From NCBI GenBank assembly GCA_964401865.1, contig CAYNZZ010000008.1, positions 1-32,000 of the forward strand: a DNA stretch of 32,000 nt, written 5' to 3'. Shown here in pieces: positions 1-32,000 of this stretch. This stretch comes from an uncultured Erysipelotrichaceae bacterium (GTDB lineage: Bacteria; Bacillota_I; Bacilli_A; Erysipelotrichales; Erysipelotrichaceae). The number at the start of each line of letters is the position of its first letter. The stretch's first letter is position 1. The position numbers and the translations under genes were made by a program. Below the pieces are notes generated by a model. The model saw only the letters and a program-made list of their open reading frames with translations, was not told the DNA's origin and made no database searches.

Positions 1-521
1 CAAAATGGGAATCCGGAAGAGGATATCCGAGCATAGATTCATTAAAGGAAATATCCAGATATTTCTCTGTGTCCATTGATGAGCTGTTGTCCGGAGATCA
101 GTTGGTTTTGATTGCTGAAAAAGAAAACAAGTCAAATCTCAATGGTCTATGTGACTTGTTATTTGGATTTACCGATTTGCTCTCTTTGATGCTTATTTTT
201 CTTCCATTGTATCCCAAACCGGTTGATGGATATATCTATTCAGTAAGTCTTATTGAGTATGTAGATAATGAAATTTGGATTCGTATGACATACTGGGGTC
301 TTTTTATCGCATTAACGATTATTGGAATTGTGAATATTTTAATGGTCAATTTCAAATTTGAAAAGGGGAAAAAGGTGATTACTTTTTTGTCTGTAGGGCT
401 TAGTATTATTACTGTTTTGTATCTGGCGATTGCGAGAGAACCATATGCAGTAACAGTGGCTTTTCTGTTGTTACTTATAAAAGGGGGGCTACTTTATAAA
501 CGAGCCGCAGCAGGCCGATAA
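1..521 (+). CDS. XRE-family helix-turn-helix regulator with C-terminal multi-pass membrane domain (5' end outside window)
   Basis: The frame is open from nt 3. Nt 3-68 translate to KWESGRGYPSIDSLKEISRYFSVSIDELLSGD, a typical end of an HTH_3/XRE domain, so the GTG at 69 in the ORF track is internal. The rest is several hydrophobic helices. Stop TAA at 519-521. Confidence 0.75.
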   Translation, partial: KWESGRGYPSIDSLKEISRYFSVSIDELLSGDQLVLIAEKENKSNLNGLCDLLFGFTDLLSLMLIFLPLYPKPVDGYIYSVSLIEYVDNEIWIRMTYWGLFIALTIIGIVNILMVNFKFEKGKKVITFLSVGLSIITVLYLAIAREPYAVTVAFLLLLIKGGLLYKRAAAGR

Positions 522-563
522 GGGGTTGGGCCATACAACTTACAATTTATTGCTGAATATAAC

Positions 564-609
564 AAAACCTCTATCTTGAGTATTAATTTACTCTTAATAG
601 AGGTTTTTT
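564..609. terminator. Bidirectional rho-independent terminator between convergent genes
   Basis: AAAACCTCTAT (564-574) pairs with ATAGAGGTTTT (597-607). It is A-rich on the left and T-rich on the right. Confidence 0.6.
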
Positions 610-624
610 CATTTTTATAAGATT

Positions 625-804
625 TTAAATACTAACTTTCTTTGCCTTAGAATTTAATAGTTTTATTAAGATATCATCAACAGCATCAGTATATTTACCT
701 TGTTTAATTAGATTGTTCTTTAGATCGATCAAGCATTCAATACATAATCTATATTCGTCTTGATTTAAAGATAAGTAGTATTTCTTTTCTCTATTAAATA
801 ACAT
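625..804 (-). CDS. Small hypothetical protein, 59 aa (below the ORF-track cutoff)
   Basis: Hand translation of the minus strand gives MLFNREKKYYLSLNQDEYRLCIECLIDLKNNLIKQGKYTDAVDDILIKLLNSKAKKVSI with ATG at 804 and TAA at 627-625. AAGGATGG lies about 10 nt upstream. The composition is balanced and helical-looking. It ends at the 564-609 terminator. Confidence 0.45.
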   Translation of the reverse strand: MLFNREKKYYLSLNQDEYRLCIECLIDLKNNLIKQGKYTDAVDDILIKLLNSKAKKVSI

Positions 805-886
805 ATACCTATACCATCCTTTATTGACTTAATAGTAATGGAAATTATTAGTTATGAAAATGATGCGATTTTAACTAGATTAACAC

Positions 887-1074
887 ATAACGCGATACCT
901 TTAATTAGCAAGATTTAAATCGTTATTTTAGCTCTCATTAGCAAAACACCTATTTTCATTAGCAAAATCATAAAAATTCTGCTAATTTTCATTAGCAAAC
1001 ACGATACCTAAGCAAGAGATAGGTTATGCGTTATTTTATGATTAAATATTAAAGGTTCTAATTAGCTAGCTAAT
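887..1074. repeat. Cluster of ATTAGC-containing repeats: three direct TCATTAGCAAA copies, further half-sites and a perfect 14-bp palindrome
   Basis: TCATTAGCAAA occurs at 935-945, 956-966 and 989-999. ATTAGCAAG is at 904-912 and an inverted GCTAAT at 981-986. The palindrome ATTAGCTAGCTAAT is at 1061-1074. An imperfect inverted repeat ATAACGCGATACCT (887-900) / AGGTTATGCGTTAT (1021-1034) flanks the direct copies. Confidence 0.6.
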
Positions 1075-1121
1075 GAATTATGTGATAAATTTTAGTATTT
1101 TTATAAACATTCAAGAACATT

Positions 1122-1160
1122 AAAAAAACGGAAAACCTCGATGAATAAAGGCTTTCCGTT
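1122..1160 (-). terminator. Rho-independent terminator downstream of tRNA-Arg
   Basis: On the minus strand AACGGAAAGCC...GGTTTTCCGTT forms a stem followed by a T7 run (complement of the A-run at 1122-1128). Confidence 0.6.
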
Positions 1161-1169
1161 ACATTCAAA

Positions 1170-1244
1170 TGGCCTCCCTAGTAGGAATCGAACCTACAAT
1201 TAGTCCTTAGGAGGGACTCGTTATATCCATTTAACTATAGAGAG
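1170..1244 (-). tRNA. tRNA-Arg (anticodon CCU)
   Basis: The reverse complement folds as a cloverleaf. Acceptor CTCTCTA pairs with TAGGGAG. Anticodon stem AGTCC/GGACT carries loop CTCCTAA, giving CCT. The T-arm is GGTTCGATTCC and the 3' CCA is encoded. Confidence 0.9.
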
Positions 1245-1290
1245 ATAAACTATCAAATAGTATATCACATCTTAACTGTAATCTGCATAT

Positions 1291-1719
1291 CTAATAATAA
1301 AAGTAACGCACTTTGGCGTATTTATCTACAACACATTGAATCTCAATACTCGCTCGCATCGCATAAACAACATATTTTTTCATTCCTAAACCATTAACTT
1401 AAATCTTGCTCGCTATTTCACCATCGGAACGCAAACAAGAATCACAAATCTTTTCTAAGAATTCTTTTGACATGTCAATACCATTATCGATAATTCTAAT
1501 ATGAGCGCAAATGTATTGCTCGACTTTCTTAGATGGTTCTTAACGAAATATCGATTGAATTAAACTGTTTTCCAGTGTATATTTGCCACATTAGATAAAA
1601 CATTTAATTATACCGATGCCATCAATCCACACATTGTTGACACCAATTTCAAAAGGTTGTTTCTCTGTCTTGATTTGCGGTTGCATAATATTAACTATTC
1701 CATCAATAATTAAACAGGT
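1291..1719 (-). pseudogene. Fragment of a sensor histidine kinase (C-terminal HATPase_c region only) with three in-frame TAA stops
   Basis: One minus-strand frame reads ...KKVEQYICAHIRIIDNGIDMSKEFLEKICDSCLRSDGEIASKI*VNGLGMKKYVVYAMRASIEIQCVVDKYAKVRYFYY*. This matches the G1 box (DNGIGM-like), G2 box (GLG) and C-terminal beta strands of a kinase ATPase domain. In-frame TAA codons lie at 1591-1593, 1540-1542 and 1399-1401. No HisKA or sensor region is present. Confidence 0.55.
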
Positions 1720-1784
1720 TTAACTATTACCTCTTCTATACCAACCATAAAATAATATAATGAATTATATTACGATCAATATAT

Positions 1785-1812
1785 TTCTCAAAGCATGATA
1801 ATGCGTTAGAAT
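1785..1812 (+). promoter_or_regulatory. Candidate sigma-A-type promoter placed to give a leaderless or near-leaderless mRNA for the GTPase-NYN gene
   Basis: TTCTCA (1785-1790), a 16-nt spacer, then TAGAAT (1807-1812), followed by only 6 nt (ATTACT) before ATG 1819. No Shine-Dalgarno sequence is visible. Confidence 0.3.
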
Positions 1813-1818
1813 ATTACT

Positions 1819-4287
1819 ATGTCAAAACTAATAATCGGAGCATTGGCGCATGTCGACGCTGGTAAGACTACCTTATCAGAAGCTATCCTTTATAAAACTG
1901 GTGCTATCTTGAACATTGGCAGAGTAGATAAAAGAAATACATTTTTAGATTACAATATTCAAGAAAAAGAAAGGGGCATCACGATCTTCAATAAGGAAGC
2001 ACGCTTCACTTACAAAAATAAAGATTATATTTATGTTGATACCCCTGGGCATAATGAATTTAAGTCCGAGGCTTTTCGTGCTTATCATATTTTAGATTTA
2101 GCTCTTTTAATTGTCAACGGCTCAGAAAAAATACATAACGATGATATTTTAAAGTTTAACACTCTTATCGAATTAGGTATTCCGCTTATTATCTTTGTAA
2201 ACAAAGAAGATAACCTATATGGTTTAAAAGAAGACATTGTAAAAGATATAAGAGTAAATTTTAATGACAACTGCGTATCAGAAAGCGAACTATTTGAACA
2301 TGTCGCTTTGAGCAATGAAACTTTATTAGAAAGCTATCTTGAGAACAATACCATTAAAAAAGAAGCAATCATATCCAGTATTGCATCTAATCAAAGCATA
2401 CCTATCTTATTTGGCTCTGCCCTAAAAGATATCGGTATCGATAACCTATTAAACTTTATCGATAGTTATATCGAGGTAAAAAGTCCGCAAAATGTTTTTA
2501 GTGCTTATGTTTACGGCATTTCAAATGACGGCAACCAAAAACTATGTCATATGAAAATACTTGGTGGTACCCTCAATAATAAGACTAGTTTCAATGGTGA
2601 AAAAATTAATGAGATAAGATTATATAATGGCAAGAACTATATTGGTGTGCAATCTGTTACAGCGGGTGATTTGTGTGCAGTAACCGGTTTAAATAATATA
2701 TCTATCGGCACATATCTGCCAAGCTTTATAAATTCTATTAATGATGAGACATTGTCTTTGACTTATGAAATTAAATCAAACATTGATAATAATGAACTAT
2801 ATAGAAAAATCAATGTTTTAAACAGTGAACAACCCGAATTACATATCACTTTAAAAAGTAATCATCTCTTCATTGATTTAAAAGGCAATCTTCATAAGCA
2901 GATTATCTACAATCAAATTAAAGAAAGATTTAATGTTGAAATATCTTTCTTGGAACCAATCATCGTTTATAAAGAATCAATCAAGAAAGCATCTTTTGGG
3001 GTAGGTCATTTCGAACCGCTCAGACATTACGCTGAAGTAATAGTTGAATTAAGACCTAGTAACAAATTATCATTTAATACTTTAGTCAATAATTCTTTTA
3101 CCGGCCCAATGATTACATATTTAAATCAATCCCATCCCAAAGGGATTTTAACTAATAGTGAATTATGTAATATGTCCATTACTATCGTCGATATTAAAAC
3201 TCATCCAAAGCACACCGAGGGCGGTGATTTAATCGAAGCTTTAAGAAGAGCCATTAGGCACGCCTTACATTTTAATGATTGTTTTGTGCTTGAACCCTTT
3301 TATATCGTCAATATTGAAGCTAAAGATAATGTGAACACCATAATCAATGTTTTAAACAGTGAACAATATTCTTTTACTATCAATGAAAATACAATAACTT
3401 GTAAAATTAATCTTAAAAAATACAATCAGTTTATTTTAAATCTCCGAAGCAAATTAAAAGATGCTCTAAACTATGAAATCATTGAAAAAGTATATGATGA
3501 AGCGATAAATCAAGAAGATATCATCATTCAAAAAGGCTATGATTATAAGTCTGACTACACTAATCCAACCGGTTCAATTTTTACTTTCCATGGAGCAGGG
3601 CACTATATCGACGTCGAAGAAGTCATTGATAAGATGCATCTCAATTTAAACGATTACCTTAATTCAGAAACTACCATTACAAAATATATTCCTAGCAAAA
3701 TATCTGAGGATGAACTCAATAGAGTTTGGAACTCTTTATATAAGCCCAAAAAAAGAACTGCTTACAATCCTAAAAACATTGATGAAGAAAAGGAAAGAAT
3801 CGACATCAGCATTAAACCGCTTATCTATGTAATAGATGGATACAATTTAATGTATTCGCTGGAAGAGTTAAAAGATATAGTTAAGACAAATTTCATTATG
3901 GCACGTGAAAAAGTTATTGATTTTGTCTCTGATTTCAAGGGTTATGTAAATGCTAGAGTGATACTTGTCTTTGATGCTTATAAACAAAATTATTCAGCAC
4001 CGCAATTAGACGATAACGGCATAATTGAGATAGTATATACCAAAGCATTGCAAACTGCTGATACCTATATTGAAAATGTGGTAAAGAAATTAAATGACAA
4101 ATATAGAGTTATCACTGTAACTAGTGATTATCTTGAACAACTCGGAGTATTGTCTTCGGATTCAATTCGACTATCATGTAAAGAATTGATCAATCGTTAC
4201 AACAATATGAAAAGATCGACTGTTTCTAAAACTTTCACTAAAAATCAGCCTCTATTAGAACTTAAAAAACTTCTAGAAGAAGACTGA
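1819..4287 (+). CDS. Translational GTPase (TetM/TetO/EF-G-like) fused to a C-terminal YacP/Rae1-like NYN ribonuclease domain
   Basis: N-terminus MSKLIIGALAHVDAGKTTL carries G1. RGIT is G2, DTPGH is G3 and NKED is G4. The length and layout of residues 1 to about 640 match ribosome-protection/EF-G-type factors. Residues about 666-795 (nt about 3814-4210) carry IDGYN, VILVFDAY, QTADTYIE and VTSDYLEQ, which align with B. subtilis YacP/Rae1 (VDGYN, VIVVFDA, ETADERIE, ATSDYTEQ). It is a single uninterrupted ORF. Confidence 0.85.
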   Translation: MSKLIIGALAHVDAGKTTLSEAILYKTGAILNIGRVDKRNTFLDYNIQEKERGITIFNKEARFTYKNKDYIYVDTPGHNEFKSEAFRAYHILDLALLIVNGSEKIHNDDILKFNTLIELGIPLIIFVNKEDNLYGLKEDIVKDIRVNFNDNCVSESELFEHVALSNETLLESYLENNTIKKEAIISSIASNQSIPILFGSALKDIGIDNLLNFIDSYIEVKSPQNVFSAYVYGISNDGNQKLCHMKILGGTLNNKTSFNGEKINEIRLYNGKNYIGVQSVTAGDLCAVTGLNNISIGTYLPSFINSINDETLSLTYEIKSNIDNNELYRKINVLNSEQPELHITLKSNHLFIDLKGNLHKQIIYNQIKERFNVEISFLEPIIVYKESIKKASFGVGHFEPLRHYAEVIVELRPSNKLSFNTLVNNSFTGPMITYLNQSHPKGILTNSELCNMSITIVDIKTHPKHTEGGDLIEALRRAIRHALHFNDCFVLEPFYIVNIEAKDNVNTIINVLNSEQYSFTINENTITCKINLKKYNQFILNLRSKLKDALNYEIIEKVYDEAINQEDIIIQKGYDYKSDYTNPTGSIFTFHGAGHYIDVEEVIDKMHLNLNDYLNSETTITKYIPSKISEDELNRVWNSLYKPKKRTAYNPKNIDEEKERIDISIKPLIYVIDGYNLMYSLEELKDIVKTNFIMAREKVIDFVSDFKGYVNARVILVFDAYKQNYSAPQLDDNGIIEIVYTKALQTADTYIENVVKKLNDKYRVITVTSDYLEQLGVLSSDSIRLSCKELINRYNNMKRSTVSKTFTKNQPLLELKKLLEED

Positions 4288-4296
4288 CATTTATAA

Positions 4297-4335
4297 ATAA
4301 AACTTGGTTCATTATGTTATGAACCAAGTTTTTTA
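4297..4335. terminator. Bidirectional rho-independent terminator
   Basis: An 11-bp perfect stem AACTTGGTTCA (4301-4311) / TGAACCAAGTT (4320-4330) is flanked by A-rich and T-rich runs between convergent genes. Confidence 0.75.
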
Positions 4336-4357
4336 TCTTCTCTATATTTTTTAAGTA

Positions 4358-5152
4358 TCATGACAATAAGATTCTATCATTTGCCATTTCAAAGCCAGTT
4401 TCTTTTTCAAATATTTGGAGCAAGTCGCTGACTGTCAGTTTAGCTTTTTCTTCGCCTGATACATCCAAGATAATCTTGCCATCAGACATCATAATCAAAC
4501 GATTGCCATACTTAATTGCATCTTTCATATTGTGTGTGATCATTAATGTAGTAAGATTATCTTTTTTAACTAATGTTTCAGTTAAAGTCAATACACGATT
4601 AGCAGTTTTAGGATCTAAAGCTGCTGTATGTTCATCGAGTAATAATAATTCCGGTCTTACCAAAGTTGCCATAAGTAATGTCAAAGCCTGTCTTTGCCCG
4701 CCTGACAATAAACCAACCTTTGAGCCTAAGCGACTTTCAAGTCCAAGATTTAATGATTTGATCAATTCGACATATTTCTTGCGTTCCTGCTCTTTCAAAC
4801 CTTTTTTTAAGGTTCTCGCTTTACCTCTGCGACTAGCAATAGAAAAGTTTTCTTCAATTGATAAATCAGCGCATGTGCCAACCATTGGATCTTGGAATAC
4901 TCTGCCAATTTTAGAAGCTCGTTTATATTCTTTCTGTTTTGATACATCTTCGCCATTGATAATTACTTTTCCTGTGTCCAAAGAATAAGTACCAGAAATA
5001 AGATTTAACAATGTTGATTTACCAGCTCCATTACCACCGATAACTGTTATAAAGTCGCCATCATTGATAGTTATAGAAAGATCTTCAATCGCTCTTTTTT
5101 CATTAGCTGTTCCTGCATTGAAAGTCTTTGATATATTTTTAATCTCTAACAT
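4358..5152 (-). CDS. ABC transporter ATP-binding protein (partner of ABC_sub_bind/COG2984-type importers)
   Basis: Walker A GGNGAGKST, signature LSGGQRQ and Walker B LLLLDEHTAALD. It overlaps the permease stop by 7 nt. Confidence 0.9.
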   Translation of the reverse strand: MLEIKNISKTFNAGTANEKRAIEDLSITINDGDFITVIGGNGAGKSTLLNLISGTYSLDTGKVIINGEDVSKQKEYKRASKIGRVFQDPMVGTCADLSIEENFSIASRRGKARTLKKGLKEQERKKYVELIKSLNLGLESRLGSKVGLLSGGQRQALTLLMATLVRPELLLLDEHTAALDPKTANRVLTLTETLVKKDNLTTLMITHNMKDAIKYGNRLIMMSDGKIILDVSGEEKAKLTVSDLLQIFEKETGFEMANDRILLS

Positions 5153-6036
5153 TTTTTGGCTCCTTTCTTTTTAAAGTTGGCATTAGATAAATATAGCGCT
5201 AAAGCAACGATTATTGCGGTAAATAATTTCATATCATTAGCCGATATAAAGCTACTATTAATCACTAAAGCGACAATTAAACGATAGATAATAGATCCAA
5301 CCAAAATGCCACACAAGCTTAAAATTAAATTTTTCTTCTTAAATATTACTTCACCGATAATGACCGAAGCTAAACCAATAACAATGGCACCTATGCCCTG
5401 ACCGACATCGGCATATCCGTTGTATTGACAAACAAGCGATCCGCTAAGAGCAATTAAGGCATTAGCTAACATTAGCCCGGCGATCATTGTTACATCAGAA
5501 TTGATACCATTAGCTCTAATCATCTTGTCATTATTGCCGGTCGCAACAATGGCGTATCCAAATTCAGTATTGAAAAACCATACTAACAAAACAATGACAA
5601 TCGCACACACAACTACGCCAAGTATAATCGCCGCATCTCTGTCCTTACTGAAACCAAGAAGATTTTTAATGCTAGTCAAAATAGTTTCTTGTTGATTAAG
5701 CGGAATATTGGCTTTACCCATAATTCTAAGATTAATTGAATATAAGCCTGTCATCGATAAGATACCTGATAGTAAGCTTGGAATACGCATCTTAGTATGC
5801 AATAAACCTGTTACCATACCAGCTAAAGAGCCAGAAATTACCGCCATTAAAATAGCGATTAAAGGATGAATACCATTTACAATAGCTGTTGCACTGACAG
5901 CAGCTCCTAAAGTAAACGATCCTTCACTGGTCAAATCAGAAATGTTTAGTATTCGATATGTAATATGAATGCCTATGGCTAATATTGCCCATAGCAAGCC
6001 TTGTGATATTGCAGAAATAATAATTTGAGAAGACAT
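5146..6036 (-). CDS. ABC transporter permease (branched-chain/unknown-substrate type, COG4120-like)
   Basis: A 296-aa polytopic membrane protein lying between the binding-protein and ATPase genes in the same orientation. Confidence 0.85.
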   Translation of the reverse strand: MSSQIIISAISQGLLWAILAIGIHITYRILNISDLTSEGSFTLGAAVSATAIVNGIHPLIAILMAVISGSLAGMVTGLLHTKMRIPSLLSGILSMTGLYSINLRIMGKANIPLNQQETILTSIKNLLGFSKDRDAAIILGVVVCAIVIVLLVWFFNTEFGYAIVATGNNDKMIRANGINSDVTMIAGLMLANALIALSGSLVCQYNGYADVGQGIGAIVIGLASVIIGEVIFKKKNLILSLCGILVGSIIYRLIVALVINSSFISANDMKLFTAIIVALALYLSNANFKKKGAKKC

Positions 6037-6051
6037 AATTTACCTTTCTAT

Positions 6052-7038
6052 CTAGTCGTTTGCGACATCAATACCTCTTTGGATAATTGATTCCGGAAGT
6101 GTTAAACCGATTTTTTCAGCTGTTTTTGAATTGTAATATACTTGAATATCTGATTGGAATTCGATTTGAAAATCATCAATTGTCTTTTCACCATTCAAGA
6201 TTTGAACTGCCATTTCACCAGTTTGGTAACCGATCTTGTAGTAGTCAACGCCAAGAGAAATCAAACCGCCATTTTTAACCGAATTGCTTTCACCTGTAAG
6301 GACTGGTAAATGATTTTCGGTAGCGAAAATATCAACACTCGCCATAGCAGAAGCGATGTTGTTATCAGTTGGAACATAGATAGCATCAACCTTGCCGACA
6401 AAACTTTGAAGTGTATCATCAATCATCGTCTTATCAGAAACAGTTTGAATAACTGGAGTGATGCCATTTTTGTTGCATTCTTCTTCCATCTGTTTAGCTT
6501 GAATTTCTGAGTTAGGTTCTGACGAAGTATAGATGATACCCAATGATTTTACAGTTGGAACAGCTTCTAATAATAAGCTTAACTGTTCACTCATCGGACA
6601 ACCATCACTTACACCAGCGATCAGTCCGCCAGGTTTTTCATTTGTCTCAGCAAGCCCTGCTTCAACAAAATCAGTAACAGCAGTAGCCAAAATAGGAGTA
6701 TGATCATTGACATTCTGCAATGCCTGAGCAGGTGTTGTTGCGATAGCCAAGATTAAATCCTGATTACCAGCAATTAAACTATCAGCCATTGTTGTTAAGT
6801 TAGAAGAGTCGCCTTCTGGGTTTTGATATTCGATAACCAAATTTTCACCTTCGATATATCCGCCATCTTTTAAAGCATCAACAAATCCTTGTCTAGATAA
6901 ATCAAGTGCATCATGAGTTAATAATTGAAGAATACCGACATGTTTAACTGCATCGGTGTTGTTGCTTGGTTGAGGATTGTTTGAACTACATGCCACAAGT
7001 AATCCTAAACTCAAAATAAGTACAATTAGTTTTTTCAT
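6052..7038 (-). CDS. ABC transporter substrate-binding lipoprotein (ABC_sub_bind family), paralog A
   Basis: Signal peptide plus lipobox LLVAC. Family-typical segments include GILQLLTHDALD, ILAIATTPAQA, IYTSSEPNS and IYVPTDNN. RBS AGGGAGG. It directly follows a T-box leader. Confidence 0.85.
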   Translation of the reverse strand: MKKLIVLILSLGLLVACSSNNPQPSNNTDAVKHVGILQLLTHDALDLSRQGFVDALKDGGYIEGENLVIEYQNPEGDSSNLTTMADSLIAGNQDLILAIATTPAQALQNVNDHTPILATAVTDFVEAGLAETNEKPGGLIAGVSDGCPMSEQLSLLLEAVPTVKSLGIIYTSSEPNSEIQAKQMEEECNKNGITPVIQTVSDKTMIDDTLQSFVGKVDAIYVPTDNNIASAMASVDIFATENHLPVLTGESNSVKNGGLISLGVDYYKIGYQTGEMAVQILNGEKTIDDFQIEFQSDIQVYYNSKTAEKIGLTLPESIIQRGIDVAND

Positions 7039-7059
7039 AAAGTCCTCCCTATCAAGAAA

Positions 7060-7321
7060 TAAAAAACTCGTCCCACAAAAGGACGAGTGTTATCGCGTTA
7101 CCACCTTTTTTCACTTATCTATTACTAGACAAGTCTCTGTAAGCCACCATCATGGCCCAACACTTTAACGGGTGTTAATCGTGACACTCTACTTAATTCA
7201 AGCATCCCACTAGCTGATGTATTCATCCCGACTCACTAACTGTTCTCACCAACCACAGTCTCGCTTCAAGTTGAGGCTCAAAGATTACTCTTTCAGTTCA
7301 CGGCGTTTTTTTATTCCTTAT
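7060..7321 (-). promoter_or_regulatory. T-box riboswitch leader, specifier read as UAC (Tyr)
   Basis: The minus strand shows these Stem I elements: AGAGUA, AG bulge AGCGA, and distal loop GGUUGGUGAGAA closed by GACUGU/ACAGUU. The specifier-loop string is GAA-UAC-A (UAC at 7221-7219). The T-box motif AAGGUGGUAACGCG is at 7106-7094. The terminator is ACUCGUCC-UUUUGU-GGGACGAGU plus a U-run (7088-7060). Confidence 0.8.
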
Positions 7322-7327
7322 GAGGTA

Positions 7328-7356
7328 AGTATAGTTAATGGTTTTTTGTTTGTCAA
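7328..7356 (-). promoter_or_regulatory. Sigma-A-type promoter for the second T-box unit
   Basis: TTGACA (7356-7351), a 17-nt spacer, then TATACT (7333-7328). It lies immediately downstream of the paralog B stop codon. Confidence 0.6.
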
Positions 7357-7363
7357 CTATTTT

Positions 7364-8332
7364 TTATTGCGATAAATCTTTTCCTTTTGTCTTAATGTTT
7401 TCAGGTACAGTAATGCCAATTTGTGAAGCTGTCTTACTGTTATAGTAGATATCAACATTATCACTATCCATGAAATATATTGGTAAATCTTCAATATTCA
7501 CTTCTTTGCTTAGAATTTGAATAGCCTGAAGACCGGTTTGATAACCCAAGTTATAGTAATTTACACCGATTGATGCCAAAGCACCATCTCTTACACCAGC
7601 GTCCCATCCAGTAAAGACTGGTATATTATTTTCTTTAGCTACAATATCAACGCTCGCCATTGATGAAGCTAAAGGATTGTCAGTTGGAATGTATAATGCA
7701 TCGATTTCATTTTGGAAACTCAGCATTGCATCATTGACCATCGTCAAATCAGATATTGTCTTTTCCACAACACTCCAACCTCTTTTTTCACATTCTTTTT
7801 TCATCGCTTCAGCTTGAATAATTGAATTTTCTTCACTAGATGTATATAACAAACCAACAGTTTTTACATCAGGAACAAATTCAGCGATTAAATCCATCTG
7901 TAAAGACATCTCAACGAAATCACTTGCGCCTGAAATATTACCACCAGGTTTTTCATTAGATTTGATAAGCCCAACATCGACATAGTCGGTTATTGCGGAA
8001 CCTAGAATAGCTATCTCACTGGTTTCTTGCCCAAGTGCTTGAGCAGAATTAGTACCTATTGCCAAAATCAAATCACAATCCTGATTAACCAAATATTGCG
8101 CCATGGTCGGCAATACCGAATTATCATTATTTGGATTTTGATATTCGTAAATGACATCGGTATATCCGTTATCGTTTAAGGCATCTTTAAATCCTTTATA
8201 AACATCAGATAAAGCTTCATGTTCCATAAGTTGCAAGACGCCAATCTTTACCTTTTCATCTTTGCTTACACTATTAGACGAACACGCTGTCATAAGCAAT
8301 AATACAATTAGAATCCAAATGCTCTTTTTCAT
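7364..8332 (-). CDS. ABC transporter substrate-binding lipoprotein (ABC_sub_bind family), paralog B
   Basis: Start moved to ATG 8332 (MKKSIWILIVLLLMTACSS, lipobox) with AGGAGG 7 nt upstream. The longer track ORF reads through the RBS. It is clearly homologous to paralog A along its full length. Confidence 0.85.
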   Translation of the reverse strand: MKKSIWILIVLLLMTACSSNSVSKDEKVKIGVLQLMEHEALSDVYKGFKDALNDNGYTDVIYEYQNPNNDNSVLPTMAQYLVNQDCDLILAIGTNSAQALGQETSEIAILGSAITDYVDVGLIKSNEKPGGNISGASDFVEMSLQMDLIAEFVPDVKTVGLLYTSSEENSIIQAEAMKKECEKRGWSVVEKTISDLTMVNDAMLSFQNEIDALYIPTDNPLASSMASVDIVAKENNIPVFTGWDAGVRDGALASIGVNYYNLGYQTGLQAIQILSKEVNIEDLPIYFMDSDNVDIYYNSKTASQIGITVPENIKTKGKDLSQ

Positions 8333-8348
8333 AAATCCTCCTAATAAA

Positions 8349-8600
8349 TAAAAAGTCACCCCTACAAAGGGCGACTATAATCGCGGTACCACCTTTATTC
8401 TCTAACACCAGTCAGACTTTAGCATCGACCATCATCGACGCAACACTTTAACGTATGTCAAACGTGGTATCCTACTTTGAATTCAAATACCCAACTCCGT
8501 GAGGAATTCGATAAAAGTCACGCGGCTATTTCCACCAACCATAGCCTCTCTATTACGATCGTTTTTATTTACTACTTCACTTCAACGATTTTTGGTTATA
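8349..8600 (-). promoter_or_regulatory. T-box riboswitch leader, specifier read as UUC (Phe)
   Basis: The minus strand shows AGUAGUA, AG bulge AGAGA and GGCUAU/AUAGCC closing distal loop GGUUGGUGGAA. The specifier-loop string is GAA-UUC-C (UUC at 8506-8504). The T-box motif AAGGUGGUACCGCG is at 8395-8382. The terminator is AGUCGCCCU-UUGUA-GGGGUGACU plus a U-run. It is collinear with the 7060-7321 leader, including a shared GUUAAAGUGUUG element. Confidence 0.8.
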
Positions 8601-8605
8601 GCTAA

Positions 8606-8634
8606 ACTTTATAATTCCTTGAAACAAAAGTCAA
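8606..8634 (-). promoter_or_regulatory. Candidate promoter for the first T-box unit
   Basis: TTGACT (8634-8629), 17 nt, then TAAAGT (8611-8606). Alternatively TATAAA with a 15-nt spacer. Confidence 0.45.
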
Positions 8635-8682
8635 TATTTATTTCAAATTATTTTCATAAAATGTAAAAAATATCAATACAAA

Positions 8683-8705
8683 AGAAAAAAGCCTTATAGG
8701 CTCTT
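8683..8705 (-). terminator. Probable groESL terminator
   Basis: On the minus strand a short stem GAGCCT-ATA-AGGCTT is followed by T6. It sits about 100 nt past the groEL stop. Confidence 0.45.
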
Positions 8706-8803
8706 CTCTTTAGGAAAATTAAATGAAAAAATTATTACATCTTCATTAAACCAAACATATGTGTTGACTTTGTGAAAACAAATATTTTTTTCATCTTTTT
8801 TCA

Positions 8804-10423
<1,620 letters not shown>

Positions 10424-10432
10424 TTATACCTC

Positions 10433-10717
10433 CTATTCAACGATAGCCAAAATATCTTCAGCACTAATCAAGATATATTCTTCATCATTATCTTTGATAT
10501 TTGTTCCTGAATACTTTTTATACATTACTTTATCACCGGCTTTTAATGGCATTTCATATATCTTGTCATTAATCTTAACTTCTTTTAGTTCACTTACAGC
10601 CACGACAATGGCGTATTCTTCATCTTTTTCTTTCTGACTTAATATAATGCCACTCTTAGTTTCATTAGTAGCTTTTTCTTTTTTTAATAACACATTGTTG
10701 TATAAAGGTTTAATCAT
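10433..10717 (-). CDS. groES: Co-chaperonin GroES (Cpn10)
   Basis: MIKPLYNNVLLKK... Start set to the second ATG (10717) because AGGAGG lies 7 nt upstream of it. It is immediately upstream of groEL. Confidence 0.93.
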   Translation of the reverse strand: MIKPLYNNVLLKKEKATNETKSGIILSQKEKDEEYAIVVAVSELKEVKINDKIYEMPLKAGDKVMYKKYSGTNIKDNDEEYILISAEDILAIVE

Positions 10718-10759
10718 AAACATTCCTCCTTTAACCTCTAACTGTCATTATACTCTTAA

Positions 10760-10786
10760 ATAGCACTCTGTCAATTAGAGTGCTAG
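10760..10786 (-). promoter_or_regulatory. CIRCE operator (HrcA binding site)
   Basis: ATAGCACTC-N9-GAGTGCTAG, against the consensus TTAGCACTC-N9-GAGTGCTAA. It lies in the groES 5' region. Confidence 0.85.
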
Positions 10787-10856
10787 ATTTTTTATATAAC
10801 ATTTTAACTCATTATATGGTAAAATATTTAGGATTGTTTTAAGGGGGAATAATTAG

Positions 10857-11219
10857 ATGCTAGAAACATTAGAATCAATCTTACATTTCATCATCGAATA
10901 CGCTATTGTAATTTTCGAATACTTTGGTGTTTTTGTACTTCTTTATACCGGTATTAAATCTGTTATTTCTTTTATGACAGGTAAACCAGTTCATTTGCAA
11001 CTTTCTAAAGGTTTGGCTGTGGCTCTAGAATTCTTGTTGGTTGGCGAAATTCTAAATACTGTAATTCTTCAATCAATGGATGACATCATTTTCATCGCTT
11101 GTTTAGTTGGCGTTAGAATGTTCCTTGCAATTATCATCAATCATGAAATTGAATCTAAGCAAGAACAAAAAATGCACAAGATGAAATTTGAAAAAGAAAT
11201 GCAAGAAAGTTCAAAATAA
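10857..11219 (+). CDS. DUF1622-like small membrane protein
   Basis: Two or three transmembrane helices with an LSKGLAVALEFLLVGEILNTV segment typical of DUF1622. RBS AAGGGGG. Confidence 0.65.
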   Translation: MLETLESILHFIIEYAIVIFEYFGVFVLLYTGIKSVISFMTGKPVHLQLSKGLAVALEFLLVGEILNTVILQSMDDIIFIACLVGVRMFLAIIINHEIESKQEQKMHKMKFEKEMQESSK

Positions 11220-11241
11220 AACAACAAAAACCATATAAATT

Positions 11242-11274
11242 TAGCGCAGAATTATCTGTGCTATTATTTTTTTA
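11242..11274 (+). terminator. Rho-independent terminator
   Basis: A 9-bp stem TAGCGCAGA / TCTGTGCTA with loop ATTA, followed by a T-rich run. Confidence 0.6.
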
Positions 11275-11340
11275 TAATCTCTTTATGTTAAAATAATCTA
11301 TATCAAATCATTTACTCACAATATAGAAATCGAGGAGACT

Positions 11341-11961
11341 ATGAAGACAAAATCAAAGAAAATTCCAAGAATTGGTTTAAGAACAATCAAAACGGCATTG
11401 GCTTGTTTGTTGTTGGGCATTATATATATTTATGTGCTTCATCGCAATCCGTGTTTTGCCTTAATTGGTGCGGCATATGCCTGTGGAAGCCAGTTTAATG
11501 AAGGATTTAGGCACGGATTTAACCGCAGTATCGGCACCTTTACCGGTGGAGTAGTAATTATTGTATTCTATTACTTGTATCATCATAATCCGCTTAATAT
11601 CCTGCCAGAGATTTATATGGCTATTGGATTAATTATTGTGATTTACAGTAATACTCTTTTGGGCTCAAGTGGTGCTATTCAGCCAGCTATCGTTATTTTC
11701 TTTGTAGTATTATTCACTCAGCCAGAAGCCACCTATTTAGCCTATACTATCGATCGTATTATTGATACGATAGTCGGTGCAATGTTTGGCTGCGCTTTAA
11801 ATTATCTATTGCCTTCTAATATTGACCGTCATAAGAAATCTAATCTTAAAACCGCATATGATGCTTGGGTAGTTGCTTCAAAACGTTCAAAAGAAGAAAC
11901 TTTAGATTTCTATGATTCAGATATGGTCCCACGTAATGAAAATGACACTATTTTAAAATAA
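11341..11961 (+). CDS. Membrane protein, FUSC/aromatic-acid-exporter-like (UPF0421-type)
   Basis: The N-terminus IGLRTIKTALACLL and the following hydrophobic helices resemble the ArAE/FUSC N-terminal module. RBS GAGGAG. Confidence 0.5.
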   Translation: MKTKSKKIPRIGLRTIKTALACLLLGIIYIYVLHRNPCFALIGAAYACGSQFNEGFRHGFNRSIGTFTGGVVIIVFYYLYHHNPLNILPEIYMAIGLIIVIYSNTLLGSSGAIQPAIVIFFVVLFTQPEATYLAYTIDRIIDTIVGAMFGCALNYLLPSNIDRHKKSNLKTAYDAWVVASKRSKEETLDFYDSDMVPRNENDTILK

Positions 11962-11963
11962 CT

Positions 11964-12551
11964 ATGAACAAAAATGCTGATTTAACTAAATTTTCACTTC
12001 TACTTGCCATTGAGGCAATATTCTGTTTCACTCCTCTAGGTTCTTTACCCGCTTTAGGACCTATTGTAATGACATTAGCGATGATACCAGTTATTGTTAC
12101 TGCTATCGTGATGAATACTAAGTATGCAACACTAATGGGCTTCTTTGCCGGTCTTTTCAGTTTTATCTATTGGACTTTTGTTGCCCCTTCGCCAATGTCA
12201 GTTATCTTCACTCCCTTTTATAGTGTAGGCAATGCATCAGGGAACTTTAATAGTTTAATCATCTGCTTTGTGCCAAGAATATTGACCGGTACTTTCGCCG
12301 GCTTAAGCATTAGTCTTTTTAAGAAGTATAACTTGACAACTCGCTACGGTTTAGCCGGACTAATAGGAAGTTTAACAAATACTTTTGGGGTTCTTATTGG
12401 TATCGCTTTATTCTTTGGCGATTTATATGCTTCGATGGTTGGTCAATCCTTAGCAATTATAATAGCTACAACCATTATTACCAACGGCATACCCGAAGCA
12501 GTGCTATCTACTATCGTATCAATCGTAATCGCTAAAGCCTTTAAAAAATAA
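11964..12551 (+). CDS. ECF transporter S component (PanT-like)
   Basis: A six-helix small membrane protein. The FTPLGSLPALGPIVMTLAMIPVIVTAIVMNTKYATLMGFFAGLFSF pattern matches ECF substrate-capture subunits. It starts 2 nt after the upstream stop. Confidence 0.55.
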   Translation: MNKNADLTKFSLLLAIEAIFCFTPLGSLPALGPIVMTLAMIPVIVTAIVMNTKYATLMGFFAGLFSFIYWTFVAPSPMSVIFTPFYSVGNASGNFNSLIICFVPRILTGTFAGLSISLFKKYNLTTRYGLAGLIGSLTNTFGVLIGIALFFGDLYASMVGQSLAIIIATTIITNGIPEAVLSTIVSIVIAKAFKK

Positions 12552-12568
12552 ATACAATTTGTGCAATT

Positions 12569-12616
12569 AAAAAGCTTATGAGTTAAGCAATCCGGTCATT
12601 TACTCATAAGCTTTTC
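12569..12616. terminator. Bidirectional rho-independent terminator
   Basis: A 14-bp perfect stem AAAAGCTTATGAGT (12570-12583) / ACTCATAAGCTTTT (12602-12615). Confidence 0.7.
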
Positions 12617-12623
12617 TTATTAC

Positions 12624-13055
12624 TTATTTTGAACTATTTTGTTGAAGTTTTTCCTTCTCTTTTTCATAATAGAAATTAATTACTGACCTTCTTGTAACAA
12701 TGCCCATAAAAATACCTCTGTCATCAACAACTGGCACAAAATTTTGGCTCTGCACCATCCTTAAGACATCGTCCATCTTGGCATCCACTTTAACTGCCGG
12801 CATAAAATTAGGTTTTAAAAGTTCAACGGCCTTAATATCTTCTAAATCTTTAATGTTCATCAAAGAATCATTTATTATTTTCCATAAGAAATCACCCTCT
12901 GATATCGTACCTAAATAACGACCGTCTTCTTTAGATATCATCGGCGTGGCAGTGTAACCATGGGCTTTAAATTTCTCTATTGCCTGTCTAATACTCAATG
13001 AATCATCCAAACATGCAACACTAGCCTTAGGTGTCAATAAAAATAAAACATTCAA
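12624..13055 (-). CDS. CBS-domain pair protein (143 aa)
   Basis: Two CBS repeats are visible (…HGYTATPMISKEDGRYLGTISEGDFL… and …NFVPVVDDRGIFMGIVTRRSVI…). Start assigned to TTG 13055, preceded by GAGGTG with a 6-nt spacer. The upstream part of the track ORF is hydrophobic junk with no nearer ATG. Confidence 0.7.
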   Translation of the reverse strand: MNVLFLLTPKASVACLDDSLSIRQAIEKFKAHGYTATPMISKEDGRYLGTISEGDFLWKIINDSLMNIKDLEDIKAVELLKPNFMPAVKVDAKMDDVLRMVQSQNFVPVVDDRGIFMGIVTRRSVINFYYEKEKEKLQQNSSK

Positions 13056-13167
13056 AACACTCACCTCAAATTGATTGTAACATCTAAGTATCATAAATAA
13101 AATAATAAAAATAAGATATTGAATATATATGCAATAACTGATAACATTAAACAAAGGAGGTATGGCA

Positions 13168-13542
13168 ATGTTCCAATGGATGGAAGGAAACAATTACACA
13201 ATGTTAGTAACTGTCTACCCAACAAACATTACATTAAACACTGCTGCTGCCAATTATTTTAAAGATTATCGTTGGTGCATGATTGGTTTTGATAGTAAGT
13301 CCAAGCAAATGGCGATAAAAGGAGTAAGCAAGGAAAAAATAGATAAAGGGCTAGTTCCTTTAGAAAAACTTCACAAGATTTCCAGTGGCAAAGGATATGC
13401 TAGAATATCAAATAAAAGTGTTATCTTGCAAATTGCTAAAATCGTCAATGATGACTCAGTAAATAATAAGTATAGCGCTTATTATGATGATGCAGAGCAG
13501 ATGTTGATTGTAAATTTGAGCAAGTCAATCAGGGGGGAATAA
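13168..13542 (+). CDS. Hypothetical protein (124 aa)
   Basis: AGGAGG lies 7 nt before ATG 13168. The composition is balanced. The stop overlaps the RBS/start of the NfeD gene. I recognise no family. Confidence 0.55.
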   Translation: MFQWMEGNNYTMLVTVYPTNITLNTAAANYFKDYRWCMIGFDSKSKQMAIKGVSKEKIDKGLVPLEKLHKISSGKGYARISNKSVILQIAKIVNDDSVNNKYSAYYDDAEQMLIVNLSKSIRGE

Positions 13543-13543
13543 T

Positions 13544-13993
13544 ATGGATTATTTTTATATTTGGTTAATTCTATTAATTGTCGTAATTGTGGCTGAAATA
13601 GCTACAACCGAAGCTTTAGTTTCTATTTGGTTTGCCATTGGCAGTCTAGTTGCACTGATACTAGAACTGTTAAATTTCGATGTCGCAATCCAAATCGCTA
13701 CTTTTTTCTTGGTATCATTATTATCGGTGATATTCATCAGGCCAATAGCGGCTAAATATTTAAGAGGAAACATCGTAGCCACCAACGCTGATCGTCTAAT
13801 CCACCAAAGAACTCGTTTAATTAAATCAATAACCGAAGACAATTATGGCGAAGTAAAATTAAATGGTGTTACATGGAATTGCATCAGCGATGAAGCTAAA
13901 CCTATTTTGAAAGGCAGTAAAGTCGAAATACTGGCCTTCGACGGATCAAAACTCGTTATCAGAACTGTTAAGGAAGGAGATAGTTTATGTTAG
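13544..13993 (+). CDS. NfeD-family membrane protein
   Basis: N-terminal transmembrane helices plus a C-terminal OB-like segment YGEVKLNGVTWNCISDEAKPILKGSKVEILAFDGSKLVI. It overlaps the SPFH gene start. Confidence 0.8.
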   Translation: MDYFYIWLILLIVVIVAEIATTEALVSIWFAIGSLVALILELLNFDVAIQIATFFLVSLLSVIFIRPIAAKYLRGNIVATNADRLIHQRTRLIKSITEDNYGEVKLNGVTWNCISDEAKPILKGSKVEILAFDGSKLVIRTVKEGDSLC

Positions 13994-14895
13994 AAAACAT
14001 CTTTGCAATATTTGCGTTTATTATCGTACTTGTTATTATATTTGCGATTATTATCTATTTAGTTCGTATTGTTCCACAGGCTAAAGCCTATGTTATCGAA
14101 AGACTTGGAGCTTACAATAAAACATGGACAACAGGTCCTCATATCCTAGTTCCATTTATTGATCGTGTAGCTAATAAAGTTTCTTTGAAAGAAATTGTTA
14201 TGGATTTTGAACCTCAACCAGTTATTACCGAAGATAATGTAACTATGCAAATTGACACAGTCGTATATTTTCAAATAACCGATCCTAAGCTATACACATA
14301 TGGCGTTGAAATGCCAATCAGTGCTCTTGAAAATTTAACGGCAACCACTTTAAGGAATATCATCGGTGATCTCGAACTCGATGAAACTTTGACTTCAAGA
14401 GATATTATCAACTCAAAAATGCGTTCAATTCTTGATGAGGCAACTGATCCTTGGGGTATTAAAGTAAATCGTGTTGAAGTTAAAAACATTATTCCACCTC
14501 GTGATATCCAAGACACTATGGAAAAACAAATGCGTGCCGAAAGAGAGAGAAGAGAAAAAATATTGCAGGCCGAAGGTGAAAAACGTGCTGCTGTTCTTCA
14601 AGCCGAAGGTGAAAAAGAAGCAATGATTCTAAGAGCCAACGCCCAAAAAGAAGCAACGATTGCCGAAGCCGAAGGTAGAGCTAGAGCCATGGAAAGAGTA
14701 TATGACGCTCAAGCTTATGGTATTAAAAAGATTTCTGAATCAAGTCCTAGTAAAGAGTATTTGACCATTCAAGGATTTGAGGCCTTACAAAAGGTTGCCG
14801 ATGGTCAATCGACTAAGTTGATTATTCCTAGTAATATTCAGGATATAGCCGGAACTTTGGCATCATTAAGTGAAGTTGTTAAGGACAATAAGTAG
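13987..14895 (+). CDS. SPFH/band-7 (stomatin/prohibitin-like) protein
   Basis: N-terminal anchor, SPFH core (VPQAKAYVIERLGAY..., VYFQITDP, LRNIIGDLELDETLTSRD) and a coiled AEGEK repeat tail. Confidence 0.9.
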   Translation: MLENIFAIFAFIIVLVIIFAIIIYLVRIVPQAKAYVIERLGAYNKTWTTGPHILVPFIDRVANKVSLKEIVMDFEPQPVITEDNVTMQIDTVVYFQITDPKLYTYGVEMPISALENLTATTLRNIIGDLELDETLTSRDIINSKMRSILDEATDPWGIKVNRVEVKNIIPPRDIQDTMEKQMRAERERREKILQAEGEKRAAVLQAEGEKEAMILRANAQKEATIAEAEGRARAMERVYDAQAYGIKKISESSPSKEYLTIQGFEALQKVADGQSTKLIIPSNIQDIAGTLASLSEVVKDNK

Positions 14896-16524
14896 ATGAA
14901 AAGTTACATTAAGTATATTATCCTTGTATTTACCGCTATTCTGCTATATTACTTCTTGCTTCCGGCTATTAATATTCATGATATTAAACTTTGGTTATGT
15001 ATCATTTTGCTGGCAATAGAATTTTGTATCCTTGATGTTTCAACTGAACAAAAAATTATTAAAGTTAAAAATAAGAGTTTCGCTGTTCCTAGCATTGTAA
15101 AAAGTAAGACCAGCATAAAAGTAATGATTCTTGTATTGGCCGTTAGCTTCATTTATATCTTTGCAACCGCCATTATTTATTCGCCAATCTTTATGTCTGG
15201 CTCTTATGCCAATCGTATCAATATTGAAGAAGTATCTTTTGATGAAATACCTACTTATTCATTTAACACTACGGCAATCATTGATAGAGATAGTGCTTCA
15301 AAACTAGGTAATAAAGTAATGGGTGAAATGTTGGATTTAATATCACAATTCACCGCATCCGATGAATATTCTCAAATTTCATATCAGGAAGGCACATATC
15401 GTGTCACACCTTTAAAATATGACGGCTTTATTAAATATCTCAAAAACAGAAGCGAAGGCGTGCCTGGATATATCATTGTAAACACTACTACTGGTGAAAC
15501 CAGTCTAAAACGCCTTGACAAAAAACTCAGGTATGTTCCAAGCGCCTACTTCAACGAAGATTTGATGCGCAAGCTACGTTTCTCGTATCCTTTTGAAATA
15601 TTCGGCTCGCCAACATTTGAAATCGATGAAGAAGGAAATCCATACTATATCTGTACAACTTATACATATAAAGGCGTTAGTTCCTTAAAAAGAGTAACTG
15701 GAGCTGTACTATTTAATCCGGTTGATGGTTCTTCAACAAAATATGATATTGAGAATATCCCAACCTGGGTAGATAGAATTTTCCCAGAAGATTTAGTTAA
15801 TGAGGAATTAAATGATTTCGGAAGCTATTCCAATGGTTTCTTTAATTCCTTCATCGGACAAGAAGGCGTTATGCAAACAAGTGAAGGCTATAATTACATT
15901 TCTAAGAATGGCGATATTTGGTTGTATACTGGCATCACAAGTGTTCTTTCTGATGATTCAAATATAGGTTTTGCACTTGTCAATCTAAGAACTCATCAAG
16001 CGCAATTAATCAATACATCTGGAGCTGATGAATATTCAGTCATGGCTAGCGCCGAAGGTGAAGTATTAAATTATGGATATACCGCAACCTTCCCAGTCTT
16101 GGTAAATATCGACAACAAGCCGATATATCTTTTATCTTTGAAAGATAGTGCTGGACTTGTAAAAATGTATGCAATGGTTGATGCTCAAGACTATCAGCAA
16201 GTCTATACAATATCTGCCGACAAAGATACCAAGACGGCTATTGAGGATTTAATCAAAAAGATCAGTAAAGATCCGACTGCTATTTATCAAAATCTGTCAG
16301 AAGCCATTGTTACTGTAGATAGATGCGAAAACATTAGTCAAAACGGCAATACAACTATATTCATACTCGATAGTAATGATATGATTTATGAAATACCATA
16401 CGATTCAAGTTATAAGAAATATATCTTATTCTTGAATAGTGGCGATACTTTAGAATTGTTATACGAAGAAAGCAATGGTATAAGAATAGTAAAACAGATC
16501 ATTTCTAAAAATGGCATAAAATAA
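14896..16524 (+). CDS. Membrane-anchored protein of unknown function (542 aa)
   Basis: Three N-terminal transmembrane helices are followed by a roughly 430-aa soluble domain. ATG 14896 directly abuts the SPFH stop TAG (14893-14895), which suggests translational coupling. Confidence 0.7.
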   Translation: MKSYIKYIILVFTAILLYYFLLPAINIHDIKLWLCIILLAIEFCILDVSTEQKIIKVKNKSFAVPSIVKSKTSIKVMILVLAVSFIYIFATAIIYSPIFMSGSYANRINIEEVSFDEIPTYSFNTTAIIDRDSASKLGNKVMGEMLDLISQFTASDEYSQISYQEGTYRVTPLKYDGFIKYLKNRSEGVPGYIIVNTTTGETSLKRLDKKLRYVPSAYFNEDLMRKLRFSYPFEIFGSPTFEIDEEGNPYYICTTYTYKGVSSLKRVTGAVLFNPVDGSSTKYDIENIPTWVDRIFPEDLVNEELNDFGSYSNGFFNSFIGQEGVMQTSEGYNYISKNGDIWLYTGITSVLSDDSNIGFALVNLRTHQAQLINTSGADEYSVMASAEGEVLNYGYTATFPVLVNIDNKPIYLLSLKDSAGLVKMYAMVDAQDYQQVYTISADKDTKTAIEDLIKKISKDPTAIYQNLSEAIVTVDRCENISQNGNTTIFILDSNDMIYEIPYDSSYKKYILFLNSGDTLELLYEESNGIRIVKQIISKNGIK

Positions 16525-16530
16525 AAAATA

Positions 16531-16565
16531 AGTGGAATCTGAGTTATGTTAGATTCCACTTTTAT
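16531..16565. terminator. Bidirectional rho-independent terminator
   Basis: A 10-bp perfect stem AGTGGAATCT / AGATTCCACT with flanking A-run and T-run, between convergent genes. Confidence 0.7.
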
Positions 16566-16613
16566 TTAACAAGTTTGCTTAAACACTTTCTGTCTGTATA
16601 CTCTTAACGAGTC

Positions 16614-17183
16614 TTAATTTATATATCTCTTAAATGTTTTTCTAAGTGTTAAATATAGGATTGATGCAACAAAGACACATATTACCGCATTTAATAATGT
16701 AATGCCGCTAGTCCATGCATAGATGAAGTTTGCGCTGACTTCACCGATTTGTAAGACATAACGTTTAAATATATATCCAATTAACGGATCAAATATGACA
16801 TTGAATCCCAGCCCAGCAATACTTGACACAAAAGCTGCGATTGTCACCATCTTTTTATCTTCCAGTTTAGATATATTGAATAGTTTATGACCAACTAATC
16901 CAGATATTAAGCCAATCATGAACTTGCAAAAGAAAGTCTTGGGTGCTGAAACAATATATACAGGATCTAAAATATCAGCCAAAGACAAGCCTATAGCCCC
17001 TGCTAAACCACCTTCTAATGGTCCTAATAATAATGCGCATACCACTACTATTGCATTAGCGATATGAATTGAAACTTTTGAGCCGGCTGCTAAGGGAATA
17101 TCAATTCTTACATATGTAAAAACAGCGAAGCTAACGGCTGTAAATAATGCGATTAATGCTGTTTTCTTAATTGCTTTATTCAT
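16614..17183 (-). CDS. ECF transporter S component (substrate unknown)
   Basis: A 189-aa, six-helix protein. The HIANAIVVVCALLLGPLEGGLAGAIGLSLADIL motif is typical of ECF S subunits. No riboswitch-sized leader is present (54-nt gap to the upstream gene). Confidence 0.6.
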   Translation of the reverse strand: MNKAIKKTALIALFTAVSFAVFTYVRIDIPLAAGSKVSIHIANAIVVVCALLLGPLEGGLAGAIGLSLADILDPVYIVSAPKTFFCKFMIGLISGLVGHKLFNISKLEDKKMVTIAAFVSSIAGLGFNVIFDPLIGYIFKRYVLQIGEVSANFIYAWTSGITLLNAVICVFVASILYLTLRKTFKRYIN

Positions 17184-17237
17184 AATCCTATCTCAGAACT
17201 CTATTTATTATATCCTTTTTTGATGTTTTGAATGAAT

Positions 17238-17816
17238 TTAATTTAATCTCGCTTTCAATATTTCTTTAAAATATGAAACTATTTCTTCATCTTTACCTTT
17301 TACAAGTCTTGCAAACACCTTTTCATTAGGATTTATTGCTTTTTGATTATCGCTTAGATATATAGTGTTTAAACCAGAATCGACTATCCACTTATAGCCT
17401 TTATCTGATAAACCATTTTTAAGCATAGTTTCACCAAGATAAGCACCAAATAAATTAGCAATATCTCTTATTTCTTCCTCTTTTAAATTACTGCCTCGAA
17501 TGTCATTAGCATAAAAATCTAAAATATCTTCCAAATCATTGATGCTGGAAATCGAATAATCAAGTCTTTTTCTAAAACTGCGTGCATAGAAGACAGCTGT
17601 ATCACTGTCTTCTTTAGCTTTTTCTAAAGCCTCATCATACTTGCCGTTTTTCAAAGCACAAAACTTATAAGCATTTATTGAAAAAGCAACAGCTATCAAT
17701 AGAACAATAAAAGCTAAGCTGCTTTGATAAATAAAACAGATAATCGTTAGAATATACAAGACAAAAGAAATGATGGCATATCTTTTAAACATCATTTCAT
17801 TTTTTATTCTATTCAT
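17238..17816 (-). CDS. Hypothetical membrane-anchored protein (DUF3806-like C-terminal region, tentative)
   Basis: Two N-terminal transmembrane helices then a soluble domain (…FGAYLGETMLKNGLSDKGYKWIVD…INPNEKVFARLVKG…). Its start lies 1 nt after the upstream gene's stop. Confidence 0.5.
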   Translation of the reverse strand: MNRIKNEMMFKRYAIISFVLYILTIICFIYQSSLAFIVLLIAVAFSINAYKFCALKNGKYDEALEKAKEDSDTAVFYARSFRKRLDYSISSINDLEDILDFYANDIRGSNLKEEEIRDIANLFGAYLGETMLKNGLSDKGYKWIVDSGLNTIYLSDNQKAINPNEKVFARLVKGKDEEIVSYFKEILKARLN

Positions 17817-17817
17817 A

Positions 17818-18819
17818 TTAATACCAGTTTTCCATCGAATTTGCTGCTTTATATAAAGCGTAAATCAAATCATCAACTAAAATATCAAACTCAGAGATAT
17901 ATAAATCATCTTGAATGAGTTCAATAACTTCATCAACTTTTTTATTTAGAAGCGATTCTTCAAATTTTTCTAATTTAATGGCGTAATCAGATAAAACAGT
18001 CTTGTCATTTTCATCATTACTTTTTTCTAGCTTACTTCTAGTATCAAAACGACTGGTTAACACTTTGCCTTTATTATCAATTTCAGCATCTATTTCTACC
18101 TGATCACTAATTAGAGAAGTTACCTCATCATTTTCTGAAGCGGTCACAATGCCAAAATTAGAAATGACTTTAATACTGCCATTGCTTTCTTCACTAGCGT
18201 CAGCTAATTCATATCTAGTAACCGTGCCGACACCTACACCACGAACCGAAGTAATTCCTTTAGTGTTCAAAAATGCGCTCTCTATACTGTTATGACAATT
18301 ATCCAATTCAATGTTAGGGTAATCCTCGGGATTGACGCTATCAAAATATTTGGCTACCTCATCTTGATTTTTACCTTTAATCGCCTCTTGCAAGGTTAAG
18401 ACCTCAGTAAGATACTCATCGTCATATTCTCTTAAACTCAACCATTCAGCATCGCCTTTTTTAGTTCCGATTTTGCCTTCTTCACTAAACCAAATTCTAT
18501 TCTCTATCCTGTCAATATAACTGTAAACAATACGATTATCATTATTCAATAACACGACCGCAAACGAACTATTGACCAACAACTCTCCATCCTGCAATTT
18601 TCCTTCTTCGACACTTTTGGCGTCAAATGGTGAAACATAGGTCGAAATGCCAAAGCCAATCTGCATTGTATGTTCAGGTTCAATAGTTTCTGTCATATCA
18701 GTATTAGAAGGCACATTATTGTTTTCTTTGTTGTTATTTAAACTGTTTATATAAAATAAACTTATTACTACTAATATAAGAGCTGTTGCGAAGATAATTA
18801 TTTTATTATTCTTTTTCAA
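17818..18819 (-). CDS. Secreted/membrane-anchored protein of unknown function with an apparent internal domain duplication
   Basis: Start moved to TTG 18819, which has GGAGG 7 nt upstream. There is an N-terminal anchor. Two similar segments are visible: GFGISTYV…SFAVVLLNNDNRIVYSYIDRIE and GVGVGTVT…NFGIVTASENDEVTSLISDQVE. Confidence 0.55.
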   Translation of the reverse strand: MKKNNKIIIFATALILVVISLFYINSLNNNKENNNVPSNTDMTETIEPEHTMQIGFGISTYVSPFDAKSVEEGKLQDGELLVNSSFAVVLLNNDNRIVYSYIDRIENRIWFSEEGKIGTKKGDAEWLSLREYDDEYLTEVLTLQEAIKGKNQDEVAKYFDSVNPEDYPNIELDNCHNSIESAFLNTKGITSVRGVGVGTVTRYELADASEESNGSIKVISNFGIVTASENDEVTSLISDQVEIDAEIDNKGKVLTSRFDTRSKLEKSNDENDKTVLSDYAIKLEKFEESLLNKKVDEVIELIQDDLYISEFDILVDDLIYALYKAANSMENWY

Positions 18820-18881
18820 AATATCTCCTCCTAACAATCTAAATTATAACTTATCGATTAAATAATCACAAATCAAGCACT

Positions 18882-18904
18882 TAAAAAGGCGTTATTCACG
18901 CCTT
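18882..18904 (-). terminator. Rho-independent terminator after the BI-1 gene
   Basis: On the minus strand AAGGCG-TGAATAA-CGCCTT is followed by T5. The stem overlaps the stop codon. Confidence 0.55.
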
Positions 18905-19607
18905 AATCATTTCTGCTTTTACCAAATATTTGAAGGATACGAATAAACAAATTCAAGAAATCTAAATATAACTCAAACGCACCATAGATAATCATCTTTT
19001 CATTAAATTCCGGATTGTTTAAACCTTCTAAATATAATGTGCGCATCTTTTGCATATCCCAAGCAATAATGCCTAAGAATAAGATTACACCGAAGTAATT
19101 GATAAACATGTTTACACCATATGAGTGTATAAATAACGAGTTAACCATTGTTACTACAATAATAGCAATTAAACCAGCAAAGAATAAAGTACTAAACTTT
19201 GATAAATCAACTTTAGTTGTGTGTCCAATAATCGCCATACACACAAACATTAAAGCTGTCATTAAAATAGCGAATAGAATACTTCCTCCATCATACGCTA
19301 GAGGCAAAATGCTGAAAGTAATACCCATGGTTAACGAATAAATACCATAGCACACCCATGCACTGGTTTTTGACATCTTCTCTAGTCGAGCAGAAAAATA
19401 AATGCCTACTGCAAACTGAAGAATAATAATAACGAAATACACTCCATAGAATAGGTTCAAAAATCTTTCAATAAATAAGCTCATCACAAATGCCACGACC
19501 GAAGTAAGAACTAGACCGCCAAACACAGTAATGAACACTTTAGATAAGAACTGATTAAAAGTATTAGTTTCCGATATATTTTTTGAATAGTCTTTTAATT
19601 GAGTCAT
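18903..19607 (-). CDS. Bax inhibitor-1/YccA family membrane protein
   Basis: Start set to ATG 19607 (MTQLKDYSKNISETNTFNQFLSKVF…), preceded by GGAGGA. It has seven hydrophobic helices and a family-typical basic C-terminal end. Confidence 0.85.
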   Translation of the reverse strand: MTQLKDYSKNISETNTFNQFLSKVFITVFGGLVLTSVVAFVMSLFIERFLNLFYGVYFVIIILQFAVGIYFSARLEKMSKTSAWVCYGIYSLTMGITFSILPLAYDGGSILFAILMTALMFVCMAIIGHTTKVDLSKFSTLFFAGLIAIIVVTMVNSLFIHSYGVNMFINYFGVILFLGIIAWDMQKMRTLYLEGLNNPEFNEKMIIYGAFELYLDFLNLFIRILQIFGKSRND

Positions 19608-19620
19608 GTATTTTTCCTCC

Positions 19621-21312
19621 TTATAACAATGTATCATCAAAAGTCGAAAGTTCTTCAACCATCTTATCAACGACTTCTTTAACCACACCATCATCAAACG
19701 GTGACTTTAAATTAGCTTCTTTCACAAGCTCTAAGAATGATTTTGTTCCACCTAACGAACATAAATGCAAATAATCTTCCCAAGCCTCAGGATCTTCTTC
19801 TAACATGCGTTTAAAAAATTGAAGTGCACAAATTTGAGCTAAGGTGTAATCAATATAATAGAAAGGGCTTTGAAAGATATGATTTTGACGATAGAAGTAT
19901 CCGCCTTTCTCAAGTAAAGGATAGCCTGTATAGTCAGCTTCCGGCTTATATATCTTCTCCAATCTTCTAAATGTTGCCTTTCTTTCTTCTTTAGACATTT
20001 CTGGTTTTTCATATATTTCATGTTGAAAATGATCGACCAGACAACCATAAGGAACAAATGTCAAAGCACTGGCAATGTGATAGAACTTATATTTGTCACT
20101 ATCTTCCTTAAAAAAGTAATGAATCCAAGGATGAGCGAAGAATTCCATTGACATCGAATGAATTTCGCAACTTTCATAAGTTGGGAAACAAATATCAGGA
20201 ATATTCACAGATTTCATAGTTAAGTATGATTGAAAACCATGTCCTGCTTCATGCGTCAAAACATCAACATCACCTTGAGTACCATTGAAGTTTGAGAAGA
20301 TGAAAGGAACTTTATAATCAAAGAAATCAGTACAATAGCCACCCATTGCCTTATTAGGCTTAGTTTCAAGGTCGAACAATTCCATCTCACACATCATTTT
20401 AAAATAGTCGCCTGTCTCTTTAGACATTTCTTGATACATCTTCAAAGCACTGGCTACAAGTTCATCTTTATTACCTTTAGGTGTAGGATTGCCGGTTTTG
20501 AACTCATAATTTACATCGTAAGCCATCAATTTATCGACACCGATGCGTCTAGCTTGTCTAGCATATAAATCACTAGCTACCGGTACCATATCATCAACAA
20601 CTTGTTTACGATATTTTTTAACCATTTCTTTATCATAATCAAGACGATTCATTCTAAGATAACCTAGTTCAACGAAATTTTCATAGCCTAGTTTCTTAGC
20701 CATCTTGTCACGAACCTTGACTAATCTATCGAAAATGTCATCAAAATCATCTTCATGTTCATCATAAAACTTCATTGTTGCATCATAAGCTCTTTTTCTT
20801 GTATCACGATCAGGATCACACACCTTTGACGCAATAGAAGCAAGGTTATATATCTCACCATCAAATTCAATCTTAGCTGACGCTTTTAACTTAGCATATT
20901 CAGTCGAAAGACGATTTTCTTCTTGTAATTCCTCGATAATCTTTTCGTCAAAAGTCTTCTTCGCATTTTCTGCCAATTGGAAATATACATCTGGAATAGA
21001 CAACTCACTTCTAAATGGGCAGTTAAGCATAATATCAAAAAATTCATTTTCATATACTTGAAGTTTAGGGCTGGTATTATCCCAATAAGTATTTTCTTCA
21101 TCGTAATATTTATCGCTGGTATCGATAGTATGTCTTACATTACATATTGATATGTTAGTAAAGATATGTCCTCTAAACTCATTCATCTTATCAAAAGCAT
21201 TCATGAATTCTTGACAATTGTTCACTTTTCTAAGTTCATCAAGATGTTGATTATAAGTCTTTACTAAATCTTCATAATCTAAATGTTCATATTTAAAATC
21301 ATTAAATTTCAT
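19621..21312 (-). CDS. pepF: M3-family oligoendopeptidase (PepF-like)
   Basis: Zinc motif HEAGHGFQ, 563 aa and PepF-type overall similarity. RBS AGGAGG. Confidence 0.88.
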   Translation of the reverse strand: MKFNDFKYEHLDYEDLVKTYNQHLDELRKVNNCQEFMNAFDKMNEFRGHIFTNISICNVRHTIDTSDKYYDEENTYWDNTSPKLQVYENEFFDIMLNCPFRSELSIPDVYFQLAENAKKTFDEKIIEELQEENRLSTEYAKLKASAKIEFDGEIYNLASIASKVCDPDRDTRKRAYDATMKFYDEHEDDFDDIFDRLVKVRDKMAKKLGYENFVELGYLRMNRLDYDKEMVKKYRKQVVDDMVPVASDLYARQARRIGVDKLMAYDVNYEFKTGNPTPKGNKDELVASALKMYQEMSKETGDYFKMMCEMELFDLETKPNKAMGGYCTDFFDYKVPFIFSNFNGTQGDVDVLTHEAGHGFQSYLTMKSVNIPDICFPTYESCEIHSMSMEFFAHPWIHYFFKEDSDKYKFYHIASALTFVPYGCLVDHFQHEIYEKPEMSKEERKATFRRLEKIYKPEADYTGYPLLEKGGYFYRQNHIFQSPFYYIDYTLAQICALQFFKRMLEEDPEAWEDYLHLCSLGGTKSFLELVKEANLKSPFDDGVVKEVVDKMVEELSTFDDTLL

Positions 21313-22006
21313 CTTTGCCTCCTAAAAGTTTTAAAAATACAATATTCGCTATTTTTAAACCGACACTTCCAACGGTAAAAATGGCTGAACCAAGCGGATA
21401 TTTCTCAAATGGTTCTTCTTTCATTTTACTCTCTTCTATATCGCTATCACAATAAACCACTTCTATTTTTTTACGATAGCCCTCTTTTTTTACCAAATTA
21501 CGATATTTCCTAGCCAATGGATCATTACTGGTTTTATCCAAAGTTGTATAAACGCAATTTTTGATTTTAAGTCTTCTGGCTGTGCCCATAGAAGCGATAA
21601 AAGGAATATTTTTCGCATGAGCTTTTTTAGCCAGACTGAACTTTGAATTTAAAGTATCAATGCAATCGATCAAATAATCGAGCTTAGGTAATTCAAACTC
21701 TTCATCAATAAAAGAGTCAATGATTTCAATCTCCGCATCACTTACCGCTTCTAAACGTTTTTTTAATACTTCAGTTTTCTTTTTACCGATATTAGTTTTA
21801 TCACTCATAAGTTGGCGATTGAGATTAGACGCGTCAACAATATCGAAATCCACTAAAATAATATGCCCGATACCGCTTCTCGCTAAAGCTTCTGAGACAA
21901 ATGAACCGACACCGCCGCACCCACAAATCATTACTCTTTTATCTTTTAAAGAAGCGATTTTATCTTCCCCAATTAAATAAGCTAATCGATTTAGTTTGTT
22001 ATCCAT
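21302..22006 (-). CDS. tcdA: tRNA threonylcarbamoyladenosine dehydratase (ThiF/MoeB-fold, TcdA/CsdL-like)
   Basis: KRVMICGCGGVGSFVSEALARSGIGHIILVDFDIVDASNLNRQ is the Rossmann/ThiF signature. It is 234 aa and overlaps both the miaA and pepF genes. Confidence 0.75.
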   Translation of the reverse strand: MDNKLNRLAYLIGEDKIASLKDKRVMICGCGGVGSFVSEALARSGIGHIILVDFDIVDASNLNRQLMSDKTNIGKKKTEVLKKRLEAVSDAEIEIIDSFIDEEFELPKLDYLIDCIDTLNSKFSLAKKAHAKNIPFIASMGTARRLKIKNCVYTTLDKTSNDPLARKYRNLVKKEGYRKKIEVVYCDSDIEESKMKEEPFEKYPLGSAIFTVGSVGLKIANIVFLKLLGGKDEI

Positions 22007-22884
22007 TTTTCTACCTCATCTATCGCTTCTTTAGTTCTGTCACTGTTAAACCATTTGATTGCAGTTTGATTATTGAACCATGTATATTGCCTTTTAGCAA
22101 ATCTTCTGGAATTGCGTTTAATTTCTTCTGTCACTTCTTCAAGCGATTTATTATTTTCGAAATATGGTTTAAATTCCTTATAACCGATGCCTTGCATCGC
22201 TTGATTTTCAAAAGTTATACCCCTGTCGAGCAAACCTTTAACTTCTTCTGGCAGTCCATCAGCAATCATCTTATCGACACGCATATCAATTCTTTTATAT
22301 AACTTATCTCGATCCAAAGTTAAGCCAATGATTTTAGCATCATATAAAGGTTCATGTTTTTGGCTATCGATATTATCAGAAAACTTAATATGATGTTTCT
22401 CGATAACATTTAAAGCTCTAACTAATCTCTTTCGGTTGTTGACATGAATCTTTTCAAGACATTTAGGATCCTTAAGTTTTAATATTTCGTAAATTTCTTC
22501 ATTAGTATATTCATCATAAGGATAATCTTTTTCTTCTTCATCCATAAAGACATAGTCATACAAACATGCCTTGATATATAAACCAGTACCTCCAACAATA
22601 ATCGGAAGTTTTCCTTTAGCGCTTATCGCTTTGATAAGCTTTCTAGCTAAAGTTTGAAACTCTTTAACACTGTATGTTTCATCAGGATTTTTTATATCGA
22701 TTAAATGATGGGTAATGCCCTCACTCTCTTCGCGAGTAATCTTAGCACTGCCAATATTTAACCCTCTATATATCTGAATGGAATCACCAGAAATAATTTC
22801 TCCATTAAAAAGTTTTGCACATTCAATGCCAAATGAACTCTTGCCAACCGCTGTTGGACCTTCGATAACCAATACTTTTTGCAT
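21991..22884 (-). CDS. miaA: tRNA dimethylallyltransferase MiaA
   Basis: P-loop GPTAVGKS, then GEIISGDSIQIYRGLNIGSAKIT and IIVGGTGLYI. Confidence 0.93.
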   Translation of the reverse strand: MQKVLVIEGPTAVGKSSFGIECAKLFNGEIISGDSIQIYRGLNIGSAKITREESEGITHHLIDIKNPDETYSVKEFQTLARKLIKAISAKGKLPIIVGGTGLYIKACLYDYVFMDEEEKDYPYDEYTNEEIYEILKLKDPKCLEKIHVNNRKRLVRALNVIEKHHIKFSDNIDSQKHEPLYDAKIIGLTLDRDKLYKRIDMRVDKMIADGLPEEVKGLLDRGITFENQAMQGIGYKEFKPYFENNKSLEEVTEEIKRNSRRFAKRQYTWFNNQTAIKWFNSDRTKEAIDEVEKWITN

Positions 22885-22909
22885 AATCTAATTATATAAA
22901 AAAGCGGCT

Positions 22910-23560
22910 CTAATAGCCACTTGCATACTCGAAGATGTCCTTGTTGTTAAAAGTTACAGTTTCGATTTCGACGAAAGTAACATAATCATCTCGTTTCTCA
23001 TCGCTAACTTTTTCAACTTTCTCAATATTTCCTTTAAATAACGAATAGTTATTATAATTACCAGATAAGACTAAGCCATTACCATAAACACCAAAATAAT
23101 CTCCAGCAACATTTTTATCAATAACGAACTCAATCACGCTGCCATCGCTATAATGGGAACATCCGCCATCAGTATCAACATCGGCCTTCTCTTCGATTTT
23201 TACCAAAGGAAGCACTATCCCACTATCTAAAGTAAAATAATACCGATCACCAATTACCCCATAGTATGAACCCAATGCCACACCGATAAAACCATCTTCA
23301 TCAACTAAGAAACCAGTTTCTTCGTCAAGAATCATATTATCTCTTATGTATTTATATTGTGTTGAATTTCGATCGGTAATAGCTCGATAATCCATATATG
23401 TCTTGGTTTTATTTACCGAGCAGACACCAACTTCTTCAGCGACATATTCCTTTTGATAATCTTGCAAACTGTCAATAGAAAAGTCTATTTTCACATCTTT
23501 AAAAGCCGACAAAGTTACAATAAATAACATTGCCAACAGTAATATAACTATCTTTTTCAT
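22910..23560 (-). CDS. Secreted protein of unknown function
   Basis: Signal peptide MKKIVILLLAMLFIVTLSAF from ATG 23560. No clear SD is present, and TTG 23578 is an alternative start. The conserved-looking YMDYRAITDRNSTQYKY…DGSVIEFVID core is seen in uncharacterised Firmicute exoproteins. Confidence 0.55.
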   Translation of the reverse strand: MKKIVILLLAMLFIVTLSAFKDVKIDFSIDSLQDYQKEYVAEEVGVCSVNKTKTYMDYRAITDRNSTQYKYIRDNMILDEETGFLVDEDGFIGVALGSYYGVIGDRYYFTLDSGIVLPLVKIEEKADVDTDGGCSHYSDGSVIEFVIDKNVAGDYFGVYGNGLVLSGNYNNYSLFKGNIEKVEKVSDEKRDDYVTFVEIETVTFNNKDIFEYASGY

Positions 23561-23646
23561 ACTTGAACATTTTAACAAATTTCAATTCTTATTGCAATAA
23601 AATCATACTAGTATTATTTCCTAGGCAACTTTTTAAGTGAAAAAAA

Positions 23647-23675
23647 TTTACATTCTAACCAAAAACTAATATAAT
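23647..23675 (+). promoter_or_regulatory. Sigma-A-type promoter
   Basis: TTTACA (23647-23652), a 17-nt spacer, then TATAAT (23670-23675). It lies 30 nt upstream of ATG 23706. Confidence 0.6.
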
Positions 23676-23705
23676 TGTGAACATGCTTTAAACAAAGGAG
23701 AAGAT

Positions 23706-24494
23706 ATGAAAAGATTTCATGTATTGTCGGCTCTTGTTTGCTTAATGTTAATTGCATTTACCAATAGCATTCTAGCCGAAGATCGTAAAGACGATTCTGT
23801 CAAACCTGATACCCAAGCACCTGTGATCACTATCAAAAACGAAGATGATACGATCCAAATCGTTCAGGGAAATGAATTTGATTTAAGAGACTATATCGCA
23901 ATCAGTGATAATTCTAACGAATTTCATTTAATAAGTTATGGAAGTGTTGATGTTGATATCATCGATGAATACTCAGTTAATCTTCTAGCTGTCGATGCCG
24001 GTGGAAATACCGCCAAAAAGACTGTTACTGTAAAAGTAATCAGCCAAGAAGAAATGGATACAATCATTGAAGAAGAAAAAGAACGTCTGCATCAAGAAGA
24101 ATTAGCTCGCCAGCAAGCACGTGAGGCAGCAAATAAACAAGCTGAAGAAAAAATGAGTAGTGAATTAAATGACATTACTTCTGGATCAGCATATGATTTA
24201 GCATTAAACTACATCGGTATGGGTGGCTGGTGTACTGATGTCGCTCAGGCGTTCATCAACGAATATTTAGGAAGTGGCTATAATATATTTGATACATATA
24301 GTGTTTCAGCTTCCGAGGCACAGCCTGGTGACATTATCTATTACAGTAATTCTGGTTTAGGAACACAACACTATGCCGTATATCTAGGTGGCGAAAGTGC
24401 CTTGCACGGTAATTTCAATGGCACAACTGTTATTAGAAGTGTCTATTTGAAAAACGGAAGTGAGCCTCAATTCTTACGTTTAAATGGCAGATAA
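23706..24494 (+). CDS. Secreted protein: Ig-like (DUF5011-type) domain, coiled linker and C-terminal CHAP/NlpC-P60-like cysteine peptidase domain
   Basis: Signal peptide. The DTQAPVITIKNEDDTIQIVQGNEFDLRDYI…LLAVDAGGNTAKKTVTVKV segment is Ig-like. The linker is EEKERLHQEELARQQAREAANKQAEE. The candidate catalytic Cys is in GMGGWCTDVAQ and the candidate His in TQHYAVYLG. Confidence 0.65.
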   Translation: MKRFHVLSALVCLMLIAFTNSILAEDRKDDSVKPDTQAPVITIKNEDDTIQIVQGNEFDLRDYIAISDNSNEFHLISYGSVDVDIIDEYSVNLLAVDAGGNTAKKTVTVKVISQEEMDTIIEEEKERLHQEELARQQAREAANKQAEEKMSSELNDITSGSAYDLALNYIGMGGWCTDVAQAFINEYLGSGYNIFDTYSVSASEAQPGDIIYYSNSGLGTQHYAVYLGGESALHGNFNGTTVIRSVYLKNGSEPQFLRLNGR

Positions 24495-24536
24495 TCTAAA
24501 ACTTTATAAAAAAGTTTCAGACAAAAGAAATAGCAC

Positions 24537-24573
24537 AAAAAAGGCTTTTACGGCAATTGTAAAGGCCTTTTTA
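24537..24573 (+). terminator. Rho-independent terminator
   Basis: An 11-bp stem AAGGCTTTTAC / GTAAAGGCCTT (one G-U pair) followed by a T-run. Confidence 0.7.
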
Positions 24574-24908
24574 TTATAGTATATTCAGCAAAGCCTAATC
24601 CGAAGACGCATATTGTAAACAAAAAATAATTTTAAATCCTTTGCAATTCTTTCTTGTCCGTATTCATTCTGTCTTTAATTCATCTATGTTAAGACAATTG
24701 AAATAATAAACAGCATAAATGAGAAACTAGAGAAAAGATTATTTTATTATGGCCTTTTATGCATACCTAATATAAATAGATATAGTACACCGCAAAAGGG
24801 ATAATCAATCTAAAATACATTTAAAATACTTAGCTAATCTACACAATTTATCGTTTTTATTTATGTTAAATAATGCTAAAATACTTTTGACACGAAAGGA
24901 AAACAATA

Positions 24909-26549
24909 ATGACTTATTTAGATATTAATTGGGGAATGTTCTTAGGCGGACTAGGGTTGTTCTTATTTGGTATCGTCATCATGGGCGATGGTTTAAAATC
25001 ATTCGCTGGCGATAAGCTGAGAGATTACATTGATAAATACACTTCTAAAACTTGGAAAGGGATTTTAATCGGCGCAATATCTACCGCTATAATTCAGTCA
25101 TCTTCCGCAACTACTGCCATTACAATCGGCTTTGTTAGAGCGGGATTGATGACACTCGAACAAGCTGCTGGAATCATCATTGGTGCCAATATTGGTACAA
25201 CAATGACTGCCTTTTTAATCGGTTTAAATGTCGAGGGATTATCTGTTTACTTTATTTTTGTCGGTGCATTGATACTGCTATTCAGTAAAAAGACCAAGAC
25301 ACAAGATTTAGGACATATCATCGCAGGTTTTGGTATCTTATTCTTTGGTATCAGTATTATTGGTGATACTTTAATCAATTTAAAAGATGTTCAGGAATTT
25401 CAAGAATTCGCTCAGTTATGTACTACTAATCCATTCATCGGTCTGATTGGCGGTATCGTCATGACAACCGCCATGCAATCGTCATCAGCATCTATCGGTG
25501 TTATCCAAATTATATATGAAACTGGAGCTATTCCATTTATCGCCATTATTCCATTTTTATATGGTTCAAATATTGGTACATGTATTACAGCTATTATGGC
25601 TTCAATGGGTGGTAATCCATCCTCGAAAAGAGCCGCTGTTTTACACTTAGGCTTCAATGTTATCGGTGCTATTATAGGTATGATATGCATCACTCCACTA
25701 AATAGCATGATGACATCAATTGTAAGTGCAACCGATATACAACCGATGATGCAAATTGCCTTAGTACATATCATATTTAACATTTCAACCGCCATTATTG
25801 TATCTCCGTTCATCAAATACATTTGTATGCTTATCCGTAAAATTGTGCCGGGAGATGAGCCGAAGAAATTATCTGTCAATATCGATGAACTAGATGCTTC
25901 AAACTTCCCTGTAGCTTCTGCAGCTTTAACAGTTGCTGAGCGTTCAATAACAGAGATGAAGGAAATTGTCGAAATCAATCTTAAAAAGGTTCAAGAATAC
26001 ATCGCCAAAGATGATTATGACGCCGATGCTTTTGATGAAATCAACAACAATGAAAACTTAATTGATAAATTAGATAACTCTATTTCTTCGTTCTTGACTC
26101 AATTAACAATCGATCATATGTCTGATGATTCGGTTAAAACCAACTCTCTTTACCTAGAAATAGTTAAAAACTTAGAAAGAATAGGCGACTTAAGTATGAA
26201 TGTTGCTGAATTTGCCCAAATGGTGCAGGAAGACAAAGGCAGCTTCTCTCATAAGGCACATAATGAGTTAAATGAAATGTTCGATAATTTATTTTTGATG
26301 TTGGATCAAACATTCAAATATGTTGAAACCAATGATATTCGATGGTATGAATCGGTGATGACAATCGAGGCCAACCTAGACACTCAAGAATATATGGCTA
26401 GAAAGAATCATTTTATTCGTTTAGTGTCTAAGGAGTGTATTGGCGGTGTCGCATCGAGTATTTATGCCGATGTATTAGGAAACTTAGAAAGAATAGGCGA
26501 CCACTGCTGTAATATTTCAAGGCACGCCTTCGAGGCCCATAATGACTAA
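24909..26549 (+). CDS. Na/Pi cotransporter family protein with C-terminal PhoU-like domain
   Basis: Duplicated Na_Pi_cotrans segments (QSSSATTAITIGF… and QSSSASIGVIQI…) and a C-terminal LERIGD…LERIGDH PhoU-type repeat. Confidence 0.9.
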   Translation: MTYLDINWGMFLGGLGLFLFGIVIMGDGLKSFAGDKLRDYIDKYTSKTWKGILIGAISTAIIQSSSATTAITIGFVRAGLMTLEQAAGIIIGANIGTTMTAFLIGLNVEGLSVYFIFVGALILLFSKKTKTQDLGHIIAGFGILFFGISIIGDTLINLKDVQEFQEFAQLCTTNPFIGLIGGIVMTTAMQSSSASIGVIQIIYETGAIPFIAIIPFLYGSNIGTCITAIMASMGGNPSSKRAAVLHLGFNVIGAIIGMICITPLNSMMTSIVSATDIQPMMQIALVHIIFNISTAIIVSPFIKYICMLIRKIVPGDEPKKLSVNIDELDASNFPVASAALTVAERSITEMKEIVEINLKKVQEYIAKDDYDADAFDEINNNENLIDKLDNSISSFLTQLTIDHMSDDSVKTNSLYLEIVKNLERIGDLSMNVAEFAQMVQEDKGSFSHKAHNELNEMFDNLFLMLDQTFKYVETNDIRWYESVMTIEANLDTQEYMARKNHFIRLVSKECIGGVASSIYADVLGNLERIGDHCCNISRHAFEAHND

Positions 26550-26802
26550 ATATATTGACGCTTGTATTGAAGTGCTTGAAAGATTAAATCTGTCTGGTGA
26601 CACTTCGTTAATGGATGAAGAATTACAAAATGATGTAATTGAAAGCTTTGTTAGAACTGGATATTTAAACATCGTTGAATTAAACGCACGACCAGTTATT
26701 GTATATAAAGATGAAAAAAAATCATTATATATGTTTGCCGACAGTTTTAAAGAGATAAACGATGAAGAAATTAAACAATTAAATTCCGATATAACCGTAT
26801 AA
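26542..26802 (+). CDS. Hypothetical acidic protein (86 aa)
   Basis: Its ATG overlaps the end of the Na/Pi transporter gene by 8 nt. The composition is protein-like, unlike the antisense ORF. It is followed by a terminator. Confidence 0.5.
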   Translation: MTKYIDACIEVLERLNLSGDTSLMDEELQNDVIESFVRTGYLNIVELNARPVIVYKDEKKSLYMFADSFKEINDEEIKQLNSDITV

Positions 26803-26812
26803 TACAATGTTA

Positions 26813-26845
26813 TAAATCATTGCTTGAAGCAATGATTTATTTTTT
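26813..26845 (+). terminator. Rho-independent terminator
   Basis: Stem AAATCATTGCTT / AAGCAATGATTT followed by a T-run. Confidence 0.7.
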
Positions 26846-26878
26846 AAATAATTATTTTGTAAGGAGGCATTAATTATT

Positions 26879-27391
26879 ATGTTAAAAGACAATATTAAGT
26901 TATTTAGAAAACAAAATGGTTTATCTCAAGAAGAACTAGCTATTAAATTAAATGTCGTTAGACAAACGATATCGAAATGGGAAACTGGTCTATCAGTGCC
27001 AGACTGTGAAATGCTTATCGCTATATCAAATGTCTTAAATACACCGGTTAATGTGCTTTTAGGCGAAAGCAGCGAAGAAAAAATCGATGATCTAAAAACA
27101 ATTTGCGAAAAACTTGAAGCTATCAATTTAAAACTAGCTGAAAAACAGCACAACAAGAAAAGATTCATCCAAATCTCGTTGGTTATTATCTGCATTATGA
27201 CAATCGTTATATTTATCGCTATTATGCTTCTTGGTAGCCCATATCAATTTTGGGATAATATTGATACTGAAAAAGCTGTATTGAAAGTTATCTATACCGC
27301 TTTTGAATGGCTATTTATAAGAATTGCCCCAATCATATTGGTTACATCAATTGTTTTGATTGTTGCAATAAAAAGAAAAAATAACGATTAA
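26879..27391 (+). CDS. XRE-family HTH regulator with C-terminal transmembrane segments
   Basis: LKDNIKLFRKQNGLSQEELAIKLNVVRQTISKWETGLSVPDCEMLIAISNVLNTPVNVLLG is the HTH_3 domain. It is followed by two hydrophobic helices. Confidence 0.8.
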   Translation: MLKDNIKLFRKQNGLSQEELAIKLNVVRQTISKWETGLSVPDCEMLIAISNVLNTPVNVLLGESSEEKIDDLKTICEKLEAINLKLAEKQHNKKRFIQISLVIICIMTIVIFIAIMLLGSPYQFWDNIDTEKAVLKVIYTAFEWLFIRIAPIILVTSIVLIVAIKRKNND

Positions 27392-27404
27392 AAAATCAAT
27401 AAAC

Positions 27405-27486
27405 AAAAATGGCATCTAATGAAGTGAACCCCTAAAGTTGGACAAACTTAGGAGGTTCACTTCAATAATAACGCCATTTTTTTGTT
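27405..27486. terminator. Long compound hairpin acting as a bidirectional terminator
   Basis: Three nested helices: AAAAATGGC/GCCATTTTT, GAAGTGAACC/GGTTCACTTC (10 bp perfect) and CCTAAAGTT/AACTTAGG. It is flanked by an A-run and a T-run between convergent genes. Confidence 0.6.
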
Positions 27487-27539
27487 TCGCTATCGAACAT
27501 TAATAAAATTCTTTATTAGAATAATCTTTATAAAAATGT

Positions 27540-28457
27540 TTATTGTTTTCTTACGTAGTGATACGCATTTTGTCCGGCTATCGCTCCATCTGAACAAGCA
27601 GTTACAACTTGTCTCAATTCTTTCTTGATGCAATCGCCTGCTCCAAAAATTCCTTCAACGCTTGTTTCCATTCTTTCATTAACCAAAACATATCCGTATT
27701 CATCTAAGATGCCTAATTTAGATAAGAAATGTGTACATGGATCAGCACCGATATAAGGGAACACGCCACTTACCTTTATCTCGCTTCTCTTTCTTGTATC
27801 AACATCTTCAATCATCAAAGTGTCAACTTTATCCACTCCTTTTATCTCAACCGGAATATGTTTAGTGATGATTTCGATTTTTGAATTATTTTTAATCTTA
27901 TCGGCAATAATAGCATCAGCTCTAAAAACATCTCTTCTGATAATGATATATAGTTTATTAACAAATTCGCTTAAGTAAAGAGCTTCTTCTAAAGCAGAAT
28001 TACCTCCACCAATTACCGCCACATCTTTGTTTTTAAAAAACATTCCATCGCAAACCGCACAATATGAAACTCCTCGACCGGTAAATTCTTTTTCACCCGG
28101 AATATTTAATAGTCTCTCTTTTGTACCGGTCGCAACAATAATGGCTTTTGCAAAATAACTCTCGCCATTAGTTACAACTTCTTTTGTTTTACCTTCACAT
28201 TTAAGGTCTATGACATCATCAAAAACTGTTTCTACTTCAAAGCTTTGCATATGCTCAAACATCGCCATCGCTAAATCGGCACCAGCCATCGTTTTTATGC
28301 TGGGATAATTTTCAATATTATAGGTTTTAATCAACTTTCCACCTGGAGCACTAGCTTCAATAACTAATGTTTTTAAGCCTGTTCGTTTAGCATATATTGC
28401 AGCAGTCATACCCGCTGGCCCTGAACCAATTATTATTAAATCATATCTGTTATTCAT
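27540..28457 (-). CDS. trxB: Thioredoxin-disulfide reductase
   Basis: FAD motif GSGPAGMTAA, redox centre CAVCDG, NADPH motif GGGNSALEEA and C-terminal GDC…RQVVTA. Confidence 0.93.
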   Translation of the reverse strand: MNNRYDLIIIGSGPAGMTAAIYAKRTGLKTLVIEASAPGGKLIKTYNIENYPSIKTMAGADLAMAMFEHMQSFEVETVFDDVIDLKCEGKTKEVVTNGESYFAKAIIVATGTKERLLNIPGEKEFTGRGVSYCAVCDGMFFKNKDVAVIGGGNSALEEALYLSEFVNKLYIIIRRDVFRADAIIADKIKNNSKIEIITKHIPVEIKGVDKVDTLMIEDVDTRKRSEIKVSGVFPYIGADPCTHFLSKLGILDEYGYVLVNERMETSVEGIFGAGDCIKKELRQVVTACSDGAIAGQNAYHYVRKQ

Positions 28458-28517
28458 AAATATTCTCTCTTTCCTCTTAATATTACACCAAGATAAGCAA
28501 TAAGTCTTTTTTATAGC

Positions 28518-28545
28518 TTGAGAAAAATGTTATAAATGGTAAAAT
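28518..28545 (+). promoter_or_regulatory. Sigma-A-type promoter
   Basis: TTGAGA (28518-28523), a 16-nt spacer containing TG, then TAAAAT (28540-28545). Confidence 0.5.
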
Positions 28546-28565
28546 ATAACTATAGGAGATTTTAT

Positions 28566-29693
28566 ATGAAAAATAATACTAACGAATTATACGAAGGCGT
28601 TGCCGATTTAGATGAAGCAATTGCACAAAGAAGAGAATTAATTGAAGAAGCCAAAGGACTTGTTGAACTAGACGACAACAGACAAGCTATAAATAAAATA
28701 AATGAGTTGAGTCGCAAATGGCGCAGAATTCCTTATTGGGAATCTGCATTTGAAGATGAACTACAAGAAGAATTCGAAGGATACTTGAATGTATGCTATG
28801 AAAAAAGACGTGAAGTTTATGATGCCAACCATAGCGCTAAAAAAGATGTCATCGCCGAAGCAAAAATGCCAAACGCAAATATGCAATCTTTAATGGAAAA
28901 ATGGAAGAGCATCGGTTCGGCCGGTAAAGAAAAAGATGAAGAATTATGGCAAGAATTTAATGCTATTCGTCAAGATTTCTATGAAAAACGTCATCTAGCT
29001 TGGGAAAATCAAAAAGAACGTTTTGAACAAGCTAAAGAAATAAAAGAAAACTTAATCAAGGAAGCTGAAGCTTTAGTTGATAATGAAAACATCATCAAAA
29101 CTAATGAGGCTTTCAAAGAATTATTCGAAAAATGGCGTGATGCCGGTCGTGCTGACAGTGAAGTTAATGATGAATTATGGGAGAGATTCTCTGCTATTCG
29201 CCAAAAATTTAACGAAAGACGCAATGCTTACTTCCACGATTTAAGAGAAGTGCAAAATACAGCCTATCAAGCTAAGAAAGCTCTAATTCAAGAAGCTAAA
29301 GAACATTTAGAAAAAGGTACATTCACAAAAGAAGTTACCGAAAGAATGAAAGAACTTTCTGTTGAATGGAAAAATGCTGGTTCATCTGGCAGACAAAGAG
29401 ATGATAAAATCTGGAAAGAATTCAGAGGCATTATGGACCAATATTTTGACGGACTTAAAAAAGCTCGTGAAGAAAGACAAGCTCAATGGCAAGATCGTCT
29501 AAACTCTAATAAAGACTACAAAAACGACTTGATTCAAAATCAAAAACGTCAAATTGAACGCCTAGAAAGAGAGAAAGGCGAAACTTTATCTGAAAGCAGA
29601 ATTAAAGAAATCGAAGAAACTGTTAAAGAAAAACAAGAATATATCGAACAACTTGAAAAAGAAATCGAAGAAATCGACGCTAAATTAAAATAA
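28566..29693 (+). CDS. DUF349 repeat protein
   Basis: Start set to ATG 28566 (AGGAG 7 nt upstream). There are four copies of the DUF349-type unit W(K/R)xxGxxxxxxDDELWxxFxxxxxxFxxRR, for example LMEKWKSIGSAGKEKDEELWQEFNAIRQDFYEKRH. Confidence 0.8.
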   Translation: MKNNTNELYEGVADLDEAIAQRRELIEEAKGLVELDDNRQAINKINELSRKWRRIPYWESAFEDELQEEFEGYLNVCYEKRREVYDANHSAKKDVIAEAKMPNANMQSLMEKWKSIGSAGKEKDEELWQEFNAIRQDFYEKRHLAWENQKERFEQAKEIKENLIKEAEALVDNENIIKTNEAFKELFEKWRDAGRADSEVNDELWERFSAIRQKFNERRNAYFHDLREVQNTAYQAKKALIQEAKEHLEKGTFTKEVTERMKELSVEWKNAGSSGRQRDDKIWKEFRGIMDQYFDGLKKAREERQAQWQDRLNSNKDYKNDLIQNQKRQIERLEREKGETLSESRIKEIEETVKEKQEYIEQLEKEIEEIDAKLK

Positions 29694-29696
29694 GTC

Positions 29697-29729
29697 AAAA
29701 CCGCACAGTGCGAAGCTGTACGGTTTTTT
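29697..29729 (+). terminator. Rho-independent terminator
   Basis: AAAACCGCACAG / CTGTACGGTTTT stem with one mismatch, followed by a T-run. It ends only 12 nt before the next start codon. Confidence 0.6.
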
Positions 29730-29741
29730 GTTGGAGGAAAG

Positions 29742-30191
29742 ATGAAAATTAGAAATTATCAAACAAAGGATTTAAATGAAATAATAGAACTATTTATCAA
29801 TACTGTTAATCATATAAATATCAGTGATTATTCTCCTGAACAGATTAAAGCTTGGACAGATAATATCAATAAAGAAGTATGGCAAAAGAAATTAGAAAAC
29901 AATTATTGTTTAGTGGCCATCGAAGATGATAAGATTGTTGGTTTTGGTGATATCGATAAAAACGGATATCTAGATCATTTATTTGTCCATCATGAATATC
30001 AAAGACAGAAAATCGCTTCAAAGCTATGTCAGGCTCTAGAACTTTCTACAAAAAGTAAAAAGATAACTACTCACTCTTCCATAACCGCTAAACCATTTTT
30101 TGAAAAAAGAGGTTATATTAACATCCAGGAACAGGCAGTTATAAAAAATCAAGTCCCTATGACAAATTACATTATGGAGAAAGACAGATAA
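29742..30191 (+). CDS. GNAT-family N-acetyltransferase
   Basis: Acetyl-CoA motif-A region LFVHHEYQRQKIASKLCQAL. 149 aa. RBS GGAGGA. Confidence 0.85.
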   Translation: MKIRNYQTKDLNEIIELFINTVNHINISDYSPEQIKAWTDNINKEVWQKKLENNYCLVAIEDDKIVGFGDIDKNGYLDHLFVHHEYQRQKIASKLCQALELSTKSKKITTHSSITAKPFFEKRGYINIQEQAVIKNQVPMTNYIMEKDR

Positions 30192-30284
30192 ATATTTAAT
30201 TGCTACTAAAAATCAGCTGAAACAGTATTGATATAGATAGTAAAATTAAAAAGTGATTTTTTTGAAAAATATTTAAAAAAGTTA

Positions 30285-30313
30285 TTGACGGTTTGACACT
30301 ATTTTGATATTAT
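30285..30313 (+). promoter_or_regulatory. Sigma-A-type promoter for the tRNA pair
   Basis: TTGACG (30285-30290), a 17-nt spacer, then TATTAT (30308-30313). It lies about 30 nt upstream of tRNA-Ile. Confidence 0.6.
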
Positions 30314-30342
30314 AAATAAGCACTTGATAGTTCAAGTAAGAC

Positions 30343-30419
<77 letters not shown>

Positions 30420-30445
30420 TTTGAATTATTAAGTTGAATATATAT

Positions 30446-30521
30446 GGGGCATTAGCTCAGCTGGGAGAGCGCCTGCTTTGCACGCAGGAGGTCAGCGGTT
30501 CGATCCCGCTATGCTCCACCA
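30446..30521 (+). tRNA. tRNA-Ala (anticodon UGC)
   Basis: GGGGCATTAGCTCAGCTGGGAGAGCGCCTGCTTTGCACGCAGGAGGTCAGCGGTTCGATCCCGCTATGCTCCACCA. It has the G3:U70 identity pair, anticodon loop TTTGCAC, and encoded CCA. Confidence 0.95.
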
Positions 30522-30532
30522 TATTACACATT

Positions 30533-30557
30533 AAGCCTTTAAATAAAGGCTTTTTTA
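30533..30557 (+). terminator. Rho-independent terminator after the tRNA pair
   Basis: AAGCCTTT-AAAT-AAAGGCTT followed by T6. Confidence 0.7.
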
Positions 30558-30820
30558 ATGCTTTTATTAACTATGGGAAAGATTTTGGAAAGAATTTTAT
30601 AAATTATCATATCAATAATGTGAAAGAGCATTGAATGTTACAATGATCAATACTAATACTAGTGACAAAAACTATTTGGTTTAAAATTTTAAAATTAAAA
30701 ATGCCAATCTATAAAGGTTGACATTCATTATATGAGTTTATATTTTCTATGTTGATACAACCAATTTATCATTATAAATCTTCTATATAATTAATTTCAG
30801 TAAATCAAATTGCTACTGCT

Positions 30821-31843
30821 TTATTTTACATCAATATCAATTATATTTGCATCCGAAACATAGTTTGGATTGCTTAATTGCGTGTCTTTCAAAGACTCTT
30901 TTAATCGATCGCAACAAGGTTTAAATGTAGCATAAGTAATCGCTCCACCTGCAACTCCGCCAACAACTGGAATAGCTTTCTTAAAGAATCCTGCAAATAT
31001 TTCTTTTGTCATTCTTACGCCAAACCACTTAGCAGTACTTTTAACTATTGGATAAATTGTGCCCTTGGTTAAAGCTTGTTTCATCAGCTGTTTTGAAACA
31101 CCATTGCCCAATGCTTTAGCGACCGATTTAATTGCGTTGCTTGCTCCTGCAACACCATACATAGCCCCCAAACATAATGTTAGTATATTTAATGTTTCGG
31201 TATCGAATTGCGATTTATTTTCTATTACATCAATTTCTGGGAAACCATATAAATACAATATTTTTTGTGCAGCTCTTAACATATATCCATAGTATTGAAC
31301 TATATCAGCAGGAATTGTCGCTGCCATAGCAACACCGCCTGGAGCACCTAATGCAGCAGATATGCCTGAAACACAGTTTCTTTCAAATTGAATGACACTA
31401 TCCGCATATTTTTCGATTTTATCAGGCGTAATACCAGCATAAGCAGGATTATGAGCAATTATTATATCGATTACATCTTGAGGATAATCCTTCTTAAATT
31501 CACTTCTTAAAAATTCATACCTCGATATACGAATGCCTGGCGTTCTCAAACCAAGGATGATAATATCCTCAATATCAACCGTGCCATCACCATTGACATC
31601 TAAAGTGTCTCTTACTTTTTCAACTGACTTGTCTGTTACTTTTTTGATTGTAGGAATTGCCTTTTCATTAGCGAAGTCTTTCGTATCTCGGATCAGCTCA
31701 GACGTTTTTTCAAATGTATTAAATGCTGTTTCTTTGGCTATTGGAATCGCTTTTTCTTCGGTAAATTTCTTAGCGTCTCCAAGTGCTTTTTTAGATAATT
31801 TACTCAAATTATTTTTTAACTCTTTAAAATCACTATTTTTCAT
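30821..31843 (-). CDS. EcsC-family protein with an N-terminal extension containing an EF-hand/dockerin-type calcium-binding loop
   Basis: The C-terminal ~230 aa resemble the EcsC family (…ERNCVSGISAALGAPGGVAMAATIPADIVQYYGYMLRAAQKILYLYGFPE…). The N-terminus has the repeated motif EKAIPxxK (two copies) and the loop DVNGDGTVDIED (nt 31600-31565). Confidence 0.7.
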   Translation of the reverse strand: MKNSDFKELKNNLSKLSKKALGDAKKFTEEKAIPIAKETAFNTFEKTSELIRDTKDFANEKAIPTIKKVTDKSVEKVRDTLDVNGDGTVDIEDIIILGLRTPGIRISRYEFLRSEFKKDYPQDVIDIIIAHNPAYAGITPDKIEKYADSVIQFERNCVSGISAALGAPGGVAMAATIPADIVQYYGYMLRAAQKILYLYGFPEIDVIENKSQFDTETLNILTLCLGAMYGVAGASNAIKSVAKALGNGVSKQLMKQALTKGTIYPIVKSTAKWFGVRMTKEIFAGFFKKAIPVVGGVAGGAITYATFKPCCDRLKESLKDTQLSNPNYVSDANIIDIDVK

Positions 31844-31851
31844 ATTTTATA

Positions 31852-31861
31852 CCCCCCCCCC
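31852..31861. repeat. Homopolymer tract C10 on the plus strand (G10 on the coding strand of the EcsC-family gene)
   Basis: Read directly. The minus strand reads …TAAAATAATAC-GGGGGGGGGG-TATAAAAT-ATG. The tract length is confirmed independently by the frame of the plus-strand ORF in the track (T-P-P-P-Y). Confidence 0.95.
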
Positions 31862-31866
31862 GTATT

Positions 31867-31895
31867 ATTTTAAATCAAATAACACTTTTGCACAA
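31867..31895 (-). promoter_or_regulatory. Candidate promoter placing the transcription start at or inside the G10 tract
   Basis: On the minus strand TTGTGC (31895-31890), a 17-nt spacer, then TAAAAT (31872-31867). The predicted +1 is about 7 nt downstream, at the start of the G-run. Confidence 0.4.
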
Positions 31896-32000
31896 ACATG
31901 ATGTGTTAATTTTTGTTTTGCCAATGCATAACGAAAGATTCGTCATCGATCCAGCACCATTTATGGACATTTTTTATTTATTCTTTTGATAGTAATTATA

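Follow-up and report, generated by a model that had tools for sequence, protein, structure and literature searches.

An EF-G-like GTPase fused to a Rae1-type NYN nuclease domain in Bacillota: a candidate ribosome-docked mRNA endonuclease

Rae1 (YacP) is a translation-dependent mRNA endonuclease (PMC10351889, PMC12407103). The view that it cuts in the ribosomal A site goes back to a docking model of 2017-18, summarised in PMC10351889. More recently, Tetreault et al. 2026 tied Rae1 to collided ribosomes and tmRNA, where it makes tmRNA substrates, and in Gram-positive bacteria it is now viewed as a major path by which stalling and collisions of ribosomes lead to trans-translation; there is no ribosome-bound Rae1 structure (PMC13622287). 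Standalone yacP is encoded in a cysS-mrnC-rlmB-yacP operon (PMC5499597), and in S. aureus the gene adjoins rlmB. A role in which a nuclease recruited to stalled or collided ribosomes cuts mRNA for rescue factors is ascribed to SmrB of E. coli and Cue2 of yeast (PMC12407103, PMC13622287), and collision sensing by SMR-domain proteins involves contact with the uS3 of a ribosome that has collided (PMC13622287). Fusions of YacP-like domains to translational GTPases have also been described. Atkinson 2015 noted a “Tet + YacP-like NYN” fusion and placed it in the Tet subfamily (PMC4342817), and Matelska et al. 2017 noted a TetM-NYN_YacP fusion (PMC5499597); the two papers located it in “ten species of clostridiales” or “some Clostridia”, without settling what it does. 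The architecture has been known since 2015/2017, so the statement in a first-pass annotation of this DNA that no such mechanism is known was too strong. The family has been reported twice, its function is uncharacterised in that literature, and the ribosome-linked role proposed here is our own inference.

We analysed a window of 32,000 nucleotides from contig CAYNZZ010000008.1 of an uncultured Erysipelotrichaceae bacterium, which carries one such fusion gene (Table 1). The reading frame is uninterrupted, as the first-pass annotation had stated. That annotation had also considered that a stop or frameshift might separate two genes; the opposite was seen. The identical 822-aa protein was called on 14 independently assembled contigs, other assemblies repeat positions 1128-8287 of the window with 98.8-100% identity, and body and NYN domain lie within one ORF at all 80 of the best species-level genome loci. 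These observations confirm that the GTPase-NYN fusion is real and not an assembly artefact. In our main reading, to which we assign a probability of about 0.5, the fusion would be a solitary chromosomal translation-factor paralogue that docks on the ribosome, cycles with GTP and carries a tethered Rae1-type mRNA endonuclease, probably acting at stalled or collided ribosomes.

Table 1 Features of the fusion gene, its product and its flanks (positions are those of the window).
Feature	Protein residues	Position	Strand	Basis
Promoter-like site TTCTCA-16 nt-TAGAAT		1785..1812	+	Consensus scan, 9/12 matches; pattern match only
GTPase-NYN fusion gene		1819..4287	+	ATG start, 822 codons plus stop, intact ORF
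G domain	1-219	1819..2475	+	Pfam GTP_EFTU, E = 1.2e-39
Domains II and III	227-376	2497..2946	+	Weak Pfam EF-G_D2 and EFG_III matches; confident AlphaFold model; Foldseek
Domain IV	384-483	2968..3267	+	Pfam EFG_IV, E = 1.3e-5
Domain V	488-561	3280..3501	+	NCBIfam EF-G model to residue 563; secondary structure in AlphaFold model
Conserved C-terminal mini-domain, 45 residues	563-607	3505..3639	+	pLDDT ~85-88
Flexible linker	608-667	3640..3819	+	Largely predicted disordered, one conserved helix
Linker helix SEDELNRVWNSLYKPKK, consensus EL..IF..TYGP.KR	~630-646	3706-3756	+	Helix predicted at 630-641
NYN_YacP/Rae1-type endoribonuclease domain	668-805	3820..4233	+	Pfam NYN_YacP
Short C-terminal tail with terminal helix	813-821 (helix)	4234..4284	+	AlphaFold model
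Intrinsic-terminator-like hairpin, 14 pairs plus T-run		4299..4332	+	Immediately 3' of stop codon

Residues 1-561 are predicted to form an EF-G-like GTPase body of five domains (G, II, III, IV and V). The Pfam GTP_EFTU match covers residues 5-219 and exceeds, at 136 bits, its cut-off of 26.5, and the four motifs on which the earlier claim of an intact GTPase had been based can all be read in the translation: AHVDAGKT at 10-17 (G1), RGIT at 52-55 (G2), DTPGH at 74-78 (G3) and NKED at 128-131 (G4). A GSAL motif is likewise present, so that the G1-G5 set for nucleotide binding and hydrolysis is intact, including the catalytic histidine of DTPGH. Residues K16, D74, G77, H78, K129 and D131 are 100% conserved among ~313 family sequences. 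The five-domain length claimed earlier is borne out by the agreement of Pfam GTP_EFTU, EF-G_D2, EFG_III and EFG_IV with the NCBIfam EF-G model, which aligns through residue 563, and with AlphaFold and Foldseek. Among the Pfam matches that had been anticipated, GTP_EFTU, EFG_IV and NYN_YacP (671-805) were found, but EFG_C, which relatives do match, had no match in the 822-aa protein itself. The AlphaFold model (pLDDT 83.7) places a domain-V-like fold at 488-561, and full-length Foldseek matches to ribosome-bound EF-G reach E ~1e-42 over ~690 columns.

The most conserved part of the whole protein is the tip of domain IV. Two motifs there are peculiar to the family, GVGHFEPLRHYAEV (394-407) and KHTEGGD (464-470); across 352 sequences, conservation is 100% at H397, E399, P400, Y404 and D470 and at least 98.9% at H403, H465 and T466. 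By profile alignment, H462 (94% conserved) coincides with the histidine of the domain IV tip loop in EF-G, and the loops around it carry HFEPLRHY for the GGRGQYG of EF-G and KHTEGGD for its DVDSSE. This invariant tip is unlike those of EF-G and TetM, and the body may therefore recognise a ribosomal state other than those proposed below.

The kinship of this body with resistance proteins deserves particular attention. TetM contacts the tetracycline site through the Tyr-Tyr-Ser-Pro tip of its domain IV loop 3 (Y506-P509). Tet(M) and Tet(O) share the EF2-family GTPase superfamily with the fusion. From its G domain to domain III, the fusion has its best alignment with TetM, without the long G' insertion of EF-G. 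The best single-sequence PDB match is TetM (140.7 bits over residues 4-413), the top NCBIfam model is tet_protect, several relatives are named “TetM/TetW/TetO/TetS family” by NCBI, and Atkinson 2015 placed the fusion in the Tet subfamily and suggested (PMC4342817) what these resemblances invite: a ribosomal protection protein of TetM/TetO type whose extra RNase domain aids resistance. We consider this very unlikely. The tet_protect model scores 234.1 bits against a cut-off of 775, TetM/W/O/S 142.6 against 1100 and Tet(M) 123.9 against 1420. Over the whole length, EF-G and TetO/TetM receive nearly the same score from the family profile (368 and 359 bits), but over domains IV-V EF-G scores twice as high (96-100 versus 48-52 bits). 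When a Tn916-type Tet(M) was aligned to the family profile with hmmalign, Y506-Y507-S508-P509 fell on T461-H462-P463-K464, the last of which is more than 97% conserved across the family. The C-terminal extension and helix of TetM, a protein that ends at ~640 aa, have no counterpart here: the C-terminus of TetM finds no alignment with the mini-domain, and the fusion protein runs on for another 260 residues. Finally, the fusion gene is chromosomal, solitary, spread across Bacillota orders and, at the 80 loci, unlinked to mobile elements, whereas 761 of the 896 plasmids with a strong TetM match (E <= 1e-100) are conjugative or mobilizable.

We thus rejected an identity as a tetracycline ribosomal protection protein on three grounds: scores far below the curated cut-offs, absence of the TetM loop-3 residues, and EF-G-like domains IV-V. 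The “TetM-like” label given to the gene at first was right as to an EF-G/TetM-family GTPase and overstated the kinship with resistance proteins. The name [quoted passage not shown], carried by many members, is unsupported by the present evidence and could inflate resistome counts of gut metagenomes.

Compared with EF-G and EF-G2, the body shares the five-domain fold, its best Foldseek matches are ribosome-bound EF-G, and its domain IV-V profile is closest to EF-G. The EF-G equivalog cut-offs, however, were not reached (TIGR00484, 153 bits versus 659; PRK12740.1-5, 209.7 versus 583), and most of G' is missing: in a profile alignment to S. aureus EF-G, ~50 EF-G residues between G4 and G5 are unmatched, and the G domain takes ~219 residues, whereas the corresponding S. 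aureus EF-G stretch ends at ~residue 280. Its own invariant tip loops and the additional mini-domain, tether and nuclease set it further apart. In the collection of the best 150 representatives, ~18-21 are orthologues without an NYN domain; these are bona fide genes that end directly after the mini-domain and are 45-59% identical to the fused bodies. Because such orthologues of the same body exist, the body appears to be a functional ribosome factor by itself, with a nuclease-independent function, and the NYN domain an added effector. The same orthologues, together with the EF-G-like domains IV-V and Foldseek matches that include EF-G2 (8dmf, 9k0z) and mitochondrial EF-G2/RRF complexes, would suit a body that is mainly an EF-G/EF-G2-like alternative translocase or a recycling or splitting factor, its NYN domain being an accessory RNA-binding or rarely used module. 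We hold this to be improbable, given the low equivalog scores, the largely missing G' subdomain and the nuclease domain itself, whose four aspartates are 100% conserved in ~310 fused sequences, which would be unexpected of a non-catalytic module.

The nuclease domain matches Pfam NYN_YacP (PF05991) over residues 671-805 (E = 4.3e-32; 111.8 bits, cut-off 24.6). As the first-pass annotation had described for the last ~150 residues, the acidic motifs of the YacP NYN fold follow in order: IDGYN (672-676), VFDAY (717-721), QTADTYIE (745-752) and VTSDYLEQ (767-774). The domain aligns to B. subtilis Rae1/YacP (PDB 5MQ8/5MQ9) over Rae1 residues 3-135 with E = 2e-18. The aspartates, whose loss on proper alignment would have spoken against a nuclease, are all kept: D673, D719, D748 and D770 correspond to Rae1 D7, D53, D81 and D104, and they are the four that are invariant in the fused sequences. 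Two of these positions are those changed in the catalytic-dead Rae1 double mutant, D7N D81N (PMC10351889). The predicted NYN active site thus looks complete and catalytically competent. Since the P-loop, the switch, the catalytic His78 and the four NYN aspartates are all 100% conserved (~310 sequences), both predicted enzymatic centres appear to be under strict selection; the original assignment, a GTPase and a YacP/Rae1 NYN domain joined in a single ORF, was right, with both predicted catalytic sites intact. Standalone Rae1, too, seems to have an extension C-terminal to the NYN core, as its 181-residue PDB chain aligns only through residue 135.

Between body and nuclease lie a conserved mini-domain and a long tether. 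In the AlphaFold model, the mini-domain starts with a helix matching the EF-G C-terminal helix, which a beta-hairpin and another, short helix follow; conservation is 100% at Y574, D579 and F588 and 98-99.7% at S586, G592 and H607, and Pfam and NCBIfam searches gave no match to it. The linker, measured from the end of the mini-domain to the start of the NYN domain, spans 53 aa in this protein by HMM boundaries and at least 52 aa in 310 of 310 sequences (median 71, maximum 185), which suggests that a long tether is obligatory in the family. Its helix motif is present in 224 of the 310, and model confidence on either side of it, at 616-628 and 644-664, drops below pLDDT 50. The first-pass annotation had listed the proposed A-site cutting by Rae1 as established knowledge, a premise now outdated in view of the work on collided ribosomes and tmRNA, and had proposed delivery of the nuclease into the A site. 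The length and predicted disorder of the linker argue instead for tethered reach, with an NYN domain that hangs on a flexible tether and is not rigidly placed beside domain IV.

One of the closest known systems is B. subtilis Rae1, with which the NYN domain shares its fold and all four acidic residues. Only mRNA that is being translated is a target of Rae1, which passes ribosomes on to tmRNA (PMC10351889, PMC12407103, PMC13622287); this fits a nuclease attached to a ribosome factor. Here, in contrast to standalone Rae1, the domain makes up the last 150 residues of a GTPase of 822 aa and its gene is solitary, the targeting module being built in. SmrB and Cue2 offer an analogy of role; their nucleases have an unrelated fold, Smr and not NYN, and a translational GTPase as recruiter is found in none of those systems.

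On the ribosome, the mRNA entry channel and the factor-binding site lie on the same side. In our main reading, that of a docked GTPase carrying a Rae1-type mRNA endonuclease, the EF-G-like body would dock at the factor-binding site (GTPase centre and A-site/decoding region), as its fold, like that of ribosome-bound EF-G in AlphaFold and Foldseek, would support. The GTP form may bind ribosomes whose factor site stays open abnormally long, either a stalled ribosome with an empty A site or a trailing collided ribosome stuck before translocation. With the body docked, the tethered NYN domain could reach and cut mRNA at the edge of that ribosome, most likely on the mRNA-entry side; where two ribosomes have collided, this is the gap to the rear of the stalled one. 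GTP hydrolysis would then release the factor, and the truncated mRNA would pass its ribosomes to trans-translation by tmRNA. The fusion would accordingly be a Rae1-type quality-control nuclease that carries its own ribosome-targeting module, and not an antibiotic-resistance protein. Because the nuclease is covalently tied to a module with a well-understood ribosomal docking site, the fusion could yield a stable complex for cryo-EM and offers a direct hypothesis on where Rae1-type nucleases operate.

A more specific version of this proposal is tentative and, in our estimate, unlikely. Structures of bacterial disomes show a trailing ribosome that is rotated and pre-translocation, the natural substrate of EF-G. 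The body might thus be a sensor of failed translocation, binding the trailing collided ribosome without being able to move it, while its prolonged, GTP-timed stay lets the NYN domain cut the entry-side mRNA just to the rear of the stalled ribosome; the fusion would then be a “Rosetta stone” for Rae1-type targeting. Were this true, one would expect standalone Rae1 and the NYN-less GTPase orthologues to work together in trans at the factor-binding site, and this would be the first collision sensor made from a translational GTPase.

About as doubtful is a reading in which the nuclease cuts rRNA or tRNA and not mRNA, either in a maturation or quality-control “test drive” or to inactivate ribosomes near the decoding centre under stress. 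By analogy only, eIF5B/Fun12 positions the PIN-superfamily nuclease Nob1 on the small subunit in a GTPase “test drive”. Domain IV, with its invariant tip, would sit at the decoding centre beside 16S rRNA, the long tether could perhaps reach the region of the 16S 3' end, and in one relative the gene is flanked by genes for an rsmH-like 16S methyltransferase and a Glu/Gln-tRNA synthetase. NYN/YacP was, moreover, first predicted to act in rRNA/tRNA maturation from its operon (PMC5499597, PMC4342817). However, Rae1, the sole characterised NYN_YacP member, cuts mRNA (PMC10351889, PMC12407103), and rRNA/tRNA processing genes showed no conserved linkage across 80 loci.

Among the matches listed, at least 600 Bacillota species genomes carry the fusion; of the representatives at 50% identity, 551 reach E <= 1e-30. 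These counts, together with the single ORF at the 80 best loci, indicate that the fusion is ancient. The family covers Erysipelotrichales, Desulfitobacteriales, Peptostreptococcales-like taxa, Oscillospirales and Monoglobales, and it is common among the dominant Firmicutes of the human gut, namely Lachnospiraceae (with Agathobacter rectalis), Erysipelotrichaceae, Oscillospiraceae and Monoglobus. The present protein is a member of the architecture noted by Atkinson and Matelska, which here extends to a wider set of orders. It falls into a divergent Erysipelotrichaceae clade of compact proteins (811-840 aa) and is 33-37% identical to Lachnospiraceae-type members.

Across the 80 species loci, the gene has no conserved neighbours and no link to mobile elements; it is always solitary and chromosomal, amid housekeeping genes. 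This bears on the accessory, defence or phage setting suggested at first, in which the fusion would be a toxin-like or anti-phage abortive-infection device that stops translation on reprogrammed ribosomes. Fusions of nucleases to NTPases are frequent in defence systems, and a few matches do come from viral-labelled collections. Yet PADLOC models gave no match, no defence-island or toxin-antitoxin neighbour is conserved at the 80 loci, and the distribution is broad and housekeeping-like. Only 5 of 2.9 million viral contigs matched; three of these matches, on contigs of 20-42 kb, are located no more than ~2.5 kb from a contig end, and the remaining two contigs fall below 9 kb. The “phage” record that we examined is an unverified, mislabelled bacterial fragment with feoB, rsmH, a tRNA synthetase gene and glpK. 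We therefore regard this as the least probable of the readings considered. The “decayed accessory patch” reported beside the gene does have neither an ORF of at least 50 aa nor a Pfam match in region 1245-1818, but the region is conserved among strains, so nothing marks it as accessory.

The fusion gene appears to be monocistronic, with its own promoter-like site and terminator-like hairpin, and the gene downstream is convergent. The 20 nt preceding its ATG hold no SD-like run, in line with the Shine-Dalgarno sequence reported missing at first reading, and the -10-like hexamer TAGAAT ends 6 nt upstream of the ATG. For these two reasons, a leaderless transcript is a candidate, and a better explanation of the missing SD. 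The same arrangement, with no SD and a -10-like hexamer ending 4-12 nt before the start, recurs at 10 of the 65 family loci with an assignable start, mostly in Erysipelotrichales.

The fusion gene is a single uninterrupted ORF of 822 codons in which Pfam recognized both a translational GTPase domain (GTP_EFTU, E = 1.2e-39) and a YacP-type nuclease domain (NYN_YacP, E = 4.3e-32; 111.8 bits against a cut-off of 24.6), together with EFG_IV and weak matches to EF-G_D2 and EFG_III. Residues 3-135 of Bacillus subtilis Rae1 (YacP; sequence of PDB 5MQ8/5MQ9) aligned with the NYN part at E = 2e-18. In this alignment D673, D719, D748, and D770 correspond to Rae1 D7, D53, D81, and D104, and the Rae1 D7N D81N mutant is catalytically dead (PMC10351889). 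With these domains and the Rae1 alignment in one ORF, the domain-level description in the first-pass annotation proved correct, and the motifs it quoted were all found where it had placed them. A split gene or an assembly artefact is ruled out: 14 independently assembled contigs encode the identical protein, and body, mini-domain (a conserved element after domain V), and NYN domain lie in one ORF at 80 of 80 species-level genome loci, the best 80 of at least 600. Other assemblies also reproduce window 1128-8287 at 98.8-100% identity.

The fusion is real, but its architecture was previously described: "TetM-NYN_YacP fusion proteins" were noted in some Clostridia, with a role called unclear (Matelska et al. 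2017, PMC5499597). Searching the full-text literature for NYN or Rae1 together with EF-G, translational GTPase, TetM, or ribosomal protection, we found no functional study. Within this described, uncharacterized fusion family, the window gene adds a divergent member from the Erysipelotrichaceae clade. New here are how large the family is and how far it extends taxonomically, the strict co-conservation of the two active sites, an invariant domain IV tip apparently of neither Tet nor EF-G type, the conservation of mini-domain, tether, and helix, the orthologues without an NYN domain, and the negative results on mobility, defense, and synteny.

Members of the family are widely mis-annotated as tetracycline resistance proteins. 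The best single-sequence match of the GTPase body is indeed TetM (140.7 bits, residues 4-413), and tet_protect is the best NCBIfam model, yet it reaches only 234 bits against a cut-off of 775; the corresponding values are 143 against 1100 for the TetM/W/O/S model and 153 against 659 for EF-G. Using the whole family profile, EF-G (368 bits) and TetO/TetM (359 bits) scored about equally, and a profile of domains IV-V plus the mini-domain scored EF-G twofold higher (96-100 bits versus 48-52 for TetM/TetO). When a Tn916-type Tet(M) was aligned to the family profile, its tip residues Y506-Y507-S508-P509 fell opposite T461-H462-P463-K464 of the fusion protein, and its C-terminal extension remained unaligned. 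The G' insertion of EF-G is mostly missing, and the decoding-centre loops, HFEPLRHY and KHTEGGD, are the family's own and invariant. Because the scores fall far below the curated cut-offs, the TetM tip and C-terminal extension are absent, and G' is largely absent, sequence comparison places the body as a separate EF2-superfamily paralogue, neither a ribosomal protection protein nor EF-G. Tetracycline protection is very unlikely to be its function, as the tet_protect and TetM/W/O/S cut-offs are missed and the TetM tip residues are replaced.

An AlphaFold2 model built from 65 family members (mean pLDDT 83.7) presented residues 1-561 confidently as an EF-G-like five-domain body, and the closest Foldseek company of the model was ribosome-bound EF-G structures (E ~1e-42). 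Beyond the mini-domain, the linker falls below pLDDT 50 at residues 616-628 and 644-664 and contains a single helix at 630-641. Across the family, the distance from mini-domain to NYN domain has a minimum of 52, a median of 71, and a maximum of 185 residues (n = 310), and the helix motif EL..IF..TYGP.KR recurs in at least 224 of the 310 sequences (SEDELNRVWNSLYKPKK in the window protein). The tether is obligatorily long and predicted to be mostly disordered. No NCBIfam model matched the NYN part or the mini-domain plus linker. Conservation, computed over 352 distinct family sequences wherever the region was present, was 100% for GTPase residues K16, D74, G77, H78, K129, and D131, for the NYN aspartates D673, D719, D748, and D770, and for domain IV tip residues H397, E399, P400, Y404, and D470; H403, H465, and T466 were at least 98.9% conserved. 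The fusion protein combines a GTPase of EF-G fold, whose catalytic centre is intact and whose domain IV tip is invariant, with an intact Rae1-type active site, and at the level of sequence both activities are strictly co-conserved across a wide phylogenetic span.

This is a large family, frequent among gut bacteria. Two family-specific peptide patterns, run against one-genome-per-species contigs, matched at least 600 stretches, the best 80 of which came from Lachnospiraceae, Oscillospiraceae, Desulfitobacterium, Desulfosporosinus, Anaerovorax, Fusibacter, and others, including the Erysipelotrichaceae Holdemanella, Catenibacterium, Solobacterium, and Faecalitalea. Fused members are annotated in Monoglobus pectinilyticus and Agathobacter rectalis. 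An exhaustive profile search yielded 551 representatives at 50% identity with E <= 1e-30; among the best 150, the NYN domain was present in 110 and missing from 39. About 18-21 of the best 150 genuinely lack the domain; these proteins, 630-665 aa long, end a few residues past the mini-domain. The remainder of the 39 are fragments or look like products of frameshifts in the sequence data. Fused and NYN-less forms constitute one family, because identity between NYN-less and fused bodies (45-59%) exceeds that between the window protein and the Lachnospiraceae type (33-37%). No effector other than NYN was found on the body among the best 150 representatives; the long NYN-less tails of three relatives (P0137, P0147, P0169), considered as possible effector domains, look like frameshift artefacts. 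None of six NYN-less loci carried a separate NYN gene alongside. An EF-G2-like role, mainly independent of the nuclease, seems improbable.

On one metagenomic contig (L093, 710-3316), a 640-aa NYN-less orthologue is followed 4 nt downstream by sfsA, encoding a PD-(D/E)xK-type nuclease. The other five NYN-less loci examined have no adjoining sfsA, and in Monoglobus sfsA lies ~5 kb upstream of the fused gene; this proximity is probably coincidence. Dozens of Ligilactobacillus salivarius megaplasmids carry a NYN-less orthologue. The copy on NZ_CP090412.1 (L001, 5986-7920) encodes 644 aa, matches query residues 1-607 at 34% identity, and carries a TetM-family resistance annotation; it is divergent to, and adjoins, genes for ribosomal protein S14 (rpsN) and a "putative metal homeostasis protein".

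Because EF-G-fold factors dock at the ribosomal factor-binding site, the body would be expected to dock there too, which would put ribosome-bound RNA within reach of the tethered nuclease, with release timed by GTP hydrolysis. The most likely target would be mRNA on stalled or collided ribosomes, since translated mRNA is what the characterized NYN_YacP enzyme cuts, generating substrates for tmRNA. We give the reading of the fusion protein as a ribosome-docked mRNA quality-control nuclease a probability of about 0.5. Cleavage might instead be directed at rRNA or tRNA, for maturation, quality control, or ribosome inactivation, but we regard this as unlikely. As to how a docked mRNA nuclease would reach its substrate, insertion into the A site alongside domain IV had been proposed from the sequence; the long tether (at least 52 residues) speaks against this and fits reach to mRNA at the ribosome edge. 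The ribosome has its factor site and its mRNA entry channel on the same face, and in bacterial disomes the trailing member is a rotated pre-translocation complex, which is the EF-G substrate. Given this geometry and this substrate, a factor on the trailing ribosome could cut where Rae1 cuts, behind the stalled ribosome, although the specific collision-sensor version of the docked nuclease is a doubtful proposition. For Rae1, an A-site docking model (summarized in PMC10351889) was later followed by a Rae1-dependent collision-to-tmRNA pathway (PMC13622287), and since 2025-26 the family bears directly on how Rae1-type nucleases recognize stalled or collided ribosomes.

Clustering of 536 flanking ORFs from 80 loci (the best 80 of at least 600) revealed no conserved neighbor or operon partner; only generic ABC ATPases recurred (17 loci), on either side and strand. 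GreA, identified from sequence, lay downstream in 5 of the 80, sporadically, like a few other families. The window gene is flanked by a tRNA-Arg(CCU) gene on one side and a convergent ABC transporter operon under T-box control on the other. Its region holds housekeeping genes such as groEL, miaA, and trxB-like genes, and it is itself solitary and of housekeeping type. A phage or defense setting did not hold up: PADLOC returned zero matches for the fusion gene, no neighbor was conserved among the 80 loci, and the one "phage" record examined is a bacterial fragment. A defense or toxin role, against which the same PADLOC and neighborhood results count, is accordingly the least probable function. 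In viral-type collections, the matches were two "Bacteriophage sp." records and five contigs of IMG/VR; three of these five contigs are 20-42 kb long and matched near an end, and the other two are <9 kb. Phage origin was rejected on the rarity of such matches, their position near contig ends in three of five cases, and the nature of the examined record (GenBank MT835514.1, "UNVERIFIED: Bacteriophage sp."; L103). This record encodes feoB, a ZIP transporter, rsmH, the GTPase-NYN protein, a Glu/Gln-tRNA synthetase, a small RelA/SpoT-type synthetase, glpK, and a cardiolipin-synthase-like protein, and is a mislabelled bacterial chromosomal fragment. Two loci filed as plasmids, of Monoglobus pectinilyticus (L002, NZ_OY725736.1, 517 kb) and Agathobacter rectalis (L003, NZ_CP143948.1, 251 kb), carry the housekeeping genes secA, methionyl aminopeptidase, and cotJ, are without plasmid typing, and are probably chromosome pieces.

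Features of the fusion protein (residues) and of the window (nucleotides)
Feature	Position	Strand	Remark
GTP_EFTU	residues 5-219		Pfam
EFG_IV	residues 384-483		Pfam
Mini-domain	residues 563-607		helix matching EF-G C-terminal helix, beta-hairpin, short helix
Linker	residues 608-667		AlphaFold2
NYN domain	residues 668-800		AlphaFold2; then short tail
NYN_YacP	residues 671-805		Pfam
59-aa ORF	625-804	-	
Direct-repeat array	889-1009		
Terminator-like hairpin	1160-1127		just downstream of tRNA-Arg(CCU)
tRNA-Arg(CCU)	1170-1244	-	
Stretch upstream of fusion gene	1245-1818		570 nt
Promoter-like site	1785-1821		
Fusion gene	1819-4287	+	822 codons
Terminator hairpin	4299-4332		strong; after fusion gene
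Permease and ATPase genes	4358-6036		after substrate-binding protein genes
ABC substrate-binding protein genes	6052-7038, 7364-8359		paralogous, PF04392; each preceded by one T-box
T-box leaders	7076-7310, 8364-8594	-	120 and 130 bits
ORF, 542 aa	14896-16524	+	
ORF, 339 aa	17818-18837	-	
ORF, 222 aa	22910-23578	-	
tRNA-Ile(GAU)-tRNA-Ala(UGC) pair	30343-30521		
ORF, 340 aa	30821-31843	-	

The absence of a Shine-Dalgarno sequence before the fusion gene, noted earlier, was confirmed, and the same absence together with a -10-like hexamer occurs in its closest relatives. In the window, the -10-like TAGAAT ends 6 nt before the ATG. A Shine-Dalgarno sequence is present at 43 of 65 family loci with an assignable start, and 10 of the 65, mostly Erysipelotrichales, have none and carry a -10-like hexamer ending 4-12 nt before the start; besides the window these are L004, L006, L019, L024, L027, L040, L055, L077, and L082, with the closest relatives of the window gene among them. 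By pattern match, a leaderless mRNA is a candidate for this putative ribosome-binding factor. The region upstream of the gene had been described as a decayed, accessory-looking patch. The lack of any ORF of at least 50 aa agrees with this description; the 98.8-100% identity that other assemblies keep across the stretch does not mark it as accessory. One minus-strand frame reads through it with three in-frame stops. By eye this frame resembles a histidine-kinase ATPase box, but the stretch had no Pfam match and the reading as a decayed histidine-kinase gene thus found no support.

Four ORFs of the window (542, 339, 222, and 340 aa) matched no Pfam family at E <= 0.001. The tRNA-Ile(GAU)-tRNA-Ala(UGC) combination is usual in rRNA operon spacers; across the whole window, Rfam detected no rRNA. 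Three independently assembled sequences of the same organism begin or end at 1128, 1184, and 1206, in or beside tRNA-Arg, which suggests a repeat or strain-variable junction there. Between the 59-aa ORF and tRNA-Arg, an ORF-free stretch contains four direct repeats of ~15 nt with the core (T)CATTAGCAA(A), starting at 896, 929, 952, and 985 (spacing 33/23/33) and flanked by AAC(G/A)CGATACCT at 889 and 998, an array that looks like an operator or iteron.
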